From positions 2,160,001 to 2,192,000 of the forward strand of contig NC_017080.1 in the NCBI RefSeq assembly GCF_000284115.1: a stretch of 32,000 bases of DNA, in the 5' to 3' direction. Of the stretch, positions 1-32,000 are shown piece after piece. The notes below the pieces were generated by a model. The model was not told the origin of the DNA and did not search any database. It worked only from the letters and a program-made list of their open reading frames with translations. Numbering within the stretch: the stretch's first letter is position 1; each line of letters begins with the position of its first letter. The translations under genes and the position numbers were made by a program. Source of the stretch: Phycisphaera mikurensis NBRC 102666. GTDB lineage: Bacteria > Planctomycetota > Phycisphaerae > Phycisphaerales > Phycisphaeraceae.

Positions 1-27
1 CCGAGGCGCCGGAGTATTCTAGAAGAC

Positions 28-735
28 ATGCCCCACCCCCGCCTCCTTCCGCCCGGCCCCGCGGCGTCGCTGCTCGCGGTGCTCGCGTGCTGCTTCCTGC
101 TCCCCGCGCCCGCCCACGCGGCCCTCTTCGGCGACAACCCCGTGGACCTCCCGATCAAGGAGTTCGTCGCCAGCCCCAACCACAACAACCGCCCGGCCGG
201 GGTCACCGTCGACACGGTGGTGATCCACACGACGGAAGGATCCCTGGGCGGAACGCTGAGCTGGCTGCAGAACCCCGTGTCACAGGTCTCCGCACACTTC
301 GTGATCGCGCAGAACGGCGACCTGTACCAGATGGTCAACTCGCGGAAGCGGGCGTGGCACGCGACCTACTACAACGCGCGGTCGATCGGCGTGGAGATGG
401 TGGGGTACGCCGGCCGCGCCGACACCTGGAACGACGCGAACCTGGCGACGCTGGCGAGCGTGCTCGCCTGGTCGTCCGTGGAGTTCGGCATCGAGCTCGA
501 GCGTCCGCTGGGCAACGCCTACGGCGACGCGAACAACACCTTCCGCGGGACCGGCCTCGTCGGCCACGCCCAGATCCAGCCGTGGAACAAGTCCGACCCC
601 GGCGTCTTCTTCCCCTGGGACCGGGTCGAGGCCGACGCCCGGGCGGTGGTGGCCGCCGCCGTGCCCGAGCCGGGCACCGCCGCGGCGCTGCTGATCACGC
701 TGGGCTGCCTTTGCCGCGGCCGTCGCGCGGCCTGA
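28..735 (+). CDS. Secreted N-acetylmuramoyl-L-alanine amidase (Amidase_2/PGRP type, AmpD/AmiD-like) with C-terminal PEP-CTERM-type sorting tail
   Basis: 235-aa ORF. N-terminal signal peptide (LLAVLACCFLLPAPAHA). Core VVIHTTEG...SAHFVI...AWHA...NARSIGVEMVG...GHAQI resembles Amidase_2. C-terminus VPEPGTAAALLITLGCLCRGRR is a PEP motif, a hydrophobic helix and an Arg cluster. TATTCT (15-20) lies 7 nt before the ATG. Confidence 0.8.
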   Translation: MPHPRLLPPGPAASLLAVLACCFLLPAPAHAALFGDNPVDLPIKEFVASPNHNNRPAGVTVDTVVIHTTEGSLGGTLSWLQNPVSQVSAHFVIAQNGDLYQMVNSRKRAWHATYYNARSIGVEMVGYAGRADTWNDANLATLASVLAWSSVEFGIELERPLGNAYGDANNTFRGTGLVGHAQIQPWNKSDPGVFFPWDRVEADARAVVAAAVPEPGTAAALLITLGCLCRGRRAA

Positions 736-775
736 CGCGGGGCCACATCCTTTGGGGCCGGATGGTCGGCACCCT

Positions 776-893
776 GGGTGCCACGCCGCTTGCGGGGTGG
801 CCGCCGCCGGGGGGCGACGCCAGCGGATCCGCGGATCGGCCGCGTGTCCTGCGGACACCGCACCCCGCAAGCGGCGTGGCACCCGGGCATCGG
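776..893. repeat. REP-like palindromic element, family R1 copy a
   Basis: Perfect 24-bp inverted repeat GGGTGCCACGCCGCTTGCGGGGTG (776-799) / CACCCCGCAAGCGGCGTGGCACCC (861-884). Inner mini-hairpin GTGTCC-tgc-GGACAC (844-858). The reverse complement of 833-893 aligns at about 88% over 59 nt with 15955-16012. It lies between convergent stop codons (735 and 988). Confidence 0.8.
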
Positions 894-987
894 TTCGATT
901 CGGTCGATGTGTCGGCGGTCGAGTCTGGAGGATCGTGCACCTCCACCAGAATCCGCTCGGTGCCGAGGTCGATCCTTCGGATGCGTT

Positions 988-2790
988 TTAGACCTTGAAG
1001 ATCGCGCCGAGCTTCTTGCCCATCAGGATGCTCGCGCCCACGAGCGTGACGGTCAGCAGGGCCATGCCCCACACCCCCATGGCCGAAGCGATGGCGGGGC
1101 CGTCGCCGAGGCGGTTGAAGAGCGTCCAGATCGCCTTGGTGATCGGGTAGTGCGGCTCCTTCTCGGCGAGGATCAGCGAGTCGCTGACCTCCAGCATCGC
1201 GAAGCTGAAGACGAGGATGCCGCCGGCGATCAGGTTCGCGAGGATCAGCGGGATCACCACCCGCCGGATCGCCTGCAGCGGCGTGGCGCCCAGGTTCAAG
1301 GCGGCCTCTTCCAGGTCGCCGCTGGTCTGCTCGAGCCCGGCGGCGGCGGACCGCAGGATGTAGGGCAGCCGGCGGATCGTGTAAGCGATCACGAGGAAGA
1401 CCAGCGGGTTGGGGTTCTGGCCGCGGACCGACAGCAGCGACGCCACGCCGTCCAGGCCCGCCGCCGCGGCGGCCTCCCGCAGCGCCGGGAAGGGCCAGGC
1501 CAGCGACATCGCGACGTAGCCGAAGGCCATCACCAGCCCGGGCACCGCGAGCGGGAGCATGCCGAGCGTGTCCAGGAGAGCCGCCCCCCGCAGCCGCCAC
1601 CGCACCACGACGTACGCGATGGCCAGGCCGATGGCGATGCAGAAGACCATCGCGGTCACGGCGTAGATCAGCGAGTTGGTGATGGAGGTCATCGCCAGCT
1701 CGTGGGTGAGCGCCCCCTCGAAGTGGTCCAGCGTGAATTCCTGCGGGAGGATCGTGCGGTACCAGCTGCCGTCGGCGGCCAGCGCGGAGAGCACCACGCC
1801 CAGGTGCGGCAGCAGCGCAGCGGCCGTGACGCCGACGAACAGCGCGAGCGCGGCCAGGCCGCGCCAGCCGGTGAGCGCCTTCTCCGCCACCGCGGCCGTC
1901 GCCTTGCCCTGCATCGCGTACGCCCGGCCGCCGAACGCGAAGCGGCCGGCCGCGTACATCGCCAGCGCGGCGAAGAGCATCACCACGACCAGCGCGTACG
2001 GCCGCGGGCTGGTCTCGATCTCCTGCAGGCCGTAGAAGACCTGCACGGGCGTGACCTGCTTGAACTCGAACATGAGCGGGGTGCCCAGCTCGGTGAAGCT
2101 CCAGATGAAGACGATCGTGCAGCCGGCGAAGACGCCGGGGAGGATCAGCGGGAGCGTGCAGCGGAAGAAGCGTCGGACGCGGCCGGCGCCGAGATTCTCG
2201 GCGGCCTCGTCCAGCGAGGGGTCGAGGTTCGCCAGCGCCGCGACGATGTTGAGGTACGCGATCGGGTAGAGGTGCAGCGCCTCCATCAGCACGACGGCAC
2301 CGAAGCGGCCGATGCCCGAGCCGCCGAGGAAGTCGATGCCGGGCTGCTGCGGGTCGAGCAGGCCGATCGACACCAGCGTCGAGTTGATCGCCCCGAAGCG
2401 GCCCAGCAGCGCCTGCAACCCGATCGCGCCCACGAACGGAGGCAGGATCAGCGGCACGAGCACCAGCGAGCTGACCGCCGCCTTGCCGGGGAAGCGGAAG
2501 CCTGCCGCCAGCACCGCCATCGGCAGCGAGATCAGCAGGCACAGCGTCGTGGTGAACACCGCGATCAGGGTCGCGTTGATCAGCCCCGCCCGGTACGCCG
2601 GGTCGCGCAGCACGCCGACGCCCTCCCCGAAGAAGTACTTCAGCGTGAAGCCGCCGTCCTCGCCGACGAAGCCCTTCACGACCACGAGCACGATCGGCCA
2701 GATCAGGAAGACCGAGAGGATCGCCAGCAGGGCCAGGAACAGGCCGTAGCGCGAGCAGGTCCGGGCGCTGGGGTGTCCGACGTTGAGCAT
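988..2790 (-). CDS. ABC transporter permease, duplicated (two-domain) Fe(III)/thiamine-type (FbpB/ThiP-like)
   Basis: 600-aa ORF with about 12 hydrophobic segments. Two EAA-like loops (LDEAAENLGAGRVRRFFRCTLPLILPG and LEEAALNLGATPLQAIRRVVIPLI) are typical of tandem-domain binding-protein-dependent permeases. High GC3. Confidence 0.8.
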   Translation of the reverse strand: MLNVGHPSARTCSRYGLFLALLAILSVFLIWPIVLVVVKGFVGEDGGFTLKYFFGEGVGVLRDPAYRAGLINATLIAVFTTTLCLLISLPMAVLAAGFRFPGKAAVSSLVLVPLILPPFVGAIGLQALLGRFGAINSTLVSIGLLDPQQPGIDFLGGSGIGRFGAVVLMEALHLYPIAYLNIVAALANLDPSLDEAAENLGAGRVRRFFRCTLPLILPGVFAGCTIVFIWSFTELGTPLMFEFKQVTPVQVFYGLQEIETSPRPYALVVVMLFAALAMYAAGRFAFGGRAYAMQGKATAAVAEKALTGWRGLAALALFVGVTAAALLPHLGVVLSALAADGSWYRTILPQEFTLDHFEGALTHELAMTSITNSLIYAVTAMVFCIAIGLAIAYVVVRWRLRGAALLDTLGMLPLAVPGLVMAFGYVAMSLAWPFPALREAAAAAGLDGVASLLSVRGQNPNPLVFLVIAYTIRRLPYILRSAAAGLEQTSGDLEEAALNLGATPLQAIRRVVIPLILANLIAGGILVFSFAMLEVSDSLILAEKEPHYPITKAIWTLFNRLGDGPAIASAMGVWGMALLTVTLVGASILMGKKLGAIFKV

Positions 2791-2918
2791 CGGGGGCGGA
2801 GCCTACCGACGCGGCGGCAGCGGTTCGCCGGCGAGCGGGCGCGGGTCACGAGGCGGCCGCGACCTCCGGTGCCGGAGGGAGCGACGGAACCGGGTCCACG
2901 CCCACCGGCACGCCGCCG

Positions 2919-4397
2919 TCACGCCGCGAATCCCTGGATCGCCAGCGTCAGTCCGTCGGCCTGGATGTTCACGAACAGCGTGCTCCCGTCCGGCGAGAAG
3001 CAGCTGCCGGCGAACTCGCTCTTGCTCACGACGTTGCGCCCCAGCGGGTACAGCCGGCCCGCGGGCGTGACGCCGACGAGGCGGTTGCCCTGGCCGGCGT
3101 CCTCGCACACCACCAGGTGGCCGTTGGGGTGGATCGTGAGGTTGTCGGCGTTCTTCACCAGCGTGTGGTCGTTGGGCTCGAGGAACAGCTCGAGCCGGCC
3201 GGGGAAGCGGGCCTCCTCGGCCTGCCCCTCGAAGCGCGAGGGCACGTAGCGGAAGATCTGGCCGATCCGCTCGCGGCCGCCGGTGGTGCAGGCGATGAAG
3301 ACGCCGCGGTCGCTGTGCCAGATGCCCTCGGCCCGGGCGAAGCGGGCGGCGCCGGCGTCGAAGGCCCGGTACCGCAGGTCGTCGGCGGGGGTGTCGACGT
3401 CATCGAGATCGATCCAGCGCACCTCCACCACCTCGTTTTGCGCGAGCGTCGGACCGCCGACGGCCCCGCCGGCGGCCTGGGCGGAGCCGCCGGCCTGCGC
3501 CTGGGCGTGGTTGTCGATCCAGTTGCGGGTGTCCAGCGAAGGACGATCGGCGACGGACAGCGCCTGCAGCCGCCCGCCGGCTGGCAGGTTCCCCGGCTCG
3601 TTGGGGAGGAAGCGCGTGATCAGCCCGTCCTGCCGGTCCTCGGTCTGGTAGACGATCCCGCTGGCGGGCTCCACCGCCACGGCCTCGTGGTTGAAGCGGC
3701 CCATCGCCCGCAGCGGAACGGGGTCGGCGAGGCCCGAGTCGCCGCTGGCGGGCACCTCGAAGTTGTAGCCATGGTCCTCGCCACGGCCGTCCTCGCCGGC
3801 GGAGTGGGTGGTCTCCTCGCAGGTGATCCAGCTGCCCCAGGGCGTGTGGCCGCCGGCGCAGTTGCGCTCGGTGCCCGCGAGCGAGAGGTGCTGGTGCACC
3901 GTCTGGCCGGTCGCCGGGTCGTAGACGAGCGTGGTGCAGCCGCCGAGACCGGGCCGCGCCCCCGGCACGGTCGGCTCGCGGTCGGCGCCGGCGTCGTACA
4001 GCTTCGACACCGGGACCCGCCCGACGAGCTCGCGCCGCCAGCCGAAGGCGCCGCGGCCGGCCGGGGCGTTGGCCAGCTCGTGGTTGCGGACGAGCACGAC
4101 GCGGCCGCCGGGGCCCGGGAAGGCCGCCATGCCATCGGGCGCCCCGGGCAGGATCAGCCCGTCGTTCATCACCTCGCCGGCCCGGGAGAGGATGCGGTAC
4201 GTGAAGCCCTCCGGGAGCTCGATGATCCCGTGCGGGTCGGTGACCAGCGGGCCGTAGCCGGCGGAGCCTTCGGCCGACCCGTCGAGGGCGGCGGCGGCGG
4301 AGGCGTCGAAGCGGGCGAGCCCGCCGAAGGCGGCGGAGGCGGCGGCCGCGGCCCGCAGGAAGCCGCGGCGAGAGAGGGCGGAGGAGGATTGGGACAT
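2919..4397 (-). CDS. Tat-secreted PhoX/DUF839-family protein (putative phosphatase, beta-propeller)
   Basis: 492-aa ORF. Twin-arginine signal SRRGFLRAAAAASAAFGG. Overall pattern (GYGPL...PEGF.Y..IS..G..M.DG...PG..DGMA.F; NCAGG.TPWG.W.TCEE; F.PDG.TLFVNIQ) recalls DUF839/PhoX. TACGCT lies 8 nt before the ATG. Confidence 0.65.
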   Translation of the reverse strand: MSQSSSALSRRGFLRAAAAASAAFGGLARFDASAAAALDGSAEGSAGYGPLVTDPHGIIELPEGFTYRILSRAGEVMNDGLILPGAPDGMAAFPGPGGRVVLVRNHELANAPAGRGAFGWRRELVGRVPVSKLYDAGADREPTVPGARPGLGGCTTLVYDPATGQTVHQHLSLAGTERNCAGGHTPWGSWITCEETTHSAGEDGRGEDHGYNFEVPASGDSGLADPVPLRAMGRFNHEAVAVEPASGIVYQTEDRQDGLITRFLPNEPGNLPAGGRLQALSVADRPSLDTRNWIDNHAQAQAGGSAQAAGGAVGGPTLAQNEVVEVRWIDLDDVDTPADDLRYRAFDAGAARFARAEGIWHSDRGVFIACTTGGRERIGQIFRYVPSRFEGQAEEARFPGRLELFLEPNDHTLVKNADNLTIHPNGHLVVCEDAGQGNRLVGVTPAGRLYPLGRNVVSKSEFAGSCFSPDGSTLFVNIQADGLTLAIQGFAA

Positions 4398-4452
4398 GGG
4401 CCGTCAGCGTATTCCGGCTCGCCGGGTCCTCACGCAAAACACACGCCCCGGG

Positions 4453-5112
4453 TCATGCCCGAACGAGCCGTCGCCCCTCCAACCGGTGCCGTCCACCCGC
4501 GACCAGCCGGATCGCGTCGGGGAAGGCGGTCTTCTCCTGTTCCCAAACCCGCCGCTTCAGCGAGTCCGCCGTGTCGTCGGTTTCCACGGGGCAGCAGCGC
4601 TGCACGAGGATCGGGCCGGTGTCGTACGCCTCGTCGGCGAGGTGGACCGTGCAGCCCGAGACCCGGACGCCGCTTTCGAGGACGGCGCGGTGTACCCGGT
4701 TGCCGTACATGCCCAGCCCGCCGAACGCCGGCAGCAGCGACGGGTGGATGTTCAGCACGCGGCCGCGGTGGTCCTCGGGGATGTGCAGCAGCGAGAGGAA
4801 TCCGGCGAGGCAGACCAAGTCGACGCGGTGATCGCGCAGGTAGCCGAACACGTGCTCCGACAGCCCGACGCCGGCGGGCTTGTCCGCCGGGTCGGCCACC
4901 GGCAAGCCGCGTTGCTTCGCCCGGGCGAGGCCGACCGCGTCGGCGCGGGAGGCGGTGACCGCGACGATCTCGGCATCGAGCCGACCGGCGTCGATCTCGT
5001 CCTGCAGGTTCAGCAGCGTCGTGCCGCCGCCGGAGATCAGCACGCCCAGCCGCGGGCGCCGGACGGCGGGCGGGAGCCGCAGCGGCGGGGTAGAAGGGGC
5101 GTCGCTGCTCAT
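4453..5112 (-). CDS. purN: Phosphoribosylglycinamide formyltransferase
   Basis: 219 aa. RLGVLISGGGTTL, DLVCLAGFLSLL, VLNIHPSLLPAFGG, SGCTVHLADEAYDTGPIL are classic PurN motifs. TAGCTT lies 6 nt before the ATG. Confidence 0.9.
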   Translation of the reverse strand: MSSDAPSTPPLRLPPAVRRPRLGVLISGGGTTLLNLQDEIDAGRLDAEIVAVTASRADAVGLARAKQRGLPVADPADKPAGVGLSEHVFGYLRDHRVDLVCLAGFLSLLHIPEDHRGRVLNIHPSLLPAFGGLGMYGNRVHRAVLESGVRVSGCTVHLADEAYDTGPILVQRCCPVETDDTADSLKRRVWEQEKTAFPDAIRLVAGGRHRLEGRRLVRA

Positions 5113-5127
5113 GTCCGCAAGCTACCG

Positions 5128-6090
5128 ATGCCCGACCCCGCGCCCCGAACCCGCCTCGCGCCCTCGCCCACAGGCGCTCTTCATCTCGGCAACGCCCGGA
5201 CCTTCCTCGTGAACTGGGCCCTCGCGCGGAAGCGCGGCTGGCGGATCCTCCTGCGCGTCGAGGACCTCGACACCCCGCGGACGCGGGAAGGCGCCGCGGA
5301 GCAGGCGATCGACGACCTCCGCTACCTCGGCCTCGATTGGGACGAAGGCCCGGCCTACCAGTCGCCGCTGCTCGGCACGGAGGGCCCCTACGCGGCGGCG
5401 CTGCGGCGGCTCCGCGACGCCGGCCACACGTACCCGTGCCCGGCGACGCGGCGTGACCTGGAGGCGGCGAGCGCCCCCCACGAGGGCGACCCGCACGAGC
5501 TGCGGTATCCGAATCTCTGGCGGCCGCCCGCCCCGCCGCTTCCCGCGGGCGTGCCGCTGGCGGAGCGGCTGATCGTCCCGCCGGGCGGGGTCGCCTTCGT
5601 CGACGCGGTGGCCGGTCCGCGTGCCTTCGACGTCGGCGGGACCGTCGGCGACTTCCTGCTCTGGACCAAGGCCGGCCTGCCCAGCTACCAGCTCGCGGTC
5701 GTGGTCGACGACGCGCGGCAGGGGGTCACCCACGTCGTCCGCGGCAACGACCTCCTGCCCTCGACGTCCCGGCAGGTCCTCCTCTACCAACGCCTGGGCT
5801 TGGGCCCGCCTCCCGCGTGGTTCCACCTCCCGCTGGTCCGCGGCGAGGATGGCCGCCGGCTGGCCAAGCGGCACGGCGACACCCGCCTCGCGTCGTACCG
5901 TGAGGCCGGCGTTCCCGGCGAGCGGGTGGTTGCGCTGCTCGCCCGCTGGAGCGGGATGCCCGCCGAGCTCGCGGGCGAGGCGATGACCGCCGCGGCCTTT
6001 GCGCACGCCTTCGAGCTCCGGGACCTGCCCGCCGATGACGTCACGTTCACCCGAGAGGATCACGCATGGCTGACCGACGCCGCGACCTGA
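5128..6090 (+). CDS. gluQ: Glutamyl-Q tRNA(Asp) synthetase (GluRS paralogue)
   Basis: The real start is taken at ATG 5128 (MPDPAPRTRLAPSPTGALHLGNARTF...RVEDLD...). The upstream part of track ORF 4396-6090 is antisense to purN. About 320 aa with no anticodon-binding domain, which is typical of GluQRS. A KRHG-type loop (LAKRHGD) is present. Confidence 0.85.
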   Translation: MPDPAPRTRLAPSPTGALHLGNARTFLVNWALARKRGWRILLRVEDLDTPRTREGAAEQAIDDLRYLGLDWDEGPAYQSPLLGTEGPYAAALRRLRDAGHTYPCPATRRDLEAASAPHEGDPHELRYPNLWRPPAPPLPAGVPLAERLIVPPGGVAFVDAVAGPRAFDVGGTVGDFLLWTKAGLPSYQLAVVVDDARQGVTHVVRGNDLLPSTSRQVLLYQRLGLGPPPAWFHLPLVRGEDGRRLAKRHGDTRLASYREAGVPGERVVALLARWSGMPAELAGEAMTAAAFAHAFELRDLPADDVTFTREDHAWLTDAAT

Positions 6091-6779
6091 AGCACCGCAC
6101 CGGGTCACGGAGCCACGGCCCCGGGGCGTCCACGCGGTGGCGGCCCGCGGCCCGCGAACACGGCGACGGACGCAGCTCGCGCGTGGAGCCTCCGGGGCCG
6201 CGTCGCGGCGCGGCCGCTCCGCCTGCGGGCGCCAAGCCGCCACGGGCTGCCCGGGCGCGGGCGGTCGGCCCGAGGACACGCGTTGCGCTCGGGGCCGCCG
6301 CGTTCTGCGTGCTGCTGGGTCTGGTCGGCGCGGGCATCGGTTGCGACCGCGGCCCCGCGGCCGCCGTGGCCGTCGCACCCGACACGGTGGAGGCGACGAT
6401 CGGCGGCCGCTCCTTCACGCTGCAGACCGCCGTCACCGAGGAGCAGCGATACCGCGGGCTCTCCGGCGTCGCCAGCCTCCCGCCCGGCGGCGGCATGGTG
6501 TTCGCATTCCCCGACGCGGCGCCGCGTGCGTTCGTGATGCGGGACTGCTTGATCCCGCTGGACATCGTCTTCCTCGATCCCGGCGGGCGCGTCATCCGCA
6601 CCGCTCACATGCCGCTCGAGCCCGCGGGCACGCCGGAGCGCTCGCTGCCGCGGTACGAGAGCGGCTACCCGAGCCAGTTCGTGATCGAGCTGGCCGGGGG
6701 CACGCTCGAGACGCTGCGGCTCGTGGCGGGCGACGCGGTCGGCCTGCCCTACGAAGCGCTCCGGGCCGCGGCGGAGTAG
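6066..6779 (+). CDS. DUF192-domain protein (start uncertain)
   Basis: The C-terminal 120 aa (ATIGGRSFTLQTAVTEEQRYRGLSGV..LPPGGGMVFAFP...FVMRDCLIPLDIVFLD..GRV) match the DUF192 pattern. A hydrophobic segment AAAFCVLLGLVGAGIGC precedes it. Candidate starts are ATG 6066 (overlaps gluQ by 25 nt) or GTG 6183. Confidence 0.65.
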   Translation: MADRRRDLKHRTGSRSHGPGASTRWRPAAREHGDGRSSRVEPPGPRRGAAAPPAGAKPPRAARARAVGPRTRVALGAAAFCVLLGLVGAGIGCDRGPAAAVAVAPDTVEATIGGRSFTLQTAVTEEQRYRGLSGVASLPPGGGMVFAFPDAAPRAFVMRDCLIPLDIVFLDPGGRVIRTAHMPLEPAGTPERSLPRYESGYPSQFVIELAGGTLETLRLVAGDAVGLPYEALRAAAE

Positions 6780-6924
6780 GCGGCGCCGCGGATAGCGGGC
6801 TCGGCGGCCGCCGCCGCCCGGCGGTCCGCGGGGGCGCCGCTGGGTCTCAAGCCGGCTCCCCCGGTCGCCGATCCACGGCGGTGCGGCCGCTCGCCGCCGC
6901 TCCGCTGCCCCCCGCGACCGCCGC

Positions 6925-8202
6925 ATGCACCCGCCCCAGCTGCTCATCCTCGAGTCCGACGACGCCGCTCCCGGGGCCTACGGCCGCATCGGCCTCCGCC
7001 ACGCGCTCCGGCGTGCGGGCCTGCCGCCGTCGGCCTGCCGCGTCCAGCGGCTCGGGGACTTCCTCTCGCGAGAAGCGACGCCGGCCAGCGCCGCCGGCTT
7101 CGCCGCCTGGCTGATCACCGGGCCCGCGACCCCCGCCGCCAGCGTGGACGAGGCGGTGGAACGCCTCGCGGCGCTGCACGCGCCGGTCGCCCTGACGCGG
7201 CAGCTCCGCAGCGGCGAGCGGGCCGCGGCCCCGGGGGAGGCCGTCATCGAGCTCGACCCCCGCACGCCGCTCGAAGCCACCGCGGCCGTCCTGGCCGCGC
7301 TCGCGCAGCAGGCCCGCCCCCAGGCGGCGCTCGCCGCCGAGCGTCACCTGCTCAAGCGGCAGCACGACGGGCTCAGCAAAGAGATGTCGCGGCTGAACGA
7401 AGAGCTGCGCATGGCGATGAAGATCCAGCGGGGCTTCCTGCCGGACGACGTGCCCGGCTTCGGCCCGCTGAGCGTCGGCGTGATGTGGCGACCGGCGGGC
7501 TACGTCGGCGGCGACCTCTACGACGTCGTCCGCCTCGACGAGCACCACGTGGGCGTCTTCGTCGTCGACGCGGTCGGGCACGGGATCCCCGCGGCGCTGA
7601 TGTCGATCTACATCCGCCAGATCCTCAAGCAGCGCGAGCTGACACCCGGCCGGGGCGGCGGCTACCGCCTGATCGAGCCCGGCGAAACGCTCCGACGCCT
7701 CAACGAGCACCTCCTCGATCTCGGCCACGGAGCGACGGCGCTGGCCACCGCCGTCGTCGGGGTGCTCGACACCCGCAGCGGAGAGCTGCGCGTCGCCCGC
7801 GCGGGCCACCCCCTGCCGCTGCTGCTCCGCCGCGGCGAGCCCGCCGAGGTGATCGGCCCCGAGGGCCCGATGCTCGGCGTCTTCGCCTGCGAGCACTTCG
7901 ACCAGCAAACGCTGCGGCTGCGCGACGGCGACCGGCTGCTCCTCTACAGCGACGGCTTCGAGCTCGCGTTCCCGAACCCCGAGCGGCCCGGCGATGCACC
8001 CGGCCGCCTCCGCGCCAGCGAGCGGTACGTCGAGGAGTTCGGGACCTTCGCCGACGCTCCCGCCGATGAGGCGATGCAGCGCTTCCGCGACCGCCTCGAA
8101 GCCGAAACCGGTTCCCTGCACCCGCCGGACGATCTCACCCTGGTCTGCCTGGCGGTGGACGGGGCGTGGGGGGACGAGGCGGCGTTGCGGGCGGCGGCGT
8201 AG
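6925..8202 (+). CDS. SpoIIE/PP2C-family serine phosphatase (RsbU-like) with N-terminal receiver-like domain
   Basis: 425 aa. C-terminal half A..IQ..FLP....G.....W.PA..VGGDLYDV........VFVVDAVGHGIPAALM...LYSDG is the SpoIIE/PP2C signature. The N-terminal 100 aa start LLILESDD like a REC domain. Confidence 0.8.
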   Translation: MHPPQLLILESDDAAPGAYGRIGLRHALRRAGLPPSACRVQRLGDFLSREATPASAAGFAAWLITGPATPAASVDEAVERLAALHAPVALTRQLRSGERAAAPGEAVIELDPRTPLEATAAVLAALAQQARPQAALAAERHLLKRQHDGLSKEMSRLNEELRMAMKIQRGFLPDDVPGFGPLSVGVMWRPAGYVGGDLYDVVRLDEHHVGVFVVDAVGHGIPAALMSIYIRQILKQRELTPGRGGGYRLIEPGETLRRLNEHLLDLGHGATALATAVVGVLDTRSGELRVARAGHPLPLLLRRGEPAEVIGPEGPMLGVFACEHFDQQTLRLRDGDRLLLYSDGFELAFPNPERPGDAPGRLRASERYVEEFGTFADAPADEAMQRFRDRLEAETGSLHPPDDLTLVCLAVDGAWGDEAALRAAA

Positions 8203-8370
8203 TGGAGAAGTGGGGAAGCGAAGAAGCGAAGAAGCGAAGAAGCGAAGAAGCGAAGAAGTGAAGAAGCGAGGAAGCGGAGAAGCGGAGAAGCGGAGAAGTG
8301 GGGAAGTGAGGCATTGAGGATGCGAGGGGGTGGGGGGTTGGCGGGGTGAGGGAGAGAGGGAGCGGGGGTT
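8203..8370 (+). repeat. 8-bp-period purine-rich tandem array (family A, locus A1)
   Basis: 13 consecutive 8-nt units (tggagaag, tggggaag, cgaagaag x5, tgaagaag, cgaggaag, cggagaag x3, tggggaag) span 8203-8306. About 8 degenerate G-rich units follow to about 8370. The array begins directly after stop codon 8200-8202. Confidence 0.9.
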
Positions 8371-8411
8371 GGAGCGGGGGGTGCGGCTTCGGCGTGGCCT
8401 AGCGTCCGCTC

Positions 8412-9017
8412 ATGCCCGATCTCGACGACATCGCCGCCCGCTTCGCGGAAGACCGTTACCTGCTCCGCCGGAAGTTCTTTCGGATCTTCGGCGGGGGCTT
8501 CCACCTCTACGGCGAGGACGGCGAGCTGAAGCTGTACACGGAGATGAAGCGTTTCAAGCTCCGCGAGGACATCCGGCTCTACAGCGACGAGTCCATGGAG
8601 ACCGAGATCCTGAAGATCTCGACCAAGAGCATCTTCGACATCTCCGGCAGCTACGCGGTAGTAGACACCCTCTCCGGCGAGACCGTCGGCGGGCTGCGGC
8701 GCAAGGGGCTCAAGAGCTTCTTCAAGGACGAGTGGGTCATCCTCGACGAGCACGGCGAGGACCTGGGCAGCATCAAGGAGGACGGCACCTTCCGCGCCCT
8801 CGCCCGCCGGGCGCTCGATGCCGCCGCCATCCTGATGCCGCAGGGCTTCCACGTCGAGATCGGCGGCGCCCCGGTTGCGACCTTCAAGCAGCAGTTCAAC
8901 CCCTTCATCCAGAAGCTCGACCTCGACTTCACGCCCGACACGAGCGGCAGACTCGACCGGCGCTTGGGGCTGGCCGCGGCGGTGCTGATCCTGGCGATCG
9001 AGGGGAAGCAGGGGTAA
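8412..9017 (+). CDS. Scramblase/LURP-one-related (tubby C-terminal-like fold) family protein
   Basis: 201 aa. The pattern YLLRRKFFRIFGGGFHLYGEDGELKLYTEMKRFKLREDIRLYSDES...EILKI resembles LOR/scramblase family repeats. C-terminal hydrophobic tail LGLAAAVLILAI. TAGCGT (8400-8405) lies 6 nt before the ATG. Family assignment is by eye only. Confidence 0.5.
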   Translation: MPDLDDIAARFAEDRYLLRRKFFRIFGGGFHLYGEDGELKLYTEMKRFKLREDIRLYSDESMETEILKISTKSIFDISGSYAVVDTLSGETVGGLRRKGLKSFFKDEWVILDEHGEDLGSIKEDGTFRALARRALDAAAILMPQGFHVEIGGAPVATFKQQFNPFIQKLDLDFTPDTSGRLDRRLGLAAAVLILAIEGKQG

Positions 9018-9022
9018 GGATC

Positions 9023-9042
9023 GACCGCCCGCAGAGGCGGTC
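9023..9042 (+). terminator. GC-rich hairpin after the 8412-9017 gene (possible terminator, no U-tract)
   Basis: GACCGCC-cgcaga-GGCGGTC, a 7-bp stem starting 6 nt after stop 9015-9017. It is followed by cgggggtg rather than a T-run. Confidence 0.3.
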
Positions 9043-9075
9043 CGGGGGTGGCGCACGGTGCGCTAGCGTCGCGCG

Positions 9076-9870
9076 ATGAAGCCCATCTCCCACGACCCCG
9101 ACCGCGGCTTCGACGGCCGCTGGCTGGTCGCCGCCACGCTCTCGCTGTTCGTGATCGTGCCGCTGTTCGTGTGGACCTTGTTCGCGCTGGTCCGCCCCGG
9201 CGGCGTCGCGCCCACGCCCGAGCCGCTCGTGTACGCCGCGCGGGAGACGTGGCCCGCCTTCGCGGTCACCCCCGAGAGCCTGGAGCGCGAGATGATGTCG
9301 CGGGCCCGCACGAACGAGCGTTACGTCGATCTGCCCTTCGATCCGAGCGTGGAGCAGGAGCGGGCGATCGCCGAAGCGGTGGCGATGGCGGAGCGGCCCG
9401 ACTTCCTGGCGGCGGAAGGGCTCGAGCCGCGGCTCGCAGCCCTCGCCCGCGACGCCGGCTTCTACGCCGATGCCCTGCTCGCCCTGCGGGCCCAGCACCG
9501 CGGGGATGCCGCGGAGGCCGAGGCCGCCTGGGCTCGCGCCTTCCTTGCGGCTCCCGCCGCCGCCCACCAGCGCGTGCTCCGCGGCGACGGCTCCCGCGCC
9601 GCGGGGGCCGAGGTCGGCACCGTCGGCTTCACCTTCGACCGCATCACCGATGAAGACACCATCGACCCGAGCCTGCGCCTCGTGTTCCCCGGCGTCGCCG
9701 CCGACGCCAACGGCCTCTGGGTGCTGCCGATCTTCAAGTCGATCTTCCGCGTCACCGACCCCCCGGCCGCCGCTCCGGGCCGCGGCGGTCCGGACACCTA
9801 CGGCCCCGACGCCACCTTGACCTTCCCCGGCCGCGTCGGCGACCTCGGGGACCTCGTCCTGCTACGCTGA
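9076..9870 (+). CDS. Hypothetical membrane-anchored protein
   Basis: 264 aa. One N-terminal TM segment (WLVAATLSLFVIVPLFVWTLFALV). High GC3 in this frame. TAGCGT (9064-9069) lies 6 nt before the ATG. No family recognised. Confidence 0.55.
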   Translation: MKPISHDPDRGFDGRWLVAATLSLFVIVPLFVWTLFALVRPGGVAPTPEPLVYAARETWPAFAVTPESLEREMMSRARTNERYVDLPFDPSVEQERAIAEAVAMAERPDFLAAEGLEPRLAALARDAGFYADALLALRAQHRGDAAEAEAAWARAFLAAPAAAHQRVLRGDGSRAAGAEVGTVGFTFDRITDEDTIDPSLRLVFPGVAADANGLWVLPIFKSIFRVTDPPAAAPGRGGPDTYGPDATLTFPGRVGDLGDLVLLR

Positions 9871-9877
9871 CGCTCCC

Positions 9878-9960
9878 GGCCGTGTGCCCGAGTGGACCAA
9901 GGGGGCGCATTGCAAATGCGCTTGCGTCAGCAATCGTGGGTTCGAATCCCACCGCGGCCT
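9878..9960 (+). tRNA. tRNA with GCA anticodon (Cys) on a class II, long-variable-arm scaffold
   Basis: Cloverleaf: acceptor GGCCGTG/CGCGGCC (7 bp, one G-U). D-arm CCCG-AGTGGACCA-AGGG. Anticodon stem GCGCA/TGCGC with loop TTGCAAA. 14-nt variable arm TTGC-gtca-GCAA-tc. T-arm GTGGG-TTCGAAT-CCCAC. Discriminator T. No encoded CCA. Confidence 0.85.
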
Positions 9961-10149
9961 TTCATGCGACGCTCGAGCGTTCCGTCACGCTTGCCGTCAC
10001 GCTGAAGCTCGGTCGCGCCTCGCAGCGGGTGCCGCGCCGGGTGCAGCCCGGAGCGGATCCCGCGAGCGTGCCCCGGCCCCGCGCCGCCCGGGCTTCACCG
10101 CCCACGCGGCGTCTGCCGAGCCCGCCGCCGCGAGGCGACGCTCTGGTCG

Positions 10150-10788
10150 TCAAGTCCCGAAGATGCGGTCTCCCGCGTCGCCGAGGCCGGGCACGATGTA
10201 CCCGCGCCCGTCGAGCCGCTCGTCGAGCGCCGCCAGCACGAGCGGGACCTCGGGGTGCGCCTCGGTCAGCCGCTTCACACCCTCGGGCGCCGCGATGACG
10301 CCGAGGAAGGTGACGTCGCGGCACCCCCGGCCCGCCAGCAGCTCCACCGCCGCAACGGCTGATCCGCCGGTCGCCAGCATCGGGTCGCACAGCAGCACCG
10401 GGCCGTCGGCGACGTCCGGCGGGAGCTTGTCGTAGTACGTGCGCGGCTCGAGCGTCGCCTCGTCGCGTGCCATGCCCAGGTGGCCCATCCGCGCCCCCGG
10501 GATCAGCGACAGCACGCCCGGCGTCAGACCCGCCCCGGCGCGGAGGATGCAGACCACCGTCGGCGAGGCGGCGAGGCGCGTGCCGGTCGCCCCGGCGACC
10601 GGCGTCCGCACCGCCTTCTCCCGCACCCGGACCTCCCGCAACGCTTCGTAGGCCAGCAGCCGCCCGAGCTGCTCCACCACCTCGCGGAACCGCTCCACCG
10701 GCGTCCGCTCGTCGCGGAGCTCCGTCACCAGCACCCCGACGAGCGGGTGATCGAGCACGGTCACGCGGGCGGGTTCGGGATCTGGCAT
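10150..10788 (-). CDS. upp: Uracil phosphoribosyltransferase
   Basis: VLLCDPMLATGGSAVAAVELL and YIVPGLGDAGDRIFGT are Upp signatures. Start taken at ATG 10788 (MPDPEPARVTVLDHPL), preceded by GGAG 6 nt upstream. The track ORF extends to GTG 10812. Confidence 0.9.
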   Translation of the reverse strand: MPDPEPARVTVLDHPLVGVLVTELRDERTPVERFREVVEQLGRLLAYEALREVRVREKAVRTPVAGATGTRLAASPTVVCILRAGAGLTPGVLSLIPGARMGHLGMARDEATLEPRTYYDKLPPDVADGPVLLCDPMLATGGSAVAAVELLAGRGCRDVTFLGVIAAPEGVKRLTEAHPEVPLVLAALDERLDGRGYIVPGLGDAGDRIFGT

Positions 10789-10981
10789 CAGCGGCTCCGT
10801 CGGCGATCGCACGGCCGGAGGCTACCGACGCCGCGGTCTCCGGGGGCGCCGCGGACGGTGCGGCGTGCGCAGCGGAAAGGTCCGCGGTCCGCGGCGGCGG
10901 CCCGGTGCGCTCGACGCCGGGCTTGCCGGATGCCCGCCCGGCGGCGGAGCCGCCGCCCGCACGGGGCGAACCGTCGGCGCC

Positions 10982-11224
10982 TCAGAGCGTCGCGGAGGTG
11001 AAGGGCAGCAGCGACATGTGCCGCGCCCGCTTGATCGCCTGCGCCAGCAGCCGCTGCTCGCGGGCGGTGAGACCGGTCTTGCGGCGGCCCTGGATCTTGC
11101 CGTTGGGCGTCAGGTACCGGCGGAGCTCCTCGGTGTTCTTGTAGTCGCAGAACAGCGTGCCGTTGGAGGAGCGGAAGACGACCTGGGAGGGCGGGTTGGT
11201 GGTGTAGGCGGCGAAAGCGGACAT
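10982..11224 (-). CDS. rpsR: 30S ribosomal protein S18
   Basis: 80 aa. [50 protein letters not shown] matches the S18 core. It is the C-terminal part of the long spurious track ORF 10982-12118. It stands alone, not in an rpsF-ssb-rpsR-rplI context. Confidence 0.9.
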
Positions 11225-11418
11225 CAGCGGGTTTCCGTCGGGGGTTGATGTAGCCCCGGGCACGGTGCCCGGGGCGACGGGGGCGGGAGGATAACGCCCC
11301 GCCGCGGGAGGCGTCGACGGCCGGAAGCCACCACCCCGACGGCGGCGGCGCACCGATCGAGCCCGGATCCGGATCGGTCCGGAGACGTCTGCAAGCTCCA
11401 AGCCTTCTCGGGCGCGGC

Positions 11419-12447
11419 CTAGCGGAGGCCGCACGCCCGGCGGGCGTCGTCCATCACGCCGGCGAGGACCGCGTTCGCGGCGGCGGCTCCCTCGCGGAGC
11501 ACGCCGTCGACGAGCGCGTCGTCCCGGAGGATCTCCGCCCGCCGGGCCCGGGCGGGGCCGAAGTGGTCCATGACCAGTTCGAAGAGAGCCTGCTTCGCCT
11601 CGCCGTAGCCCATGCCCGCCTCTCCGCTCGCCCGGTACCGGTCCGCGAGGGCGAGCGTCCGCAGGTCGTCGGCCCCGGCGATCTGCGAGAAGATCCGGAA
11701 CACGGCCGAAGCCTCGGGGTCCTTCGCGACCGCGGGGTCCGCGGAGTCGGTTTTGATCTTCATGATCCGCTTCCGCAGCGGCTTCTCGTCCATGAAGGGG
11801 TCGATGGTGTTGCCGTAGCTCTTGCTCATCTTCTCCCCGTCGACGCCCGGCAGCGTCCCGCCGTCGGCGCGGACCAGCAGCTCGGGCACCTTGAAGACAT
11901 CGCCGTAGGTCCGGTTGAACCGCCCCGCCAGGTCGCGGGCGTACTCGACGTTCTGCGTCTGGTCCGCGCCCACCGGCACGGCGTCGGGCCGAACGCCGAG
12001 GATGTCGGCGGCCTGGAGCACCGGGTACGTGAACAAGCCCAGCGAAGGCTTCGCCCCGCGGTCGACCTTCTCCTTGTAGGCGACCGCCCGGTCCATCGCC
12101 GCCTTTGGGCACACGCACGCGAGCAGCCAGGCCAGCTCGGTGACCGCCGGCACGTCCTGCTGCAGGTAGAGGTTGATCTTCGCCGGGTCGAGCCCGAACG
12201 CGAGGTAGTCGATCACGACCCGCCGGCAGTTGGCCCGCAGCACCGCCGGATCGGCGACGCTGGTGAGGGCGTGGTAGCTCGCGACGAAGACGAACAGCTT
12301 CCGCTCGCCCGCGGCCGCGGCCTCCTGGAGCCCGAGCAGCGGCTGGATCGCCCCGCAGTAGTTGCCCAGGTGCAGCTGCCCGCTGGGCTGGAGCCCGGTG
12401 AGGATGCGCCTCCGCCCGGGCGTTACGCTCGCGGCGTCCTTACTCAA
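11419..12447 (-). CDS. trpS: Tryptophanyl-tRNA synthetase
   Basis: [16 protein letters not shown] (HIGH-type motif), [16 protein letters not shown] and KMSKS are all present. No ATG or GTG is available, so the start is taken at TTG 12447-12445 ([18 protein letters not shown]), which overlaps the upstream stop as TTGA. Confidence 0.85.
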
Positions 12448-14300
12448 CGGCGGCCGTCTTCCGCTCGCTCCCCGAGGAGCGCCTCGGCCGACACCGAGCC
12501 GCCGGCCGCGGGCTCGCGGAACGCGATCCCGTTGCGGTCGAGCAGCGTGCCGGTGCTGCGGTACAGCTCGCTGATCGCGACCATGTACTGCGAACGCGAC
12601 TGCGCCTCCTGCGTCTCGGCGGTCGCCAGCCGCTCCTGCGCCCGCAGCTTCTGATCGACGAAGACGGGCGTCAGCGCGTTGCCCGCGTCCTCCTGGGCCC
12701 GGATCGCGCGCAGGTTGTTCGCGGCGGCGCGGCGGGCGGCCCGCGAGGCGCCGATCCGCTGGTACTCGCTCGCGACCGCACGCAGCGCCGTCTTCACCTC
12801 CAGCACCGCGTCCTGCGCCAGGCGGCGGTAGTCCAGCGTGCTCTGCTGCCGCTCCAGCTGCCGCTGCGAGACCAGCCCCTCCGCCAGGCGGTTGCCCAGG
12901 GGGTAGGAGAAGTCGAGGCTCACCAGGTAGTCCACGAAGTCGCCCTCCGACAGGTCGTCGTAGGCGTCCTGGCCGTCCTCGACGCCCACGCCGCCGAGGC
13001 CGACCTGGGCGGAGAGGTCCAGCTGCGGGAGCAGCTGGTTGTCCGCGACGGTGAGGCGGACGCCCGCGTCCGCGATCGACAGAAGCGCCACCTGCAGCTC
13101 GGGCCGGTGCCGCAGCGAGGTGGTCACCGCGTCGAGCAGGCTGAACGCGATCGGTGCGTCGACCGGCCGGTCGAGCGGCACGATCAGCGTCTCGTCGCCC
13201 AGGCCCAGCTCGGGCGCATTGATCAGGCGCTTGAGCCGGTCGCTGGCGTTCCGCCAAGCCTCCCGCGCGTTGATGACGTCGAGGCGGCGCAGCTCGACGA
13301 AGCTGTTCGCCTCGGTCACGTCCACCGGGCTCGCGTCGAACTCCTGCCGCAGCTTCAGGCGGTCGCGTTCGGTGATCGTCCGCTCCAGCAGCTTCGCCTG
13401 GATCAGCAGACGCTGGCGGCTGAAGAGCAGCTCCCAGTAGGCGGTCTCCACCTCGTCCACGAGGTCGATGAGGGTGCCGCGGAGCCGCTCGGTCGCGGCC
13501 CGCTCGGCGTTGCGGGCCAGCACGATCTCGCTGGTGGCCACCTCGCGGCCGAAGTTCCGCAGCAGCGGCTGCTGCAGCGTCACCAGCAGGTCGGCGTCGT
13601 AGAAGGGAGAGACGCCCTGCAGCGACGGGTCGTCGTCGATGCGGGCCAGGCGCGACTCCAGGCCGAGCGTGCCGTTGGTCGCGGCCAGCCGCTTGCGGAG
13701 CCCCGCCCCCAGCAGCAGCGTCTCGCTGCGCCGGTCGCCGGAGAGGCCGGGCACGATGTCGCTGGTCACCGGCCCCGGCGTGTCGAGCTTGGTGAAGTCG
13801 ACGTCGGCGAAGATCTCGGCATCGAAAGCGGCCTCGGCCTGCTGCAGCTGCGCCGCCGTGATCGACGGGCTCAACCGGGCCGCCGCGAGATCGAGGTTCC
13901 GCTCGACCGCCAACGCGATCGCCCGCTCCAGCGGCAGCTGCACCACCGGCTCGTCGATCCGGCCCAGCAGGTCGATGCCGGCGGACACGCGGGCGTCCGC
14001 GTCGTTCTCGTAAGCGGCGAGGCCGGACATGCGGTCGAGCTCGGCGGTCCGCTCGGCGTCGAGCTCGGCCTCGACGCTGCTGGGCTCCCGCGTCACGCGG
14101 ACGATGCCGCCGCTGGCGACCTCGCCGAGCAGCTGGCGGTGCGAGAGCAGCAGCGACTCCCGCAGCGCGTCCTCCTCCTCGCGCTCCATCGGGGAGGAGC
14201 AGCCCCACAGCGCCGCGGAGGCCAGCGCCGCGGCGGCGAGCGCGGCGTTCGAGCAGCGTCGGTCGCCCGCGGGGCGGCCTGTCGTGGAGGATCTGAGCAT
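12444..14300 (-). CDS. TolC-family outer membrane efflux protein, lipoprotein type
   Basis: 618 aa. Lipobox-like AAALWGCSS. Two long repeated coiled/helical halves with OEP-type patterns (LSL..AI..AL..N.DL..A......A......A...F.P). High GC3. Confidence 0.75.
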   Translation of the reverse strand: MLRSSTTGRPAGDRRCSNAALAAAALASAALWGCSSPMEREEEDALRESLLLSHRQLLGEVASGGIVRVTREPSSVEAELDAERTAELDRMSGLAAYENDADARVSAGIDLLGRIDEPVVQLPLERAIALAVERNLDLAAARLSPSITAAQLQQAEAAFDAEIFADVDFTKLDTPGPVTSDIVPGLSGDRRSETLLLGAGLRKRLAATNGTLGLESRLARIDDDPSLQGVSPFYDADLLVTLQQPLLRNFGREVATSEIVLARNAERAATERLRGTLIDLVDEVETAYWELLFSRQRLLIQAKLLERTITERDRLKLRQEFDASPVDVTEANSFVELRRLDVINAREAWRNASDRLKRLINAPELGLGDETLIVPLDRPVDAPIAFSLLDAVTTSLRHRPELQVALLSIADAGVRLTVADNQLLPQLDLSAQVGLGGVGVEDGQDAYDDLSEGDFVDYLVSLDFSYPLGNRLAEGLVSQRQLERQQSTLDYRRLAQDAVLEVKTALRAVASEYQRIGASRAARRAAANNLRAIRAQEDAGNALTPVFVDQKLRAQERLATAETQEAQSRSQYMVAISELYRSTGTLLDRNGIAFREPAAGGSVSAEALLGERAEDGRR

Positions 14301-14308
14301 CGGTTGGG

Positions 14309-14337
14309 ACGATCCCCCGGCCCGGCCCGCGTGTCAA
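14309..14337 (-). promoter_or_regulatory. Sigma70-like promoter of the TolC-like/trpS operon
   Basis: On the minus strand: TTGACA (plus 14332-14337), a 17-nt spacer, GATCGT (plus 14309-14314), 8 nt, then ATG 14300. No Shine-Dalgarno. Confidence 0.45.
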
Positions 14338-14362
14338 ACCCGGGGGAACGGCACGCCGCTTC

Positions 14363-14395
14363 TATAGTCGCCGCCCGCGAGAATCAGACGAAGGA
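14363..14395 (+). promoter_or_regulatory. -10 element TATAGT plus Shine-Dalgarno AAGGA of the leuC-like gene
   Basis: TATAGT at 14363-14368. AAGGA at 14391-14395, 9 nt before ATG 14405. This is one of the few genes here with a clear leader and RBS. Confidence 0.45.
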
Positions 14396-14404
14396 AAGCC
14401 GAAC

Positions 14405-15850
<1,446 letters not shown>

Positions 15851-15954
15851 GCGGACGTCGCGGCCGCGCGTGGCGTACCGCCCCCCGCCGCCGCGCCCGA
15901 GCGGCGGGTCGTCGGGAACGGTGGACCGCACGCATCCCGGTGCGATCCCGGGCG

Positions 15955-16012
15955 CCCGATGCCCGAGTGCCACGCCGCTCGTGGGCTGGGGTGTCCGCGG
16001 GACACGCGGCCA
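15955..16012 (+). repeat. REP-like element, family R1 copy b
   Basis: CCGATGCCCGAGTGCCACGCCGCTCGTGGGCTGGGGTGTCCGCGGGACACGCGGCCAA is about 88% identical to the reverse complement of 833-893. It contains the GTGTCC-gcg-GGACAC hairpin. It lies between convergent stops (15850 and 16073). Confidence 0.75.
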
Positions 16013-16072
16013 ATTTCTGCCTCTGCGGAGACCGGTCCGGTCATCGGGCGGGCAAGGCCCGGCGTCCGCGCT

Positions 16073-16600
16073 TCAGAGACCCCGCGGGTCCGCGCCGATC
16101 AGCTTCCGCGTCATCGCCCGCTCGATCTCCCGCTGGCCCTCCCGCTCCTTGAGGTCGTGCCGCTTGTCGTGGGTCTTCTTGCCGACGCCCACCCCGATCT
16201 CCACCTTAATGCGGCCCTCCTTGAAGTACAGCGCCGTCGGGACCAGCGTGACACCGCGGCCGTCGGTCTCCTGCTGCAGCTTGAGGATCTCCCGCCGGTG
16301 GGCGAGCAGCTGCCGCGGCCGCTTGGGGTCGTGGTTGAAGGGCCCGGCGTGCGGGTACGGGGCGATGTCGATGCCGTGCAGCACGAAGCTGCGGCCGGTC
16401 GGATCGATGGTCGCGTAGCCGCCGGCGAGCTGCACGTGCCCGTGCCGGATCGACTTCACCTCCGAGCCCATCAGCTGGATGCCGCACTCGAGGCGGTCCG
16501 CGATCGCGTAGTCGTGCCGCGTGCGGCGGTTCTCGACGCGCGGCTCGAAGTTGTGCCGCGCGAGACGGGCTTTCGCTTTGGCGGCTTTGCTCTTGGCCAT
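16073..16600 (-). CDS. smpB: SsrA-binding protein
   Basis: 175 aa. NRRTRHDYAI....ECGIQL.GSEVKSIR, LLAHRREI.KL, TLVPTALYFKEGRIKVEIGVGVGKK.HDKR. GGAG lies 7 nt before the ATG. Confidence 0.9.
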   Translation of the reverse strand: MAKSKAAKAKARLARHNFEPRVENRRTRHDYAIADRLECGIQLMGSEVKSIRHGHVQLAGGYATIDPTGRSFVLHGIDIAPYPHAGPFNHDPKRPRQLLAHRREILKLQQETDGRGVTLVPTALYFKEGRIKVEIGVGVGKKTHDKRHDLKEREGQREIERAMTRKLIGADPRGL

Positions 16601-16749
16601 GGAAGGGCTCCGGCCTCGACGGGGCGGGCCGGGAGACTAGGTCGCGCCGGAGAGCGTCCGGGCGGCGCCCGCCGCCAGCGGCGGGATCCGCGGACCGTCG
16701 CGGTTTTGGCGCTGGAACGGCCGCGGTCCGCGGGTCCCCGCCGCCCGCC

Positions 16750-17157
16750 TCAGCGGCGCGAGGTGCCGCCGTAGGCACGCTCGTAGGCCTCGATGCCGCC
16801 GGCCATGCTCCAGGCGTCGTAACCCCGGTCGCGGAGGAACTGCGCCGCCCGGAGGCTGCGCTGCCCGAGGCGGCAGTGGACGATGATCCTGCGGTCCTTG
16901 TGGGGCGCGAGCTCCTCGACGCGCTCCTGGAGTTCCTGCAGCCGGATGACGGTGGCGTCGTCGTGGATCCGGGAGCCGGCGACCTCGTCGGGGTTGCGGA
17001 CGTCCAGCAGCAGCGGCTTGTGGGCCTCGTCGGGCACGTCGCCGCCACGCTCGCCGCCCATGACGCCGGCGAGGCCGGCGGGGGTGACCTCCCACTGGTC
17101 GTTGAGCGGGTAGCCCTCGGGCAGGCCGCGCATGTCCTCCGCGGTGCGGCCGGCCAT
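16750..17157 (-). CDS. Rhodanese-domain sulfurtransferase
   Basis: 135 aa from ATG 17157. LLLDVRNPDE, active-site loop HCRLGQRS, AWSMAGGIEAY. The track ORF's N-terminal extension overlaps the upstream gene region. Confidence 0.8.
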   Translation of the reverse strand: MAGRTAEDMRGLPEGYPLNDQWEVTPAGLAGVMGGERGGDVPDEAHKPLLLDVRNPDEVAGSRIHDDATVIRLQELQERVEELAPHKDRRIIVHCRLGQRSLRAAQFLRDRGYDAWSMAGGIEAYERAYGGTSRR

Positions 17158-17183
17158 CACGTCGTCTTCGGGGGTGGTCTCGC

Positions 17184-17654
17184 TCAAGCGGCACCGCCTC
17201 TCGCGGGGGCGTCGGCCCCGGAGGAGGCGGCACCTTCCTCGGGCGCCGCCTGCGCCTCGGGAACCGTTGCACCCGCGGGCACGGGAGCCTCGAAAGAAGG
17301 CGCGGGGTTGGAGCGGTCGCCGATGGCCTCGTCGGCCCGGCCCGGGTGCACCTTCCGGTCGGGCGAGCCGACGGCGGGTTCGGCGTGGGCCCCCAGCTCT
17401 TCGCCCGTCTTCGCGTGCTCCAGGTGCGAGTAGCGGTCGAGGTTGACGGTGACGATCTCGCCGTCGTCCTTCTCGAGCACGAGCCGGTCCAGCCACAGCT
17501 TGTCGTCCTTGCCGTGGGCGTACCACGAGCCGGTCTTCCGCTGCTCGAAGGCGAGCACCCGGCCGGTGACCTCGGTCGTCCAGCGACGCTTCTGCACCTG
17601 CTGCGTGACGGTCACGCGCGTGCCGACAGCGAGGCGATTGGGGGAAGGATTCAT
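17184..17654 (-). CDS. Hypothetical protein (conserved-looking 85-aa N-domain plus low-complexity Ala/Pro/Gly tail)
   Basis: 156 aa. High GC3. TAGGCT lies 7 nt before the ATG. It is followed 27 nt later by the rhodanese gene, so probably an operon. No family recognised. Confidence 0.5.
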   Translation of the reverse strand: MNPSPNRLAVGTRVTVTQQVQKRRWTTEVTGRVLAFEQRKTGSWYAHGKDDKLWLDRLVLEKDDGEIVTVNLDRYSHLEHAKTGEELGAHAEPAVGSPDRKVHPGRADEAIGDRSNPAPSFEAPVPAGATVPEAQAAPEEGAASSGADAPARGGAA

Positions 17655-17767
17655 GGCGCGGAGCCTAAGCCGGGGCGGGGGACAGGGAGCGACGCGGCGG
17701 GACGTGACTGCGCGGAGGGGCTGCGTGGTCCGCGATGGGCGCGGGGCGCGGGTTGAGCCGGCTCCGG

Positions 17768-17873
17768 GTGAGAGACGAAGTCAGCAGAGAGCAGGGAAGT
17801 GGAGAGCGCCGAGCGGAGCGACGGCGCGTCCTGTCCGTCTTCGTCTCTTCGTCTCTTTGCCTCTCCGTCTCTC
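17768..17873. repeat. Purine-arm/pyrimidine-arm imperfect inverted repeat with 8-nt periodicity (family A, locus A3)
   Basis: A purine-rich arm on the plus strand (17768-17826, gagagacgaag...ggaagtggagag...) faces a pyrimidine arm (17829-17873) with units tctcttcg/tctctttg/cctctccg. The reverse complement of these units, CGAAGAGA, is close to the CGAAGAAG unit of A1/A2. The element abuts miaB stop 17874-17876. Confidence 0.7.
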
Positions 17874-19559
17874 TCAACGCCGAACCGGCAGATCCGAAGC
17901 GATCCGCCCCTTCAGCGTCAGCGCCGACGCCGCCTCAATCTCCACCTCCGCCAGCGTGCCGATCAGCGACTCGGGACCCTCGAAGACCGCGATGAGGTCG
18001 CCGCCGGTGCGGCCGGACAGCTGCGTCAGCGGCTCCTCGGCGGCGGCCGCCGCCTGCGGCACCGGCTGCTTCGCCCGGGTCTCCCAGCCGAGCTCGACGC
18101 CGCCGACGCCCACGCCGGCCTGGGCCCGCGCGGCGGCCTTGGCGACCTTCGCAGAGACGCCCTCGACGAAGACCTCGAGGCGCTTGCCCACCTGCTCGGC
18201 GGAGATCTCCGCGGAGATGCCGTTCTGCAGATCGACCAGCTCTCGGTTGCGTCGCCGCTTCACCTCGGTGGGAACGTCGTCCTCCATGCGGTCGAACGCG
18301 GGCGTGCCGGGGCGGGGCGAGTACTTGAAGAGGAAGCTGTTCTTGAAGCGGGCCCAGCGCAGAAGCTCGAACGTCGCCTGGTGGTCTTCCTCGGTCTCGC
18401 CGGGGAAGCCGGTGATGACGTCCGTCGCCATCTGGGCGTCGGGCAGGAAGTGCCGCACCCGCTCCACCAGCTCGCGGAAGTGGGCGGCGCGGTAGCCGCG
18501 GTTCATGCGGGCGAGCACGCGGTCGCTCCCGCTCTGCACCGGCAGGTGCAGGTAGCGGCAGATCCGCGGCGAGTCGCGCATGACCGCGAGGATGTCGTCG
18601 CCGAAGTCGCGCGGGTAGCTGGTGACGAAGCGGAGCCGCCGGATGCCCGGCACCTCCTCGTGGATGCGGTGCAGCAGGTCGGCGAAGCTGACCGTCGTTC
18701 TCGAGAACACGGGCGAGGGCCCGCCCGTGCCCGCGTTCGGCGAGATCACGGTGCCCACCTGCGGCTGGACCACGCCCCCGACCGCGACGGCGGCGCCCCG
18801 GTCGAAGTGGTAGTGGTTCACCGTCTGCCCGAGCAGCGTCACCTCCAGCACCCCGGCGTCGGCGAGCTTCCTGCACTCCTCGACGATCGCGTCCGGCGGG
18901 CGGTGGACCTCCTCGCCGCGGGTGTGCGGGACGACGCAGTACGTGCACAGCTTGTTGCAGCCGCGGGTGATGCGGACGTAGGCCGACCTGCCGCCGGCCG
19001 AGGTGTCGTCCGCGGAGAAGGCGCGGGAGAGGTCGACCAGCTCCAGCGTGTCGGCGGCCGCGTCGAGGGTCTGCGTGCGCCGGTTCACGCCGCCGCCCCG
19101 CCCGCCCCGCAGCGCGGTGCGTCCTTCGACCGTGCGCGTCCTGCCCGGCGTCGTCCAAGCCGACCGCGTCTCCACCGACGTCCGCAGCTCGTTGTCGATC
19201 AGCGCCGGCACCCGATCCAGCTCGGCCGGCCCGCACATCAGGTTCACCTGCGGGTGCCGCCGGAGCAGGTCCTCCCCGTCGCGCTCGGCCATGCAGCCGA
19301 TCACGCCCACCACCACGTGCGGGTGCTCCCGCTTGTGCTGCCCCAGCAGCCCGATGCGTGACCAGACCTTGTTCTCCGCCACCTCCCGCACGCTGCAGGT
19401 GTTGAACAGCACCACGTCGGCGGACGCCCAGTCGTCGGTGAAGCCGTAGCCCAGGTCGCGCAGCTGGCCGGTGACCAGCTGGCTGTCGAGCACGTTCATC
19501 TGGCAGCCGAACGTCTCGAGGTAGACGCGGGGCCGTGAGGAGGAGGGCGCGGGCGGCAT
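17874..19559 (-). CDS. miaB: tRNA-2-methylthio-N6-dimethylallyladenosine synthase
   Basis: VYLETFGCQMNVLDS, radical-SAM CNKLCTYCVVP, C-terminal TRAM-like end. Start taken at ATG 19559 (MPPAPSSSRPRVYLETFGCQMN; TACCCT 9 nt upstream); the alternative is ATG 19607. Contains low-complexity insertions. Confidence 0.85.
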   Translation of the reverse strand: MPPAPSSSRPRVYLETFGCQMNVLDSQLVTGQLRDLGYGFTDDWASADVVLFNTCSVREVAENKVWSRIGLLGQHKREHPHVVVGVIGCMAERDGEDLLRRHPQVNLMCGPAELDRVPALIDNELRTSVETRSAWTTPGRTRTVEGRTALRGGRGGGVNRRTQTLDAAADTLELVDLSRAFSADDTSAGGRSAYVRITRGCNKLCTYCVVPHTRGEEVHRPPDAIVEECRKLADAGVLEVTLLGQTVNHYHFDRGAAVAVGGVVQPQVGTVISPNAGTGGPSPVFSRTTVSFADLLHRIHEEVPGIRRLRFVTSYPRDFGDDILAVMRDSPRICRYLHLPVQSGSDRVLARMNRGYRAAHFRELVERVRHFLPDAQMATDVITGFPGETEEDHQATFELLRWARFKNSFLFKYSPRPGTPAFDRMEDDVPTEVKRRRNRELVDLQNGISAEISAEQVGKRLEVFVEGVSAKVAKAAARAQAGVGVGGVELGWETRAKQPVPQAAAAAEEPLTQLSGRTGGDLIAVFEGPESLIGTLAEVEIEAASALTLKGRIASDLPVRR

Positions 19560-19706
19560 GGAGGGGCAAGGGTACGACGGGGCGGGGAGCAACCGGGAAG
19601 GAGCCATGGCGAGGACGGCGGCACGTCCCGCCGGCGGCGGGCGCGGCCGAGCCGCACCCGCTCCGCCCCGGCGCGTGCTCGCCCTCTCCTGCCTGCCTCG
19701 CCGCGG

Positions 19707-20924
19707 CTAGGCCGCCAGCGCGTCGAAGATCACGTTGCGGAACATCATCACCGCGTAGACCGCCACACACAGCGACGGCCCGTAGGGGATCACCCGCTTC
19801 TCGCCGGTCAGGACCCGCGAGATGCCGCCGGCTCCGAAGGCGACGAGCAGGCCCAGGAACGGGGCGACGAAGAAGGCGAGCGCGGCGTCGGCGGCGCCGA
19901 TGACCGCGCCCACCGCGGCCATCAGGTGCACGTCGCCGAGCCCCATCGCCTCCTTGCCGAAGAGCAGCGTGCCCAGGATGCGGACGAACCACACGACCGC
20001 GCCGCCGGCGAGGTAGCCCAGCAGCACGCCGCCGAGGCTGGCCGACCAAGCGGGCAGGAAGGCGGGGTCCGGGCCCGCGGCCGCCTCGCCCGCGAGCAGG
20101 CCGACGGCCGCGCCCGCGATCGGCGGCAGCACGAAGAGCACCTCTTTCAGCACCTCCCGCCGCGGGTGCGGGTGGGCGAGGAAGGCCTCGGGGTCCTCGC
20201 CCGGCAGCGCCGCGTCCTCTCCGCCGGGCTCCTCGGCGAAGGACAGCGGCAGGATCCCGCGCCGCAGCGCGAGCACGGCGAGGCCCAGCCCCGCCATGCC
20301 GCCCAGCGCCGCCCCGAGGCCGGCGTGCCCGACCGAGGGCACGAGGCTGCCGAAGGCGCCCTCGGGGTTGAGCGTGGGCTCGGCCGTGAGCCCCAGCGCG
20401 AAGGACAGCGGCATCGCCAGCGCCACCAGCGACGCCACCCAGGTGATGCCCAGCGGGATGATGTAGAGCTTCGCGTCGATCAGGCTCGCGGCGAGCATCG
20501 CCGCCACGAGCGTGAGGTGGACGCCGAGGATCGGCCACGTCAGGGCGACCCCGAAGACGGCGAAGGGCGGCCGCAGCTCGGTGAAGTAGTACGCGTACGT
20601 CAGCACGCCGAACAGCAGCGCCGTGGCCGCCTCCACCAGCGGGTACTGCGGGCTGATCTTCATCTTGCAGGTGCGGCACCGCCCCCGCAGCCACAGCCAG
20701 CCGAGCACCGGGACGTTGTCGAACCACGCGAGCCGCTGCTCGCACCCGGGGCAGCGCGAAGGCGGCGAGACGACGCTCATGCCCTCGGGCACCCGGTACA
20801 CGACGACGTTCAGGAAGCTTCCGACGCAGGCGCCCCAGAGGACCGCGAGCACGAGCGCGAACGCTTCCGCCGGCACGCCCCCGCCACCGGAGAGCGGGTC
20901 CGCCGGCACCGCCTGGGCGAGCAT
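19707..20924 (-). CDS. pilD: Type IV prepilin peptidase (A24 family)
   Basis: Start at ATG 20924 (MLAQAV...). [10 protein letters not shown], Cys pairs CPGC...[27 protein letters not shown]. 405 aa, longer than usual. The track ORF's upstream extension is antisense to xseB. Confidence 0.8.
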
Positions 20925-20935
20925 GGCGAGCCCGC

Positions 20936-21184
20936 TCAAGCGTCGCCCTCGGCGACGCGAGCCGGGCCGCCGGCGTCGATCACCAGCTCGGCCATCCGCG
21001 TTTCGGCGGTGTCGAGCACGTCTCGGCACCGCTGGATGAGCGCGGTGCCCGCGGCGTAGTCGCGGAGGGCGTCCTCGAGCGAGGTCTCGCCCGACTCCAC
21101 ACGCTCGATGAGGCCCTCGAGCGCCGTGAGCGCCTGCTCGAAGGGCATCGCTTCCACGTCGGCGGTCTCGGCGGGATCCGGCAC
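20936..21184 (-). CDS. xseB: Exodeoxyribonuclease VII small subunit
   Basis: 82 aa. [47 protein letters not shown] is the XseB helical hairpin pattern. GTG start, with TACGCT 6 nt upstream. 11 nt upstream of pilD. Confidence 0.8.
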
Positions 21185-21249
21185 CCTCGGAGCGTACCCG
21201 CCGCGCCTTCTGGTAGAACCGCGGCCCGCGCGTCCCTCGGAACCCGACC

Positions 21250-22092
21250 ATGTTCGCCCAGCTGGAGCTTCTCTGGGCCCGGCTGGGCGTCTACTTCCGC
21301 GAGGGCTGGTACTACGTGCTCATCGAGCTCGCGGTGATCTGGGTGGTCGTCTACCTGATCTTCCGCTTCCTCCGCGGCACCCGCGGGGCCCGCGTCGTGA
21401 AGGGCGCGGCGCTGATCCTCATCAGCGGCACGCTGGCCGTGCAGGTGCTCGGCGGCGACGAGAAGCTCGCCCGGCTGAACTTCCTCTACTCCAACTTCCT
21501 GGCCTTCGCCTCGGTGATGCTGGTGATCGTCTTCCAGCCGGAGCTGCGACGCGCGCTCGTCCGCCTCGGCGAGGCCCGGCTCTTCCGCTCCAGCGGCCTG
21601 CGGCGTGCCCGTGTGGTGGACGAGCTGCTCGCCTCGATTGCCTACCTGGCCCGGCACAAGGTCGGGGCGCTGGTCGCCATCGAGCGGCAGGTCGGGCTCG
21701 GCGGCGTGATCGAGGCCGGCGTGCGGATCGACGCCGAGGTGACCAAGGAGCTGCTGAACACGGTGTTCTGGCCGGGCAGCGCCCTGCACGACATGGGCGT
21801 TGTGCTCCGCGGCGACCGCCTCGTCTCCGCCGGCGTGCAGTTCCCGCTCGCCGACGGCGACGCCCTCCCGCAGGAGCTCGGCTCCCGGCACCGGGCGGCG
21901 CTGGGGCTGAGCCAGGAGTGCGACGCGCTCGTCGTCGTGGTCAGCGAGGAGACCGGTACGATCAGCCTCGCCGAGCGTGGACGCCTCGACCGCGAGCTGA
22001 CCGTCGAGGAGCTGCGGAGCCGGATCTCCAGGGGCATCGCGAAGGTCCCGCTGAACCCCTCGACCGAGACCGACACCGAACCCGCCGAGTGA
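21250..22092 (+). CDS. cdaA: Membrane-bound diadenylate cyclase (CdaA/DacA type, DAC domain)
   Basis: 280 aa. Three N-terminal TM segments, then [49 protein letters not shown] (RHR motif). Confidence 0.8.
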
Positions 22093-22209
22093 CCCAGCGC
22101 CCGCAGGCCGGGCACTCGCCCCGGCGTGGAGGACGCGGATCGGCGGCGTGGGGACCGGCGGCGTCGCCCGCCCGCCCGCCCGAGCCGCCGGCGACCGCCA
22201 CGCCTCCGC

Positions 22210-22410
22210 TCACTCCTCGAACAGCGGCGTCCCCGGCGCCTCCACGTCCAGCTTGATGCCCGTGCAGGGCCGACCGTCGCGGGTGGCCAGCCGCAGGTGG
22301 CCGGGGGCGATGTCGCGGCCGTTGTCCTTGATGAAGGTCGCGACGGCGGTGATCAGGTCGGTTTCATCGAGCTCGAAGTGGCGGTCGTAGCGGTCGGTGG
22401 ATGAGGTCAT
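22210..22410 (-). CDS. Small hypothetical protein (66 aa)
   Basis: ATG 22410 is preceded by GGAGA 5 nt upstream. High GC3. No family recognised. The track ORF's longer N-terminus (to 22491) lacks an RBS. Confidence 0.45.
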   Translation of the reverse strand: MTSSTDRYDRHFELDETDLITAVATFIKDNGRDIAPGHLRLATRDGRPCTGIKLDVEAPGTPLFEE

Positions 22411-22516
22411 CGGGGTCTCCGGGTCCGGGTGGGGTGTGCCGGTCGAAGTTAGGATGATGATCGGACGCCGGCAACCCCGCCGGTTCTCCACCGCGGCCCA
22501 GCATTACGCTTGATCC

Positions 22517-23815
22517 ATGACCGCCGCCGCCACCGACGAAGCCACGCAGGACGTGCCGGCCCACTGCCAGGATCTCGCCGCCGCCGCCCGCGCCGCCGGC
22601 CACGCGATGGCCACCGCGCCCGGCCGCCAGCGCAACGCCGCGCTGCACGCGATCGCCGCCGCCCTCCGCGCCCGGACCCCCGAGCTGCTGGCGGCGAACG
22701 AGGAAGACCTCGCCGCCGCCGAAGGCAACGGCCTCTCCGACGCGATGATCGACCGGCTCCGCCTCACCGGCCCGCGGATCGAGCGCATCGCCGAGGCCGT
22801 CGACGCCATCGCCGCCCAGCCCGATCCCGTCGGCCGCATCCTCGAGGGCCGCGTGCTCGACAACGGCATCCGCCTCTCGAGAGTCCGGGTTCCGCTGGGC
22901 GTGGTCTTCATCGTCTTCGAGAGCCGGCCCAACGTGACGGCCGACGCGGCGGCGCTGTGCCTGAAGTCCGGCAACGCCGCGATCCTCCGCGGCGGCAAGG
23001 AGGCCGCCCACAGCAACCGAGCGATCCACGCCTGCGTCGCCGCCGGGCTCGGCGCCGCCGGCCTGCCCGCCGCCGCCGTGCAGCTGGTCGGCACCCCCGA
23101 CCGGGCCGCGGTGACGGAGCTGCTCAAGCTCGACGGCCTCATCGACGTGTGCATCCCGCGCGGCGGCGAGTCGCTCATCCGAGCCGTCGTCGAGCAGAGC
23201 CGCATCCCGGTCATCAAGCACTACACCGGCAACTGCCACGTGTACGTCGATGCCTCCGCCGACCCGGACATGGCCGAGGCGATCTGCCTCAACGCCAAGA
23301 CGCAGCGCACCGGCGTGTGCAACGCGGCCGAGACGATCCTCTTCCACGAGGCGACGCTCCGAAGCGGCCTCGCCGGCCGCGTCGTGGCCGCCCTGCTCGA
23401 CGCCGGGGTCGAGCTGCACGCCGGCGATCGCCTCCTCGACGCCACCCCCGCCCACCCGCGGCTCCGCCCCGCCACCGCCGCGGACTGGGCCGAGGAGTAT
23501 CTCTCCATGGAGTGCGCGGTGGAGGTCGTCGCTTCGCTGGACGAAGCGACCGACCACATCAACCGGTGGGGCAGCCGCCACACCGACGCGATCGTGACCG
23601 GCGACCTCGCCGCCGCCGACCGCTTCGTCGCCCGCGTCGACACCGCCAACGCCATGGTCAACTGCTCCACGCGCTTCAGCGACGGCCAGCAGTACGGGCT
23701 GGGCGCGGAGATCGGGATCAGCACCGACAAGCTGCACGCGCGGGGGCCGATGGGGGCGGAGGATTTGACGACGTATCAGTGGGTGGCGCGGGGGGATGGG
23801 CAGGTGCGGAGTTGA
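22517..23815 (+). CDS. proA: Glutamate-5-semialdehyde dehydrogenase (gamma-glutamyl phosphate reductase)
   Basis: 432 aa. PLGVVFIVFESRPNVT, ILRGGKEA, GNCHVYVD, VCNAAETIL, HTDAIVT, STRFSDG are ProA motifs. TACGCT lies 6 nt before the ATG. Confidence 0.9.
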   Translation: MTAAATDEATQDVPAHCQDLAAAARAAGHAMATAPGRQRNAALHAIAAALRARTPELLAANEEDLAAAEGNGLSDAMIDRLRLTGPRIERIAEAVDAIAAQPDPVGRILEGRVLDNGIRLSRVRVPLGVVFIVFESRPNVTADAAALCLKSGNAAILRGGKEAAHSNRAIHACVAAGLGAAGLPAAAVQLVGTPDRAAVTELLKLDGLIDVCIPRGGESLIRAVVEQSRIPVIKHYTGNCHVYVDASADPDMAEAICLNAKTQRTGVCNAAETILFHEATLRSGLAGRVVAALLDAGVELHAGDRLLDATPAHPRLRPATAADWAEEYLSMECAVEVVASLDEATDHINRWGSRHTDAIVTGDLAAADRFVARVDTANAMVNCSTRFSDGQQYGLGAEIGISTDKLHARGPMGAEDLTTYQWVARGDGQVRS

Positions 23816-23823
23816 CGTGCGAG

Positions 23824-23957
23824 CGAAGAAGCGGGGAAGCGAAGAAGCGAAGAAGTCGGCACGACCCGGAACGGTCTCGCGGTCCGGAGGCGGTCGGCGT
23901 AGCCGCCGCGTGCCTGTCTGACTTCCCCGCTTCTTCGCTTCTTCGCTTCTTCGCTTG
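23824..23957. repeat. Inverted pair of 8-bp-unit arrays around a 65-bp spacer (family A, locus A2)
   Basis: Left arm cgaagaag-cggggaag-cgaagaag-cgaagaag (23824-23855). Right arm cttccccg-cttcttcg-cttcttcg-cttcttcg-ctt (23922-23956), which is its reverse complement with the variant unit shifted. Located between the proA stop (23815) and the rarA start (23976). Confidence 0.85.
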
Positions 23958-23975
23958 ATCCGCAGAGCGGATGCC

Positions 23976-25337
23976 ATGCAAGATCTCTTCGCCGATCGCC
24001 GCCAGCAGAAACGCGACGCCGCCGCGCCGCTGGCGGTGCGGATGCGGCCGCGCACGCTCGACGCGTACGCGGGGCAGAAGCACCTGCTCGGCCCCGGCGA
24101 GCCGCTGGCGCGGCTGATCGCGGCGGACCGGCTCGGCAGCGTGCTCCTGTACGGGCCGCCGGGCACCGGGAAGACCACGCTGGCGGAGCTGATCGCGCGC
24201 CGCACCGACGCCGTCTTCGTGCGCGGCCACGCGGCGTCGGCGGGCGTGAAGGAGGTGCGCCAGGTGCTCGACGCGGCGCGGCAGCGGCTGGAGCTCGACG
24301 GCCACCGGACCGTTTACTTCCTCGACGAGGTGCACCGCTTCAGCAAGAGCCAGCAGGACGTGCTGCTCGAGGACGTGGAGCGGGGCGTCGTCACGCTGAT
24401 CGGCGCGACCACCGAGAACCCGATGTACGCGGTCAACGCCGCGCTCGTCTCGCGGAGCCAGATCTTCGCGCTCGAGCCGCTGTCCGAGCGGGACGTCGCC
24501 GGCGTGCTGCGGCGGGCGGTGGCCGACGAGGACAACGGCTACGGCGGGCAGGGCGTGACACTCGACCAGGACGCGCTCGCCTTCCTGGCCCGGGCCAGCG
24601 ACGGCGACGCGCGGAGAGCCCTCAACGCGCTGGAGGTCGCGGTGCTCTCCGAGCGTCACGCGGCGGAGGAAGGATCCGCGGACCGCGGGCCCGGGGACGC
24701 CGAAACCGCACCGGTCCGCGGGTTCCCGCCCGTGCGCGTCACGCTCGGAGCCGCCGAGAAGTCGCTGCAGCGGAAGGCGCTCGCGTACGACCGCGCCGGC
24801 ACCGAGCATCACGACACCATCTCCGCCTTCATCAAGAGCGTCCGCGGCAGCGACCCCGACGCGGCGCTCTATTGGCTCGCGAAGATGATCGTCGCCGGCG
24901 AAGACCCGCGCTTCCTCGCCCGCCGCATCGCCATCCTCGCCAGCGAGGACGTCGGAAACGCCGACCCGCGCGGGATCCTCGTCGCCGCCGCCTGCTTCGA
25001 CGTCGTCGAGCGGATCGGCATGCCCGAGGCCCGGATCACGCTCGCCCAGGCCACCGTCTACCTCGCCACCGCGCCCAAGAGCAACGCCAGCTACGCCGCC
25101 ATCAACGCCGCCATCGCCGACGTCGAAGCCAACCGCACGCAGCCCGTGCCCACCGCGCTGCGTTCCGCCCGCAACCGCAAGAGCGGCGACTACAAGTACG
25201 CCCACGCCGCCGAGGGCGGCGTGAGCGACGAGACGTACCTCGGCGTGCCGACGACCTTCTACACCCCCACCGACCGCGGCCACGAGGTGCGGATCGCGGC
25301 GTACCTGCAGTGGGTGAAGGAGCGCCGCGGCGCGTGA
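23976..25337 (+). CDS. rarA: Replication-associated recombination protein A (AAA+ ATPase, MgsA/RarA)
   Basis: LRPRTLDAYAGQKHLLG, Walker A GPPGTGKTT, Walker B YFLDEVHRF, GATTENP, C-terminal DAALYWLAKMIVAGEDPRFLARRI. ATG 23976 is preferred over TTG 23955, which lies inside repeat A2. Confidence 0.9.
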   Translation: MQDLFADRRQQKRDAAAPLAVRMRPRTLDAYAGQKHLLGPGEPLARLIAADRLGSVLLYGPPGTGKTTLAELIARRTDAVFVRGHAASAGVKEVRQVLDAARQRLELDGHRTVYFLDEVHRFSKSQQDVLLEDVERGVVTLIGATTENPMYAVNAALVSRSQIFALEPLSERDVAGVLRRAVADEDNGYGGQGVTLDQDALAFLARASDGDARRALNALEVAVLSERHAAEEGSADRGPGDAETAPVRGFPPVRVTLGAAEKSLQRKALAYDRAGTEHHDTISAFIKSVRGSDPDAALYWLAKMIVAGEDPRFLARRIAILASEDVGNADPRGILVAAACFDVVERIGMPEARITLAQATVYLATAPKSNASYAAINAAIADVEANRTQPVPTALRSARNRKSGDYKYAHAAEGGVSDETYLGVPTTFYTPTDRGHEVRIAAYLQWVKERRGA

Positions 25338-25365
25338 GCACAAACCGGATCGGCCCGGGCCGGTC

Positions 25366-25477
25366 AGGGCCGGACCGCCACGCGGTCCGGAACTCCGGCG
25401 CAGCCGGAGGCGTCCCGCCGACCCACGAAACACCGCCTGCTGGCGCAGGCGTTCCGGGCTGCGTGGCAGCCCGGCCC
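25366..25477 (+). repeat. REPIN-like quasi-palindrome, family R2 copy 1
   Basis: Hairpins CCGGACCGC-cac-GCGGTCCGG, CTCCGG-cgcag-CCGGAG, GCCTGC-tggc-GCAGGC, CCGGGCTGC-gtg-GCAGCCCGG. The ends GGGCCGG...CCGGCCC pair. The two outer hairpins are inverted homologues. Confidence 0.85.
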
Positions 25478-25509
25478 TTGCGTCCGTGGTAGGAGTTGCA
25501 GAACCACGC

Positions 25510-26010
25510 TCAGCCGCTGGAGACCGGCGACCGCCAGCCGCGGGCGTGGTCCCACAGCCAGCCGCCGTGCTGCGGGAGGTATTGCTCCCGGAAGAAGTCG
25601 AAGCCGTCTGCGTTCAACACCCGCCGCAGGTTTCCGCCTTCGGACAGAAAGGGAAGCGGCTCTCCCGCCTCCCTGAGTGCGGTGGAGACGGAGCGTTTGA
25701 TCGAGCGGCGGATGGAGGGCGCGGGCCGCTCGTCGCTCCATCCGACCAGCGGGTGGAGGTGAGTCAAGGAGCTCCCGATCGTCCAGACCTTCAACCGCAG
25801 CGGAGACGCCGAGGCAAGGATCGCCTCACCCGCGAGCCGCTGAACACGCGGCGAGAAGCGACGCTCCGGGTGCTTTATCGACAGCCGCTGCCACCGGCCC
25901 AGACGCGGAGCCGGAGGCTGCGTTTGCTTCTTGCGCCGATCGGTCCACCCCTCCTCCTTGTCGGCAAGCCAGGTCCCGTACGCGTGGAGGGTCAGCAAGA
26001 AGCGGGGCAT
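25510..26010 (-). CDS. HUH/Y1 transposase-like protein (REP-associated tyrosine transposase candidate)
   Basis: 166 aa from ATG 26010 (TACTCT 6 nt upstream); it is the C-terminal part of the spurious 620-aa track ORF. THLHPLVGW (HLH at residues 84-86) and REQYLPQHGGWLW (Tyr144) resemble the HUH and catalytic-Tyr motifs of IS200/RAYT proteins. The size fits RAYTs. Many A/T-ending codons. Confidence 0.6.
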   Translation of the reverse strand: MPRFLLTLHAYGTWLADKEEGWTDRRKKQTQPPAPRLGRWQRLSIKHPERRFSPRVQRLAGEAILASASPLRLKVWTIGSSLTHLHPLVGWSDERPAPSIRRSIKRSVSTALREAGEPLPFLSEGGNLRRVLNADGFDFFREQYLPQHGGWLWDHARGWRSPVSSG

Positions 26011-26048
26011 ACTTCGAGAGTACCGAACACCAACCAGATCTTTAGCGC

Positions 26049-26161
26049 AGGGCCGGACCGCCACGCGGTCCGGAACTCCGGCGCAGCCTGAGGTGTCTCG
26101 CCGACTCCCGAGACCCCGCCTGCTGGCGCAGGCGTTCCGGGCTGTGTGGCATCCCGACCCT
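26049..26161 (+). repeat. REPIN-like quasi-palindrome, family R2 copy 2
   Basis: About 91% identical to 25366-25477 in the same orientation. The first hairpin is identical. The last hairpin is degraded (CCGGGCTGT-gtg-GCATCCCGA). Confidence 0.85.
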
Positions 26162-26170
26162 GCTCGGCCT

Positions 26171-26446
26171 TCAGTCCGACCCCTCCCCCGCCCGGTGTTC
26201 GAACTTCGGGATGTCATCCGCCGGCATCTCGTCGGCTCTCGCCTCCGCCGGCGGCTCCTCCACGGGGGCGATCGAAGCGAGCGGGACCCCGCGGGTGGCG
26301 TCCTCCATCTCAAGCGTGAGGAAGAGGCCGTCGGAGGCGATTGCCCGCCCGTCCATGAAGCCGAGCCTGGCCGCGGGCGTGCCGCGGATCGAGACGTCTT
26401 CGGCCCGGCGGAACCCCACGCGGACGCTGCGGTCGAGGGAGGGCAT
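26171..26446 (-). CDS. Small hypothetical protein (start unresolved)
   Basis: High GC3 continues in this frame from about 26584 to stop 26171. The first ATG (26446) gives 91 aa. The upstream in-frame stretch WKKSFLPACLLVAAAAAALPVHLGDGREAQA looks like a signal peptide but has no ATG, GTG or TTG. Confidence 0.35.
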   Translation of the reverse strand: MPSLDRSVRVGFRRAEDVSIRGTPAARLGFMDGRAIASDGLFLTLEMEDATRGVPLASIAPVEEPPAEARADEMPADDIPKFEHRAGEGSD

Positions 26447-26758
26447 CGCCGCAGGATCCGGGTTCGCGGCCGTCGGCGCCGCGGGCGTCGCGGCTTGAGC
26501 TTCGCGGCCATCGCCGAGATGGACGGGCAGCGCGGCCGCGGCGGCGGCGACGAGCAGGCATGCGGGCAGGAACGACTTCTTCCACGACGAGCTTCCCGGG
26601 CGGCAACAGGGGCAGACGGTGCCCGGTGGTGGCGCGATGCGGAGGATCCAGCGATCGCTCGGGCGAGCCGGACCGGCATCCTGGACCGCGGCCGGATCGG
26701 GTGGGCGCCGGCAGGCCCGTATCCTCGCGTGCAGCGACCGCACCCCGCGCAGCCCGCC

Positions 26759-27943
26759 ATGACGCTCTCCTCCCAATCCGCCCGCAGCTCCCGCCCCGGC
26801 CCCTCCCGCCGCGGGAAGAAGGGCCCGCCGTGGCGGGCGATCCTCGTGCTCGGCCTGCTGCTCGCGGGCGTCTGGTTCCTCTTCCTGCGGGACGCCGACG
26901 GCGTGGACGCGCCGCCGGTGGCGGACGCCGGCGTTGCGGCCGGCGTGGACACCGCCCCGGACGCCGCCGCGCCCGAGGAAGCCGCCGGCGGCGGCGGCAC
27001 CCCGCCGGCGGCCACGCCCCGGGACACGGCCGCGACCGTGCTGAGCCGCCCGGCGATCGTCGATCGGCTCAAGGAAGGCGGCGCGGCCGCGTCGGCCTCC
27101 GGAGCCGACGCCGCGCCCGCGGAGGCCGCCCCGCCGCCGCCGCCCGTCCGCCGCGCCACGCCCACCGCCCGCTCGGCCGCCACCGGCAACCTCGCCGACG
27201 GCCTCGCGCTCCTCGACGCGGGCGACCTCATCAAGGGGCGCAACCTGCTCTCCTCGCTCCTGCTCGAGGGCGACGAGCCGCTGCCCGCCCCCGACGCCGA
27301 CCTCGTCCGCAACAAGCTCACCGAGCTCAACAGCCGGCTGGTCTTCAGCCCCGAGCCGGTCCCCAACGACAATGTGACGACCGCCTACGAGGTGCAGCCC
27401 GGCGACCTGCTCGGCTCCATCGCCATCCGCGCGAAGGTGCCCTACGCCCTGCTGGAGCTCATCAACCAGACCAAAGCCCCGCGGATCCAGGTCGGACAGA
27501 CGCTCAAGCTGCTGCGTGGCCCCGTGCACGCCCGCGTCAGCAAGACCGACTTCACGATGGACCTCTACGCCTTCGGGGACGACGGCGCACCTGTGTTCCT
27601 CTGCGCTCTCCCGGTCGGCCTGGGCGCCAACGACGGCACGCCGCTGGGCCGCTGGCGGGTCGGCACCTCCAAGGTGACCAACCCCAGCTGGAAGAACCCG
27701 CGGACCGGCCAGTACTATGCCGCGACCGACCCGGACATCCCGATCGGCGAGTACTGGATCCCGATCGTCGGCATCGACGGCGACGCGGTCGACCGCAAGG
27801 GCTTCGGCATCCACGGCACCAACGAGCCCGACTCGATCGGCAGCATGCAGTCGATGGGCTGCGTCCGCCTGCTCGACGGCGACATCGAGCTCGTCTACGC
27901 GATGCTCGAGCCGCGCGACTCCGAGGTCCTCATCGTCCCCTGA
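26759..27943 (+). CDS. LysM-domain L,D-transpeptidase (YkuD family), membrane-anchored
   Basis: Start at ATG 26759; the track ORF's first 276 codons are spurious. TM segment WRAILVLGLLLAGVWFLFL, Ala/Pro-rich linker, LysM (YEVQPGDLLGSIA...VGQTLKL), YkuD catalytic motif GIHGT...SMGCVRL. Confidence 0.85.
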   Translation: MTLSSQSARSSRPGPSRRGKKGPPWRAILVLGLLLAGVWFLFLRDADGVDAPPVADAGVAAGVDTAPDAAAPEEAAGGGGTPPAATPRDTAATVLSRPAIVDRLKEGGAAASASGADAAPAEAAPPPPPVRRATPTARSAATGNLADGLALLDAGDLIKGRNLLSSLLLEGDEPLPAPDADLVRNKLTELNSRLVFSPEPVPNDNVTTAYEVQPGDLLGSIAIRAKVPYALLELINQTKAPRIQVGQTLKLLRGPVHARVSKTDFTMDLYAFGDDGAPVFLCALPVGLGANDGTPLGRWRVGTSKVTNPSWKNPRTGQYYAATDPDIPIGEYWIPIVGIDGDAVDRKGFGIHGTNEPDSIGSMQSMGCVRLLDGDIELVYAMLEPRDSEVLIVP

Positions 27944-28124
27944 CCGCCCGCGCGAGCCCCGGCGAGCGCAACGCCGCCGTGGGGCAGGTCGGCGACCTTC
28001 CCATGGACCCGGAGGGTCCAACCCTCGCGCGGAGCGTGCACCCGCCCGGGCCGCGGGCTCGGGTCTCTCCCCGGCGGTGGCTCGGGTCTAGCGTCAGAGC
28101 ATCGCCGGCAACCGCGTCATCTGC

Positions 28125-30350
28125 GTGTCGAATCGGCTGCCCTTCAGCCTCGCGGCGGACGGCGCGGCGTGCCGATCGGTCGGCGGCTTGGCGTCGGCGC
28201 TCGGAGGCGTCGGGGAGCTATTCGGCCTCGTTTGGATCGGCTGGTCGGGGGCCGCACCGAGCCACCGGACGGACGCGGTGGACGCGGCCGAACGGCAGGC
28301 GGTGGCGAACGCCGCGCAAACGCTCGGCTGCGACTGCCGATCGGTCCCGATGAACCAGGGCGAGGCGGACGGCTTCTACCGCGGCCTCGCGAACGCGTCC
28401 CTGTGGCCGCTGCTGCACGACGATCTGGCGCACTTCCGGTACCGCCCGGACTGGTGGGACGCGTACGCCGCCGTCAACGAGCGCTTCGCGGAGGCGGTCG
28501 CCGGCGCGGCGTCGCCGGGCGAGCGGGTCTGGATCCACGACTACCACCTGATGCTGCTGCCGGGGTTGCTTCGGCGGCGGCGGCCGGACCTGCGGATCGG
28601 CTTCTTCCTGCACACGCCGTTCCCCTCGGCGGACGCCTTCCGCCGGCACCCGCGGCGGGAGGAGCTGCTGGCGGGGGTGCTCGGCGCCGGCCTGATCGGC
28701 TTCCAGACCCGTCGCCACCTGGAACACTTCGAGGAGGCCGCGCAGCGGATCGGCGGGCACGCTTGCGGGGCGGGCGGGATCCGCCACCGGCGGGGGAGGA
28801 CCCGGACCGGCGTCTTCCCGATCGGGATCGACGCGTCTCGCTTCGAGCGTGGCCTCGCCGACCCGGCCACCGCCGCTTACGCCGAGCGGCTCGCCGCCGC
28901 CCGCGGCGGCCGAAGGCTCGTGCTCAGCGTGGAGCGGCTGGACCCCACCAAGGGCATCCCGCAGAAGCTCGACGCGATCGAGGCGTTCCTGGAGCTTCAC
29001 CCCGGGCAGAAGGAGGAAGTGGAGTTCCTGCTGATCGCGGTGCCCAGCCGCGAAGACGCGCCGGCGTACCGGCGGCTGCGGGAGGAGGTCGAGGGGCGGG
29101 TCGGCCGCATCAACGGGAAGCACGGGGCACCGGATCGCGTGCCGGTCCGCTTGATCTGCCGAGGCGTCGGCTTCCACGAGCTCTGCGCTCTGTACCGCTC
29201 GGCGGACGCGTGCCTGGTCACGCCGCTCGCCGACGGCATGAACCTGGTGGCGAAGGAGTACCTGGCGTGCCAGCCCGAAGGCGGCGGCGGCGTGCTCGTG
29301 CTCAGCGAGTTCGCCGGGGCGGCCGACGAGCTCCGTGGAGCGCTGCGGGTGAATCCCCACGACACCCTCGCCGTCGCCGGCGCGATCGCGGAAGCGTTGA
29401 CGCGGCCCGAGGACGCGCGGCGGGCGGCCCTCGCACCCATGCGCGAGCACGTCCGGACGCACCACGCCGGCGGGTGGGCGACCCGCTTCCTCGCGGCACT
29501 CGACGCCGCCGCGGCGTGCTCGCGGCCGCAACCCCGCCCGACCCGCACGCTGCGCGAAGCCGACCTGGCGGCCTTCGCCGCCTCCGCGGCCGGCCGCAAG
29601 GCGTTGTTCCTGGATTACGACGGAACGCTGCGGGGCTTCGTGGACGACCCGGAGCGCGCCACGCCCCAGCCGCCGCTGCGCCGGGTGCTGAGGGCGCTGA
29701 GCGAACGCGACGACCTCGACGTCTTCATCGTCAGCGGGCGCAAGCTGGACTTCCTGCGGCGGCACCTCGGCGGGTACGGCTTCACGCTCGTGGGCGAGCA
29801 CGGCCACGCCTGGTGCAAGCCGGGCGAAGAGCCGGAGGCGCTGGACGACGCGGCCGGGCCGGCGTGGCGGCCCGTCGTCACCGCGACGATGAAGCGCTTC
29901 GCCGAGGCCACGCCCGGCAGCCACGTCGAGGAGAAGGCCGCCGGCGTCGTGTGGCACCACCGGCGGGCGGACCGCGAGCTCGGCCGACGCCGGGCGCTGG
30001 AGCTGGCGGAGCAGCTCGTCGCGGACACCGCCGGCTCGGCGGCGCGGGTGACGCAAGGGAAGCGGATCGTGGAGGTCACGGACCAGCGGGCGGACAAGGG
30101 CGACGCGGTGGACCGCTTCCTCGGCGAAGCGTCGGCGGCGGGCACGCCCTACGCGGCGGTGCTCTGCATCGGCGACGACCGGACGGACGAGGCGATGTTC
30201 CGCGGCCGCCGCGGCGACCCCGCGGCGGTCACCGTCCGCGTCGGGCCGGGGGAGACCGCCGCGGCATTCCGCGTGGCCGGCACCGATCGCGTGCTCGCGC
30301 TGCTGTGCGCCATCGCGGCGGAGCCGGACCGAGCCCTCGCCGGGGTCTAG
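28125..30350 (+). CDS. otsA: Bifunctional trehalose-6-phosphate synthase / trehalose-6-phosphate phosphatase (OtsA-OtsB fusion)
   Basis: GT20 motifs: WIGWSG, LWPLLHD, VWIHDYHLMLLP, GFFLHTPFPS, LSVERLDPTKGI, DGMNLVAKEY. C-terminal HAD motifs: LFLDYDGTL, VSGR, KG, GDDRTDEAMF. The first canonical start is GTG 28125, but the conserved N-terminal strand extends upstream to in-frame ATC 28101. Confidence 0.85.
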   Translation: MSNRLPFSLAADGAACRSVGGLASALGGVGELFGLVWIGWSGAAPSHRTDAVDAAERQAVANAAQTLGCDCRSVPMNQGEADGFYRGLANASLWPLLHDDLAHFRYRPDWWDAYAAVNERFAEAVAGAASPGERVWIHDYHLMLLPGLLRRRRPDLRIGFFLHTPFPSADAFRRHPRREELLAGVLGAGLIGFQTRRHLEHFEEAAQRIGGHACGAGGIRHRRGRTRTGVFPIGIDASRFERGLADPATAAYAERLAAARGGRRLVLSVERLDPTKGIPQKLDAIEAFLELHPGQKEEVEFLLIAVPSREDAPAYRRLREEVEGRVGRINGKHGAPDRVPVRLICRGVGFHELCALYRSADACLVTPLADGMNLVAKEYLACQPEGGGGVLVLSEFAGAADELRGALRVNPHDTLAVAGAIAEALTRPEDARRAALAPMREHVRTHHAGGWATRFLAALDAAAACSRPQPRPTRTLREADLAAFAASAAGRKALFLDYDGTLRGFVDDPERATPQPPLRRVLRALSERDDLDVFIVSGRKLDFLRRHLGGYGFTLVGEHGHAWCKPGEEPEALDDAAGPAWRPVVTATMKRFAEATPGSHVEEKAAGVVWHHRRADRELGRRRALELAEQLVADTAGSAARVTQGKRIVEVTDQRADKGDAVDRFLGEASAAGTPYAAVLCIGDDRTDEAMFRGRRGDPAAVTVRVGPGETAAAFRVAGTDRVLALLCAIAAEPDRALAGV

Positions 30351-30436
30351 CGTTGCTCGCCGCCGACCGCCTCCGGCCCGCTCGCCCGGGCGCTCGCGGA
30401 GGAGAAGGCACCCGAGGTTCCGGATCGATCGGCTCC

Positions 30437-31516
30437 ATGACCGTCTCGCACCCGCCACGCCCGCCACGCCCCGCCGAGCCGCGGACCCTGCTGAGCGCGC
30501 TGCTCCGCGGAGGCCCGGCGGCGGGCCGCGGTGCCGTCGAGGCGGCGACGCTGCACGGCTCTTTCGCCGGGGTGGCCGCGGTTGTCGCCCTGCCGCTGCG
30601 GAACGAGGCGGAGCTGATCGGCCCGATGCTCGCGGCGCTCGAGGCGTCGATCGGCCGCACCGATCTGGCCTGCGGCCTCGTCGCCGTCGCGAACGACACC
30701 GCCGACGAATCGCCGGGCGTGATCCGCGGCTGGGCGGAGCGGACGGGCCACGCCGCGGCCGTCTGCGAGGTGCGCCTCGATCCGGAGGTCCGCGGCGCCC
30801 CGCACGCGCGGCGCCTGGCGATGGACCTCGCCGCTCGCCTGGCGCCGGACGCGCTTCTCCTGACGACCGACGCCGACTGCCGCGTCGGCGCGGACTGGAT
30901 CTCCGGGAACGCCACGTGGCTGGCCGACGGCGCGGTGCTCGTGTGCGGCGCCGTCGACACGGACGAAGCGGAGATCGCGGCCCTGCCCGGCCTCGTCGAG
31001 GCGTGCGGCGTCGCCGAAAGCCGCTTGTACCGGCTGCTCGAGGCGCGGTGGCGCGAGCTCGTGCCCGACGGCTCGCGGCGCTTCGTCCAGCGGGCGATGG
31101 GGGCCAGCATCGCCCTGCGGGCGAGCGACTACCTGGAGCTCGGCGGGTTGCCGACCCCGCGCTCGAGCGAGGACCGCGCCCTCGCCACCGAGGTCCGGCT
31201 GCGGGGCCGGCGCATCGAGACGCCCGAGGACGTGCGCGTCGTCGCGTCCTGCCGCCTCCTCGGGCGGGCCGAGGGCGGCATGGCGGGGGCGCTGCTCGAC
31301 CGCACCCGCTCGCCGGATCCGGAGTGCGACGAGGCTCTCGTTCCCTGGCCGGTGCTCGAGGCCCGCGCCGCCGCCTGGCGGGAGATCCACGCCAGCGGCG
31401 TCGCCGACCCGCACGGCGTGTTCGAGCGGGCCTGCGACGTGCGGCCGGGCCTGGTGGCGGAGCGGATGCGGCTGAGCGCGGTCCGCGCGGCGCTGGAAGC
31501 GGTGGACGCGGGTTGA
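30437..31516 (+). CDS. Glycosyltransferase family 2-like (GT-A fold)
   Basis: 359 aa from ATG 30437 in the frame of track ORF 28169-31516. VVALPLRNEAELIGPMLAAL, VAVANDTADES, LLLTTDADCRV (DxD-type) are typical of GT2. High GC3. Confidence 0.65.
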   Translation: MTVSHPPRPPRPAEPRTLLSALLRGGPAAGRGAVEAATLHGSFAGVAAVVALPLRNEAELIGPMLAALEASIGRTDLACGLVAVANDTADESPGVIRGWAERTGHAAAVCEVRLDPEVRGAPHARRLAMDLAARLAPDALLLTTDADCRVGADWISGNATWLADGAVLVCGAVDTDEAEIAALPGLVEACGVAESRLYRLLEARWRELVPDGSRRFVQRAMGASIALRASDYLELGGLPTPRSSEDRALATEVRLRGRRIETPEDVRVVASCRLLGRAEGGMAGALLDRTRSPDPECDEALVPWPVLEARAAAWREIHASGVADPHGVFERACDVRPGLVAERMRLSAVRAALEAVDAG

Positions 31517-32000
31517 TGGCGCCTCCCCCCGCACCCGCCGCCGCCCCTTGCCCCGCCACCGAGCGGGGGAAGCGAGCCGATCCGGAGGACCGGTCGCTGC
31601 TGGCCGCGATCGACGGCCGCGCGGCCGCCGCCGACCGCGGCGAGGCCGATCTTTCCCGCGAGGTCGCCGCGCTGCGGCGGGCCGGCTGGCTCGCCGCCCC
31701 GCTGCCCGCCGCGGACGGTGGCCTGGGGTGGGGCACCGAGCCCGCCGGCACCCCGGGCTGCTTCACCGCGTTGCGGCAGCTCGGCCGCGTCTCCCTGCCG
31801 GTCGCCCGGATCTTCGAGGGCCACGTCAACGCGGTCGCTCTGGTCGCGCTCTACGGAGCCGACACGCTCCGCGGCAACGCCTTCGACGCGATCCGCGGCG
31901 GCGGCTGCTTCGGCGTCTGGGGGGCGGACGCCCCGGGCGACGCCGTCACGCTGCGGGGCGAGGGAGAAGCCCTCCGGCTCGCGGGAGCGAAGGACTACGC
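31516..32000 (+). CDS. Acyl-CoA dehydrogenase-family protein, N-terminal part (runs off the window)
   Basis: The ORF is open from ATG 31516 (TGATG overlap with the GT2 stop) to the window end, and is not in the track because it has no stop. High GC3. LRRAGWLAAPLP...GG.G......ALRQLGRVSLPVARIFEGHVNAV...FGVWGAD resembles the ACAD N-terminal and middle region. Confidence 0.55.
   Translation, partial: MAPPPAPAAAPCPATERGKRADPEDRSLLAAIDGRAAAADRGEADLSREVAALRRAGWLAAPLPAADGGLGWGTEPAGTPGCFTALRQLGRVSLPVARIFEGHVNAVALVALYGADTLRGNAFDAIRGGGCFGVWGADAPGDAVTLRGEGEALRLAGAKDY

Follow-up and report, generated by a model that had tools for sequence, protein, structure and literature searches.

The window, a 32,000-nt stretch of Phycisphaera mikurensis NBRC 102666 (contig NC_017080.1, positions 2,160,001 to 2,192,000), contains a single tRNA gene. 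ARAGORN identified it as a tRNA-Cys(GCA) at 9878-9960 on the plus strand, and Rfam model RF00005 placed it at identical coordinates, with a score of 53.7 bits against a gathering score of 29 and a match to model positions 1 to 71. Together with the whole-genome inventories, these calls define a complete gene of 83 nt in which CCA is not encoded. The initial annotation, made from the sequence alone, had described an 83-nt gene with a 7/5 cloverleaf, a GCA anticodon, and U73. All of these features were borne out by ARAGORN, by RF00005, and by direct reading, and the two programs found tRNA-Cys at exactly the coordinates that had been claimed.

The tRNA gene is preceded on the same strand by a gene for a SpoIIE-type phosphatase (6925-8202, +) and by a 264-aa open reading frame (9076-9870, +), which has a high third-position G+C content and ends 7 nt before the tRNA. 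No Pfam match was obtained for this reading frame, and a homologue near a tRNA-Cys gene was seen in only one other locus, L071. On the other side lie genes for a uracil phosphoribosyltransferase (10150-10812, -) and a TolC-like outer-membrane efflux protein (12444-14300, -).

The tRNA itself can be read arm by arm. The 5' strand of the acceptor stem, GGCCGTG (9878-9884, +), contributes the residues G2 and C3 to two Cys identity pairs, G2:C71 and C3:G70. Its partner, CGCGGCC, is followed by the discriminator U73 at position 9960 (9953-9960, +), and one of the 7 bp formed by GGCCGUG and CGCGGCC is a U-G pair. The dinucleotide TG links the acceptor strand to the D arm, CCCG-AGTGGACCA-AGGG (9887-9903, +), for which the orthologue alignment gives a 3-bp stem, a G13/A22 mismatch, and a 9-nt loop. 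A single G separates the D arm from the anticodon arm, GCGCA-TTGCAAA-TGCGC (9905-9921, +), with the anticodon GCA at 9912-9914. Then come the variable arm, TTGCGTCAGCAATC (9922-9935, +), whose 14 nt comprise a stem of 3 to 4 bp, a GTCA loop, and two unpaired bases, T47 and C48, and the T arm, GTGGG-TTCGAAT-CCCAC (9936-9952, +), with its 5-bp stem. The Levitt pair is G15:C48. The variable region is the sole departure from the family norm: bacterial tRNA-Cys normally has a short variable loop of 4 to 5 nt, whereas here the region has 14 nt and contains a covarying helix.

Covariation was assessed in 32 gap-free 83-nt orthologues, with 500 shuffles and a set of slid alignments as controls. The cloverleaf was 98.6% paired in these sequences, and 16 of its pairs had changes on both sides. 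None of the 500 shuffles and none of the slid controls reached the observed covariation. The acceptor stem was 100% paired, with four covarying pairs, as were the T stem and the 5-bp anticodon stem, and pair 12:24 of the D arm also covaried. All four pairs of the variable arm covaried. The inner three were paired in 97 to 100% of the sequences and the outermost U-A pair in 69%, so the dependable stem of the arm is 3 bp. The hairpin that had been drawn in the initial annotation as TTGC-gtca-GCAA-tc is correct, with an outermost pair less conserved than the other three.

The hairpin contributes about -4 kcal/mol to the cloverleaf. The minimum-energy fold of the single sequence is not a cloverleaf (-37.7 versus -34.8 kcal/mol for the cloverleaf), as is common for G+C-rich unmodified tRNA sequences. 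This fold was discounted because both the covariance model and the covariation back the cloverleaf. A wider survey of the variable region, covering 144 genes and 110 unique sequences, gave two size classes, 5 to 6 nt and 12 to 18 nt. The long forms are small hairpins with stems of 2 to 5 bp, followed by two or three unpaired bases that end in C48. Their loops are mostly GNRA tetraloops (GAAA, GCAA, GTAA, GGAA, and GTGA), and the others are CTTG or triloops. A single change separates the GTCA loop of the present gene from GTAA, one of the common loops.

The genome of P. mikurensis (3.88 Mb, 73% G+C, two contigs of 3,803,225 and 81,157 bp, 99.97% complete) yielded 58 tRNA calls with ARAGORN, 46 of which were supported by Rfam. 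The 12 unsupported calls have odd lengths, from 71 to 100 nt. They are probably false positives in G+C-rich DNA and were discounted from the tRNA inventory, and counts of long-arm tRNAs taken from ARAGORN output alone should be treated with the same caution. Among the 46 supported tRNAs, the GCA anticodon occurs once, in the window gene. As for the genome-wide listing of tRNAs foreseen in the initial annotation, it contains no canonical class I tRNA-Cys besides the window gene, and it does contain one normal tRNA-Tyr(GTA), with A73.

A single CysRS was found above the cutoff (510 aa, 260 bits to PF01406), and it aligns with the E. coli enzyme (1LI5/1U0B) as far as the C-terminal anticodon-binding region. 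UGC is used at 8.1 per 1000 codons, and it encodes the CysRS cysteines that correspond in the alignment to C28 and C209, the zinc ligands of the E. coli enzyme. Cys codons therefore have to be read as cysteine in this organism, and the window gene is the only tRNA able to do so.

A reverse anomaly was observed in the same genome, outside the window: a class I tRNA with the Leu anticodon UAA (G000:C1:1319268-1319340, +). This tRNA has 73 nt, A73, a 5-nt variable loop, and an Rfam score of 61.5 bits. The genome's remaining four tRNA-Leu genes belong to class II, and it lacks a class II Leu(UAA). Six further genera of the family (L166-L171) conserve the class I tRNA(UAA), there 74 nt long, and its stems have compensatory changes. 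By BLAST, it was found in 10 of 24 family members and in 0 of 16 genomes of other families. The codon UUA is almost unused, at 0.03 per 1000 codons.

The bacterial Cys determinants are U73, G2:C71, C3:G70, and G34-C35-A36 (Giege and Eriani, PMC9976931), and the full set is kept in the window tRNA. Across the 32 orthologues, the anticodon GCA is invariant, the 2:71 position is GC in 31, and the 3:70 position is CG in 30. U73 is present in 109 of the 110 unique orthologues, the remaining one being truncated. The synthetase was then compared between five genomes with class I and five with class II tRNA-Cys. No indel or fixed residue of CysRS tracked the tRNA class. Lineage-specific insertions occurred in holders of both classes, and cross-class pairs from the same genus were as similar as within-class pairs. 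Four alignment columns seemed to separate the classes, but each of them varied within both classes, which is expected by chance in a set of 10 sequences. Judging from these alignments, CysRS evidently tolerates the arm without adapting to it. Class I synthetase docking, as in the E. coli CysRS-tRNA complex (1U0B), leaves the variable region facing away from the enzyme, and the arm of the present tRNA would likewise point away from CysRS. Most likely, the single canonical CysRS charges the 83-nt tRNA through the usual bacterial Cys determinants, and we infer that it does so alone. Normal cysteine decoding is the most likely function of the gene.

When the 83-nt gene was compared by BLAST with 40 relatives, a full-length match was obtained in almost all of them. 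The matches fell into two lengths, 81 to 86 nt and 74 to 75 nt. The shorter, class I forms have the acceptor, D (CCCGAGTGGACYAAGGG), anticodon, and T arms in common with the long forms, and in the alignment, the sole difference is a block of 7 to 11 nt in the variable region. Since the D arm is shared with class I tRNA-Cys, it is ancestral to the tRNA-Cys of the lineage. Two genera, g40 and g26, hold both classes at one locus. For two genomes of one genus, G120 (class I) and G142 (class II), the alignment has 79.8% identity over 3115 nt and runs into the tRNA. For another within-genus pair, G156 (class I) and G035 (class II), the identity is 78.9% over 5845 nt, with both flanks included. A shared body at the same locus within genera makes the class I and class II genes orthologues that differ by the insertion or deletion of a hairpin. 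In this comparison of orthologous loci, which had been suggested at the outset, both classes were found among close relatives. Synteny did not extend across genera: apart from locus L071, the tRNA-Cys genes of other genera lacked neighbours homologous to the four genes that flank the tRNA in the window.

The distribution of the trait was determined by a census of 401 genomes of the order Phycisphaerales, each at least 90% complete. A tRNA-Cys of class II length was found in 73 of 93 genomes of the window's own family (f1), in 83 of 142 of f2, in 2 of 142 of f3, in 0 of 11 of f4, in 1 of 11 of f5, and in the 1 genome of f6. Class II tRNA-Cys is present in at least 161 of the 401 sampled species, and nearly every genome surveyed has a single tRNA-Cys. 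A seeming absence of CysRS in f6 was explained by fragmented assemblies. The hairpin arm was found in 0 of 257 genomes that belong to the same class (Phycisphaerae) but lie outside the order. The long arm was found in none of 192 Planctomycetota genomes outside the order, in which all tRNA-Cys matches were of class I length. A scan with a pattern specific for class II, using one genome per bacterial or archaeal species, returned almost solely Phycisphaerales among the matches listed. Long pattern matches in two genomes, G410 and G230, turned out not to be tRNAs.

Two observations outside the order concern related designs. In a sister order of Phycisphaerae, an unpaired 8-nt variable loop (CATATTTC) was seen in tRNA-Cys of family f91 (for example L165, G410:C311). 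It occurs in 6 of 22 sampled genomes of the family, and its size is between those of the class I and hairpin forms. In a metagenome-assembled genome labelled Pseudomonadota (L046, JAZKIR010000062.1), positions 7295-7378 hold a long-arm tRNA-Cys with an unrelated body and an encoded CCA, in which the variable region is 12 nt with a GA-GTAA-TC mini-hairpin. With this gene, the design may have arisen a second time in cells, independently of Phycisphaerales. The tRNA-Cys genes of the order to which L046 belongs do not fit the search pattern used for the survey.

A CysRS gene tree built from 35 genomes requires seven changes of class, at least three of which are forced by well-supported branches; this tree comes from a single gene and a quick search and is a rough proxy for gains and losses. 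On this sequence tree, the arm has been gained or lost at least three times. Tandem tRNA-Cys genes, 100 to 250 bp apart, were also observed, with one class I and one class II gene in L114 and L135 and two class II copies in L038 and L129. Such pairs, some of them of mixed class, suggest that duplication followed by loss of one copy may be one route of class switch. In another genome, G009, four extra partial 3' copies of class II tRNA-Cys were seen, each running from a position between 25 and 33 to position 83 and including the arm (C30:11591-11649, C23:201523-201574, C5:9848-9897, and C27:43449-43499). Integrative elements whose attachment site is the tRNA-Cys gene leave copies of this kind.

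Viral genomes also carry this design. In IMG/VR, 20 contigs matched the class II pattern (L182-L201), and in 14 of them, a long-arm tRNA-Cys with U73 was called. These phage tRNAs are 82 to 88 nt long and of the 7/5 type, have a small and mostly GNRA-capped hairpin, and often lie in clusters of up to 26 tRNAs. Most of them differ from the window gene in that their bodies are unrelated (65 to 71% identity), their CCA is encoded, and they sit within tRNA clusters. These tRNAs therefore arose independently. One contig, L186, has a tRNA-Cys with 88% identity to the Phycisphaerales consensus; this tRNA looks host derived, and its source is probably a phage that infects Phycisphaerales. The recurrence in phages indicates that tRNA-Cys readily accepts such a hairpin.

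The reading that best accounts for these results is that the gene encodes the organism's one working tRNA-Cys, the descendant of a class I tRNA that gained a hairpin and is charged by the canonical CysRS. From the sequence data, we put its probability at roughly 85%. A short hairpin would have entered the class I variable loop between positions 44/45 and 47. A D stem of 3 bp and an unpaired 13/22 position are typical of class II tRNAs, and the ancestral 3-bp D stem, 13/22 mismatch, and large loop probably made the core ready for an arm, because the class I tRNA-Cys relatives already have a D arm of the class II type. Once gained, the arm would have been kept as a stable helix. It looks nearly neutral or only conditionally useful, since it has been lost or regained several times.

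Several other explanations have to be weighed against this one. The initial annotation had offered two: an atypical class II tRNA-Cys used by the whole lineage, which is supported by a sole, covarying gene that is widespread in Phycisphaerales, and a Tyr-like or Tyr-derived tRNA recruited to Cys codons, with possible mischarging by TyrRS. The 83-nt length and the arm size are indeed close to those of the genome's tRNA-Tyr (13-nt arm, 3 bp), and the D arms of the two tRNAs agree at 12 of 17 positions. However, tRNA-Ser(CGA) matches the D arm just as well (also 12 of 17, both counted by eye), and by sequence, this D arm is of a generic type with a 3-bp stem and a large loop, not specific to Tyr. 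Over the whole molecule, the identity to the genome's own tRNA-Tyr is 66%, the background level: it equals the value for tRNA-Met (66%) and is below that for tRNA-Ser (69%). The same body, D arm included, is found in class I tRNA-Cys orthologues at the same locus. The window gene has U73 and GCA, the genome's tRNA-Tyr has A73 and GTA, and the A73 and U35 that bacterial TyrRS needs are both absent, which makes TyrRS mischarging unlikely. A recruited tRNA-Tyr duplicate is thus extremely improbable. A gene that is decaying or nonfunctional, or a hairpin that is an intron removed from the mature tRNA, is hardly credible either. Neither promoter-like nor terminator-like sites turned up in the vicinity of the gene, and the minimum-energy fold is not the cloverleaf, both of which would fit a nonfunctional gene; nevertheless, a sigma-70 consensus scan at 73% G+C found 0 sites where 0 were expected and so says little, a complete genome with normal Cys codon use has this gene as its one tRNA-Cys, and the gene's full cloverleaf is conserved with covariation. 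Sole-copy status and covariation rule out decay. For the intron, a search of the genome for the splicing endonuclease PF01974 gave 0 matches, while the control detected it in four archaea; with no such enzyme encoded and a hairpin of 9 to 11 nt without a bulge-helix-bulge motif, this candidate was rejected. TyrRS and LeuRS both need A73, so its absence makes mischarging by either of them unlikely and leaves SerRS as the realistic concern. In a dual-identity tRNA, SerRS would also charge a meaningful share and UGY codons would become ambiguous between Cys and Ser. The Ser determinants of bacteria include a large variable region, G2:C71, and C11:G24 (PMC9976931), and all three are present here; moreover, a long arm with G73 or U73 was deemed compatible with serylation in allo-tRNAs (Mukai et al., PMC5389517). 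On the other hand, all four of the genome's own tRNA-Ser have G73, arms of 5 to 7 bp, and exactly one unpaired base after the arm, whereas tRNA-Cys has U73, an arm of 3 to 4 bp that is shorter than every one of theirs, and two unpaired bases on the 3' side; at 4:69, tRNA-Cys has C:G and not R:Y. Substantial misreading by the sole tRNA-Cys, with UGC at the catalytic zinc-ligand cysteines, would be costly proteome-wide, and the trait is stable across more than 160 species. We therefore consider dual identity very unlikely. Since more than 160 species have no other tRNA-Cys, Cys-to-Ser misreading on a large scale is unlikely, and low-level serine mischarging is possible as far as the sequence tells.

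The remaining alternative accepts the Cys identity unchanged and differs from the hairpin-gaining class I descendant only on why the arm persists: the arm would be adaptive, either hiding tRNA-Cys from a tRNA-cutting toxin or defense nuclease or stabilizing a weak core. The trait is predominant in two large families, the arms are stable and GNRA capped, and their helix is upheld by compensatory change. Long-arm tRNA-Cys with unrelated bodies occur in phage contigs, often in large tRNA clusters, and this recurrence could point to positive selection. However, no nuclease targeting tRNA-Cys was identified in these genomes, and we know of none elsewhere. The arm has also been lost repeatedly, even within genera, which argues that selection for it is not strong everywhere. 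Phage tRNA variants are reported to bypass tRNA-cleaving immunity such as PARIS/AriB (PMC12409363), but the tRNAs treated there are those for Lys, Thr, and Asn, and the variable arm is not implicated. Overall, an adaptive arm seems unlikely, though it deserves to be kept in view. Its most far-reaching version, in which the arm is an evolved shield on which Phycisphaerales and many unrelated phages converged to block a widespread tRNA-Cys-targeting nuclease or toxin, is slightly more doubtful. If it were true, then together with the class I tRNA(UAA) of the same family, it would mean that conflict actively reshapes the boundary between the two classes of bacterial tRNAs.

As stated in reviews, only tRNA-Leu, tRNA-Ser, bacterial tRNA-Tyr, and tRNA-Sec have long variable arms, and tRNA-Cys belongs to class I (PMC4810241, PMC4033280). 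A search of the literature, with subscription journals outside its coverage, turned up neither a 7/5 class II tRNA-Cys nor any account of such a trait in Planctomycetes, and this type of tRNA is apparently undescribed so far. The window tRNA resembles the class I tRNA-Cys of E. coli (cysT), of sister Phycisphaerales, and of other Planctomycetota in its GCA anticodon, U73, G2:C71, C3:G70, and 7/5 architecture. It also shares with them the 3-bp D stem with a 13/22 mismatch and presumably the same canonical CysRS. It differs in having a hairpin of 12 to 18 nt (14 nt in the window) in place of their 4 to 6 unpaired bases, and its Levitt pair is G15:C48, unlike the G15:G48 of E. coli tRNA-Cys.

Known tRNAs with long arms include the selC*-type tRNA-Cys and allo-tRNAs, some of which also have GCA and U73 and are charged with cysteine (PMC5389517). 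These have 8/4 or 9/3 structures, longer anticodon stems, and Sec-like D arms, whereas the window tRNA is 7/5 with a 5-bp anticodon stem. The initial annotation had likewise set the gene apart from Sec-like tRNA-Cys variants with 8/4 or 9/4 arrangements, and rightly so, since the 7-bp acceptor stem and the 5-bp T stem are 100% paired. In addition, the selC* tRNAs and allo-tRNAs are extra, minor genes of other phyla, sometimes accompanied by CysRS* or SelB*, whereas here the gene is the sole tRNA-Cys and a single CysRS is present. The class II tRNA-Tyr, tRNA-Leu, and tRNA-Ser share the 7/5 architecture, a helical arm, a 3-bp D stem, and a large D loop with the window tRNA, and the arm size is that of tRNA-Tyr and tRNA-Leu (3 to 5 bp). 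The enzymes that charge them either touch the arm or depend on A73 or G73 (PMC5766645, PMC9976931), whereas the present tRNA has U73 and GCA, and its arm is a recent, lineage-restricted, and losable insertion rather than an ancestral feature. The nematode nev-tRNAs offer a further parallel, a long arm on a tRNA with the anticodon of a class I family. They have Gly or Ile anticodons on Leu-type bodies, are charged with Leu, and are minor, weakly expressed, and mis-decoding (PMC3333845). The tRNA described here differs from them in its Cys-type body, in its role as sole decoder, and in the retention of the Cys identity elements.

These comparisons bear on how the two classes of tRNA are related. 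The genes with and without the arm at the same locus form a natural matched set for studying how a class I tRNA turns into a class II tRNA. The same set addresses how sensitive a class I synthetase is to the variable region and what stops SerRS from charging a new long-arm tRNA; P. mikurensis itself is culturable. The results also suggest that the tRNA-Cys/CysRS pair could be a hairpin-tolerant scaffold for engineering tagged tRNAs. In contrast to the rule given in the reviews, a whole bacterial lineage, at least 161 of the 401 species sampled in one order, relies for cysteine on a single kind of tRNA, and that tRNA is a 7/5 class II molecule.

Follow-up and report, generated by a model that had tools for sequence, protein, structure and literature searches.

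Among the domesticated transposases of bacteria, RAYTs serve as the standard example; their role for the host is still unsettled. HUH/Y1 enzymes read hairpins by their shape together with a few unpaired bases. REP/RAYT pairs have already been reported in Planctomycetes, e.g. in Rhodopirellula baltica (PMC3733652, PMC6006769), which does not support the emphasis on Proteobacteria in the first-pass annotation of the present locus. Class 3 proteins in the TnpA-Y1 classification of Quentin et al. 2018 occur in Planctomycetes, Acidobacteria and Proteobacteria, and their flanks were described as "atypical secondary structures... reminiscent of a REPtron" (PMC6006769). REPs act in termination and mRNA stability (PMC3733652).

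The locus considered here lies in a window of 32,000 nucleotides of the genome of Phycisphaera mikurensis NBRC 102666 (contig NC_017080.1, positions 2,160,001 to 2,192,000), in which all coordinates are given unless another sequence is named. It probably represents a RAYT-like 'REPtron', composed of a vertically inherited, single-copy, domesticated homologue of HUH/Y1 single-stranded DNA transposases and its cognate REP hairpins, the latter present as a REPIN doublet to either side of the gene. The encoded protein falls within a subfamily that lacks annotation, is mainly planctomycete and may be the sister group of class 3.

The ORF product and its protein family

The gene is a 166-aa ORF on the minus strand (25510..26010) with an ATG start, as had been described, and this start is kept in the relatives as MPRF or VPRF. 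The product, a putative divergent homologue of HUH/Y1 transposases, is 100% identical to WP_041378050.1 of P. mikurensis, which is annotated as "hypothetical protein". The atypical codon usage ascribed to the ORF is reflected in its GC3 of 0.855 versus 0.94-0.98 in seven neighbouring genes.

Searched alone against Pfam, NCBIfam and the PDB sequences, WP_041378050.1 produced no match, including none to PF01797 (Y1_Tnp) at E <= 10. An exhaustive phmmer search (E <= 1e-3) delineated a family of 184 clusters, counted at 50% identity, with most proteins being about 160 aa long; 105 of these clusters form the A2 alignment, which is the basis of the profile, the structural model and the conservation counts. 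The Y1_Tnp profile, proposed as a check on the annotation, is matched by relatives of the protein rather than by the protein itself: 61 of the 105 A2 members reach E <= 1 (best 1.9e-11), and these matches usually cover the HUH core only (profile positions 16-86 of 121) and fall mostly below the gathering score. In an individual scan of ten proteins with PF01797, the subfamily member P0034 (35 bits) and the class-3-like P0180 (30.7 bits) were the only ones above the 23-bit cut-off. Against PDB, the A2 profile matched the TnpA proteins of ISDra2 and IS608 at E of about 5e-4, HvH being aligned on DHVH, and E. coli TnpA-REP at E = 0.3. An hhalign comparison with TnpA-REP, whose sequence was confirmed to be 4er8_A, aligned THLH on EHMH (E = 0.003) and reached the HUH core only.

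An AlphaFold2 model built on the 105 sequences of A2 had a pLDDT of 97.1 and replaced a run with four sequences that was unusable (pLDDT 53). The order of strands and helices in the model is the same as in TnpA, with a 43-residue insertion after strand 1 and before helix A. The best 30 Foldseek matches in PDB were all IS200/IS605 TnpA chains or E. coli TnpA-REP 4er8 (E = 4e-4 to 2e-2), the latter at rank 21 with E = 2.4e-3; the TM-scores relative to the query were moderate (0.41-0.50), and those relative to the target were 0.48-0.65.

The motif H84-L85-H86 (25753-25761, minus strand), read from the sequence as HUH, and Tyr144 had both been pointed out in the first-pass annotation. H84 and H86 are conserved in 104 of the 105 A2 members, are located on strand 84-90 of the model and align with the HUH motifs of ISDra2, IS608 and TnpA-REP. 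The putative catalytic Tyr144 (25579-25581, minus strand) is conserved in 90/105 members, and H148 (25567-25569, minus strand), a putative third metal ligand, in 88/105, with Q in nine more; the two residues lie on or just after helix 134-147 of the model. No sequence alignment extends to the Tyr motif and the PF01797 matches cover the HUH core only, so the assignment of Tyr144 rests on conservation, helix position and fold. The spacing between Y144 and H148 equals the spacing from Tyr to the polar residue at Tyr+4 in known enzymes, namely Y127/Q131 in IS608 and N119 in TnpA-REP (PMC6006769). The motifs of the subfamily are an N-terminal FTxHAYGxWLPD, [TSN]HxH, WFS (FLS in P. mikurensis) and Y-L-P-x-H-x-G. 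The proposed HUH/Y1 (IS200-like) identity of the product holds as a prediction based on transitive homology through the family profile and on the modelled fold, without a direct profile match to PF01797.

The two flanking elements

The ORF is flanked by direct copies at 25365-25478 and 26048-26161, each 114 nt long and 91% identical with 10 mismatches, in agreement with the number reported before. The downstream copy 1, a REPIN-like element, separates rarA (stop at 25337) from the ORF (stop at 25510), the two genes converging on it with their 3' ends, while copy 2 is the upstream flank in direct orientation. A REPIN doublet is present on both sides of the ORF, at distances of 31 nt and 37 nt.

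The left REP unit of copy 1, on the plus strand, comprises the foot AGGG (25366-25369), hairpin 1 with a CAC loop (25370-25390), AA, and hairpin 2 (25393-25409); the right unit, on the minus strand, comprises hairpin 2 (25434-25451) and hairpin 1 (25454-25474). The corresponding parts of copy 2 are hairpin 1 (26053-26073), hairpin 2 with one mismatch (26076-26092), hairpin 2' (26117-26134) and a decayed hairpin 1' (26137-26157). Each flanking copy is a pair of inverted REP units, i.e. a REP doublet, and the earlier description of head-to-head REPs is supported both by the inverted units and by the folding of each 121-nt element into one long REPIN-type hairpin (z = -3.8 to -4.3). Of the outer 9-bp hairpins that had been listed, three are intact, CCGGACCGC-CAC-GCGGTCCGG at 25370-25390 and 26053-26073 and CCGGGCTGC-GTG-GCAGCCCGG at 25454-25474, and the fourth (26137-26157) carries three mismatches. 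The two inner hairpins also exist, with stems of 7 bp rather than the 6 bp given before: CTCCGGC-GCA-GCCGGAG (25393-25409) and CGCCTGC-TGGC-GCAGGCG (25434-25451). Compared with shuffles, the two 21-nt hairpins CCGGACCGC-CAC-GCGGTCCGG and CCGGGCTGC-GTG-GCAGCCCGG had 5 matches versus 0.03 expected and 3 versus 0.00, respectively.

The spacer between the upstream REPIN and the ATG (26011..26047, minus strand) is 37 nt long and contains TACTCT 6 nt ahead of the start codon. The motif is present as described, the 'leaderless' start attributed to it being unproven; the promoter search found no sigma-70-like promoter ahead of the ORF. Any promoter must be in the spacer at 26011-26047, or within or beyond the upstream REPIN. 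A small ORF further upstream on the minus strand (26171-26446) reaches 21-28% identity in the related genomes, and it was left out of the system because this conservation is unconvincing. The Rfam search yielded only a sub-threshold chance match to PtaRNA1 (20.5 bits against a cut-off of 47).

Orthologous loci in related genomes

The locus was compared between P. mikurensis and three related metagenomic genomes, L001-L003. In all three the gene occupies the same place, convergent with rarA and adjoining proA, with the same flanking elements, and this synteny bears out the vertical conservation that had been suggested. The ORF products are 62-68% identical to that of P. mikurensis, versus 88-89% for rarA; across the four genomes the rarA proteins are 88-96% identical. 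The dN/dS of the orthologues is 0.21-0.28 at a dS of about 1, which indicates purifying selection, and their dN is about three times that of neighbouring genes. The L003 orthologue is frameshifted. In line with the proposed single copy, one P. mikurensis protein was present among the phmmer hits, a search made at the protein level.

The order of units is the same in all four genomes: a type-b unit followed by a type-a unit, the gene, and again a type-b unit followed by a type-a unit. The downstream flank of L001 and L003 consists of a single REP unit, the gene still being retained, and L002 has an extra REP copy 860 bp away. The two flanks of P. mikurensis are 91% alike and share the same stem variant, whereas the flanks of its relatives are less alike to each other, which points to gene conversion or REPIN replacement in the P. 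mikurensis lineage.

Fifteen REP units from P. mikurensis and L001-L003 were compared, and all have a common design, in which the CAGGG foot precedes hairpin 1 with CAC in its loop, an AA(C) linker and hairpin 2. There are three variants of stem 1 (ACC/GGT, GCT/AGC and one with a bulge) and four of stem 2 (CTCCGGC/GCCGGAG, CGCCTGC/GCAGGCG, CACCCGC/GCGGGTG and CACCTGC/GCAGGTG). Nearly all of these variants are fully paired owing to compensatory changes, while the foot, loop and linker are invariant. Stems that vary in a paired manner next to an unvarying foot, loop and linker are characteristic of a structure that is read by its shape plus a few unpaired bases.

Search for dispersed copies

The first-pass annotation regarded the locus as 'the REP/RAYT system of this genome', with dispersed copies. 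This part of the proposal gained no support from a search of 46 kb of P. mikurensis, composed of the window, 10 kb to its left and 4 kb to its right from assembly GCA_014207395.1, in which no further REP copy turned up at <=4 mismatches from one or the other hairpin; within the window, the 114-nt repeat is confined to the ORF locus. A scan of a genome collection with CCGGNCNGCCACGCNGNCCGGAAC gave 32 matches, mostly due to chance in GC-rich genomes; P. mikurensis was absent from the result, including the window's own three matches, and the scan is for this reason not usable as a census.

The R1 repeats at 776-893 and 15956-16014, which had been taken for dispersed relatives of the flanks, are real repeats (59 nt, 88%). 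They share with the flanks only the 8-nt core TGCCACGC, which occurs five times in the window, and lack the CAC-loop hairpin, so that a relationship between R1 and the flanks is unsupported.

A metagenome scan detected no CAGGG-footed copies and only a few planctomycete hairpins with a TAG foot. With TAG as its foot, an exact copy of the 21-nt hairpin and the adjoining AAC was observed in the Pirellulales and Planctomycetaceae MAGs L019, L027, L032 and L034. In L034 a two-hairpin module, TAG-hp1-A.A-CCGGCGAGC-ATG-GCTCGCCGG-CTA, is repeated at positions 2327-2377 and 7386-7435 of that sequence, and no Y1 gene was found within 8 kb. A TAG-CCGGACCGCCACGCGGTCCGG module is present in the Pirellulales MAG STL-PLA31.

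REP association across the wider family

Five more distant members of the family were inspected, and all of them have flanking hairpins that are specific to their lineage and carry a (G/A)TAG foot. Two of them are paralogues (L036 and L038) from the Phycisphaeraceae genome GCA_046290505.1, one (L039) is from a Planctomycetota MAG, and the remaining two are L043 and L044. The flanks are inverted in L043 and direct in L044. Direct orientation, which had been considered a mark of a new group, is found alongside inverted orientation within the same family, and it is not very informative, as every flank is a palindromic doublet in its own right. In GCA_046290505.1, GTAG-CCGCCG hairpins are scattered over 40 kb as more than 20 units, including arrays of about 149-bp doublets, and these hairpins are a genuine REP population. 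The hairpin flanks of the distant members, together with the dispersal in GCA_046290505.1, indicate that the gene family behaves like RAYTs in general.

Proposed mechanism and alternative explanations

If the enzyme works like IS608 TnpA and the TnpA-REP of E. coli, it would bind a REP unit while the DNA is single-stranded, and it may recognise the shape of the two stems along with the invariant unpaired CAGGG foot, CAC loop and AA linker. A divalent metal could be held by H84, H86 and H148, and cleavage and rejoining would then proceed via a 5'-phosphotyrosine link to Y144. Catalysis, the site of cleavage and possible mobilisation are inferred from these better known enzymes. The conservation of H84, H86, Y144 and H148 across the family argues for retained catalysis. 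Homogenisation of the two flanks is the sole trace of activity in P. mikurensis.

The segment 25365-26161 could also be an IS200-like insertion sequence, about 800 bp long and either fossil or still autonomous, the 114-nt flanks being its left and right ends with subterminal hairpins in direct orientation. The unit of about 797 bp is near the size of IS200, the flanks are direct, the family profile is closer to IS200/IS605 TnpA (E = 5e-4) than to TnpA-REP (E = 0.3), and the Y+4 spacing resembles that of class 1; the lower GC3 of the ORF relative to its neighbours, its threefold higher dN and the frameshift in L003 would likewise fit such an element. However, this interpretation is weakened by the fixed synteny, with the same insertion point in four genomes whose rarA proteins are 88-96% identical, by the single copy among the phmmer hits, and by purifying selection sustained over a dS of about 1, and we consider it unlikely. 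Furthermore, each flank is a palindromic doublet rather than a distinct left or right end, the gene is retained in L001 and L003 despite the single-unit downstream flank, relatives of the gene occur together with numerous dispersed hairpins that have no gene beside them, and there is no tnpB gene.

Comparably improbable is the explanation that the hairpins are host regulatory structures, such as a bidirectional terminator, an mRNA stabiliser or an operator, duplicated around a gene with a non-cutting product, e.g. a DNA-binding regulator with the HUH fold. Copy 1 does lie where a terminator would be expected, between convergent genes, the ATG follows copy 2 at a distance of 37 nt, one arm has a terminator-like score, dispersed copies were not found in 46 kb, and PMC3733652 assigns REPs functions in termination and mRNA stability. 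On the other hand, the residues of the putative active site, H84, H86, Y144 and H148, are conserved across the family, and in other lineages the gene recurs with lineage-specific hairpins at unrelated genomic sites; moreover, regulatory and REP roles are compatible with each other. That a GC-rich palindrome was duplicated locally by chance on both sides of a spurious ORF might be envisaged in a genome with 73% GC, as high-GC genomes yield many long spurious ORFs (cf. the overlapping ORFs here) and the repeat occurs only at the ORF locus within the window. This explanation is refuted, its likelihood being practically nil, by the protein family of 184 clusters and the model with a pLDDT of 97, by the purifying selection on the orthologues and by the flanks kept in four genomes with compensatory stem changes; shuffles gave essentially no matches.

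The RAYT-like system thus being preferred, a more specific version of it may be put forward tentatively and is rather doubtful: an orphan REPtron, in which a catalytically intact Y-L-P-x-H RAYT-like enzyme and two flanking REPINs exist without a REPIN population, and in which the CAC-loop hairpin is common to the dispersed repeats of Pirellulales and Planctomycetaceae. If so, the enzyme would have been kept by purifying selection across the Phycisphaera clade with its two flanks alone, and the host function of this enzyme and flank pair might be, e.g., local processing of single-stranded DNA or self-regulation rather than maintenance of a repeat population, and the shared hairpin would be an ancient, phylum-wide recognition module. 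P. mikurensis may keep the gene without a visible repeat population and, if this is confirmed, would provide a natural test that separates RAYT function from REPIN propagation.

In the two-hairpin REP unit, covariation separates the bases that are read as shape from those that are read as sequence. WP_041378050.1 and its relatives gain a functional annotation, as part of a planctomycete branch of considerable size (about 184 clusters), for the most part without annotation, that standard PF01797-based surveys largely miss and that has His where Gln or Asn is usual beside the putative catalytic Tyr.

Comparison with known TnpA-Y1 systems

The TnpA proteins of the IS200/IS605 family (IS608, ISDra2; class 1) are the best PDB matches of the present family in both sequence and fold, and they share with it the spacing of the putative Tyr-x-x-x-polar motif and the directly oriented hairpins to the left and right of the gene. 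Unlike these elements, the P. mikurensis gene is single-copy, syntenic across species and located at a fixed site in four genomes. The protein has YLPQH instead of the Y[IV]ENQ motif and contains the 43-residue insertion between strand 1 and helix A, while the flanks are palindromic doublets and tnpB is missing.

The resemblance to the RAYT/TnpA-REP systems of E. coli and Pseudomonas (class 2; Bertels groups 2 and 3; PDB 4er8) includes a single-copy, vertically inherited gene flanked by REPs or REPINs, the HUH core and putative catalytic Tyr with a polar residue at Tyr+4, a REPIN doublet folding into one long hairpin, and the fold match to 4er8. However, the Tyr motif is YI..NP in those proteins and YLPQH here, the foot is GTAG in those systems and CAGGG in P. 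mikurensis, where the REP unit consists of two consecutive stem-loops, and sequence similarity is confined to the HUH core. Dispersed REPINs, moreover, were not found in 46 kb of P. mikurensis.

Within the same phylum, the GTAG-tagged REPs of Rhodopirellula baltica (Di Nocera et al. 2013, PMC3733652) are similar in that foot-tagged stem-loops adjoin tyrosine-transposase genes, and (G/A)TAG-footed hairpins are also found beside other members of the present protein family. The P. mikurensis clade differs from them in its CAGGG foot; P. mikurensis was outside that survey (PMC3733652).

The profile search collected 4038 proteins at E <= 1e-5. Its top family members are annotated as hypothetical, and beyond the immediate family it retrieved, at E of about 1e-42, proteins with NHVH, WWTE and YVLExQ motifs that carry the JGI label "REP element-mobilizing transposase RayT", which is a generic COG name. 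These proteins correspond to class 3 of Quentin et al. 2018. Class 3 (PMC6006769) comprises the closest sequence relatives of the P. mikurensis protein, of similar length and with the N-terminal YGTWLP-D-x-GW motif in common. The two groups differ in their remaining motifs, which are NHVH, W[TA] and Y----Q in class 3 but THLH, F-L-S and Y-L-P-x-H, with His at Tyr+4, in the protein described here; in the foot, CnGA versus CAGGG, or (G/A)TAG in other family members; and in the coverage by PF01797, which includes the Tyr motif in class 3 (P0180, positions 13-118) and only the HUH core in the present family. Table 1 of PMC6006769 lists motif sets for 11 TnpA-Y1 subclasses, and the Y-L-P-x-H set corresponds to none of them, in agreement with the divergent group suspected in the first-pass annotation. 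At the level of sequence the protein is homologous to class 3 and yet belongs to a separate motif group, and the Y-L-P-x-H proteins constitute a putative subfamily, undescribed so far, that would form a new branch within a known kind of system.

Further repeats and a small ORF in the P. mikurensis window

R1 (positions 776-893 of the window) is a REPIN-like palindrome of its own, with arms GGGTGCCACGCCGCTTGCGGGGTG at positions 776 and 884, and an inverted partial copy of it (59 nt, 88%) lies 15 kb away at 15956-16014. In the P. mikurensis genome R1 makes up a second family of dispersed repeats, for which no cognate gene was identified. The octamer GCGAAGAA forms a tandem array of about 13-18 copies at 8186-8333 and recurs at a second site, 23807-23956, in the proA-rarA intergenic region. 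The two arrays at the latter site (23822-23886 and 23891-23955) are mutually inverted, and could pair with each other as a long, roughly 65-nt hairpin.

A 91-aa ORF (26171-26446, minus strand), annotated in GCA_014207395.1, directly adjoins copy 2 of the REPIN-like flanks on its far side and shares its coding strand with the RAYT-like gene. Pfam gave no match for this ORF, and no convincing homologue was found in the related loci.

Related loci and shared hairpins

Among the loci carrying an orthologue of the RAYT-like gene, the one designated L003, from a related genome, contains it in split form (4828-5312), with residues 1-48 in one reading frame and residues 46-162 in another. The split marks a pseudogene or else results from an error in the assembly; 0.7 kb upstream lies a transposase of the IS66 family. 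In L002, an additional REP unit (59-113) is present 860 bp upstream of the REPIN belonging to the RAYT-like gene, and the called protein P0003 carries a C-terminal extension of 36 aa, which is the downstream REPIN in translation (1650-1713).

A TAG-footed hairpin, 21 nt of which are identical to the P. mikurensis REP hairpin, occurs in MAGs of Pirellulales and Planctomycetaceae, namely, at L019 3226-3246, L027 833-853, L032 3007-3027, and L034 2327-2377, 7323-7347 and 7386-7435. In L034 a second hairpin comes after it, and it recurs within 8 kb. No Y1 gene is close by.

The gene of the more distant homologue P0178 (GCA_030432595.1, L044) has direct, 100% identical CATAG-CCCCGCAAACGCTTGCGGGG hairpins on both sides, the copies in this locus being located at 5949-5973, 6271-6300 and 6542-6566. 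The third copy is palindromic and lies within the gene itself, which fits the Cys-rich stretch of the P0178 protein, absent from other family members.

Two paralogous RAYT-like genes are encoded on the same contig of the Phycisphaeraceae genome GCA_046290505.1, with about 54 kb between them. REP doublets of about 149 bp are arrayed in tandem in this genome (L038 10490-11153 and L036 16954-17676), and these arrays resemble BIME clusters.
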